The translations under genes and the position numbers were made by a program. This document shows positions 1 to 10,992 of a DNA stretch of 10,992 nucleotides, in pieces (positions within the stretch are counted from its first letter, which is position 1; every line of letters starts with the position of its first letter). The DNA is from a virus (taxonomy: Duplodnaviria > Heunggongvirae > Uroviricota > Caudoviricetes): the IMG/VR virus record IMGVR_UViG_2698536573_000008; one strand, 5' to 3'. The notes beneath the pieces were generated by a model. It had not been told where the DNA came from and made no database searches. It was given only the letters and a program-made list of their open reading frames with translations.

Positions 1-186
1 CTACCTGCGCGGCGCTGGCTTCTTCCACTGGTAGGCAGGTGCTCGCATCATTTCGCGGAACCTGTCGCGCCGGGCTATATCGGCATTAACTGAGCGTTCT
101 ATCTCCCGTTGATCTGCCTGTGTAAGCTGGTGGCCTCCGTGCTCAAGTTTGGCGATGGTCAATAAGGCTATTTCGCGTGGTGTCAT
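1..186 (-). CDS. small hypothetical protein (61 aa)
   Basis: Complete minus-strand ORF: ATG at 186-184, TAG stop at 3-1 (window edge). RBS-like AGAGGG about 8 nt upstream of the ATG. No recognisable motif. Confidence 0.4.
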   Translation of the reverse strand: MTPREIALLTIAKLEHGGHQLTQADQREIERSVNADIARRDRFREMMRAPAYQWKKPAPRR

Positions 187-247
187 ACGTCATACCCTCT
201 GGAAGGATGAAACACGCCCGGATTAAATTTCATTTTTCGCGGGTATG

Positions 248-306
248 AAAAAACGATGGGGCGGGCAGTCCGGAAGACGTCAGGCCGCAGGGATTTGACC
301 CGCCCC
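248..306 (-). terminator. possible intrinsic terminator or structured element downstream of the PerC-like gene
   Basis: GC-rich inverted repeat GGGGCGGG (258-265) / CCCGCCCC (299-306). On the minus strand it is followed 4 nt later by T6 (plus-strand AAAAAA at 248-253). The 33-nt loop is atypically large, so this may instead be a protein-binding palindrome. Confidence 0.3.
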
Positions 307-320
307 TCCCCACTGGTGGT

Positions 321-602
321 CTACCTTTGCCTATTGCCGCCATTTAACCGGAAGGCGTTACCGTTCGGTTGCGCTATCCCCATGCGGTGTTGCGTTTCGG
401 TAACAGCTTTATGCAGGTCGCCAAAGTCCTCAGCCTTCACGGGCGGGCGCTTCACGTTCTCAAGACACGTTTCACGGCGGCGCTTTATCCATTCCCGATC
501 ATCGTCCTCGGTGCATAACAGCATGACTTCCATCCATCGCGCTGCGGCGCGTCGGTACAGCCCTTTTGCTTCCAGATCCTCGGCTTTACTGTCGTTTACC
601 AT
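321..602 (-). CDS. PerC-family transcriptional regulator-like protein (93 aa)
   Basis: ATG at 602-600, TAG at 323-321. Motifs LEAKGLYRRAAARWMEVML and REWIKRRRETCL resemble the conserved core of PerC/Pch-type small regulators. GGGGGAG RBS about 6 nt upstream. Confidence 0.7.
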   Translation of the reverse strand: MVNDSKAEDLEAKGLYRRAAARWMEVMLLCTEDDDREWIKRRRETCLENVKRPPVKAEDFGDLHKAVTETQHRMGIAQPNGNAFRLNGGNRQR

Positions 603-667
603 GTTTATCTCCCCCAGAATGGCGTTTCATCGTCGAATGGTGGGCGTTGGTCAAAATCATCAGGGGT

Positions 668-673
668 ATTATA
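668..673 (-). promoter_or_regulatory. candidate -10 element (TATAAT on minus strand) upstream of the PerC-like gene
   Basis: Perfect TATAAT hexamer on the minus strand (plus 668-673 attata), about 65 nt upstream of the ATG at 602. No good -35, so it could be activator-dependent. Sequence-only guess. Confidence 0.2.
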
Positions 674-815
674 TAACTCCCATCCAGGCGCGGATTGTGT
701 TGCGTGACCTCCTGTGTGCCTGTAGCCTGGCTGATTCCGGTAATACTGCGGAGTTAGGTCTACCGGCATAGCTTACCCGTGGAGAAATGAATCATCGAAT
801 GAGTTTGGTCGGGAG

Positions 816-1487
816 TTATTCCACCAGCAAAAATGGCGTTGCCCGGTCTATGACGTTGATGCCAATTAACGAGCTAACATTTCGACCATTCACAATGCTA
901 TCCCGTTCAAGCAAATGCGCTATTTTTTCTACTTCATACCAGTATTGAGCCATGAGGGCTTTGGTCTTTTCAACGAGTTTAGAAAGCATTAACTCCCTGT
1001 TAATTTGCTTATCTGTAGCGCAGATTAAATCGAGCATGTCATTTACGTTAGCCATGTCATAGCGATGAGGTAGCGAATACTTTTTGTTGAAAATATCGTT
1101 GTTTTCGTAAAGGGCTTCGCTTACTGGTCCGGCGAGGGATACAAAAGCGGCCTTTTTTGCATCGCGCTTTATACCATCCGCATAGTAACGTATGAAAGGG
1201 ATAACTTTACCATTCTGCCCAACTACACCAGATTTACTATCCCGCAAACGCCCGAGATCGTGGCTGTGAATTATGCTGTGTTTAACAACGCCCAAACACT
1301 TGGCCTCATGTACATGTTCGCCAGCAACGTAACCGTATTCATCCATAACGGCGATAACCTGTATATCTAAGCGAATAAGCCATGCAGCTACTGCATGTCC
1401 CGCTTCGTGGAATGCTACACATCGTTTACCATCACCTATCCAGTTATAGAACATTTCATGCTCATATATCTGGTGAATGGCGCCCAT
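816..1487 (-). CDS. standalone FtsH-like (peptidase M41-type) zinc metallopeptidase domain protein (223 aa)
   Basis: ATG at 1487-1485, TAA at 818-816. HEAGH zinc-binding motif at residues 27-31 in an FtsH-like context (CVAFHEAGHAVAAWL). Downstream MANVNDM resembles the FtsH third-ligand Asp region, and the C-terminal helical region is collinear with the FtsH protease domain. No AAA+ ATPase module. Sampled 60-nt blocks are 37-45% GC, below the backbone. Confidence 0.75.
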   Translation of the reverse strand: MGAIHQIYEHEMFYNWIGDGKRCVAFHEAGHAVAAWLIRLDIQVIAVMDEYGYVAGEHVHEAKCLGVVKHSIIHSHDLGRLRDSKSGVVGQNGKVIPFIRYYADGIKRDAKKAAFVSLAGPVSEALYENNDIFNKKYSLPHRYDMANVNDMLDLICATDKQINRELMLSKLVEKTKALMAQYWYEVEKIAHLLERDSIVNGRNVSSLIGINVIDRATPFLLVE

Positions 1488-1660
1488 TACGCGCCCTCGC
1501 TTGCCAGTGAGGCCAGCGCCTTATCCATTAATCCCCGAGCAATTTCGTGGATCGTTGGCGCAACTCCTACCTCTGATTTTTTACGCTGCTCCTCCTGAAT
1601 TTTCTTTATCGCTTCCATTTGCTTCTCACTTATCAATACCGGCTTTACTGAAATAGCCAT
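1487..1660 (-). CDS. small protein (57 aa) translationally coupled to the M41-like peptidase gene
   Basis: ATG at 1660-1658 (MAISVKPVLISEKQ...) preceded by AAGGGG. Its stop overlaps the peptidase start as TAATG at 1489-1485. The ORF-track start at 1687 is TTG and less likely. Lys/Glu-rich helical sequence, possibly a small DNA-binding or antitoxin-like partner. Confidence 0.55.
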   Translation of the reverse strand: MAISVKPVLISEKQMEAIKKIQEEQRKKSEVGVAPTIHEIARGLMDKALASLASEGA

Positions 1661-1692
1661 AACGCCCCTTAGAACTGTATAAAACAACAGTT

Positions 1693-1698
1693 ATTATA
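1693..1698 (-). promoter_or_regulatory. candidate -10 element (perfect TATAAT on minus strand) for the small-protein/peptidase operon
   Basis: Minus-strand TATAAT (plus 1693-1698) about 33 nt upstream of the ATG at 1660, in an AT-rich leader. -35 is poor. Confidence 0.25.
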
Positions 1699-1795
1699 GT
1701 TTCGCAAATAGCAATATTTATCACCGTAATTGCAAAATATGAAACAAATAGCACAAAAAATGCCGCCGCTCAGTAGCTGCTGGCATCGTTCTGTG

Positions 1796-1814
1796 TGTCA
1801 AGTTTTGACAAGTT
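1796..1814. promoter_or_regulatory. bipartite 19-nt motif TGTCAAGTTTTGACAAGTT (copy 1 of 2 in window)
   Basis: Two 10-bp-phased half-sites. Minus-strand reading AACTTGTCAAAACTTGACA contains a consensus TTGACA. A 17/19-identical copy lies at 7052-7070. Confidence 0.4.
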
Positions 1815-1855
1815 TCGTTTTAAGCTCACCCCCCCATAGAATCTTTTTGGGGGTG

Positions 1856-2110
1856 TAATATCCCTACCAATCCCTACTAACTGGCTCATGCCACGAATGG
1901 CAAGGCTTTCAGACTGGTAGGCATTCAATTTTGTTGCCCTACATAACCCTACTTATCCCTACTAAATCACTTCAACGGCATTTTACTGCCTGTTTTATTT
2001 GGTAGGGATATGTAGGGATAAGTAGGGATAAAAATATATATCCCTACCTAGTTTAAAGCCTTGCTACGTCTGGCCTCGTCTCGTTTTTAGTAGGGCAGTA
2101 GGGATAAGTG
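1856..2110. repeat. iteron array (GTAGGGATA / TATCCCTAC), putative replication origin or crr-like primase-binding region
   Basis: Eleven copies of core CCCTAC/GTAGGG in both orientations: 1861-1868, 1871-1878, 1936-1943, 1947-1953, 1956-1963, 2041-2048 (plus orientation); 2002-2010, 2012-2020, 2022-2030, 2090-2097, 2098-2106 (reverse). Three exact GTAGGGATA copies in tandem at 10-bp spacing. Perfect 9-bp inverted repeat GTAGGGATA-aaaatata-TATCCCTAC (2022-2047) around an A/T spacer. Array ends 15 bp from the primase stop codon. Confidence 0.7.
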
Positions 2111-2124
2111 CCGCCGTAAAAGTT

Positions 2125-4566
2125 TCAATCATCACTCTGCCCGCTCTCCACACCGTAAGCGCGTGGCATGAACTCCTCAGCCTTCTCGTTATAGCCAACG
2201 TTGGTTTGCGCTCTGCCGTTAATGCTTCTCGTCAGGTAGCTGGCTCGGTACTCTTTTGCTGCTGATTTTATGGCGCGTGAAAACTTATTGACGGAAAGCG
2301 GTTTACCCAAACCGTGATACTCCATAAACGCCAGATAAAGATGATAAAGATACGTCCTCGGCTCTGGCTGGCCTGCCCATGTACCTCCGCCCATCATCAT
2401 GCCTTTGGGTTCGTTCATGAAAAAAAGCGCCGCACACATATCGACAACCGGATCCGTGCCGCTTTTAACCTCTAGCGCCTCCTGCGAATCGCGCTGCTCT
2501 AGTAATAGTGCCTTTGCTTTGTTCTGGTCGGCAAAGGTGGTTAGCAGGTGGCGGATAATCACCGGGATTTCTCGCCTGATTTTTGCGGTTAAATCCGGGT
2601 CTTTGTCTGCGTCTGATACCGGGTTATTAAACGGGAATATCACGCGGCGGCGGGCAATGCCCCCGTTTCGCTCCGTGAATGTCATCGGCTCGTTATTGGT
2701 TGCCATAACAACGGCATTTATCACGGTTGTGAACTGCTTTTCATATTTCCCATCAATCTCTACCGGATCGCCGCCCGTAATGGCTTTAATCCCCGCCCCC
2801 TCTCCAACATAGCGGGTCTGGTCAGGCATAATAATCAGGCTTTTTCCTACGAACTGCGCCCGTCCCCGTGCGGTGTCCAGCGTCATCATGCTACCGCTGG
2901 CGGTGTTGTGTTCACCTGCCAGCGTGGTTGCTATGCTGCTGAATACGGATTTCCCACTGCCGCCCTCGCCAGTTATCTCAATGAATAGCTGCCAGTCGTG
3001 ACGCTTCGCCAGCACCATAAACAAGGCTGCTTTGATACGCTCGGCCTTATGATGGTCGCCAGCCGTTGCATGATTCAGCCAACGGGTAAAATTGGGGGCG
3101 CTGGTGGTAATATTTTCCCCCAGCGCTGGCGGGGTGTAGGTGATCCCATTGTGGTTCATCAGCCAGTTACCCGGCGAGTGGGCGGAAAACGTCTGCGTAG
3201 CGAGGTCATAAACGCCGTTATCAAAACCAATCAGATCCCCGCTCCGCTCACCAATTACCGGTATTTGCAGCTTCATGGTTGCGACAACCGATTTAATCCC
3301 CTTTTCGGTGTAGTGGGCTTCGTGCTCGTCGAAAATTGCCACCATAACCCTTTCTAATTCGCTGTCTGGTAGCTTCACCCATACGCCAGATTCGTAGCAG
3401 TAAACAGTGCCACTATCAGGGTTAACCGCCAACATATCCCATCGAGATGAAAGCAACCGCGCTTTCTGGCTGGCTGCCATTTGTGCAATATCTCCGACAT
3501 CGGCTTTACGGCGGGATTTACCGCCCTCAATGGCTTGCAATCGCGGTTTCACGGCTTCCCCTTGAATCTGGTACATCGAATCGTTAAACGCAGCCGTAGC
3601 GACTTCCAGCCCGTTTTGCTGGCGGTAGTCGTCCCAGTCGGCTTTGTAGTCTGTCGGCGGCAGCGCCACCCAGCCAGCCACGGATAAGGCGGCTTTCTCT
3701 GCGGCATCTTTGCCCGTGTTCGCCTGGTCGTCCTGCTGGTGGTCGTTATCTGCGGCAATGATAATCTGCGTGGCTGGATATATCCGGCGCATCACTTCGG
3801 CAACGGGTAGCAGGTTGCCCGCGTCAATTGCTGCCACTGCCAGCGCGTCCGGGCGCATCAGGTGAACTGAAAGGGCCGTCGCCAGCCCCTCGGCAATTAA
3901 AACGCTCTGCGGCGATTCTGGCGCGTTTACGGCGTGATATGCCCCGCGCTTTGCTGAACCTGTCAGGAGTCGTTTATCTCCCTGCGGCGTGATGGTCTGC
4001 GCCGCCACTACTGCGCCGGATTCATCCACCAGCGGCAGGAGTAGCGAACCATCAGACATAACCGGGTAATTAAACCCGGTCAGCCCTTTTGATTGCAGGT
4101 AATCAGATTCGCCCTGTGTGACACTCTGGCGCATTCCGGCATACAGACGGGCAAACGTAGCCCTTCGCTGCTCTGCATCCTCTGCTGCCTGTTTCTGGCG
4201 CTCCTGCTCACGCTGCTGGCGGTCAGCTTCCAGTTGCTCTCTTCTATGGCTCGCTGCCACCGGGTCGGTTTCCGCTGCCCGGTAATCAATACCCAGCACA
4301 TCAGCGGCAAGCTGTGCCGCCTCCGTAGTGTCGCAGTTGTTCACCTTCTTAATCAGGTCTAAACCGTCACCAGCGCCACACTGATTGCAGATAAAGCTAC
4401 CGCGCCCGTTGTCGTCGAATCTGAAACGGTCTTTTCCACCACATGCAGGGCATGGAGAATGGCGGCGCGATGAATCAGGCACGTCGATAGACAATCCAGC
4501 CAGCACATAAGGCCAGCGCCCGGCGGCGGCACTGGTCACTTCGCGGATAAGGTCGATATTACGCAT
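2125..4566 (-). CDS. P4 alpha-like DNA primase / helicase (about 813 aa)
   Basis: Long minus ORF. Best start is ATG at 4566 preceded by AGGAGG; the ORF-track start at 4623 is GTG. N-terminal Cys-rich zinc-binding motif (CPACGG...CNQCG), TOPRIM-like acidic motifs (IAEGLATA, AADNDHQQDD), Walker A GEGGSGKS in the C-terminal helicase-like region. TGA at 2127-2125. Confidence 0.93.
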   Translation of the reverse strand: MRNIDLIREVTSAAAGRWPYVLAGLSIDVPDSSRRHSPCPACGGKDRFRFDDNGRGSFICNQCGAGDGLDLIKKVNNCDTTEAAQLAADVLGIDYRAAETDPVAASHRREQLEADRQQREQERQKQAAEDAEQRRATFARLYAGMRQSVTQGESDYLQSKGLTGFNYPVMSDGSLLLPLVDESGAVVAAQTITPQGDKRLLTGSAKRGAYHAVNAPESPQSVLIAEGLATALSVHLMRPDALAVAAIDAGNLLPVAEVMRRIYPATQIIIAADNDHQQDDQANTGKDAAEKAALSVAGWVALPPTDYKADWDDYRQQNGLEVATAAFNDSMYQIQGEAVKPRLQAIEGGKSRRKADVGDIAQMAASQKARLLSSRWDMLAVNPDSGTVYCYESGVWVKLPDSELERVMVAIFDEHEAHYTEKGIKSVVATMKLQIPVIGERSGDLIGFDNGVYDLATQTFSAHSPGNWLMNHNGITYTPPALGENITTSAPNFTRWLNHATAGDHHKAERIKAALFMVLAKRHDWQLFIEITGEGGSGKSVFSSIATTLAGEHNTASGSMMTLDTARGRAQFVGKSLIIMPDQTRYVGEGAGIKAITGGDPVEIDGKYEKQFTTVINAVVMATNNEPMTFTERNGGIARRRVIFPFNNPVSDADKDPDLTAKIRREIPVIIRHLLTTFADQNKAKALLLEQRDSQEALEVKSGTDPVVDMCAALFFMNEPKGMMMGGGTWAGQPEPRTYLYHLYLAFMEYHGLGKPLSVNKFSRAIKSAAKEYRASYLTRSINGRAQTNVGYNEKAEEFMPRAYGVESGQSDD

Positions 4567-4900
4567 GGTTGCCTCCTGCCACGGTCGCGCCCATGTCTTT
4601 AACCATGCTTTGCCATATCTCACGCCCGACGTCAGTCAATCCGTCATTAGTGACGCAACGCTCAAGAAGCTCGACCCCCACGGTTTCCCACTGCGGGTAG
4701 GACACTTTCATGGCTGCCAGTGTGTAGCTATCGATCAGGCTGCGAACGCCTTTTACTCCATTGACGATTTCCACACGGACGGCGAGGCCGTCCGCATCAA
4801 CCATGAAATAGTCACCGCCGCTGGTGGAGGTAATGTGGTTATACAGTGCCGACGCATACTTATTCGCCAGCGCATTCAGTCTGAAATTTTTAGTAATCAT
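4559..4900 (-). CDS. hypothetical protein (113 aa), upstream of and overlapping the primase start
   Basis: ATG at 4900-4898 with GGGGG RBS. TAA at 4561-4559 overlaps the primase ATG (ATGCGTAA). No recognisable motif. Confidence 0.6.
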   Translation of the reverse strand: MITKNFRLNALANKYASALYNHITSTSGGDYFMVDADGLAVRVEIVNGVKGVRSLIDSYTLAAMKVSYPQWETVGVELLERCVTNDGLTDVGREIWQSMVKDMGATVAGGNHA

Positions 4901-4909
4901 GTCGCCCCC

Positions 4910-5536
4910 TCAGTGCGGCAGCGGCATTTCAGGCCAGCCGTTTTCATCCAGTTCAGCTATAAAGCTGTTGTGAAGTTCAGCAAGCGTTTCACGCCCGAAC
5001 GGGGTCAACTCGCCGCGCTCCGTGTCGATCATGGCCTGATAAAAAACAATGGCGTTCGCTGTTCCCTGCTCAATGCCGTAGCGCTCAACCATTGCGCCCT
5101 CCATGTTGTTAGCCATCGCCAGACGTTCCGCGAACGGGTAAACCACAATCCCCGCCGTGCCATTGGAGTAAATCGCCACCTGCGATGAAGTGCCGTCAGA
5201 CTCAGTTACCGTGGTTGTGCCGTTTTCGCGCTTCATCTCAGAAATGAACGTCGCAGCAATCAGCCAGCGCCACATAGTGACGTTATGCTGCGCGGTGAAG
5301 TCGAACCAGCCACGCGCCCCGCCATCAGCAACGGCAAAATGAATGGCGTATCCGATATCTGGCTTATCGTCGTACTCTCCGGCGTCAAGGCCGTTCACGG
5401 CGCTCTCGTAGCTGATAAGAGCAACCTGCTCATATCCCCCGGCATCATTGCGGGTCATGATATTGACGCCGTGCGGTGTGGCTTCGGCGTGTAATAAGTC
5501 GGCATTTCCCGATTTAATGGTCGGTGCGTTGCTCAT
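4910..5536 (-). CDS. hypothetical protein (208 aa)
   Basis: ATG at 5536-5534, TGA at 4912-4910. Start overlaps the upstream stop (ATGA). Protein-like composition, no motif recognised. Confidence 0.65.
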   Translation of the reverse strand: MSNAPTIKSGNADLLHAEATPHGVNIMTRNDAGGYEQVALISYESAVNGLDAGEYDDKPDIGYAIHFAVADGGARGWFDFTAQHNVTMWRWLIAATFISEMKRENGTTTVTESDGTSSQVAIYSNGTAGIVVYPFAERLAMANNMEGAMVERYGIEQGTANAIVFYQAMIDTERGELTPFGRETLAELHNSFIAELDENGWPEMPLPH

Positions 5537-5796
5537 GCGCTGCCCTCCGCATCAATTCTGGCTATATCGACAATCGTCAGGACTTTACTCAGCCAGCAAT
5601 ACGCGATGGCTGCTTGCTCAACTTCGAGGAGTGGTAATAAATCGGTCATAACGTGAGCCAGCCCATTGCGGGCGCGGGTCATGCGTTCTGCTGTTCGGTC
5701 CGCCAGCGTAAAATCATCCGGGTATGCTTCTTTACGAGATAGCATCGATTCGGCTTCCAGATCTGCCGGGTGGCGATAGATGGTATTTATGTTCAT
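5533..5796 (-). CDS. hypothetical protein (87 aa)
   Basis: ATG at 5796-5794, stop at 5535-5533. ATGA overlaps at both ends link it to its neighbours. Confidence 0.55.
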   Translation of the reverse strand: MNINTIYRHPADLEAESMLSRKEAYPDDFTLADRTAERMTRARNGLAHVMTDLLPLLEVEQAAIAYCWLSKVLTIVDIARIDAEGSA

Positions 5797-6107
5797 TTGC
5801 CCGCCCTCCCTTTGGCTTCTTTTTCACTGATTGAGCGCAAGAATGCGGCGTTTGCAGCGCTATCGTTCAGCGCCAGCGCAACTTCTCCGATATGTCCCAG
5901 CATTGCGCCTAATCTGTACATATCAGCCTTAGCGCTTTCCTCCGGGTAGCCATCGCTACCAGCCGCCCAGAACATGAGGCTACCAATGGCACTTACGCCC
6001 AGCATTAAATCATCCACGGCATCACTGGCGCAGCTCTCAATTCCTTTCAGATCATCAGGTGTACAACCATCAAATTTGCAGGACACTAAATCGTTATACA
6101 TGCTCAT
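5793..6107 (-). CDS. hypothetical protein (104 aa)
   Basis: ATG at 6107-6105, stop at 5795-5793. ATGA overlaps at both ends. Confidence 0.55.
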   Translation of the reverse strand: MSMYNDLVSCKFDGCTPDDLKGIESCASDAVDDLMLGVSAIGSLMFWAAGSDGYPEESAKADMYRLGAMLGHIGEVALALNDSAANAAFLRSISEKEAKGRAGK

Positions 6108-6283
6108 GCCGCCACCTCACGAACGCGGGTAATCTGGATGTGGGAAAGGCGTTCATTTCTGGCCTGATTTAGCGCCTCAGCTTTGGCGCTGATCGCGCTG
6201 CGGGCGTCAACGATATAAACGAACTCGACTAATTCGCCGCTCCGGGCGGTGGCGCATCCTGCAACACGGAAGTAATTAAGCAT
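6104..6283 (-). CDS. hypothetical small protein (59 aa)
   Basis: ATG at 6283-6281 preceded by GGGGG RBS (MLNYFRVAGC...). The longer track ORF 6104..6520 has an implausible N-terminal extension overlapping the adjacent gene in another frame. Confidence 0.45.
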   Translation of the reverse strand: MLNYFRVAGCATARSGELVEFVYIVDARSAISAKAEALNQARNERLSHIQITRVREVAA

Positions 6284-7187
6284 GTGCGCCCCCTGTGCGA
6301 ATACGTCCGGCAAAAAAGCAAACGTGATCCCGCGCCAGAATGCGGCGGGCTTCCTGCTCAGTCTCTGCGGCGATATGGTGAATTTTGACGGTAATTGTCG
6401 GCATATCGCGGCGAACTGCTGCGATAATCCAGATAAATTGCGGTTTTTGGGTAGGGGTAGTAGCCAGCATAGCGGCAGCCTCTGATTCATGGTTTTGAGA
6501 ACCACCACCGGAAACGCCAATTTCGCTGGTGGTGAACTGTACAGGGTTGGCGTAACCGGGAATCAGAGAAACCGGCGCGGATTGCTCCGCCCCCATACAG
6601 TCCACCATTGAACAGGTGTAACTGCGCGGCACAAAAAAACACGCATGGCGCGTGTTGTGCGCTCTGATAATTACCGGGACGCCAATCCCGACACCAGATT
6701 TTGCTGGTGCGCTATAACCATAAACCGGGTTGGCGATAGTCGGCAAGCCCTTTTTTATGGACTCCAGAAACTCACCTTCGCGCGTGCGCGTACTGTTGCA
6801 TAAATTCCCTGCATCTAGTGGTGATGTCAGAAAAATCTTCCCGCCTCGTGTAGTGATGATGGGAAAATCTTCCTCGCGTAGTGACCCCCAATAAATCTTC
6901 GTGCGCGTACTGGTCTCGAAACTCTCCTCGTCACCACGACGAGAAAATGAGGAGCTGGCATTAGCTGGCACTGTTATGCCAGCTTCGCATTCATGCGCGT
7001 GCGTACTTGTCCCGAAAACACCAAGATTTGTAAAGATCTGGCGGTGGCAAATGTCAGGTTTTGACAGGTTCCAAACGTCGCTATTTGTCGCAATCTGGCG
7101 GCGGGCTGCTTTGCTCCAGACGTTAACATTTGCATACATCAGGCCAGCCAGGGGAAAGGCTTTATTCTGGATGGCGGCATTAAGCAT
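6276..7187 (-). CDS. hypothetical protein, start uncertain (303 codons if started at 7187)
   Basis: C-terminal half (about 6279-6770) has protein-like sequence. The part encoded by about 6772-7105 is densely repetitive DNA and gives low-complexity S/T/R/G-rich translation. The ATG at 7187 overlaps the antirepressor stop (ATGCTTAA) with a GGGGG RBS, but the true start may be internal or non-ATG. Confidence 0.4.
   Translation of the reverse strand: MLNAAIQNKAFPLAGLMYANVNVWSKAARRQIATNSDVWNLSKPDICHRQIFTNLGVFGTSTHAHECEAGITVPANASSSFSRRGDEESFETSTRTKIYWGSLREEDFPIITTRGGKIFLTSPLDAGNLCNSTRTREGEFLESIKKGLPTIANPVYGYSAPAKSGVGIGVPVIIRAHNTRHACFFVPRSYTCSMVDCMGAEQSAPVSLIPGYANPVQFTTSEIGVSGGGSQNHESEAAAMLATTPTQKPQFIWIIAAVRRDMPTITVKIHHIAAETEQEARRILARDHVCFFAGRIRTGGAHA
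6772..6945. repeat. degenerate tandem repeat array, period about 26-32 bp, 5-7 units
   Basis: Units begin near 6772, 6803, 6833, 6865, 6893, 6919 with shared AAAT(C)TTC(C) plus GTAGTGA/GTACTG cores. Exact 13-mer CGTGCGCGTACTG at 6783-6795 and 6900-6912, with a variant GCGCGTGCGTACTTG near 6994-7008. Confidence 0.6.
6953..6984. promoter_or_regulatory. operator-like cluster: AGCTGGCA x2 direct plus inverted copy TGCCAGCT
   Basis: AGCTGGCA at 6953-6960 and 6963-6970; TGCCAGCT at 6977-6984. Copies 2 and 3 form a perfect 8-bp inverted repeat with a 6-nt spacer. Confidence 0.4.
7052..7070. promoter_or_regulatory. bipartite 19-nt motif TGTCAGGTTTTGACAGGTT (copy 2 of 2)
   Basis: 17/19 identical to 1796-1814; the two differences fall at the same relative position in each half-site. 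Flanked by a direct repeat ATTTGT-N4-ATCTGGCGG (7026-7044 and 7083-7101). Confidence 0.4.
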
Positions 7188-8013
7188 GATTAGCCCCCAG
7201 ATGTTTAGCTAACCAGCGCTGAGAGAGGCGGATTAGCTCGGCTTTACGCAGGTCATATCCCATACCCATATCAATTAACGTGATATTGGTGCTTTCGAGA
7301 TAGGCGAGGTGTTCAAGCTGTGCTGCGTTCATGCTGTCCCGTGGTTCGCCAGTAATGCCATTTGCCTGCGCCCACTGCTTCGCCGTCATGCCACCCAGCA
7401 CGATACGGGCGATCATGTTGCTCTCGTTGCTGTAGTGGCGCTGCTGCGTCGTTTTACCCAGCTCGGCACGGGCCATATTCAGCGCATCGCACATCGGCTT
7501 AAAGTTGTTTGCGGCACTGATACGGGCTTTTAGCTGGCGACGATAGCGGGCGGCGATTTCAGGCACGCTACGCTGTAATTCTTCCTCGCACTGGATGAAA
7601 TAACGACGGATAGCGCGACCCTGATCATTGCGTTCGATCATTGCCAGTTCTTTCGCCATTCCGACACTTAACAGATAGTCTTTGCCGGGTCTGCCAGACT
7701 GCTTAATCTTGCTGTAAGCCGCGCCATTCGGGCTTTTCCCCAGATTTGGGGAAATTGTTTTATGGACTGAGTAATCGTGCCCAATGGTGAAGTCATATTC
7801 AGAGATGCGATCAGTGATCCATGTAGAGAAGTCTTTTCCCACGCCCAACGCTTTGTGTAACGCTTTTGCGCTAACAATATTGGTTTCACGCCCACCGATA
7901 TGACCAGGAATAACCGGGACAATTGTGGCAAATTCATTACCGTTAATTGTTCCCTGATAGGCGTTCAGATGAGGGGCGGCCTCAGAAATTAATCTGCTTT
8001 TTTCGATGTTCAT
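7180..8013 (-). CDS. phage antirepressor-like protein with AntA/Rha-type N-terminal domain (277 aa)
   Basis: ATG at 8013-8011, TAA at 7182-7180. N-terminal SAKALHKALGVGKDFSTWITDRISEYDFTIGHDY ... GRPGKDYLLSVGMAKELAMIE resembles the AntA/Rha antirepressor domain. C-terminal half unassigned. Confidence 0.65.
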   Translation of the reverse strand: MNIEKSRLISEAAPHLNAYQGTINGNEFATIVPVIPGHIGGRETNIVSAKALHKALGVGKDFSTWITDRISEYDFTIGHDYSVHKTISPNLGKSPNGAAYSKIKQSGRPGKDYLLSVGMAKELAMIERNDQGRAIRRYFIQCEEELQRSVPEIAARYRRQLKARISAANNFKPMCDALNMARAELGKTTQQRHYSNESNMIARIVLGGMTAKQWAQANGITGEPRDSMNAAQLEHLAYLESTNITLIDMGMGYDLRKAELIRLSQRWLAKHLGANHA

Positions 8014-8025
8014 TTTCAGTCTCCG

Positions 8026-8460
8026 TTAGGCGGCGGTGAGATTGTCCGGGTATAGGTTGAGAATGTCGGCAATTTCAGGCTGAGAAAGTCCCTGATAGCC
8101 GCCAGCGTCGGCGTTATGGTTCACAAGCCGAATAACTTTTAGAACGTCACCGCGCCCGGTAAAGCGATAGCGTAAATGTGACCCTATCCCGTCGGGGTTC
8201 TTTTCGTCTATACGCTCAAGCTGAATATCAAGCCTGCGCTCTAACTCGCTGGCGTAGTTCCTTCCAGATGAAAGGCGGCAATATCGCAGAATGTCGTTTT
8301 CTGTCCATCCCTCTACGCCAGTACGCAGCATATAGACGCGGGCGCGGTGTTTCTTTGGGGTTCGCTTAGGTACTTGTACCGGGCTGGTGGTCGGCGTAAT
8401 ATCAGACGTGCGAATATCTGAGTTAGCCGCCTGCTGTACGGGGCGGTTTTTCTTTTTCAT
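8026..8460 (-). CDS. hypothetical protein (144 aa), basic N-terminus
   Basis: ATG at 8460-8458 overlapping the AlpA stop (TAATG). Lys/Arg/Pro-rich N-terminal region. No motif recognised. Confidence 0.6.
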   Translation of the reverse strand: MKKKNRPVQQAANSDIRTSDITPTTSPVQVPKRTPKKHRARVYMLRTGVEGWTENDILRYCRLSSGRNYASELERRLDIQLERIDEKNPDGIGSHLRYRFTGRGDVLKVIRLVNHNADAGGYQGLSQPEIADILNLYPDNLTAA

Positions 8461-8663
8461 TACGCCACCTTTCCCCGGCGCTCCGCCAGCCAGTTATTAA
8501 TCTCTACCGCATCAAAGGCGGTAATCTTCTCCCCCAGCTTTACCGGGCGCGGTAGCGAGCCGCTGCGAACTTTGCGATCAATGGTTGAAACACTAACGCC
8601 CAGCAATTCAGCAAGGCGGAAGCGTCTGATATAGCCTTTTGTAGGGATAGTGTCGATGTTCAT
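8460..8663 (-). CDS. alpA: AlpA-family phage transcriptional regulator / excisionase-like HTH protein (67 aa)
   Basis: ATG at 8663-8661, TAA at 8462-8460. HTH region LAELLGVSVSTIDRKVRSGSLPRPVKLGEKITAFDAVEINNWL matches the AlpA/excisionase-family pattern. Position after int is typical of P4-like and PICI elements. Confidence 0.8.
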   Translation of the reverse strand: MNIDTIPTKGYIRRFRLAELLGVSVSTIDRKVRSGSLPRPVKLGEKITAFDAVEINNWLAERRGKVA

Positions 8664-8735
8664 GATTCCCGTAACCTCTTAGCGGTAGTTGTTGCTTCGT
8701 TACGAGAAATCTAGCTGTATAGATATACAATGAAA

Positions 8736-8759
8736 AGGTACTGTAATTTTGCAGTACCT
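8736..8759 (-). terminator. hairpin, possible intrinsic terminator after the 316-aa gene (or operator upstream of alpA)
   Basis: Perfect 8-bp inverted repeat AGGTACTG (8736-8743) / CAGTACCT (8752-8759) with an 8-nt loop, followed on the minus strand by a U-rich tract (TTTTCATTGTAT). Lies in the 106-bp gap between the 316-aa gene stop and the alpA start. Confidence 0.35.
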
Positions 8760-8769
8760 CTATAGCAAG

Positions 8770-9720
8770 TTAACTATCCACTTTGCCATTTGCCGCAGAT
8801 CGCAGCTGTTTAAGAATTACATCTTCATTAGTTATCATAAGTGGTGGAACTTCGTCTAAATGACGAACAAGACAGTCACGCCACTTCTCAGGGCTTATTT
8901 CTTTCCTTACTCCCCTGCATTCATTTGGATACTTACTAAGTATATAAATTGCAGATTTTAATAGTTTCTCCCTATTGACTGCGTACCGTTCGGCACGTTT
9001 ATTAACTTTTAGCGTATTTATATCATTGGATAACTTGTTTGCGGGTGGTTTGTGCATGGGTCTGTCATAAATATATTTTCCTCCATTTATAAGAAGATTG
9101 TATTCATAGTCAGTTATATACATTTTATTTCGGCTTATTTCATACCAGCCGTCAATATAAAAAGCTCCGATTTCATAATTATTCGATTTGCTAAACTCGT
9201 CACATCTCGGAGGCGTCAGTTCGCATACGGAGATCTCCCAATCATCCCATTCTGATAGCTCCCGCTCATCGTTATCTATGAACGCAGACGGAATTGCTAA
9301 TAGACCGTTCCATCTTTCGATATCTCTTTCATCCTTCCCAACATTGTATCGCTCTATAACTGAGAAATGTTCTGATTTGTATGAAAACCTCATAAAATAC
9401 ATATGGTTATCGCTATTTTTATAATCAAGCGGTGATAAGCCATATGATTCGAGATTATCTGCCTCATTGCTCAGATTAAGAAGATAATTCTCATGTGCTG
9501 CTTTTGTATCTATATGAAAAATACTATCTGTTTCAACTTTAAGTAATTCTGGGTCGGCATCTTCATTTTTGGGGTAATGGTAAAACAATTCAATAGGTGG
9601 AATTTTTATACATATTTCTAAAACCCCAATTGCTGCATAGTGTATTAAATCGGATACTTCACATCCGGCCAGTTTGGCTGCTTTATCCAAAGAATAATAT
9701 TTATGCGCAGGTAATTTCAT
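8770..9720 (-). CDS. AT-rich orphan protein (316 aa), possible N-terminal HTH; candidate accessory or anti-phage cargo
   Basis: ATG at 9720-9718 (GAGAGGAAAG upstream), TAA at 8772-8770. Hand-counted GC about 23-37% in sampled 60-nt blocks versus about 60% in the primase. N-terminal YYSLDKAAKLAGCEVSDLIHYAAIGVL resembles an excisionase/MerR-type HTH. The rest is acidic and Tyr/Trp-rich with no catalytic motif recognised. Starts 18 nt after the integrase stop. Confidence 0.8.
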   Translation of the reverse strand: MKLPAHKYYSLDKAAKLAGCEVSDLIHYAAIGVLEICIKIPPIELFYHYPKNEDADPELLKVETDSIFHIDTKAAHENYLLNLSNEADNLESYGLSPLDYKNSDNHMYFMRFSYKSEHFSVIERYNVGKDERDIERWNGLLAIPSAFIDNDERELSEWDDWEISVCELTPPRCDEFSKSNNYEIGAFYIDGWYEISRNKMYITDYEYNLLINGGKYIYDRPMHKPPANKLSNDINTLKVNKRAERYAVNREKLLKSAIYILSKYPNECRGVRKEISPEKWRDCLVRHLDEVPPLMITNEDVILKQLRSAANGKVDS

Positions 9721-9738
9721 TATGAATCTTTCCTCTCA

Positions 9739-10992
9739 TCATGCTCTGATTGGCGTTACGTTGTAGTCTTTTCCGCTTTCCAGTGCCACCAGCAAATCAC
9801 ACCACTGCGCCAGCGCCGCTTTACGCTCATCAAAATACTGGTGACGGTTATAGATACCTTCCACGCCTTTAATTTTGTGATTAAGGCATCTTTCTGCGAC
9901 TACCGGATCAACGCCCAGCGCTGCTAAATGAGTACGTGCGGTGCGTCGGAAGTCGTGAATCGTGAAATTAGGCACATCAGGCATTTCAGCGCGAACCTTA
10001 GCCAGTGCTACGGGTAAAGTGCTTTCCTGAATATGTGGGATCATTCTGTTTTGCATCTTCCTGGCTGGAAGCACCCATGCGCTGTTGCATGAGAACGTTT
10101 TAAGCTCTCTCAGCCATTCGACGGCTGGCGGTGCTAATGGGATGTCTATAGCGTCGCCGTTTTTGCTGCGTTCCTCTGGTAAATGCCATACGGCTTTATC
10201 AAAATCGAACTCCTCCCAGCGGGCGGCGCATAACTCCATTTTGCGGACGCATAACGCTAACAGTAATTTGAACGTGATTTCGTTCTGACGGCTGAATCCC
10301 TTAGCCGTGCGCATAGCCTGAAACAGTCGGATTAGTTCGCCACGTGTTAACCAGCGGTCGCGGGAAACTTCTTTCCCTCCGGCGTCTGCCACCTCAAAGG
10401 CTGAACACGGGTTAATCTCCAGTGCGTGCCGCTTAATGCCGTAGTCAAATATGCGGCGTGTCCAGCGCAGAACGTCCGTTGCTATGGTCGGCGCTCCACG
10501 GTCAACAATACTTTTCAGCATGTCGTCGATATGGCGCGGCTTCACGTCCTCCACCTTCATGCTGCCAATGCATGGGTTTATATCTTTGTCGATACGGCGG
10601 CGGAGTATATCGGGGTGCTTCCAGCGCGGGAGGATCTGACGCTCAAAGTATTCAGCGGCAAGCTCTGAAACGCGCATAGCGTTCTTCTCTGCTTCCATCT
10701 TCGCCAGTGCTTCGGTTTTGCGCTTCTGCTTCTCTCCTGCAACGTCATAGCCCAGCGCAACGCGAGCCGATAGCTCTTTGGCTGTCTCTCTGGCCTTTGA
10801 TAGTGATAGCTCGGCATATGAGCCAATCAGCATGGCGCGGGGTTTCCCTGCGAATTTATAGCGGAATCGCCAGACGGGGGTCTGGTAGTTTTCGCGGTAT
10901 GAAAGATAAAGCCCGTTACCGTCAGAGCGTCCCTCGAATCGCTCCCCGGCCTTTATCCATGCGCGGATCTGCATGTCTGTGAGTTTTGGCAT
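9739..10992 (-). CDS. int: P4-type tyrosine integrase (417 aa)
   Basis: ATG at 10992-10990 (window edge), TGA at 9741-9739. N-terminal arm-binding-type motifs (DGNGLYLSY, WRFRYKFAGKPR, LSLSKARE). C-terminal catalytic region HDFRRTARTHL with tyrosine in GIYNRHQY. Confidence 0.93.
   Translation of the reverse strand: MPKLTDMQIRAWIKAGERFEGRSDGNGLYLSYRENYQTPVWRFRYKFAGKPRAMLIGSYAELSLSKARETAKELSARVALGYDVAGEKQKRKTEALAKMEAEKNAMRVSELAAEYFERQILPRWKHPDILRRRIDKDINPCIGSMKVEDVKPRHIDDMLKSIVDRGAPTIATDVLRWTRRIFDYGIKRHALEINPCSAFEVADAGGKEVSRDRWLTRGELIRLFQAMRTAKGFSRQNEITFKLLLALCVRKMELCAARWEEFDFDKAVWHLPEERSKNGDAIDIPLAPPAVEWLRELKTFSCNSAWVLPARKMQNRMIPHIQESTLPVALAKVRAEMPDVPNFTIHDFRRTARTHLAALGVDPVVAERCLNHKIKGVEGIYNRHQYFDERKAALAQWCDLLVALESGKDYNVTPIRA

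Follow-up and report, generated by a model that had tools for sequence, protein, structure and literature searches.

The window, the whole stretch of 10,992 nt analysed here, raises the question of whether its co-oriented, overlapping genes form the backbone of a P4-like/PICI-type phage satellite, as the initial annotation proposed, and, if so, where such an element ends and how it would be switched on. The window matches E. coli O6:H16 M9682-C1 (NZ_CP024275.1) at 100% identity, and copies at least 99% identical are present in strains of differing origin. Placing the insertion by means of the empty site of K-12 gave an island of 13,275 bp (L001 12907-26181), most of which is the window. The island lies directly 3' of the yicC stop codon, and the last yicC codons are restored by island sequence. 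A 10-bp repeat (TCTGAATCTG) is found at both island ends and GTACACC arm repeats on both arms. The initial annotation had expected att sites outside the window on either side, and this short duplication, one copy ~200 bp to the right and the other ~2.1 kb to the left, indeed delimits an island. The flanks are ordinary core chromosome (yicC, dinD, yicG and ligB), not a complete prophage.

In agreement with the earlier view that all credible genes are on the minus strand, this is the strand of every one of the 16 CDS that the RefSeq annotation of the identical genome places in the window, and none of the seven longest ORFs on the plus strand matches a Pfam family. The proposed order of integrase, cargo, alpA, antirepressor, small ORFs, primase, iterons, cargo and PerC was also confirmed (Table 1), and the seven overlapping start/stop junctions reported initially are all found at the positions given for them, with the strings read on the minus strand. 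Upstream of each of the seven, at a distance of 5-11 nt, lies a purine-rich stretch resembling a Shine-Dalgarno sequence (GGAGG, GAGG or GGGGG). With an eighth junction, absent from that list, overlaps occur at 8 of the 15 gene junctions in the window, while the large intergenic gaps (106, 464, 213 and 134 nt) contain regulatory DNA. Motifs such as ATGA are common per se; what is non-random is that they coincide with ORF boundaries and are accompanied by a ribosome-binding site. Junctions of the same style occur in P4 (vis/eta, ATGA; kil/epsilon, GTGCGTAA; epsilon/orf151, ATGTTTGA) and, as 8 gene overlaps, in EcCIMP1 of E. coli MP1, indicating that the overlaps are a family trait rather than a peculiarity of the window.

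Table 1. Features of the window, from left to right (positions count from its first nucleotide).
Feature	Position	Strand	Match or remark
orf61, first gene of conserved left-end module running past window	1-186	-	100% identical to EcCIMP1 protein
PerC-family regulator, 93 aa	321-602	-	Pfam PerC, 104 bits
Cargo cassette (orf57, M41-like protein)	816-1660	-	orf57 stop overlaps next start
FtsH-type (M41) protease-domain-only protein, 223 aa, HEAGH motif	816-1487	-	weak Pfam M41 match at HEXXH
TAATG junctions	1485-1489, 8458-8462	-	stop of one ORF/start of next
orf57	1487-1660	-	90% identical to EcCIMP1 protein
Candidate SOS-controlled promoter of cargo cassette	1673-1698	-	exact CTGT-N8-ACAG match
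Replication origin (predicted from iterons)	1862-2103		CCCTAC/GTAGGG repeats
Alpha-type primase-helicase, 813 aa	2125-4566	-	Pfam Zn_Ribbon_Prim, Toprim_3, D5_N, DUF5906, Pox_D5; TIGR01613
ATGCGTAA junction	4559-4566	-	stop of one ORF/start of next
Chain of five small ORFs	4559-6283	-	junctions overlapping or near-abutting; PHROG families of unknown function
orf113	4559-4900	-	94% identical to EcCIMP1 protein
orf208	4910-5536	-	64% identical to EcCIMP1 protein
ATGA junctions	5533-5536, 5793-5796, 6104-6107	-	stop of one ORF/start of next
orf87	5533-5796	-	62% identical to EcCIMP1 protein
orf104	5793-6107	-	
orf59	6104-6283	-	
ATGCTTAA junction (eighth)	6276-6283	-	eta/kil stop, orf59 start
Nested Kil/Icd-like gene, 64 aa	6276-6470	-	NCBIfam NF033153 Icd-like, 74.5 bits (cut-off 25)
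Eta-like ORF, 303 codons	6276-7187	-	start overlaps antA stop; tblastn match to P4
Second target set, seqC / a2-b2	6480-6520	-	perfect complements of C4 loops, 9 bp + 7 bp
C4 / P4 CI-type immunity RNA	6525-6612	-	Rfam C4, 76.7 bits (gathering score 45)
isrK / seqA-type leader	6634-6710	-	Rfam isrK, 81.1 bits (gathering score 50); c4-a1b1, 45.1 bits
PLE-like constitutive promoter within eta-like ORF	6717-6746	-	hexamers conserved across loci
AntA/AntB-type antirepressor, 277 aa	7180-8013	-	Pfam AntA, 77 bits; PHROG anti-repressor Ant, E 1e-37
ATGCTTAA junction	7180-7187	-	antA stop/eta-like ORF start
orf144, conserved backbone protein	8026-8460	-	start overlaps alpA stop (TAATG)
AlpA/Vis-family regulator and excisionase, 67 aa	8460-8663	-	Pfam Phage_AlpA
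orf316, cargo gene in variable int-alpA gap	8770-9720	-	low GC (~36%)
Tyrosine integrase, 417 aa, P4-type arm-binding N-terminus	9739-10992	-	Pfam Arm-DNA-bind_3, Phage_int_M, Phage_integrase

Neither the integrase promoter nor the right att site is within the window; both are just beyond its edge. The integrase shares 26% identity with P4 Int across 402 aa and only 28% with that of EcCIMP1, an enzyme with another att site (tRNA-Thr there, the yicC 3' end here). AlpA, the master activator of EcCICFT073 and EcCIMP1, is 34% identical to P4 Vis/ORF88 and only 36% identical to its EcCIMP1 counterpart, and the second alpA_1 of EcCIMP1 is lacking from this island. AntA, by contrast, shares 91% identity with EcCIMP1 AntA and is a candidate helper-derepression protein.

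The small-ORF chain of the initial annotation stands as far as its ORFs are concerned, but an immunity RNA, two target sites, an eta-like ORF and a nested Icd/Kil gene had been overlooked. In tblastn, the eta-like ORF matches the 'cI/ash ORF' region of P4 plus vis, and the P4 eta frame is open for 217 codons from a start at ATGATGATG overlapping the vis stop. Within the eta-like ORF lie the internal promoter, the two RNA genes and the second of the target sites, and the 3' end of the ORF is the nested kil/icd gene. Two extra genes, orf144 and antA, lie between alpA and eta, and eta is therefore coupled to antA here, not to alpA, unlike in P4, for which coupling to the upstream gene, translation-driven readthrough and kil biology have been described (PMC10111431). 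The long frame, whole here and broken in EcCIMP1, is intact in L010 and L011 and broken in L003 and L012, and in L004/L005 a long frame passes through the icd region in another reading frame. It is thus not universal, suggesting that translation through the RNA module may not be essential.

The PLE-like promoter (-35 TTGCCG, 6746-6741; -10 TATGGT, 6722-6717; +1 near 6710) is a weak consensus match (8/12), too low for the strict threshold applied in the consensus scan; in 10 loci, P4 among them, its hexamers are identical and equally spaced from the isrK 5' end. The C4 and isrK models match the window and P4 in identical order, the C4 model also matching the P4 CI region, and among 10 sequences 14 of the 28 consensus pairs of the C4 RNA carry compensatory changes. 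Its loops a' (CUCUGAUUC, 6568-6560) and b' (ACGCCAA, 6553-6547) are perfectly complementary to a1 (AUCAGAG, 6668-6662) and b1 (UUGGCGU, 6685-6679) in the leader, which carries a terminator-like hairpin with a U run (6656-6638), as well as to a2 (GAAUCAGAG, 6488-6480) and b2 (UUGGCGU, 6520-6514) in the second set, where a2 overlaps the kil/icd ribosome-binding site. Loop and target sequences vary between 10 elements yet co-vary, and the conserved core of the region across 2,972 E. coli genomes is 6503-6711, i.e. the RNA genes. The C4 loops differ in sequence from those of EcCIMP1, suggesting a different immunity specificity. The Kil/Icd-like protein shares 84% identity with EcCIMP1 Icd and 38% with the kil part of P4, and its gene would be the first under RNA immunity control. 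In P1/P7 immI (c4 RNA - icd - ant) and Gifsy-1 isrK-anrP, a C4-family RNA likewise lies between a1/b1 and a2/b2, a2 covering the ribosome-binding site of a gene for an Icd-like protein, and the same pair of RNA elements occupies an unannotated gap upstream of the antirepressor genes of a lambdoid prophage. Unlike in P1/P7 and Gifsy-1, the antirepressor gene is upstream of the RNA module here and therefore, by position, escapes C4 control; as in P4, C4 would act on the replication operon instead.

Downstream, the five small ORFs (orf59 to orf113) have no similarity to P4 epsilon, orf151 or orf106. The primase is 39% identical to P4 alpha across 812 aa, its full length (E 6e-172), and its N-terminal half is P4-alpha-like, whereas that of EcCIMP1 is of the TOPRIM/DUF927 type. 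Eleven iteron copies lie in the predicted origin and two in the rest of the window; they are in 10-bp phase, in direct and inverted sets either side of an AT-rich spacer (~1963-2001). Their position matches the P4 crr region, although their sequence differs from that of P4, and their layout is that of Gram-negative PICI origins (PMC6092414).

Variable cargo occurs at two places, after the origin and between int and alpA. In the candidate promoter of the post-primase cassette, a -10 element (TATAAT, 1698-1693) abuts a LexA-like box (AACTGTATAAAACAACAGTT, 1673-1692) that is identical in L011 and before the corresponding cassette of EcCIMP1, and the promoter may be under SOS control. This late zone holds orf57 and the M41-like protease here, but P22-like ejection-protein genes in EcCIMP1. 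The M41-like protein, of a narrow enterobacterial family named 'peptidase M41 family protein', matches the AFG3L2 protease domain in phmmer (residues 299-478, E 0.0034), and the cargo has no PADLOC defence-system match. The PerC protein is 91% identical to EcCIMP1_025, which represses LEE1 in Citrobacter rodentium, and the left-end module with pRiA4b-ORF3 and hyp119 shares 97% DNA identity with EcCIMP1.

The absence of capsid, terminase and size-redirection genes from the window, noted at first reading, was borne out. Their predicted location to its left was not, as the 2.1 kb there hold a pRiA4b-ORF3-family gene, a 119-aa hypothetical gene, a dinD paralogue and nothing more. Annotation and PHROG/profile searches of the 13,275-bp island found no sid, delta, psu, epsilon, terS, rpp or capsid gene, and the insertion has no terminase, structural or lysis gene. 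A P2/P4-type cos sequence is absent and lambda cosN has matches at chance level only. This is consistent with the characterised relative EcCIMP1, which likewise has no such genes.

EcCIMP1 is a PICI mobilised by phage in experiments: it excises only with helper Kapi1, requires int and alpA, and is transduced, very inefficiently, without capsid and terminase genes of its own (Pick, Stadel and Raivio, ISME J 2025, PMC11773190). The two islands (13.3 kb here, 20 kb there) are syntenic, with 62-100% protein identity for 12 backbone/end-module genes in the shared order int-alpA-orf143/144-antA-Ash/C4/Icd-small ORFs-primase-late/cargo-PerC-orf61-pRiA4b-ORF3-hyp119. P4 (NC_001609) has a collinear left operon, with Vis/AlpA followed by eta with the PLE promoter, seqA, CI RNA, seqC and nested kil, then small ORFs joined by 8-nt overlaps, alpha primase, iterons (crr), attP and int, and the same RNA immunity logic. 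Unlike P4, the island also lacks gop/beta/cII genes, and it has 3 of the 7 P4 core components of SatelliteFinder. It resembles the EcCICFT073-type Gram-negative PICIs (Fillol-Salom et al. 2018, PMC6092414; four-zone layout, PMC10111431) in size (10-15 kb), in the co-oriented int and alpA at one end, the Bro/antirepressor zone with immunity RNAs, the primase followed by two iteron sets, the variable late zone, the PerC alleles and the absence of phage structural and lysis genes, and differs from them in its chance-level lambda-type cos and in having no Rpp or capsid-morphogenesis genes.

Together, these data support the unidirectional satellite backbone proposed initially: the island belongs to an already known satellite family, the relatives of P4 and EcCIMP1, and the window is probably the main body of a 13.3-kb integrated EcCIMP1-like satellite with a P4-type regulatory and replication core and a P4-like switch. 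With integrase, AlpA and primase and no capsid or terminase genes, we would call it a 'Type C PICI' by the SatelliteFinder scheme. An unlikely alternative is that a former satellite or P4-like element has lost sid-delta-psu-cos and is now immobile, retained for its cargo (PerC, the protease cassette and orf316). The left att core is degenerate (10 of ~21 nt kept; a gap of 11 nt against the expected junction), and other small deletions are present there in sister islands, suggesting that excision may be impaired; the missing cos site and packaging genes also fit decay, and the SatelliteFinder authors regard three-component elements as possibly defective. However, none of the 16 annotated genes is broken, the alignment of the integrase with P4 Int extends across its catalytic region and that of the primase with alpha over its full length, and the RNA loops and targets are still perfectly matched. 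The same architecture, moreover, occurs with unrelated integrases at other sites, EcCIMP1 is mobile despite having no packaging genes, and the near-identical copies in strains of differing origin argue against immobility.

It is more doubtful still that the island is a helper-independent integrative element, a mobilisable or defence island with P4-like plasmid replication spread by conjugative mobilisation or generalised transduction. P4 is capable of plasmid life, the variable cargo slots resemble defence islands and the left end encodes a pRiA4b ORF-3-family protein with a plasmid-derived name, but Pfam and PHROGs searches found no relaxase, oriT-associated or conjugation gene, the cargo matches no PADLOC system, and the AlpA-centred layout is shared with elements whose response to helper phages has been demonstrated. 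As for part of a conventional prophage with structural genes beyond the window, only the phage-like regulators (AntA, Icd-like and AlpA) speak for it, and its probability is negligible: the flanking sequence, core chromosome on both sides of a 13.3-kb insertion without structural or lysis genes, refutes it.

The preferred reading, a satellite with a P4-like switch, rests on an island with its own integrase, RNA-based immunity switch and replication genes, in which alpA, orf144, antA, the eta-like ORF, five small ORFs, primase and iteron origin form a single long operon. By analogy with P4, P1 and EcCIMP1, the C4/CI RNA would be transcribed from the internal promoter in the quiescent state, and both its loops would pair with the a2/b2 site covering the kil/icd ribosome-binding site, blocking translation and ending transcription early, so that no primase would be made. 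A helper phage would induce alpA, and transcripts would then begin upstream of the RNA module. Ribosomes ending antA could reinitiate at the ATGCTTAA overlap, where the eta-like ORF starts, and go on to translate across the RNA module. This would suppress termination, an effect demonstrated with P4 eta, and through the chain of overlapping ORFs expression would reach the primase. The island would then excise and replicate from the iterons and, itself lacking packaging genes, be packaged solely by helper functions. On this satellite reading, the pervasive translational coupling of the window would be part of the switch, inherited from the P4 lineage.

The window is 100% identical to the reverse strand of the E. 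coli O6:H16 strain M9682-C1 chromosome (NZ_CP024275.1, 3999070-4010061); three further genomes carry it at 99% identity or more, and some part of it is present in 2,161 of 5,426 complete E. coli genomes (~40%). The M9682-C1 locus was taken as the window plus 15 kb of flank per side (L001) and aligned to the empty site of K-12, which placed a 13,275-bp insertion at L001 12907-26181, starting right after the yicC stop codon. The sequence TTACTCGATATTCTGAATCTG from the integrase-side end of the island restores the final codons of yicC, and the 10-mer TCTGAATCTG is found again at the opposite end. When long att direct repeats were sought, just an 11-mer at chance level came up, and the true junction was obtained from the K-12 empty site instead. 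With the borders mapped, the window falls short of the island by ~190 bp at the right (int promoter and att) and by 2.1 kb at the left. GTACACC repeats lie on both arms, two at the left and four upstream of int, and are of the same kind as the arm sites annotated around attP in P4. In three sister islands at yicC (L010, L011 and L012), the left att copy is longer yet degenerate, with small deletions differing by strain. Each of the four strains has its own small deletion in the left att core (TCTGAATCTG, TTACTCATTGAATCTG, TTACTCAATTGAATCTG and TTACTGAATCTG) while the right copy is constant; these deletions may reflect decay of the excision substrate. A literature search found no report of an island at yicC/dinD.

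The initial annotation had placed a packaging module left of the window and had expected the flanks to disclose att repeats together with morphogenesis-hijacking genes. The expectation of att repeats held, as a short repeat stands at both ends of the island and ordinary chromosome surrounds it (yicC, rph and pyrE on the integrase side; dinD, yicG and ligB on the other), but no morphogenesis-hijacking genes were found in the flanks and the packaging module is not there: the 2.1 kb hold three non-packaging genes. P4 Sid, Delta and Psu have no BLASTP match among all island proteins, nor do such genes figure in the annotation of the complete insertion or in the Pfam and PHROG results, and no island protein has a Pfam or PHROG match to capsid-morphogenesis, terminase or Rpp families. 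The 19-mer GGCGAGGCGGGGAAAGCAC, which we take to be the P2/P4 cos sequence, had no match in the 41 kb searched with up to three mismatches allowed, and lambda cosN gave matches at chance level only. A cos site of the P2/P4 type does not count among the SatelliteFinder components, but packaging that depends on P2 requires it. P4 epsilon likewise has no match at E<0.01 among the proteins of the island, and we infer that the AntA-type antirepressor may take epsilon's helper-derepression role. The dinD paralogue at the left end shares 85% protein and 76% DNA identity with the adjoining host dinD and has no counterpart in the sister islands at yicC; imprecise excision or recombination may have brought it in from a neighbouring chromosome.

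Features of the island at yicC (window coordinates unless a locus is named; L001, M9682-C1 locus; L010, L011 and L012, sister islands)
Feature	Position	Strand	Remarks
pRiA4b-ORF3-family gene	in the 2.1 kb left of the window
119-aa hypothetical gene	in the 2.1 kb left of the window		divergently transcribed
dinD paralogue	L001 13027-13851		BRO-N domain; island, left of the window
Left att core	L001 12906-12916; L010, L011, L012 about 2265-2290
eta-like ORF	6276-7187	-	303 codons; ATGCTTAA overlap with antA
Internal promoter	6746-6717	-	P4-identical hexamers and spacing
isrK-family leader	6634-6710	-	Rfam, 81.1 bits
c4-a1b1 target motif	overlaps isrK leader	-	Rfam
C4 antisense RNA	6525-6612	-	Rfam, 76.7 bits
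Nested Icd-like ORF (kil/icd)	6276-6470	-	64 aa; 74.5 bits
-10 element	1698-1693	-	perfect TATAAT, ahead of the orf57/M41-protease cassette
LexA-box candidate	1673-1692	-	AACTGTATAAAACAACAGTT; abuts the -10

Within the window, all 16 RefSeq genes lie on the minus strand and none of the seven longest ORFs on the plus strand matches a Pfam family, in agreement with the earlier reading that every credible gene is on the minus strand. The proposed identities of integrase, AlpA, AntA antirepressor, P4-family primase and PerC were borne out, and the proposed iterons are real, the motif CCCTAC/GTAGGG occurring 11 times in 1862-2103 against twice elsewhere in the window. The seven overlapping start/stop junctions described initially were all recovered in place on the minus strand, each joining a stop to the next start and each preceded by a Shine-Dalgarno-like run. 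An eighth, previously unlisted junction (ATGCTTAA) lies at 6276-6283, so that overlaps occur in 8 of the 15 gene junctions of the window. The overlap motifs are common strings, and it is their position at ORF borders that carries significance. As the same style of junction is also found in P4 and in EcCIMP1, the island of strain MP1, it is a trait of the lineage. On the minus strand at 605-769, a 54-codon ORF stops 2 nt short of the perC start; it is absent from the RefSeq annotation, has no database match, lacks conservation in EcCIMP1 and is unlikely to be a gene. The RF02996 "int-alpA RNA" motif stands just 3' of int in two sister islands (L010 13472-13538 and L011 13490-13555) and is absent from the window, where the gap between int and orf316 is only 18 nt.

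Comparison with P4 revealed a shared core. The primase is a full-length homologue of P4 alpha (39% identity over 812 aa, E 6e-172), the integrase has Pfam integrase domains and 26% identity to P4 Int, and AlpA (Pfam Phage_AlpA) is 34% identical to P4 Vis. In circular form both elements read alpA ... primase - iterons - att - int, with crr in P4 at the position of the island's iterons, whereas the single orf316 of the island takes the place of the cII-to-sid segment of P4, which comprises gop, beta, cos, psu, delta, sid and ori. The iterons are in 10-bp phase, and their two sets flank an AT-rich spacer 3' of the primase gene, the arrangement of two iteron sets around an AT spacer described for the origins of Gram-negative PICIs (PMC6092414). 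SatelliteFinder uses seven core components for P4-like satellites, of which P4-like Type C needs five, and five components for PICIs (PMC10085698). With three of the seven P4 components (integrase, AlpA/Vis and alpha), the island is below any P4-like type of SatelliteFinder; with three of the five PICI components (integrase, adjacent AlpA and primase-replicase), it is a SatelliteFinder "Type C" PICI. Its PICI-type traits include a size within the ~10-15 kb range, a specific att at the yicC 3' end and no phage structural or lysis genes, and it also has the elements of P4-type RNA immunity, namely a CI/C4 RNA between a seqA-type leader and a second complementary site, and a Kil/Icd nested in a long ORF. 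The four-zone PICI layout of integration, Bro plus immunity RNAs, replication and late genes (PMC10111431) likewise fits the island. The initial annotation thus named the kind of element, a P4-like/PICI-type satellite, correctly.

EcCIMP1 (L003) encodes an integrase, AlpA, an antirepressor, an "Ash family protein", a primase and PerC, and its authors class it among the "Type C" PICIs of SatelliteFinder (PMC11773190). It excises only with the P22-like helper Kapi1, int and alpA being needed, and is transduced at low frequency, with no recognisable capsid or terminase genes (PMC11773190). The antirepressor, the Ash region and the primase are conserved between EcCIMP1 and our island, and the gene order is common. 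In the window, EcCIMP1 proteins show identities of 91% (AntA), 78% (orf144), 84% (Icd), 62% (orf87), 64% (orf208), 94% (orf113), 90% (orf57) and 91% (PerC), with 71% over the C-terminal 348 aa of the primase; at the left end of the island, orf61 and the pRiA4b-ORF3 protein are 100% and the 119-aa protein 95% identical. In contrast, the integrase and AlpA share only 28% and 36% identity, which fits the different att sites, tRNA-Thr for EcCIMP1 and yicC for the island. The three sister islands differ in their genes at the int-alpA and post-primase positions, indicating that both are cargo slots. For orf144 and orf208, PDB sequence searches returned only non-significant matches. Together, these data indicate that the element is an EcCIMP1-like "Type C" PICI with a P4 core, new in its att site, its cargo combination and its own immunity specificity.

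The "small-ORF chain" of the initial annotation had overlooked an RNA module, which was found with Rfam and comprises an isrK-family leader and a C4 antisense RNA; weak matches to HrrF, the petD intron and aceE-II, far under their gathering scores, were disregarded. The C4 and isrK models also match P4, at 8420-8507 and 8615-8692, and are reported to pick up CI and seqA relatives in Gram-negative PICIs (PMC10111431). The internal promoter ahead of the module is conserved in 10 loci; a sigma-70 consensus scan, which yielded a lower number of promoter-like sites than shuffled sequence did, picked up neither of the two promoters we propose. The C4 loop CUCUGAUUC (6568-6560) is a perfect complement of AUCAGAG in the leader and of GAAUCAGAG (6488-6480), and the loop ACGCCAA (6553-6547) is a perfect complement of UUGGCGU in the leader and at 6520-6514. 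The GAAUCAGAG site (a2) overlaps the ribosome-binding site of kil/icd, the ATG of which is at 6470. Across 10 elements (the window island, EcCIMP1, P4, one lambdoid prophage and six other islands), the loops vary and both sets of targets, complementary 7-9-mers, co-vary with them. Of the 28 consensus pairs in the C4 fold, 14 show compensatory changes. These data show the pairing geometry of the C4 loops and their targets. When 2,972 E. coli genomes are compared, the core of conservation in this region is 6503-6711, covering the RNA genes, and not the whole ORF. The C4 RNA of L012, at 9753-9840, has the a' loop UCCUGUAAC instead of CUCUGAUUC, and both targets are changed to match; as the L012 backbone is ~97% identical to the window, immunity specificities are exchanged between close relatives.

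By analogy with P4 and P1, the C4 RNA would block translation, Rho-dependent termination would occur, and translation of eta would allow readthrough. Judged by its position, antA escapes C4 control: it lies upstream of the RNA module, whereas the antirepressor genes of P1 and of lambdoid prophages, L007 for example, are downstream. In L007, from strain FORC_044, an isrK and C4 pair occupies an unannotated gap (1522-1720) between ninE and two antirepressor genes, indicating that the isrK/C4 module is common to satellites and lambdoid prophages and controls different downstream genes.

The long ORF spanning these RNA genes is named "Icd-like" in RefSeq, and its Pfam "Ash" domain lies exactly over them. 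The Phage_ASH match covers residues 157-250 of the 303-aa product (window 6438-6719), where the internal promoter, the isrK/seqA leader and the C4/CI RNA also lie, so that at least some of the Ash family signal is likely the translation of conserved RNA and promoter sequence. Reading the ORF as an annotation over-call across the RNA genes would make the junction at 7180-7187 spurious. We rejected this reading because P4 has the nested eta/kil arrangement and because the frame is intact in L010 and L011 as well as in the window. It is not universal: the frame is broken in EcCIMP1 and L012, and in two other relatives (L004 and L005) a long annotated frame passes the icd region in another reading frame. 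In tblastn, the ORF matches the old P4 "cI/ash" ORF plus vis; the P4 counterpart frame is open for 217 codons, and ATGATGATG overlaps the vis stop. According to a summary of Forti et al. 1999 (PMC10111431), which with the P4 sequence is our source on eta/kil, P4 eta starts 5' of PLE, a constitutive promoter, and its translation is coupled to that of the AlpA homologue; CI RNA and seqA lie within eta, the nested kil forms its end, and translation of eta prevents termination so that transcripts from the late promoter read through. We therefore read the long ORF as the P4 eta/kil arrangement and not as an ordinary protein gene, with eta coupled to antA rather than to alpA because orf144 and antA intervene. 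Within 6771-6912 of this ORF, in its island-specific N-terminal part immediately 5' of the internal promoter, two exact copies of the 13-mer CAGTACGCGCACG on the minus strand (6783-6795 and 6900-6912) bracket three loosely repeated ~30-nt units of the form AAGATTT...TCAC(T/C)AC...; these repeats may be protein-binding sites.

Among the cargo genes, orf316 (~36% GC) is a member of a small family from enterobacteria that has no known domain, and its predicted model contains only a weak N-terminal MerR/Xis-like HTH. The post-primase cassette consists of orf57 and a protein of 223 aa made up solely of an FtsH-type protease domain, in which the motif HEAGH occurs. A PADLOC search of the cargo found no defence system, its sole match being a weak one of PDC-S22 to the AntA C-terminus. 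The EcCIMP1 homologue of the island's PerC repressed LEE1 (PMC11773190). A candidate LexA box abutting a -10 element precedes the post-primase cassette, and the same box is identical in EcCIMP1 (L003 about 11141-11160) and L011 (about 5336-5355). It stands ahead of an ejection-protein cassette in EcCIMP1, as opposed to the orf57/protease cassette in the island, and is not mentioned in the EcCIMP1 paper (PMC11773190). The sequence suggests putative SOS control of the late/cargo zone, which we offer as a lead rather than a finding. Less probably, the post-primase zone of this satellite group is driven by an SOS-controlled promoter of its own. If so, the promoter would provide a DNA-damage-triggered arm independent of AlpA, which in this island would express a small protein and an FtsH-type protease-domain protein; these could target proteins of the helper or the host and serve in interference, defence or helper derepression. 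On this less likely view, the placing of antA upstream of the immunity RNA and its coupling to the eta-like ORF would in addition be an undescribed rewiring of the P4 switch.

Two lessons for annotation follow from the island, concerning Ash domain signals that lie over RNA genes and long ORFs that represent eta/kil. Its mechanism is largely predictable from P4, and the packaging of such elements is a question already recognised in the literature, to which the island adds no new one. SatelliteFinder gave no class to over 6,000 "Type C PICI" elements with three components, regarding them as possibly defective (PMC10085698). The island is a clear-cut case that shows at least one large Type C group to be coherent: the immunity and replication core is of P4 type, integrases, immunity specificities and cargo slots are interchangeable, and packaging genes are lacking.

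Follow-up and report, generated by a model that had tools for sequence, protein, structure and literature searches.

Our analyses of a 10,992-nucleotide stretch of DNA (the window) showed that the open reading frame at positions 321 to 602 of the minus strand is a real gene and that its assignment to the PerC family is correct. We put the probability of the following reading at about 0.5: the gene, here called perC, is allelic to EcCIMP1_025 and belongs to the backbone of a phage-inducible chromosomal island (PICI), and its product is an ANR-like modulator that binds H-NS- or AraC-family proteins and damps virulence regulons, not an activator of ler.

The reading frame runs from ATG to stop over 93 codons and carries the core KGLYRRAAARW together with REWIKRRRETCL. 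In a profile search, its product matched Pfam PF06069 (PerC) at an E value of 4.5e-30 and 104.2 bits against a cut-off of 22.6, with residues 1 to 86 aligned to profile positions 1 to 86 of 90; a 93-residue PerC-family protein with a conserved core, as the preliminary description had proposed from the letters of the DNA, is therefore encoded here. A search of phage protein families returned phrog_994 (E = 1.6e-36), RefSeq labels the gene of E. coli O6:H16 M9682-C1 a "PerC family transcriptional regulator" (WP_032236946.1), and the open reading frame list, the identity with EcCIMP1_025, a structure model, and dN/dS all support the call. Alignments with EPEC PerC, PchA, and PchE displayed the hallmarks of the family, namely an N-terminal KG-L/F-YRRAA-x-RW, a conserved cysteine, a C-terminal MG...FR, and a length of about 90 residues; D4, A7, L10, E11, K13, G14, Y16, R17, R18, A19, A20, R22, W23, M27, R36, C46, R52, G75, and F84 are invariant. 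Carriage on mobile elements is a further shared feature, with the window gene on an island and its homologs on satellites, plasmids, and prophages; members of the family are found on 378 plasmid records as well as among phage protein families. The values of dN/dS against close alleles (0.07 to 0.26) and of dN against Klebsiella and Salmonella orthologs (0.23 to 0.27, with synonymous sites saturated) indicate that perC is under purifying selection. A 171-residue open reading frame on the plus strand (256 to 771), antisense to perC, was taken as a chance frame in GC-rich sequence, since the perC frame has the strong family match. PADLOC recognized no known defense family in perC or in the neighboring reading frames of the island.

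The window matches the chromosome of E. coli O6:H16 M9682-C1 (NZ_CP024275.1) at 100% identity; there, the island is inserted between yicC and dinD. All island genes lie on one strand, the minus strand of the window, starting at the yicC-proximal end with a tyrosine integrase (9739 to 10992; profile searches and RefSeq) and an AT-rich reading frame of 316 codons. These are followed by an AlpA-family regulator (8460 to 8663), a conserved 144-residue protein (8026 to 8460), and an AntA/AntB antirepressor (7180 to 8013); this block (7180 to 8663) is the regulatory head of the island operon, and the same order was also found in Salmonella and Klebsiella islands. The middle of the island holds isrK (6634 to 6710) and a C4 antisense RNA (6525 to 6612), which scored 81.1 and 76.7 bits in Rfam, both above the gathering scores, and which form a P1/P4-type RNA immunity module (6525 to 6710) between the antirepressor and an Icd-like gene; the Icd-like gene and small reading frames come next, and then a P4-family primase-helicase (2125 to 4566; TIGR01613, E = 1e-31; domains Zn_Ribbon_Prim, Toprim_3, D5_N, and DUF5906), the replication gene of the island, which lies upstream of perC in the same orientation. 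The order ends with a 66-codon reading frame and a 223-residue HEAGH protein (together at 816 to 1687, from the reading frame list, profile searches, and RefSeq, which calls the smaller one as 57 residues at 1487 to 1660), a 54-codon reading frame, perC, and a conserved hypothetical gene of 61 codons (1 to 186; WP_000188903.1) that is identical in EcCIMP1; a pRiA4b ORF-3 family gene lies beyond it, outside the window. The integrase, AlpA, and primase genes are intact and co-oriented, the element agrees with EcCIMP1-type PICIs in its size class (about 10 to 15 kb) and in having no phage structural or lysis genes, and the gene order of the window matches that of EcCIMP1 and of islands in Salmonella and Klebsiella. 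Judged by this gene content, the island is an EcCIMP1-like PICI, a satellite with a P4-type primase, which bears out the earlier suggestion that the regulator is carried by a mobile island. EcCIMP1 itself is induced, excised, and packaged by its helper phage Kapi1 (PMC11773190).

Several other features of the island deserve mention in their own right. RefSeq annotates a 303-residue "host cell division inhibitor Icd-like protein" at 6276 to 7187 (minus strand) that spans the C4 and isrK Rfam matches and looks like an over-extended call; the real gene is probably its last 64 or so codons (about 6276 to 6470), directly after C4, as in P1/P4 immunity regions, and the Icd-like protein annotated in EcCIMP1 has 64 residues. 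The 316-codon reading frame (8770 to 9720, minus strand), between the integrase and alpA, has a G+C content of 36 to 43%, compared with about 53% in the rest of the island, and matched no Pfam, NCBIfam, PHROG, or PADLOC family; because this slot is variable in related islands, where it holds reading frames of unrelated lengths (283, 313, and 272 residues), it may be a hotspot for cargo or defense genes. The 223-residue protein (816 to 1487, minus strand) has a zinc-metalloprotease-like HEAGH motif near its N terminus and resembles FtsH/M41 peptidases weakly, below the threshold; some genomes label it a "peptidase M41 family protein". It belongs to no Pfam, PHROG, or PADLOC family, and since it occupies the slot of ssb in related islands, its role may be accessory or anti-phage. 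A second, divergent copy of dinD lies at the island end beside the chromosomal dinD, just outside the window start (NZ_CP024275.1, 4011211 to 4012035; locus L001, 6027 to 6851, minus strand); it matches the PADLOC candidate defense family PDC-S13 (E = 3e-126), and dinD is duplicated at the same site in strain GN4143.

Immediately upstream of perC lies the 54-codon reading frame (605 to 769, minus strand), which RefSeq leaves unannotated. Its tail, ending in HATQSAPGWELYNTPDDFDQRPPFDDETPF, corresponds to the C terminus of SSB as encoded intact by the GN4143 island, the match covering its last 30 residues and including the acidic DDETPF tip; the frame is thus the 3' remnant of the satellite ssb, with the 5' part replaced by the 66-codon frame and the 223-residue protein and the stop codon mutated, which added WGR. 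It was also considered as a coupled partner gene of perC and, being derived from ssb, was rejected as such. Its present stop codon (605 to 607) is 2 nucleotides ahead of the perC ATG, and the Shine-Dalgarno sequence of perC (GGGGGAG at 609 to 615, minus strand), read from the sequence and conserved in related islands, falls within its 3' end; for these two reasons perC looks like a member of an operon. The preliminary description had credited the gene with a candidate promoter of its own, which our analysis did not confirm: a sigma-70 scan of the minus strand from 603 to 975 gave no promoter, and the sole promoter-like feature upstream, by sequence reading and scan, is a lone TATAAT (668 to 673, minus strand) without a -35 partner, created by a synonymous AAC-to-AAT change in the ssb-derived coding sequence.

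A GC-rich hairpin with a T-tract had likewise been described downstream of the gene. The structure is there (248 to 306, minus strand), with an 8-bp stem in which GGGGCGGG (299 to 306) pairs with CCCGCCCC (258 to 265) around an interior of 33 nucleotides, followed by six T residues at 248 to 253, but it is unexceptional: owing to the 33-nucleotide loop it was not called by the terminator scan, and its folding energy is no better than that of shuffled sequences (z of -0.4 to -0.5). Hairpin and T-tract possibly serve as a weak intrinsic terminator that separates perC from the gene after it. In EcCIMP1, about 165 nucleotides separate the perC stop codon from the corresponding hairpin, of which the 3' arm and the T-tract are conserved. 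The segment of about 100 nucleotides that contains both elements (213 to 316) also stands alone, unannotated, in many E. coli genomes that do not have this perC allele, and seems to be an intergenic module conserved among related islands, located upstream of the 61-codon gene.

The position of perC recurs far beyond this strain. In a species scan that used one genome per species, relatives were found at 31 loci in at least 12 genera of Enterobacterales. In E. coli GN4143, Salmonella, Klebsiella, a circular Klebsiella episome, and Sakai Sp7 (pchE), the gene directly upstream of perC is ssb or proQ/finO-like and either overlaps it or ends at most 13 nucleotides before it. Of the 25 loci for which enough sequence upstream was available, 17 encode a P4/DUF927-type primase on the same strand within 5 kb upstream, and all eight loci with at least 80% identity belong to this ssb/proQ-primase backbone. 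Such recurrent synteny identifies perC as a backbone gene of the satellite lineage and sets it apart from sporadic virulence cargo driven by a promoter of its own; the gene spacing suggests that it is probably cotranscribed with the replication module.

Two further observations concern this neighborhood. A 22,859-bp circular "plasmid" of Klebsiella pneumoniae (NZ_CP033626.1) is a complete copy of the satellite family, with genes for an integrase, AlpA, AntA, an Icd-like protein, a primase, SSB, PerC, a superinfection immunity protein, a tape-measure-like protein, and pRiA4b ORF-3; it is reminiscent of the plasmid state of P4 and may represent an episomal or excised form of the satellite. In Salmonella islands (loci L010 to L012, 8520 to 9008) and some conjugative plasmids (IncK2/Z; locus L017, 6259 to 6882), a gene for a ProQ/FinO-family RNA-binding protein takes the place of ssb beside perC; pairings of a PerC-family gene with one for a small nucleic-acid-binding protein thus recur on different mobile elements.

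A fixed slot after ssb/proQ and the primase, kept in at least 12 genera and two PICI lineages, would also be expected of a factor in the life cycle of the satellite, made with the replication module after helper induction and directed at the DNA or regulators of the island or its helper. It might, for instance, free the island from H-NS silencing or tune helper gene expression, and virulence effects would then be side effects of overexpression. The tight spacing to the upstream gene, the purifying selection, a distribution independent of LEE and pathotype, and the occurrence of the family on plasmids and among phage protein families all agree with this account. Against it, Pick et al. treated the perC gene as accessory, and PerC is variably present among EcCIMP1-like elements (PMC11773190). 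As a complete explanation we consider it possible but rather unlikely; it is compatible with the reading of perC as an ANR-like modulator and may be the selective reason behind it.

The closest relative with a known effect on virulence genes is EcCIMP1_025 (WP_000617443.1) of E. coli MP1, which shares 85 of 93 residues (91%) with the window protein over its full length. The two islands have the same architecture and identical downstream 61-residue and pRiA4b ORF-3 proteins, and both PerC proteins score near the threshold of the ANR profile. They differ by eight substitutions, five of them within the first 12 residues, and in their surroundings: the ssb remnant and HEAGH module precede the window gene, whereas about 700 nucleotides of noncoding DNA and a divergent HTH gene precede the EcCIMP1 copy, which probably has its own promoter; the window island occupies the yicC-dinD site of an ETEC strain, and EcCIMP1 a tRNA-Thr next to proA in a commensal. 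When EcCIMP1_025 was expressed in Citrobacter rodentium, it silenced a LEE1-lux fusion in a dose-dependent manner, while EPEC perC activated the fusion in the same assay (Pick, Stadel and Raivio, ISME J 2025, PMC11773190). Cross-talk of the window gene with host virulence regulation, raised in the preliminary description, is a real possibility, but the implied direction, activation of ler, is not supported, given the effect of this 91%-identical ortholog and an identity of only 34 to 35% to the known activators. The LEE1 repression was obtained by plasmid overexpression of the ortholog in a heterologous species, and the window allele differs from it by the eight residues noted above.

EPEC PerC, encoded in the per operon of the EAF virulence plasmid, and PchA of EHEC are 35% and 34% identical to the window protein, respectively. 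They share with it the Pfam family, a similar length, the N-terminal core D-x-x-A-x-x-LE-x-KG-x-YRRAA-x-RW, C46, the C-terminal MG...FR motif, and carriage on mobile elements. They differ from it in lacking W38 and C30, in their location (a virulence plasmid for PerC and lambdoid prophages of EHEC for PchA/B/C, compared with a primase satellite), and in function, PerC and PchA/B/C being activators of LEE1/ler and the closest tested ortholog of the window protein having the opposite effect. PchE (ECs1588), from the capsid-forming PICI EcCIEDL933 (Sakai Sp7/CP-933C/O-island 51), is closer to the window protein, at 47% identity; it too is a satellite-borne PerC-family gene, located 10 nucleotides after ssb and downstream of a primase, and, as reported by Pick et al. 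from Porter 2005 (PMC11773190), it is not an activator of LEE1. It differs in lacking W38, and its island also has capsid and terminase genes and RgdR, none of which was seen in the window. That paper also says, again with reference to Porter 2005, that LEE1 fusions did not respond to the PerC-like genes of EcCIEDL933 and EcCICFT073. PerC variants had already been described on some E. coli PICIs by Fillol-Salom et al. 2018 (PMC6092414).

Clear membership in the PerC family and the shared KGLYRRAAxRW core would fit an anti-silencing activator of the Pch/PerC type, one that displaces H-NS at ler-like promoters and switches on acquired virulence genes. Pch and PerC do activate LEE1 by relieving H-NS silencing, Pch altering H-NS nucleoprotein complexes (PMC4764244), and some PICI-borne PerC variants have been reported as LEE activators (PMC6092414). 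We regard this account as improbable for the window gene, given the low identity to the activators, the repression of LEE1 by the close ortholog, and the presence in the window protein of W38, an ANR signature residue absent from PerC and PchA. The distribution of LEE speaks against it as well. A chimeric query that joined an island anchor to ler and escN matched NZ_CP024275.1 at the anchor only, and no plasmid in the collection matched it, so that the host has no LEE; ler and escN, which would have provided the proposed target in the host genome, were not found.

The perC allele occurs once per genome, always on the chromosome, in 353 of 5426 complete E. coli genomes (about 6.5%), whose hosts include ETEC H10407, O111 STEC, commensals, and animal and environmental isolates. 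A co-occurrence query that joined window positions 1 to 602 to ler matched 1896 genomes, a count confounded by the 213-316 element, and the query was therefore repeated with the perC coding sequence and ler, which matched 983 genomes at 1039 places; from these figures, roughly 50 genomes carry both the allele and ler. LEE-positive strains thus make up about 50 of some 340 to 353 carriers (about 15%), compared with a background of about 690 of 5426 genomes (about 13%), which reveals no association between the allele and LEE; about 85% of the E. coli genomes with the allele do not have ler. Cross-talk with LEE is possible in certain strains, such as those of serotype O111:H8, but cannot account for the maintenance of perC. 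That the gene is merely an inert relic in a decaying island, as the truncated ssb next to it and the want of a consensus promoter might suggest, is highly improbable in view of its intact reading frame, strong Shine-Dalgarno sequence, low dN/dS, retention as a single-copy allele in 353 complete genomes, and the intact integrase, AlpA, and primase genes around it.

The reading of the window protein as an ANR-like modulator draws on its resemblance to the ANR family (Aar of EAEC, Cnr-1 and Cnr-2 of ETEC, and Rnr of C. rodentium and EPEC), members of which bind the dimerization region of AraC-family activators such as Rns, CfaD, and RegA (PMC4983702). ANR-family hits of EcCIMP1_025 were noted by Pick et al. 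(PMC11773190), and its phenotype, repression of LEE, is that of Rnr and Aar; Rnr also binds H-NS and Ler (PMC10148876). The NCBIfam ANR profile (NF033650) matched residues 6 to 50 of the window protein at 28.5 bits (E = 9.8e-7), below its curated cut-off of 32 bits. EcCIMP1_025 scored 31.1 bits, EPEC PerC 18.2, and PchA 13.6, and a Klebsiella homolog that is 76% identical to the window protein scored 32.5, above the cut-off, and is named ANR by NCBI; 33 of 43 members of the subfamily matched at an E value of 1e-3 or better. Seven of the eight invariant residues (A, E, A, W, A, W, R, and C) of the ANR signature, which spans three helices, are present in the window protein and five in EPEC PerC, as counted by eye against the published signature (PMC4983702) on an ungapped alignment with Cnr. 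They are A7, E11, A19, W23, W38, R42, and C46, with V26 in place of the third alanine. E37-W38 aligns with E44-W45 of Aar, a pair required for the Aar-Aar interaction, or oligomerization (PMC4983702); PerC, PchA, and PchE have no tryptophan at this position.

A structure model built from 43 homologs predicted helices at residues 5 to 12, 16 to 29, and 33 to 51, with pLDDT values of 83 to 90, which form an N-terminal three-helix domain (residues 5 to 51) like that of ANR proteins; the C-terminal half is poorly defined, with a fourth predicted helix at 63 to 73. The three-helix domain superimposed on the model of a phage ANR-family protein with an rmsd of 0.8 Å over 48 columns, at a Foldseek E value of 0.43, as expected for a tiny helical domain. 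Sequence and fold searches of the PDB gave only non-significant helical-repeat, TPR, or MIT-like matches. When the profile of satellite PerC proteins was aligned with that of the Aar/Cnr clade by hhalign, the match was weak (E = 0.019, probability 2.4%), the ANR profile here being narrow because a homology search seeded with the host Cnr yielded just 11 close relatives, and local HMMs gave about 6 bits between the two groups. In view of these weak profile-profile and local HMM scores, the window protein was not filed as a member of the ANR family. It also departs from the ANR definition of less than 10 kDa and three alpha-helices only, having 93 residues, a fourth predicted helix, and a conserved C-terminal extension of about 40 residues that ANR proteins lack; moreover, it is 21 to 23% identical to the host's own Cnr proteins, and its gene lies in a satellite backbone, not beside or under the control of an AraC-family partner.

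The host is an ETEC strain. Besides LT, STh, EtpBA, and CS3 fimbriae, its 100-kb plasmid has the gene for the AraC-family regulator Rns (WP_000346363.1, the accession given for Rns by Santiago et al.) and two ANR-family genes. On this plasmid (NZ_CP024277.1; locus L008, 19463 to 20652 and 47156 to 47353), rns is annotated as cfaD and adjoined by one divergent ANR-family gene, and the second ANR gene lies elsewhere, beside CS3 fimbrial genes; the host thus already has two bona fide ANR proteins besides the satellite PerC. We infer that perC would be transcribed with the replication operon of the island and not from a promoter of its own, so that its product would be made mainly on island induction. 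Its N-terminal three-helix domain would serve as an ANR-like module for protein-protein interaction that binds H-NS-family proteins, the dimerization region of AraC/XylS proteins, or both, rather than a particular DNA site. Overall, horizontally acquired virulence regulons would be damped, including LEE where it is present; in the ETEC host, H-NS and the plasmid-borne Rns regulon (CS3 and CexE) would be plausible targets.

The reading that needs the fewest assumptions is that PerC and ANR proteins as a whole group act through protein contacts with H-NS- and AraC-family regulators and that the satellite subfamily stands on the ANR-like, repressing side. A bolder extension, which we offer tentatively and do not consider the probable outcome, is that satellite PerC proteins link the PerC/Pch activators to the ANR anti-activators, now handled as separate families, within one three-helix superfamily that binds H-NS- or AraC-family regulators. 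The gene would then be a backbone part, not cargo, of a widespread satellite lineage. Upon induction of the island in the ETEC host, its product would act on Rns and H-NS as the third ANR-like factor in the cell, lowering the expression of colonization factors, and would serve the satellite by remodeling the H-NS silencing of the island or its helper.

The gene is already annotated, satellite PerC variants were reported in 2018 (PMC6092414), and its allele group was tested in 2025 (PMC11773190). What our results correct is the assumption that the label "PerC family transcriptional activator" means activation of ler: the effect of the nearest relative tested so far is the opposite one, and LEE is absent from most carriers. 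What interest remains concerns the continuity between PerC and ANR proteins and the backbone position of the gene, both of which suggest a satellite function and an effect on the Rns regulon in ETEC. If the ANR-like reading is true, small anti-virulence or H-NS-modulating proteins would commonly travel on phage satellites throughout the Enterobacterales.

What the first reader, a model, noticed from the sequence alone, without database searches (positions are those of the whole stretch)
816..1698. Coupled cassette: 57-aa protein plus a standalone FtsH-like (M41) zinc metallopeptidase domain with no ATPase
The 223-aa protein carries HEAGH in an FtsH-like context (AFHEAGHAVAAWL), a conserved Asp region (MANVNDM) and a C-terminal helical region collinear with the FtsH protease domain, but it lacks the transmembrane and AAA+ modules that normally feed FtsH substrates. 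It is fused by a TAATG overlap to an upstream 57-aa Lys/Glu-rich protein, sits just past the primase and iteron array, and is compositionally distinct (about 37-45% GC). A free M41 protease domain paired with a small partner in a satellite cargo position suggests a signal-triggered protease: an anti-phage or abortive-infection effector, a helper-repressor-cleaving derepression module, or a toxin-antitoxin-like pair. I do not recognise this architecture as a described system.
Basis: partly seen in the sequence, partly recalled or inferred. Interest (0 to 1): 0.8.

Follow-up and report, generated by a model that had tools for sequence, protein, structure and literature searches.

The report
ATPase-less FtsH-type peptidase, satellite cargo
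A phage-satellite island of E. coli carries a real, selectively maintained zinc peptidase that is just the protease half of FtsH with no motor or membrane anchor; it is swappable cargo of unknown, probably phage-related, function, and the small upstream gene is a shared operon leader rather than its dedicated partner.

Summary
On the minus strand a 57-aa ORF (1487-1660) overlaps by TAATG a 223-aa ORF (816-1487). The 223-aa protein is a stand-alone FtsH/M41 protease domain: HEAGH at 27-31, invariant Asp144 aligned to FtsH's third zinc ligand, hhalign probability 99.2% to full-length FtsH, and only FtsH-family proteases as PDB fold matches. It has no AAA+ or membrane module. dN/dS is about 0.2.

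The "coupled pair" reading is only partly right. The window is an EcCIMP1-like phage-inducible chromosomal island (PICI) of E. coli. The small gene and its upstream region occur in about 525 of 5,426 complete E. coli genomes. In all five non-M41 islands inspected it heads an operon of P22-type ejection-protein genes. The peptidase is in 53 genomes.

A recombination joint lies inside the small gene's 3' end. Elsewhere the peptidase sits in a 183aa-62aa-58aa-M41 cassette, sometimes followed by a lipoprotein, next to the integrase, at the island's far end, or beside the primase. These are the published PICI immunity hot spots.

Function is untested. It matches no known defence model and I found no paper on it. 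My best guess is an ATP-independent phage-interference peptidase. The toxin-antitoxin and repressor-cleaving readings are disfavoured.

The parts
816..1487 (-). 223-aa stand-alone M41 (FtsH-type) zinc metallopeptidase domain. HEAGH is at codons 1409-1395; the candidate third zinc ligand D144 is at 1058-1056.
   Evidence: ORF. Family profile against PDB FtsH E 2e-18. hhalign against full-length FtsH probability 99.2%, E 8.7e-20. AF2 model pLDDT 84.7. Foldseek against the PDB: the 50 best matches listed are all FtsH, AFG3L2, YME1 or FtsHi. dN/dS 0.17-0.23.
1487..1660 (-). 57-aa conserved leader ORF of the island's post-primase operon. Its core (residues ~5-49) is backbone; its C-terminal tail (ALASLASEGA) came with the peptidase cassette.
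   Evidence: No family, PDB or fold match. AF2 model: extended N-terminus plus two helices.
1485..1489 (-). TAATG stop/start overlap between the two ORFs. A GAGGG Shine-Dalgarno lies at 1494-1498.
   Evidence: Sequence. The same overlap is present in the Salmonella, UTAK-4 and E2348/69 cassettes.
1512..1567 (.). Recombination joint: the zone homologous both to the ejection-protein-type island backbone and to the peptidase cassette.
   Evidence: blastn: window 1512-1815 is 92-97% identical to the E. coli 042 and MSB1_1A islands; window 749-1567 is 89% identical to the UTAK-4 and Salmonella cassette. Megablast breakpoints lie at 1506-1512.
1661..1815 (-). Conserved upstream leader or regulatory region of the operon, including the palindrome TGTCAAAACTTGACA (1796-1810).
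   Evidence: 92-97% identity across islands that carry different cargo. Sequence. The consensus promoter scan found nothing here.
749..815 (-). 3' flank inherited with the peptidase cassette. Homology ends about 10 bp before the point where a lipoprotein gene starts in UTAK-4.
1860..2105 (.). Iteron array of the island's replication origin (context, not part of the cassette).
   Evidence: 8 copies of TAGGGAT against 0.98 expected in the whole window.

Best explanation
SHOWN: The 223-aa gene encodes an intact FtsH-type (M41) zinc peptidase domain with the motif H27-E28-x-x-H31 plus D144. It has no AAA+ unfoldase and no membrane anchor, and it is under purifying selection. It is mobile cargo of EcCIMP1-like phage-inducible chromosomal islands (PICIs) of Enterobacteriaceae.

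SHOWN: In this island, recombination inside the conserved small leader gene placed the peptidase where related islands carry P22-type ejection-protein genes followed by accessory genes. The 57-aa gene is the shared first gene of that post-primase operon. It is translationally coupled to whatever follows it, so it is not a dedicated partner.

INFERRED: The peptidase is an accessory phage-interference or defence effector expressed from this operon. Having no ATPase, it can only cut flexible or unfolded polypeptides. The most plausible targets are phage proteins that are unfolded or disordered in the cell (for example incoming ejection proteins or regulators), or a host factor exposed during infection. 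Cleavage would lower productive infection by competing or superinfecting phages.
For: Identity:
- Family profile against PDB FtsH, E 2e-18 across the whole domain.
- 35 of 38 stand-alone relatives hit PF01434.
- hhalign probability 99.2% to a full-length FtsH, with D144 on FtsH's Asp ligand.
- Confident model whose 50 best listed PDB matches are all FtsH-family proteases.
- H27, E28, H31 and D144 are invariant across 60 sequences down to about 20% identity.
- dN/dS 0.17-0.23.

Cargo status:
- Present in 53 of 5,426 complete E. coli genomes, against about 525 that share the small gene and its upstream region.
- Lower GC than its flanks.
- Joint inside the small gene.
- Six different island contexts.

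Location:
- The cassette sits next to int, at the far end after PerC, or beside pri.
- Published work says PICIs carry immune systems at their 5' or 3' ends and in a region adjacent to pri (PMC11364771).
- A related island, EcCIMP1, is a functional PICI of a P22-like helper and adds superinfection immunity (PMC11773190).
- Distant stand-alone M41 genes also sit beside integrases in primase-bearing elements.
- The best viral fold match is a 214-aa M41-only protein of an uncultured tailed phage.
Against: - There is no functional data of any kind.
- No cassette protein tested (the peptidase, the 57-aa protein, the 183-aa, 62-aa and 102-aa proteins, the lipoprotein, the Yersinia peptidase) matches a PADLOC model.
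- Hot-spot location is circumstantial. The same slot normally holds virion-related genes, so a role in the satellite's own transfer is equally compatible with position.
- The window lacks the 183-aa and 62-aa genes that accompany the peptidase in most other lineages, so this copy could be an incomplete system.
- Two of seven distant family members examined lie among ordinary metabolic genes, so the fold is not tied to mobile elements.
- No substrate is identified.
Confidence: 0.42

Rival explanations
1. Satellite life-cycle function. The peptidase processes or destroys helper virion proteins during helper lytic growth (ejection proteins, scaffold or similar). It would stand in for the ejection-protein module that occupies the same slot in sister islands, and so favour satellite transfer or cripple helper particles.
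For: - It occupies the slot after the same leader gene that holds homologues of P22 gp14, gp7, gp20 and gp16 in the five non-M41 islands inspected.
- Pick et al. regard this position as the packaging-module position.
- None of the peptidase-bearing islands inspected carries an ejection module.
- The P22 record notes that gp7 is matured by a host zinc peptidase, OpdA.
Against: - The same cassette also sits beside int or after PerC, far from any morphogenesis genes.
- Neither protein has a homologue in 50,697 phage genomes.
- The apparent exclusivity rests on a handful of islands.
Confidence: 0.17
2. Toxin-antitoxin or abortive-infection pair. The peptidase is a toxin held in check by the 57-aa protein.
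For: - The stop/start overlap is conserved: 47 of 53 E. coli copies have the small gene abutting, and Salmonella has it too.
- The small protein's predicted strand-helix-helix layout resembles ribbon-helix-helix antitoxins by eye.
Against: - The small gene occurs about ten times more often without the peptidase. In the five such islands inspected it sits in front of non-toxic virion genes.
- The peptidase is intact without the small gene in QDFD216-type E. coli, Dickeya and the 46-49% identity clade.
- Ribbon-helix-helix similarity is not supported by Pfam, PDB profile search, Foldseek, or hhalign against Arc and Mnt.
Confidence: 0.08
3. ImmA-like anti-repressor. The peptidase cleaves a repressor (the small protein or a helper repressor) to switch on the island or the helper.
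For: - The small putative DNA-binding gene plus metallopeptidase arrangement recalls ImmR/ImmA.
- In Salmonella and E2348/69 the cassette lies next to int.
Against: - There is no M78 (ImmA/IrrE) similarity.
- The partnership is non-obligate in both directions (see above).
- This island already has a C4/isrK antisense RNA and an AntA antirepressor for its switch.
- The Salmonella island has its own HTH-M78 fusion protein.
- DNA binding by the small protein is unsupported.
Confidence: 0.07
4. FtsH modulator. The free protease domain co-assembles with, or competes against, host FtsH. This would change turnover of FtsH substrates (CII/C1-type lysogeny regulators, sigma-32, LpxC) and so steer helper lysis-lysogeny decisions.
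For: - It has the FtsH protease fold, including the C-terminal helices.
- In FtsH the protease domains form the hexameric base, and FtsH controls lambda CII and CIII (established knowledge, not tested here).
Against: - Identity to FtsH is only about 13-17%.
- The catalytic residues are strictly conserved across the family, which a pure decoy would not need.
- The oligomer interface could not be tested.
Confidence: 0.08
5. No phage-related role: a general small peptidase or a decaying remnant carried passively. This copy has lost the 183-aa and 62-aa genes of the fuller cassette.
For: - The window lacks the 183-aa and 62-aa genes found with the peptidase in most lineages.
- Some distant relatives lie among metabolic genes.
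- Deletion derivatives exist, for example the AntA-M41 fusion P0022.
Against: - The ORF is intact in all full-length copies.
- dN/dS is 0.23 even between the two lineages that both lack the 183-aa and 62-aa genes (window versus QDFD216).
- It is repeatedly captured by satellites in several genera.
Confidence: 0.13

Closest known systems
FtsH / M41 ATP-dependent zinc metalloproteases (FtsH, YME1, AFG3L2)
   Same: Same protease-domain fold. HEXXH in the FtsH-typical AxHEAGHA context. Asp third ligand. LAGxxAE segment and C-terminal helical bundle, collinear over the whole domain.
   Different: No AAA+ unfoldase and no transmembrane N-terminus, in only 223 aa. An insertion of about 40 residues (roughly 48-100) relative to the shorter stand-alone relatives. 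The single sequence is below Pfam's gathering score (21.2 against 29.9). It is encoded on a satellite, not a housekeeping gene.
Uncharacterised stand-alone 'Peptidase M41 domain' proteins (about 160-230 aa) of metagenomes, integrative elements and an uncultured tailed phage (A0A6J5RJ76)
   Same: Same AAA-less architecture and the same invariant residues. 184 representatives at E<=1e-3 and 1,340 clusters at E<=1e-5. Several lie beside integrases. It is the best viral fold match.
   Different: Only 20-28% identical. The enterobacterial clade has the extra insertion and its own partner genes. None of these proteins has been studied.
Lit protease of the e14 element (single-gene zinc-metalloprotease abortive infection)
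   Same: Works-like analogy only: a small cytoplasmic HEXXH peptidase carried by a defective mobile element, which would act on a specific target during infection.
   Different: No sequence or family relationship: neither a Lit model in PADLOC nor Peptidase_U49 in Pfam was matched. The trigger and the target here are unknown.
ImmA/IrrE (M78) anti-repressor peptidases with ImmR-type repressors
   Same: A small regulator-like gene followed by a metallopeptidase in an integrative element.
   Different: A different peptidase family. The partner is not an HTH repressor and is not obligate.
EcCIMP1 and other Gram-negative PICIs (Pick et al. 2025, PMC11773190; accessory immunity regions, PMC11364771)
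   Same: Same island plan: int, AlpA-type regulator, AntA antirepressor, Ash/Icd, P4-type primase, PerC. Same slot downstream of pri.
   Different: EcCIMP1-type islands carry DUF2824 and DNA-transfer (ejection) protein genes in that slot. This island carries the peptidase instead.

Membership tests
Peptidase family M41 (FtsH protease domain, PF01434) | HEXXH zinc-binding and catalytic motif in the FtsH context | tested here: met
   AFHEAGHAV at residues 25-33. H27, E28 and H31 are invariant in 60 sequences.
Peptidase family M41 (FtsH protease domain, PF01434) | Third zinc ligand Asp on a downstream helix | tested here: met
   D144 is invariant. It aligns with the Asp of FtsH's (G)xxxD segment in the hmmsearch and hhalign alignments. 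That this FtsH Asp is the zinc ligand is established knowledge. Metal binding itself was not tested.
Peptidase family M41 (FtsH protease domain, PF01434) | Single sequence reaches Pfam's curated gathering score | tested here: not met
   21.2 bits against a cut-off of 29.9, covering residues 21-40 only.
Peptidase family M41 (FtsH protease domain, PF01434) | Whole-domain homology at profile level | tested here: met
   Profile of relatives against PDB FtsH, E 2e-18, profile positions 27-191. hhalign probability 99.2%, E 8.7e-20. 35 of 38 relatives hit PF01434.
Peptidase family M41 (FtsH protease domain, PF01434) | Protease-domain fold | tested here: met
   AF2 pLDDT 84.7, pTM 0.84. Foldseek against the PDB: the 50 best matches listed are all FtsH, AFG3L2, YME1 or FtsHi; best E about 1e-4, TM about 0.5.
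FtsH proper (ATP-dependent membrane protease) | AAA+ ATPase module N-terminal to the protease | tested here: not met
   The protein is 223 aa. HEXXH starts at residue 27 and there is no AAA hit.
FtsH proper (ATP-dependent membrane protease) | N-terminal transmembrane anchor | tested here: not met
   The N-terminus MGAIHQIYEHEMFYNWIGDGKR shows no hydrophobic segment by reading. No TM predictor was run.
FtsH proper (ATP-dependent membrane protease) | Hexameric ring; ATP-dependent processive proteolysis | not testable with these tools
   No multimer prediction or biochemistry was available.
Phage-inducible chromosomal island (EcCIMP1-like PICI) | Integrase, AlpA-type regulator, primase and origin, about 10-15 kb, no capsid or lysis genes, integrated at a fixed site | tested here: met
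   int, AlpA-like HTH, AntA, Ash/Icd, P4-family primase, iterons and PerC, between yicC and dinD. The plan matches EcCIMP1.
Phage-inducible chromosomal island (EcCIMP1-like PICI) | Induction and packaging by a helper phage | not testable with these tools
   Shown experimentally only for the relative EcCIMP1 with the helper Kapi1 (PMC11773190).
Type II toxin-antitoxin pair (small protein + peptidase) | The two genes co-occur obligately | tested here: not met
   The small gene region is in about 525 genomes and the peptidase in 53. The peptidase occurs without the small gene in 3 E. coli genomes, in Dickeya, and in the 46-49% identity clade.
Ribbon-helix-helix DNA-binding proteins (for the 57-aa protein) | Detectable sequence, profile or fold similarity to RHH proteins | tested here: not met
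   No Pfam or PDB profile hit. Foldseek gave no match. hhalign against P22 Arc and Mnt gave probability below 1%. Only the secondary-structure order is compatible.
ImmA/IrrE (Peptidase_M78) anti-repressor systems | M78 peptidase domain next to its cognate HTH repressor | tested here: not met
   No M78 hit at E<=1. The upstream gene has no HTH match.
Known anti-phage defence systems (PADLOC-DB v2.0.0, including Lit) | Match to any defence-protein model | tested here: not met
   No hit for the peptidase. Only a chance-level Cas11a hit (E 0.017) for the small protein. No hits for the 183-aa, 62-aa and 102-aa proteins, the lipoprotein or the Yersinia peptidase. Newer DefenseFinder models could not be run.

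The most novel reading that the evidence does not exclude
AAA-less M41 peptidase cassettes (183aa-62aa-[58aa]-M41, sometimes with a 352-378-aa lipoprotein; reduced here to leader + M41) are a new satellite-borne anti-phage or superinfection-exclusion system. An ATP-independent FtsH-type peptidase would destroy phage proteins that enter or exist in the cell unfolded, for example ejection proteins of P22-like phages. This would take over the slot where sister islands carry their own ejection-protein genes.
Probability: 0.2. Interest if true: 0.75.

Novelty: new variant of a known kind. Interest (0 to 1): 0.5.

Why it matters
FtsH-family proteases are textbook examples of proteolysis that depends on a fused ATP-driven unfoldase. 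Here the protease half alone is conserved, with all catalytic residues, in a large uncharacterised family (more than 1,300 database clusters). One clade of that family is traded among phage satellites of E. coli (including EPEC E2348/69), Salmonella, Dickeya and Yersinia, at the positions where satellites keep immunity genes.

If it proves to be a phage-interference enzyme, it would add a new protease-based mechanism to satellite-helper-competitor conflicts, and give a tractable model for what an unfoldase-free M41 peptidase can cut.

The work also shows how cargo is exchanged in EcCIMP1-like islands: by recombination within a small conserved leader gene. In addition, most such islands inspected carry P22-type ejection-protein genes there.

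Tried and rejected
1. Single-sequence family scans (Pfam, NCBIfam, PHROGs, PADLOC). They gave only a sub-threshold 20-residue M41 hit. The RPN5_C hit (22.3 bits, residues 147-169) and the M50B hits were judged to be chance or HEXXH-helix matches.
2. Ribbon-helix-helix identity of the 57-aa protein. It was suggested by eye and by the AF2 secondary structure. It was not supported by Pfam or PDB profile searches, Foldseek, or hhalign against P22 Arc and Mnt, so I dropped it as a claim.
3. Phage homologues. tblastn of both proteins against 50,697 phage genomes found none.
4. Literature. Six searches for M41 or FtsH-like peptidases in defence or satellite contexts found nothing relevant.
5. The search for related loci in genome contigs.
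6. Consensus promoter and terminator scan upstream of the small gene. It found nothing, so the operon's promoter remains undefined.
7. Family and PDB searches for the 183-aa, 62-aa, 102-aa and lipoprotein partners. There were no meaningful matches; the only hit was a chance-level PHROG tail-protein match (E 0.0015) for the Dickeya lipoprotein.
8. tblastn for the 183-aa, 62-aa and lipoprotein genes in this window and its island. They are absent.
9. The toxin-antitoxin and ImmA-like readings were considered and down-weighted because the two genes occur independently.
Full report
**What is there**

On the minus strand, a 57-aa ORF (1487-1660; ATG preceded by AAGGGG) ends in a TAA that shares base 1487 with the ATG of a 223-aa ORF (816-1487). 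RefSeq annotates the same two CDSs in the identical sequence of E. coli O6:H16 M9682-C1.

The primase gene and an origin with eight TAGGGAT repeats (1860-2105; 0.98 expected by chance in the whole window) lie directly upstream. The cassette is lower in GC (43.6% and 47.7%) than the window (50.8%) or the primase (55%).

**Is the 223-aa protein an M41 peptidase?**

A single-sequence Pfam scan gives only a sub-threshold hit, 21.2 bits against a cut-off of 29.9, over the 20 residues around HEAGH.

- An exhaustive profile search found 184 relatives at E<=1e-3. All of the best 150 are short (49-402 aa). None is a full-length FtsH.
- A profile of 38 of them matches the protease domains of solved FtsH, YME1 and AFG3L2 structures at E about 2e-18 across the whole domain. 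35 of the 38 hit PF01434 individually.
- hhalign of a 60-sequence alignment headed by the window protein against a full-length FtsH gives probability 99.2% and E 8.7e-20. It pairs HEAGH with HEAGH, LAGP-SEA with the LAG--A segment, D144 with the FtsH Asp (its third zinc ligand, by established knowledge), and the C-terminal helices with each other.
- H27, E28, H31 and D144 are invariant down to about 20% identity.
- An AlphaFold2 model is confident (pLDDT 84.7, pTM 0.84). The 50 best PDB matches listed are all FtsH-family proteases.

The Asp inside that string varies. There is no AAA+ module, and no membrane segment is evident by reading the sequence. dN/dS between lineages is 0.17-0.23, so this is a functional gene. 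NCBI already names the family 'peptidase M41 family protein'. I found no paper on it.

**What element is this?**

The window lies between yicC and dinD. It carries an integrase, an AlpA-type regulator, an AntA antirepressor, Ash/Icd with C4 and isrK RNAs, a P4-family primase, iterons and PerC. This is the plan of EcCIMP1, an experimentally verified phage-inducible chromosomal island (PICI) mobilised by the P22-like phage Kapi1 (PMC11773190).

**Is the small gene a partner?**

Megablast shows that window 1506-1800, which covers the small gene and its upstream region, is shared at 90-97% identity by about 525 of 5,426 complete E. coli genomes. Only 26 of them continue into the peptidase.

In five islands sampled without the peptidase, the small gene is followed by homologues of P22 gp14, gp7, gp20 and gp16, or by gp20 and gp16 only. 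Variable accessory genes (Abi, Doc) come next, and then PerC. These are the 'DNA transfer/DUF2824' genes that Pick et al. place in the packaging-module position.

The peptidase gene is in 53 genomes. 47 of them have the abutting small gene, and 3 (QDFD216-type) have SSB upstream and no small gene.

blastn places a recombination joint inside the small gene. Window 1512-1815 matches the ejection-type backbone. Window 749-1567 matches a peptidase cassette found in Salmonella, E. coli UTAK-4 and EPEC E2348/69. There, a 58-aa homologue (70% identical, with the same ALASLASEGA tail) overlaps the peptidase in the same way. The tail of the small protein changes with the downstream cargo.

The small gene is therefore a shared operon leader and a recombination anchor, not a dedicated partner. 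Its fold and function remain unknown. A ribbon-helix-helix guess failed every test.

**The wider cassette**

- In Salmonella, E2348/69 and UTAK-4 the unit is 183aa-62aa-58aa-M41, immediately after the integrase.
- In strain Z1323CEC0013 the same four genes lie after PerC at the other end of an island, at a different chromosomal site.
- In a clade whose peptidase is 46-49% identical, the 184-aa and 55-aa homologues are retained but the 58-aa gene is not.
- In UTAK-4, Dickeya and Yersinia, where the Yersinia peptidase is only 24% identical, a homologous 352-378-aa lipoprotein follows the peptidase.

The window has none of these partners, so it holds a stripped-down version. None of these proteins matches Pfam, PHROGs, NCBIfam, PADLOC or the PDB in any meaningful way.

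**What it probably does**

Published work states that PICIs carry immune systems at their 5' or 3' ends and in a region adjacent to pri (PMC11364771). Those are the three positions where this cassette is found.

Distant stand-alone M41 genes also sit beside integrases in primase-bearing elements or near other mobile-element genes, though two of the seven examined are among metabolic genes. A 214-aa M41-only protein of an uncultured tailed phage is the best viral fold match.

An M41 domain without an unfoldase can only attack flexible or unfolded chains. I therefore favour, at a confidence of about 0.4, an accessory phage-interference or defence peptidase expressed from the island's post-primase operon.

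The main rival (about 0.17) is a role in the satellite's own exploitation of the helper. It would act on virion proteins and replace the ejection-protein module. The P22 record notes that gp7 is matured by the host zinc peptidase OpdA, and none of the peptidase-bearing islands inspected has an ejection module.

Independent occurrence of the two genes weakens the toxin-antitoxin and ImmA-like readings. Strict conservation of the catalytic residues weakens an FtsH-decoy role. All functional statements here are inference. No experiment or substrate exists.

**Verdict**

The 'coupled pair' reading is only partly right, and the defence interpretation is plausible but untested.

This is a new variant of a known kind: an M41 peptidase without its ATPase, used as mobile cargo. 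It is of moderate interest.

Noticed in passing
window 6525-6710 (-): Rfam finds a C4 antisense RNA (76.7 bits) and an isrK RNA (81.1 bits) inside the region annotated as one 303-aa 'Icd-like' ORF (6276-7187). Only residues 157-250 of that ORF match Ash. The island probably has a P1/P4-type C4-icd-ant RNA immunity switch, and the long ORF call may be wrong.
   Followed up: partly
window 8770-9720 (-): A 316-aa ORF between the integrase and the AlpA-like gene has only 36% GC. It has no Pfam, NCBIfam or PADLOC match. It is a second piece of foreign cargo, in the 5' hot spot.
   Followed up: partly
L003 4313-8971, L004, L036-L038 (sister islands): All five EcCIMP1-like E. coli islands inspected without the peptidase carry homologues of P22 gp14, gp7, gp20 and gp16 (or gp20 and gp16 only) after the small leader gene. 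Why a satellite carries its own ejection proteins is unexplained.
   Followed up: partly
L015 5933-6991, L007 8795-9853, L008 6734-7870: A 352-378-aa predicted lipoprotein (signal peptide ending in Cys) follows the peptidase in E. coli UTAK-4, Dickeya and Yersinia. It is 36-69% identical between them while the peptidases fall to 24% identity. This suggests a functional pair. It belongs to no known family.
   Followed up: partly
L016 6092-6844; L005 5275-6001; L039-L042: A 183/184-aa protein with a very strongly conserved C-terminal half (AEFMRLVRAV-PKY...DPRLVALDVLRYAPAEAFSA) and a 55-62-aa protein precede the peptidase in most lineages. Neither has a family or PDB match.
   Followed up: partly
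P0022 (E. coli EC2641 and 65 other contigs): A deletion derivative fuses the N-terminus of the AntA antirepressor to residue ~45 of the peptidase. This removes HEXXH and everything between the two genes, including the primase.
   Followed up: no
L001 11328-12152 (outside the window, same island): The island-borne second copy of dinD matches the PADLOC candidate defence family PDC-S13 at E 3e-126. A 'pRiA4b ORF-3 family' gene lies nearby.
   Followed up: no
window 1796-1810 (-): A perfect 6-3-6 palindrome, TGTCAAAACTTGACA, lies in the conserved region upstream of the small gene. It may be an operator for the post-primase operon.
   Followed up: no
window 1-186 (-): The 61-aa ORF after PerC is conserved (37-61% identity) in the 042 and Yersinia islands. 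It also lies about 1.4-1.9 kb downstream of the peptidase in the IMG/VR contigs. It belongs to no family.
   Followed up: no
window residues ~48-100 of the 223-aa protein (about 1346-1188): The enterobacterial clade has an insertion relative to the shorter stand-alone relatives. It is rich in His and Cys (GEHVHEAKC...HSIIHSH), with H58, E61 and C64 conserved within the clade. A second metal or regulatory site is conceivable.
   Followed up: no

Follow-up and report, generated by a model that had tools for sequence, protein, structure and literature searches.

The cluster of short repeats lying directly 3′ of the primase gene in this stretch of DNA is very probably the cognate replication origin of a PICI-type satellite island, bound by the island's own primase-helicase. 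This reading is drawn from sequence comparison and is based on the position of the repeats 3′ of the primase, their dyad anatomy, a site order like that of the EcCICFT073 origin, covariation of the repeat word with the primase, selection on the repeats and linkage between array and primase. On comparison of the site maps, the array has the architecture of the tested PICI origin of EcCICFT073 in a different word, and its closest match appears to be a single contiguous Gram-negative PICI origin rather than the bipartite ori plus crr of P4. The term window is used below for the whole 10,992 bp stretch that was analysed.

The hexamer GTAGGG was counted on both strands and was found 13 times in the window relative to 3.05 expected, with at least 13 copies in 0 of 200 shuffles. 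Eleven of the 13 copies fall at 1862–2103. The eleven core copies in both orientations within about 250 bp that the initial annotation had described were therefore recovered, together with a twelfth, degenerate site (GTAGGC), giving an iteron array of 12 sites at 1859–2106 with the core GTAGGG. Sites on the minus strand start at 1859, 1869, 1934, 1944, 1954 and 2039, and those on the plus strand at 1917 (the degenerate site), 2002, 2012, 2022, 2090 and 2098. The exact word GTAGGGATA accounts for seven of them (minus strand 1859, 1954 and 2039; plus strand 2002, 2012, 2022 and 2098). Positions G1–G5 of the iteron core are invariant over the 12 sites, and the consensus is (A/T)-T-(T/A)-N-GTAGGGATA.

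Start-to-start spacing inside the site sets is 10 bp, as had been noted for the three exact copies at 2002–2030 and as is also the case for the minus-strand triple (1934, 1944, 1954) and pair (1859, 1869); the exception is the 2090/2098 pair, at 8 bp. The perfect palindrome reported around an A/T-rich spacer is exact at 2022–2047 (GTAGGGATA-aaaatata-TATCCCTAC). The distance of 15 bp given between the array and the primase stop was about right, as the array end used there (2110) leaves 14 nt and the nearest iteron, ending at 2106, leaves 18 nt to the stop codon at 2125–2127. All 12 sites are held in the 464 bp gap after this stop. The features of the array, numbered from the primase, are as follows.

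1859–2106, no strand: whole iteron array, the proposed origin, with 12 sites in a dyad of 2 × 6
2090–2106, plus strand: sites 1–2, closest to the primase, GTAGGGCAG at 2090–2098 and GTAGGGATA at 2098–2106, 8 bp spacing
2055–2073, minus strand: proximal copy of a non-iteron spacer motif, CCAGACGTAGCAAGGCTTT; related motifs lie in the matching spacers of arrays with other words
2039–2047, minus strand: site 3, a lone inverted iteron that forms with site 4 a perfect palindrome around an A/T-only gap
2028–2041, no strand: 14 nt gap, 100 % A/T, separating the 6 nt cores of site 3 and site 4; possible point of initial melting
2002–2030, plus strand: sites 4–6, three exact copies of GTAGGGATA, 10 bp spacing
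1963–2001, no strand: central spacer of 39 nt, 67 % A/T, at the dyad centre; alternative candidate melting region
1934–1962, minus strand: sites 7–9, GTAGGGATA, GTAGGGTTA and GTAGGGCAA, 10 bp spacing
1917–1925, plus strand: site 10, a degenerate lone inverted iteron, GTAGGCATT; in the related locus L003 its GTAGGG is intact
1891–1912, plus strand: distal spacer motif, CCACGAATGGCAAGGCTTTCAG, in inverse orientation to its proximal counterpart
1859–1877, minus strand: sites 11–12, GTAGGGATA and GTAGGGATT, 10 bp spacing

Folded as single-stranded DNA, the array formed a long imperfect hairpin of −57.5 kcal/mol, compared with −24.7 ± 3.4 kcal/mol for shuffles (z = −9.7). Since the array folds as one imperfect hairpin of about 250 nt, the 12 sites can be read as a single dyad with its centre near 1982 and with six sites in each half. 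The arrangement by which a PICI origin would be recognized is thus present, with short iterons of either orientation forming two sets around a centre of 39 nt and 67 % A/T. The gap matching 2028–2041 is 64–100 % A/T in the 14 D5-type arrays that retain it, and its mirror in the other half of the window array, at about 1923–1936, is 79 % A/T.

The window contains no match to the DnaA box TTWTNCACA, and a DnaA-dependent oriV was rejected on this basis. An IHF site in the spacer motif was considered and set aside, since by eye only the window copy lies within one mismatch of WATCAANNNNTTR and other loci fit poorly. A second iteron cluster, as expected of a P4-like ori, was found neither in the window nor in the 23 kb L001, L003, L005, L006, L007 or L074, where GTAGGG outside the array occurs as singletons; for the left end of the island, which lies beyond the window, the iteron scan covered L001 only. 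A lone exact copy of GTAGGGATA outside the array lies at 8641–8649, inside the first codons of alpA, and was treated as chance, with about 0.08 extra copies expected.

The window is 100 % identical to a chromosomal stretch of E. coli O6:H16 M9682-C1, in which the island is located between yicC and dinD. All of the listed island genes are on the minus strand, in the following order.

9739–10992, minus strand: tyrosine integrase (int), first in the gene order
After int, minus strand: 316-aa protein
8460–8663, minus strand: AlpA-family regulator, following the 316-aa protein
Between alpA and the primase, minus strand: AntA/AntB protein, then an Ash/Icd-like protein, then five small proteins
2125–4566, minus strand: P4-alpha-like primase-helicase gene, 813 aa in RefSeq ('phage/plasmid primase, P4 family'), with domains by Pfam
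2179–2457, minus strand: region coding for the C-terminal winged-helix origin-binding domain (aa 704–796), the putative iteron reader (phmmer match to 1KA8)
Past the array, minus strand: 57-aa protein, 223-aa protein with an HEAGH motif and PerC, in that order

The int-alpA-pri layout is unidirectional as in Gram-negative PICIs, for which PMC6092414 describes the same order, and by gene layout the element is predicted to be a PICI-type phage-satellite island. Table S1 of that source lists the PICI EcCIRM13514 at the same yicC–dinD site (PMC6092414), and its identity with the present replicon was rejected because its primase differs (607 aa) and its iterons are of the P4 word. One att-like core, GAGCAGATTCAA, lies beside int, and a search of L001 for a second core found only this int-side copy. 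No capsid, terS or rpp-like genes were recognized in the window by RefSeq annotation, Pfam or PHROGs. Likewise, sid, delta and psu were neither annotated nor detected in the window, the island to the left of it being inspected by annotation only. No par or terminase gene was named by Pfam and PHROGs on twelve ORFs or by RefSeq annotation for the rest.

The primase-helicase carries, by Pfam, a Zn-ribbon primase domain, Toprim, a D5_N/DUF5906 SF3 helicase and a Pox_D5 C-terminus, and shows 38 % identity to P4 alpha across 98 % of its length; no Rep_3 domain was among the Pfam matches of the window. Residues 704–796 match PDB 1KA8 (chain 'putative P4-specific DNA primase', phmmer E = 4.2e-8), which we take to be the solved origin-binding domain of P4 alpha. 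In work by Ziegelin et al. and by Yeo et al. in 2002, P4 alpha is reported to bind type I iterons via its C-terminal domain. For the helicase part, the match is to 7OLA (E = 1.4e-11, chain name 'DNA primase'), an entry that the SaPI5 PriRep helicase paper cites (PMC9371898).

Of 5,426 complete E. coli genomes, 78 carry the array, in chromosomes only and at one to two places in each, and the final 356 bp of the primase gene were likewise found in 78. Array and primase C-terminus are contiguous in 76 of 77 genomes. A generic repeat family of host genomes, which the initial annotation had named as an outcome that would count against an origin, is therefore not what was found. The N-terminal 967 bp of the primase gene occur more widely (130 of 5,426 genomes), some of them within 'TOPRIM and DUF927' proteins. 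Among the 60 listed of the 77 array-carrying genomes, there were none of the PICI type strains of Table S1 of PMC6092414.

A scan of one genome per species yielded 79 loci with relatives at 47–92 % identity, other genera included. For each locus, the stop codon was located, 450 bp downstream were taken, k-mers were counted and three protein segments were compared with the protein of the window. The identities and words were distributed as follows.

L003, L005, L006, L007, L011 and L074: C-terminus 80–96 % identical; word GTAGGG
L008: C-terminus 75–81 % identical; word GTAGAGA, one base different
L040, L071, L024 and L035: C-terminus 53–62 % identical; words GGTAGGGTT, GGTAGAGA, GGTAGATA and GGGTAGAC
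EcCICFT073: C-terminus 39–45 % identical; word GGTAGAYA
L009 and L046: N-terminus 66–69 %, helicase 72–83 % and C-terminus 29–35 % identical; word GGTGAACA, the P4 word
L048, L052, L054, L055, L058, L061, L063, L065, L070 and L075: N-terminus 61–88 % identical, with an unrelated DUF927-type C-terminal half; word GAGACAAC or TGAACCAAC

Some of the loci with a C-terminus 53–62 % identical carry words of the GGTAGAxA type. The C-termini of L009 and L046 group with other P4-word proteins at 75–89 % identity. The DUF927-type loci have a distinct syntax of their own, within which GAGACAAC and TGAACCAAC occupy the same positions. Across loci, the iteron word tracks identity in the C-terminus rather than in the N-terminus. 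Within a comparison that spans few independent word classes, it therefore appears to be the C-terminal domain that predicts the word, and neither the N-terminal primase domain nor the genes downstream do so.

The genes downstream vary among the GTAGGG-type loci. In the window they encode the 57-aa and HEAGH proteins, in L003 and L074 a 69-aa protein and SSB, in L005 SSB directly after the array, and in L006 and L007 other small proteins and SSB. Since these genes differ among loci with the same word, the array belongs to the primase module. Homology between the window and L005 stops about 45 bp past the last iteron. The island of L003 lies at a different chromosomal site (xseA–yfgJ), and between it and the window 95 of 107 iteron positions are identical compared with 82 of 148 spacer positions (Fisher p = 4e-9), a difference that indicates purifying selection on the iteron positions.

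When sites were mapped in the orientation of the primase gene, a shared syntax was apparent, << (~40 nt) > (14 nt, 64–100 % A/T) <<< (26–39 nt) >>> (13–14 nt) < (~39 nt) >>, which is its own reverse complement and so comprises 2 × 6 sites. It was found in full in the window and in L003, L005 and L074 (GTAGGG), L008 (GTAGAG) and L046 (GTGAAC). The same pattern is seen in L024, L067, L069, L071 and L009, where the core pattern that was used misses one to three sites.

Published Gram-negative PICI origins consist of iteron sets immediately 3′ of pri-rep (PMC6092414). There, the rep-ori of EcCICFT073 on a temperature-sensitive plasmid is reported to have given colonies at the restrictive temperature, while the rep mutant gave none and deletion of ori significantly fewer (PMC6092414). 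The 288 bp gap after the EcCICFT073 primase holds GGTAGAYA sites in both orientations, and the origin (L002, 6997–7284) reads << > <<< >> < >>, with 11 sites of the word GGTAGAYA/GTAGAY. The comparison with origins of related islands proposed in the initial annotation thus produced a match in site order and orientation, << > <<< >>(>) < >>, the 12 sites here relative to 11 there being due to a third > in the middle set. The gaps are also similar (about 40, 14, 27–39, 14 and about 40 nt), both origins lie directly 3′ of pri-rep in a unidirectional int-alpA-pri island, and the proteins are homologous in their C-terminal domains (39–45 % identity) and 59 % identical in their helicase parts. The two differ in word (GGTAGAYA compared with GTAGGGATA) and in the protein, which in EcCICFT073 has 584 aa and lacks the Zn-ribbon/Toprim N-terminus of the window primase (2 % identity). 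EcCICFT073 also has major capsid and head decoration genes, whereas the search of the window yielded no capsid gene, and its proximal spacer is 42 nt long and 74 % A/T, whereas the one here contains a G+C-containing motif. Long A/T-rich spacers of this kind (37–50 nt, 74–86 % A/T) are shared by CFT073 with L046, L067 and L069, loci of the P4 word in which they are 37–50 nt long and 78–86 % A/T, and are absent from the window array, in which a second, inverted copy of the G+C-containing spacer motif takes their place.

The P4 sequence (X51522) has crr annotated at 4291–4590, 46 bp 3′ of the alpha stop, and ori at 9086–9809. The positional analogy to crr drawn in the initial annotation therefore stands, and the type I iteron that it gave for P4, TGTTCACC, is correct; its suggestion that a different iteron implies a distinct primase-origin specificity is supported by the covariation of the word with the primase C-terminal domain. 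The crr region comprises ten TGTTCACC sites in two 120 bp direct repeats of five each, and the plus strand of ori (9310–9413) reads >>> (14) < (35, A/T-rich) >>, exactly one half of the shared syntax. As in P4, the initiator is a full-length homologue with primase, SF3 helicase and winged-helix origin-binding domain, and the iteron region starts a few tens of base pairs 3′ of its gene, with short sites in both orientations. However, the P4 word is TGTTCACC rather than GTAGGGATA, ori and crr lie 4.5 kb apart in P4 where a single cluster is present here, and the tandem 120 bp direct repeats of crr contrast with an inverted dyad that has no tandem duplication. P4 also has a terminator between alpha and crr, and the C-terminal identity is only 29–32 %.

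SaPI origins have reportedly been described together with Rep/PriRep by Ubeda et al. According to Qiao et al. 2022 (PMC9371898), these origins have 6–12 iterons immediately 3′ of rep; a C-terminal winged helix reads them, and a hexamer is proposed to sit on either side. The window array is similar in having short iterons 3′ of the initiator gene in two halves. The SaPI helicase is a self-loading hexamer, and the window initiator is related to it in the helicase part, which matches 7OLA. The SaPI systems differ in being Gram-positive and of a distant lineage, with 5–6 nt iterons and a central A/T-rich region, and relatedness in sequence is restricted to the helicase core.

EcCIMP1 is a Kapi1-dependent E. 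coli PICI that has been mobilized experimentally, and the authors describing it place it in 'Type C' of the de Sousa scheme (PMC11773190). Its gene content is similar to that of the present island, AntA/B, Ash/Icd, AlpA and PerC genes being common to both and the pRiA4b-ORF3-family and 61-aa genes encoding the same RefSeq proteins (WP_000284450.1 and WP_000188903.1), and its iteron array is also 3′ of the primase. In contrast, its primase is annotated as 'TOPRIM and DUF927 domain-containing', and its word is TGAACCAAC in the arrangement <<< (A/T) >>>. The DUF927-type proteins that were compared (L048, L052, L058 and others) share the N-terminus and not the helicase/origin-binding half. The oriV of iteron plasmids (RepA/Pi/TrfA) resembles the array in that the initiator is encoded beside repeated sites and in that word-specific insulation is reminiscent of incompatibility. 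Those origins have direct repeats of 17–22 bp, DnaA boxes and loading of host DnaB, whereas here the sites are 9 bp long in inverted sets and the initiator is itself helicase and primase.

By analogy with P4 alpha and SaPI Rep/PriRep, the winged-helix domains would bind the 12 iterons after induction and excision of the island, and two hexamers would self-assemble, one on each six-site half; the figure of six sites per hexamer is so far numerology, a numerical coincidence. Melting would occur at the A/T-only 14 nt gaps (2028–2041 and its mirror) or at the 67 % A/T centre (1963–2001), and the SF3 helicase would load without DnaA, DnaB or DnaC. Primers made by the N-terminal Zn-ribbon/Toprim domain would then be extended by host polymerase III in both directions. 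A word distinct from those of co-resident satellites (GGTAGAYA, TGTTCACC, TGAACCAAC and GAGACAAC) may insulate these replicons from the initiators of one another.

Two hairpins were found beyond the array.

1827–1855, minus strand: hairpin CACCCCC-N15-GGGGGTG with the motif AAAAAGATT...GGGGGGG, just beyond the last iteron
1752–1795, minus strand: downstream of the array, a terminator-like hairpin with U6 after it on the primase strand (−20.2 kcal/mol, z = −3.0)

The first (−13.4 kcal/mol, z = −1.8) is kept in L003, L005, L007 and L074 and so moves together with the origin module. Related AAAACTTTT-N-GGGGG motifs occur in other iteron classes, for a total of 13 of 21 arrays compared with a chance of 0.5 % per 450-mer. 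The second hairpin was found by folding only and was not called by a simple consensus terminator scan; the consensus scan of 1400–2300 found no sigma-70-like promoter or terminator. A scan of 1400–2400 against Rfam at E ≤ 1 gave noise only (bxd_4 and mir-4536), and a structured RNA was rejected as no Rfam family matched this region.

The main alternative to a cognate origin is that the array is a crr-like, cis-acting enhancer bound by the primase, with the true origin located elsewhere, just as ori and crr are 4.5 kb apart in P4. Such an enhancer would fit the position, which is that of P4 crr 46 bp 3′ of alpha, as well as the homology of the protein to P4 alpha and the lack of a long A/T-rich tract within the array; moreover, as P4 needs two separate iteron regions, one array need not suffice. 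However, no second cluster was present in any of the sequences scanned (the window, the 23 kb L001, L003, L005, L006, L007 and L074), and both halves of the syntax of the plasmid-tested EcCICFT073 origin are there in full, rather than the two 120 bp direct repeats of crr. We therefore regard an enhancer as unlikely. The initial annotation had left the choice between an origin and a crr-like site; the first of these stands, all computational tests agreeing, and the second gives way to the closer likeness to a single PICI-type origin.

A bank of operators for AlpA, PerC or an autoregulating primase, through which the cargo operon downstream would be controlled or the primase operon terminated, is less probable still. 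In its favour, the array is intergenic, with the next genes of the minus strand downstream of it, and is followed on the primase strand by a hairpin resembling a terminator; iteron-binding initiators, moreover, often autoregulate. Loci with the same array nevertheless have different downstream genes, and EcCIMP1 shares most of the neighbouring genes (AntA/B and AlpA-type upstream; pRiA4b-ORF3-family, 61-aa and PerC downstream) but has, by annotation, another primase C-terminal half, and other iterons. In addition, no sigma-70-like promoter was found at 1400–2300, and a 12-site dyad matching a tested origin is an atypical layout for operators. The least probable reading, at the margin of what we would consider and largely refuted already, is that of a partition (centromere-like) or packaging site, or of a generic repeat or structured RNA unlinked to replication. 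Phased short repeats can act as centromeres and the region could form a long hairpin as a single strand, but no par or terminase gene was named among the twelve ORFs searched by Pfam and PHROGs or, for the others, in RefSeq. Nor is the array dispersed, occurring in 78 of 5,426 genomes at one to two places each, and besides the lack of an Rfam match it is the iteron sequence itself that is conserved, rather than pairing, while the spacers drift. A cognate origin of the island thus remains the preferred reading.

Origins of this kind are already known, PICI and SaPI origins lying 3′ of pri-rep and P4 alpha binding iterons, and we did not find the word GTAGGGATA described. A literature search for GTAGGGATA and TATCCCTAC gave no description of these iterons among the matches listed, none of which was on bacterial replication, the iteron drawing in Fig. 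2a of PMC6092414 being outside the search. The terms 'iteron', 'GTAGGG' and 'CCCTAC' are absent from the supplements of that source (PMC6092414).

A broader and tentative proposal, which we consider possible but on balance doubtful, is that origins served by primase-helicases of the P4-alpha/D5 type share a fixed 12-site syntax, << (~40) > (14, A/T) <<< (26–39) >>> (14) < (~39) >>, in which exchange of the word accompanies that of the C-terminal winged helix (GTAGGGA, GTAGAGA, GTAGAYA and GTGAACA) and each half templates one hexamer. The syntax of P4 ori being exactly that of a half-origin, P4 ori plus crr could represent a split dyad under this proposal, and the spacer motifs CCAG-N5-6-GC-NN-GGCTTT and AAAACTTTT-N-GGGGG could serve a second factor common to these origins or the initiation of primers. 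All three points, a fixed syntax whose words can be exchanged, spacer motifs independent of the word and P4 ori read as a half-origin, are observations on limited loci, not demonstrations, and may deserve a systematic look; the comparison also suggests a testable reason for the need of P4 for crr. None of these findings overturns current understanding.

With the array, a replication origin would be annotated for a family of E. coli/enterobacterial satellite islands that about 1.4 % of complete E. coli genomes carry, and a new pair of initiator and iteron specificities would be added. The natural swaps of word, made on a scaffold that stays constant, could help to map the recognition code of the winged helix, and replicons that are mutually compatible and independent of DnaA could be built from them. 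In this respect GTAGGGA and GTAGAGA are the words closest to each other, with binding domains that are 75–81 % identical.

Primases of the DUF927 type, whose C-terminal half is unrelated to that of the window's enzyme, share its N-terminal Toprim domain (72–88 % identity in the eight loci listed in the next sentence), with the module junction near amino acids 360–400. Their loci have an origin syntax of their own, <<< [A/T ~50] >>> >> < >>> (arrowheads give iteron orientation and brackets gaps in nucleotides), in which the words GAGACAAC and TGAACCAAC fill identical positions (loci L048, L052, L054 and L055 vs L058, L063, L065 and L070). A shorter version of the array, with the word TGAACCAAC, was found in the published island EcCIMP1 (L084 10828–11421). 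EcCIRM13514, a published PICI at yicC–dinD like the window's island, carries P4-word iterons (TGTTCACC; L085 8055–8545) in the same general syntax as the window's array, together with a 607-aa primase different from that of the window. The occurrence of a different primase and different iterons at this site therefore indicates that whole replicon modules are swapped among islands sharing one att site.

Further features of the window are listed below.

816–1487, minus strand: 223-aa protein with an FHEAGHAV motif; Pfam Peptidase_M41 and M50B matches sub-threshold only
1752–1795, minus (primase) strand: terminator-like hairpin followed by U6, downstream of the array; −20.2 kcal/mol, z = −3.0
1796–1815: direct repeat TGTCAAGTTT / TGACAAGTTT, in the stretch that separates the origin module from the following gene
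1827–1855: copy of the motif AAAA[CG][AT]TTT-N-GGGG(G)
1891–1912, plus strand, and 2055–2073, minus strand: copies of a non-iteron spacer motif, approximately CCAG-N5-6-GC-NN-GGCTTT(CAG)

The spacer motif was observed within the ~40-nt spacers of many arrays irrespective of iteron word, including those of the compared loci L007, L024, L046, L067, L052 and L058 and of the CFT073 island; it also occurs in DUF927-type replicons. In the window, each half-origin has one inverted copy. Of 21 arrays, 13 (the window, L003, L005, L007, L008, L024, L035, L046, L067, L069, L071, L074 and CFT073) have the G-run motif 10–20 nt past their final iteron, where chance would give about 0.5 % per 450-mer; it co-travels with the origin module, and the window copy forms a C7/G7 hairpin (−13.4 kcal/mol). 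The direct repeat may be a regulatory site and is assigned to the downstream module because EcCIMP1 has a near-identical pair, TGTCAGGTTT / TGACAGGTTT (L084 10965–10984), despite its different iterons.

Phage P4 has a terminator between alpha and crr, whereas the terminator-like hairpin of the window lies beyond the array, so that the primase transcript would pass through the origin before ending. The P4 ori (L004 9310–9413), >>> [14] < [35, A/T-rich] >>, is exactly half of the 12-site dyad syntax, and crr (L004 4291–4590) consists of two tandem units of five sites, > < < [37] >>. The P4 requirement for both ori and crr may therefore represent the contiguous dyad origin in split form.

Among the relatives, L008 from Rosenbergiella epipactidis has a C-terminal domain 75–81 % identical to that of the window and a word one base apart (GTAGAGA vs GTAGGGA). 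Differences between the two domains are concentrated at ...RASYLTRSINGRAQ... vs ...RAEYKTRLVKGKTQ..., making this pair a natural candidate for mapping specificity determinants. The Serratia fonticola locus L010 encodes a full-length relative (C-terminus 52–55 % identical), and no iteron array was detectable within 450 bp past its stop (6416–6865); its origin may be located elsewhere or have been lost. The primases on two contigs labelled Chryseobacterium sp. 18061 are of the enterobacterial type: that of L011 has 82 % identity and a GTAGGG array, that of L063 75 % identity and a TGAACCAAC array. This assembly is probably contaminated or mislabelled.

One exact GTAGGGATA lies within the first codons of alpA (8641–8649), with ~0.08 extra copies expected by chance and no iteron cluster around it. 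Its position is suggestive given that P4 ori lies upstream of the AlpA-like ORF88 of P4, but this single copy is probably a chance occurrence.

The 223-aa FHEAGHAV protein had no PHROG match; its relatives are named 'peptidase M41 family' in RefSeq, and it may be a cargo metalloprotease. A search of L001, the 23-kb locus with the window's island, found no second att core. The presumed left end of the island is adjoined by a tandem pair of dinD copies (L001 2861–4851).

Follow-up and report, generated by a model that had tools for sequence, protein, structure and literature searches.

In P4, as summarised in PMC10111431 from Forti et al. (1999; J Bacteriol 181:5225), a constitutive promoter inside eta gives rise to an early-terminating transcript that yields the CI RNA. 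According to the same summary, Kil is a truncated form of Eta, while full-length Eta is translated only from the upstream late promoter, is coupled to the alpA homologue and prevents termination. A C4-family RNA is also part of the immI operon of P1/P7, which has the order a1b1, c4 RNA, a2b2, icd and ant. In the Salmonella prophage Gifsy-1, the section of PMC4825925 on the isrK-orf45-anrP cassette describes IsrK, which activates translation of a downstream antirepressor, as a structural homologue of the P4 SeqA RNA.

The window analysed here, a stretch of 10,992 nt, is a P4-like integrative satellite. It is 100% identical to part of the chromosome of E. coli M9682-C1, where the island adjoins yicC. 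Its genes are all located on the minus strand and follow the order of P4-like satellites:

9739-10992, minus strand: integrase
between the integrase and AlpA in gene order, minus strand: hypothetical protein of 316 residues
8460-8663, minus strand: AlpA
8026-8460, minus strand: PM1773-family protein
7180-8013, minus strand: AntA/AntB (antA/B), directly upstream of the 303-codon ORF
6276-7187, minus strand: predicted Eta-type read-through frame of 303 codons, annotated by PGAP as 'host cell division inhibitor Icd-like protein'
between the 303-codon ORF and the primase in gene order, minus strand: five small overlapping genes
2125-4566, minus strand: P4-family primase, with its start at 4566 in the PGAP annotation and at 4623 as longest ORF

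The 303-codon frame is probably the counterpart of P4 eta/kil, i.e. a single frame spanning the promoter, an IsrK/seqA-like RNA and the C4/CI RNA. The following features were assigned to it:

7180-7187, minus strand: ATGCTTAA, overlap of the long-frame start with the antA/antB stop, preceded by GGGGG; predicted translational-coupling junction
6717-6746, minus strand: predicted PLE-type sigma-70 promoter, with the -35 hexamer TTGCCG at 6746-6741, an 18-nt spacer, the -10 hexamer TATGGT at 6722-6717 and a start near G6710
6671-6723, minus strand: c4-a1b1 targets (Rfam, 45.1 bits, just below the gathering score of 46.7)
6634-6710, minus strand: IsrK/seqA-like RNA (Rfam isrK, 81.1 bits; gathering score 50)
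6685-6679 and 6668-6662, minus strand: b1 (UUGGCGU) and a1 (AUCAGAG), complementary to the C4 loops
6638-6656, minus strand: intrinsic terminator with U run, closing IsrK
6525-6612, minus strand: C4/P4-CI-type antisense immunity RNA (Rfam RF01695, 76.7 bits; gathering score 45)
6568-6560 and 6553-6547, minus strand: C4 loops a' (CUCUGAUUC) and b' (ACGCCAA)
6520-6514 and 6488-6480, minus strand: targets b2 and a2 (GAAUCAGAG), complementary to the C4 loops
6276-6470, minus strand: Kil/Icd-like gene of 64 codons, with its ATG at 6470-6468 and its stop at 6276-6278

The hexamers of the predicted promoter match the sigma-70 consensus at 8 of 12 positions, a weak match made from sequence alone, and a sigma-70 consensus scan called no promoter on either strand of 6700-7200. 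The isrK model has its position 1 at 6710, 7 nt downstream of TATGGT. In P4, TTGCCT-18-TATAGT lies directly 5' of a1b1 and was read as PLE; TTGCCG-18-TATGGT occupies the same place in the window. Target a2 overlaps a GAGG ribosome-binding site (6482-6479), 8 nt before the in-frame ATG at 6470, and the gene starting there is annotated as a separate 64-aa Icd-like protein in strain NT1F10. The preliminary description of the region had missed the IsrK/c4-a1b1 and C4 RNA genes inside this same ORF. The repeat region at 6772-7105, with which that description was concerned, is located wholly upstream of the predicted promoter. A search of Rfam at E<=1 gave no match in 6724-7187, and matches in the phage collection were confined to the RNA part of the ORF and never included 6772-7105.

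The locus resembles P4 in having an upstream gene, a coupled long frame, a predicted internal promoter, a1b1/seqA, C4/CI, a target over the ribosome-binding site and a Kil/Icd-like end of 64-65 residues, with the replication operon and its P4-family primase downstream. The P4 genome (NC_001609) gave matches to the isrK, c4-a1b1 and C4 models of Rfam in an identical order, within a frame of 214 codons (8168-8812) that overlaps the end of orf88/vis and has a 65-codon Icd-like part at its end; the P4 CI RNA reached 74.9 bits with RF01695. In their C-terminal halves, the window frame and P4 Eta share 35% identity, and NF033153 is restricted to the C-terminal 48 residues in both frames. However, ~440 nt of the frame lie upstream of the predicted promoter in the window, compared with ~85-105 nt in P4. 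The window also carries an 87-nt module, here called block A, and cassettes of 57 and 117 nt, whereas P4 has no repeat modules, and the frame is coupled to antA/B upstream (to DUF4222 in relatives) instead of to vis. The window element enters this comparison as a DNA sequence only.

With the P1/P7 immI operon the locus shares a C4-family RNA, two pairs of targets with the second lying over the ribosome-binding site of an Icd-like gene, and an antirepressor-family gene within the unit. In contrast to immI, ant is located upstream of the RNA cassette and the downstream genes are replication genes; the control target is therefore P4-like rather than P1-like. Also unlike immI, no C1-type operator was identified in the window element. 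Like isrK-orf45-anrP of Gifsy-1, as described in that section of PMC4825925, the locus has a 77-nt IsrK-type RNA with a predicted promoter of its own and a leaky intrinsic terminator, but here the IsrK cassette is enclosed in a long coupled frame that precedes a primase operon. The locus is thus a P4-type RNA immunity locus with nested eta/kil and an unusually long, cassette-built 5' extension, and the repeat region very likely represents the promoter-distal 5' part of its Eta-type read-through frame.

By analogy with P4, short RNAs including IsrK/seqA and C4 would be made from the internal promoter in the quiescent state. C4 would pair with a1/b1 and, over the kil ribosome-binding site, with a2/b2, so that kil would remain untranslated, and transcription would end before the primase gene. 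Upon induction, transcripts from a promoter upstream of alpA would be translated straight through ant and the long frame. Ribosomes crossing the promoter, seqA, C4 and a2b2 would then block RNA pairing and Rho loading, Rho-dependent termination (timm) would be suppressed, and the replication genes would be switched on. Such a frame need only stay open, which would account for its odd, family-less translation and for cassette lengths of 57 and 117 nt, both multiples of three.

To compare the frame between elements, related loci were taken from E. coli genomes, from other genera by means of the N-terminal translation (12 loci; Atlantibacter, Kosakonia, Enterobacter, Scandinavium, Lonsdalea, Cedecea, Pluralibacter and Serratia) and from viral and metagenome contigs carrying the promoter motif. 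A weak and apparently spurious match to a Bacillota MAG (L019; E = 3e-5, query residues 45-84) was left out. Of 48 distinct untruncated loci, 44 had the frame open from at least 190 nt upstream of the -35 hexamer through to the stop of kil. Whether the preceding gene is ant, a gene of ~600 nt or DUF4222, its stop overlaps or directly adjoins the start of the frame, and the overlaps seen in nearly all 48 distinct loci were ATGCTTAA, TAATG, ATGA or GTGA, usually after GGAGG. Across 12 loci, the part upstream of the promoter contained no stop codon in the long frame, whereas the two alternative frames had 72 and 101; at the base composition of the window, a run of 147 open codons has a probability of ~8e-4. 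No family in Pfam, NCBIfam or PHROGs matched the N-terminal 148 residues. NCBIfam NF033153 (Icd-like) covers residues 251-298 alone, and Pfam Phage_ASH ('Ash') matches residues 157-250, which are the translation of the RNA genes.

Selection on the encoded amino acids was found at the 3' end of the frame only. Variable sites at first, second and third codon positions numbered 9/11/34 in kil and 24/26/21 in residues 63-146, and the RNA parts of the frame were equally flat across codon positions. Synonymous-only changes were seen in 24 codons of kil, as against 15 with amino acid changes, while the corresponding numbers for residues 63-146 were 4 and 38. Mean pairwise diversity in the same 34 loci, which is biased downward by the choice of loci through sequence anchors, amounted to 0.047/0.039/0.184 in kil and 0.053/0.043/0.039 in block A; the contrast persisted without the anchor codons, where the values were 0.057/0.042/0.187 and 0.065/0.053/0.048. 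The 117-nt cassette gave 0.024/0.021/0.008. Third-position diversity upstream of the promoter was thus about four- to five-fold below that of kil, and the third-position excess was confined to the last ~62 codons and did not extend along the whole 303-residue length. Amino acid selection acts on the last ~64 codons only (6276-6470, Kil/Icd-like). Upstream of the promoter there is no such selection, and third positions are less diverse than in kil by a factor of about four; constraint in this part therefore appears to act on the nucleotides. The low diversity of the cassettes could, instead of constraint, reflect recent cassette exchange.

The repeats themselves are made up of a small number of modules:

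7026-7104, minus strand: 57-nt (19-codon) direct repeat, ATTTGT-N4-ATCTGGCGG on the plus strand and CCGCCAGAT..ACAAAT on the minus strand
7053-7067: palindrome TGTCAGGTTTTGACA, bracketed by the 57-nt direct repeat and kept in 4 of 5 relatives
6900-6986, minus strand: block A, 87 nt, consisting of GCTGGCA-N6-TGCCAGC-N3-TGCCAGC, a CUCGUC/GACGAG hairpin and the 13-mer CAGTACGCGCACG at its end
6783-6912, minus strand: 117-nt (39-codon) cassette, with exact 13-mers as borders and degenerate ~30-nt units (GAAGRTTTTYC...ATCACYAC) inside
6747-6782, minus strand: last repeat unit and A6 tract (CCATAAAAAAGGGC), abutting the -35 hexamer and resembling an UP element

All repeats listed in the preliminary description were recovered. 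The exact 13-mer CGTGCGCGTACTG is present at 6783-6795 and 6900-6912, and the third variant proved to be a degenerate copy at 6996-7008 with 3 mismatches (82% identity over 22 nt). The degenerate array with a period of about 30 bp consists of three ~30-nt units at 6808-6899, spaced by 32 and 28 nt and with identities of 72% and 63%. The units are preceded by ACGCG, and the 13-mers are the ACGCG ends of units. TRF gave the array of the window no score; the homologous array of a Serratia fonticola relative was scored with a period of 33, 2.9 copies and a score of 99. The Serratia array is built of 33-nt units that keep the frame and is likewise followed by ...CAACAGTACGCGCGCGCGTGAGGTTGAGTTTCTTGAGTCCATAAAAAAGGGC, and two of its units, both read as EGFSDITTR, differ at synonymous third positions only. 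The triple site AGCTGGCA was found at 6953, 6963 (plus strand) and 6977 (minus strand), with no other copies in the window, and three copies were reached in merely 2 of 200 shuffles. The perfect hairpin at 6963-6984 has 8 bp. Within block A, the two direct TGCCAGC copies begin 10 nt apart, i.e. at a distance of one helical turn. The copies of the direct repeat span 7026-7047 and 7083-7104, with a spacing of 57 nt. The stretch 6747-6782 was almost invariant among relatives, a conservation biased by the collection of the loci because part of it served as a search anchor.

Comparison of relatives showed that the repeats are nucleotide-level cassettes of 57 and 117 nt, always in frame and variably present, since they show no third-position excess and one unit is read in two frames. 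Translation of one copy of the ~30-nt unit gives EDFPIIT, while the neighbouring copies give KIYWGSL or KIFLTSP; the likeness of the units resides in the DNA and not in the peptide. The unit was recognisable from E. coli to Serratia, whatever its reading frame. The 117-nt cassette was missing in L011-L016 and also in L003 and L060, two loci near-identical to the window in other respects, and was replaced by a 105-nt variant in other relatives. The 57-nt repeat was single-copy in L036 and L064, and all changes in cassette length were multiples of three. Block A was kept in 39 loci of at least five genera beside quite different flanks, and a search of related loci totalling 466 kb placed the unit and the core of block A nowhere but within 300 nt upstream of the promoter. 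No co-occurrence of block A or of the unit with neighbouring proteins was found among the related loci. The fold z-score of block A was only -1.9. The few substitutions in its hairpins, in Lonsdalea, Cedecea and L003, were uncompensated, and RNA structure was therefore neither supported nor excluded. These results support parts of two suggestions that the preliminary description had offered as alternatives, namely that the 5' ~400 nt of the ORF do not behave as protein-coding DNA, which was seen for ~440 nt lacking a third-position excess, and that sites are embedded in the ORF, as the units are nucleotide-level elements in an open frame, conserved as DNA and in one case read in two frames. 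The opposite pattern, a clear coding signature with repeats not conserved as DNA, was looked for and was not found.

Several other candidate signals were considered. Pairing of C4 or IsrK with the upstream leader was rejected, as the complementarity obtained with RNAduplex was no better than that of 200 shuffles. No Delta/Ogr-type TGT-N12-ACA sites were found near the repeat region. A sigma-54-like TGGCAC-N-TGCC on the plus strand was dropped by eye, the GG-GC spacing being one base short.

Our best guess, and the most likely reading, is that the A-tract, the array of ~30-nt units and block A, which carries three TGCCAGC sites, are DNA modules lying immediately 5' of the immunity promoter as putative regulatory or binding sites that tune it. 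No trans-acting factor binding the repeats was identified. A more specific form of this proposal, in which block A and the phased ~30-nt units would be an operator array for a helper-phage, host or element protein, or else an RNA element of the late transcript, is put forward tentatively and is rather unlikely. The main alternative to regulatory DNA is that the cassettes are tolerated in frame and have no function of their own, the repeats being scars of slippage or recombination in a stop-free spacer and their near-identity a result of recent cassette exchange. This is possible, if on the whole doubtful. It would agree with the short direct repeats that bound the cassettes, with their coming and going between near-identical elements, with the mosaic pattern of modules that are either near-identical or unrecognisable and with the finding of neither a binding factor nor covariation; P4, moreover, works with merely ~85 nt upstream of PLE. 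Scars would, on the other hand, not be expected to abut the promoter always, as these modules do, and the spread of block A over its 39 loci and at least five genera, where kil third positions stand at 0.18, speaks against them, as does a ~30-nt unit that can be recognised from E. coli to Serratia independently of frame. That the whole 303-residue product is instead a genuine protein, with the repeats encoding a repetitive N-terminal domain of an Icd-like/Bro-network protein, is very unlikely. The open frame, its length class kept across genera, the tblastn relatives of the N-terminal translation at 38-67% identity and the synonymous third-position differences between the Serratia EGFSDITTR units are what such a protein would show. 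Yet upstream of the promoter the third-position excess is missing, codons changing the amino acid far outnumber synonymous-only ones (38 to 4), third positions vary several-fold less than in kil and a single DNA unit occurs in two reading frames; the central part of the 'protein', including the residues matched by Phage_ASH, is the translation of two RNA genes, and the first 148 residues belong to no family.

The preliminary description had placed the repeats about 5 kb upstream of the primase and had proposed that, together with the iterons after that gene, they form a bipartite layout similar to ori and crr of P4. The first statement needs correction, and the second found no support. The region lies ~2.2-2.5 kb upstream of the primase start, and the distance of ~4.7-5.2 kb is that to the iterons at 1858-2107, beyond the primase 3' end. 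This distance is similar to that between ori and crr in P4, and the region is repeat-dense; that it is a further cis-acting site of replication, to which the primase would bind and which would make up a bipartite origin with the iterons, is nonetheless extremely improbable. The likeness to ori/crr is limited to this rough spacing and to repeats at two places flanking the primase gene. The octamer iterons of P4 are common to ori and crr, whereas the iteron GTAGGGATAA (<=2 mismatches) is essentially restricted to the cluster at 1858-2107, with 9 copies, and 6772-7105 contained nothing beyond one chance-level copy with 2 mismatches. The repeat region is not AT-rich (GC 48-52%, i.e. 0.485-0.515, against 41-43% at the iteron cluster) and contains no DnaA box. 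Synteny is also wrong. P4 ori (9086-9809) is located beyond the alpA homologue vis, upstream of orf88/vis and between the divergent late promoters, and not between alpA and the immunity RNAs, while the repeat region lies downstream of alpA and ant; in P4 the syntenic place is taken by the 5' portion of eta, immediately before PLE. Furthermore, the repeat cassettes are dispensable in close relatives. A single GTAGGGATAA copy with 1 mismatch was also observed at 8641.

With these results a false origin call is removed, and the annotation is corrected: the '303-aa Icd-like protein' and its 'Ash' match result for the most part from translating a promoter and two RNA genes. The 48 distinct loci provide comparative support for the idea, derived from P4, of a frame selected only for staying open and coupled, through which ribosomes would override the RNA-based immunity. 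If the operator-array or RNA-element reading were true, P4-type RNA immunity would have in the repeats an input not described before, the strength of which could be tuned by gain or loss of in-frame cassettes. The 87-nt block A and the family of ~30-nt units, conserved as nucleotides, are concrete targets for the study of satellite-immunity control.

The window contains the following features besides the ORF, the 303-codon frame at 6276-7187 on the minus strand.

321-602, minus strand: gene for a PerC-family transcriptional regulator
1858-2107, both orientations: iteron cluster of the GTAGGGATAA type, nine copies
6104-6283: 59-residue gene following kil, the 64-codon Kil/Icd-like gene in which the ORF ends

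The iteron cluster lies just past the primase gene (2125-4566, minus strand) on its 3′ side, in surrounding DNA of 41-43% GC, and is likely the replication origin of the element. The PerC-family gene occupies the island's far end, beyond the primase gene and the iterons. A single iteron copy (GTAGGGATAG, 8641-8650), with one mismatch to the primase-proximal type, was also observed within the start of alpA; this copy may be due to chance or may represent a second primase site at a P4-ori-like position.

The 59-residue gene was 92-98% conserved in many loci lacking block A, the 87-nt nucleotide-constrained module at 6900-6986, and was absent from most loci bearing block A, the exception being near-identical copies of the window. 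Since the window carries both block A and the 59-residue gene, which usually occur in different loci, it looks like a recombinant of two module sets.

Variant forms of the locus were observed in two relatives. In Cedecea davisae (frame 2501-3514, open over 352 codons) another sequence took the place of the promoter motif TTGCCG...TATGGT, and the promoter-adjacent copy of the degenerate ~30-nt repeat unit was duplicated, the two copies reading EFLESIKK EFSDSIKK. In Serratia fonticola (2342-4513) the repeat-bearing frame continued into a 723-codon ORF, the C-terminal part of which resembles a replication protein; the PLE promoter motif was not intact, and the locus here is possibly a fusion, possibly a degraded variant.

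PGAP calls for the same locus were inconsistent between genomes (e.g. 1988-2773 in E. coli NT1F10 versus 6276-7187 in the window). In some genomes the locus was annotated as one 'Icd-like protein' of 241-303 residues, in others as two features, an 'ash family protein' marked as a pseudogene and an Icd-like protein of 64 residues in its own right. The match to PF10554 (Pfam 'Ash protein family') covered ORF residues 157-250 (6437-6719), i.e. the translated IsrK/a1b1 and C4 RNA genes, as did several PHROG 'transcriptional regulator' matches. Because these matches overlie RNA genes, and substitutions within 6437-6719 showed no codon-position bias, the Ash family and the matched PHROG regulator families appear to have been built largely on RNA genes.
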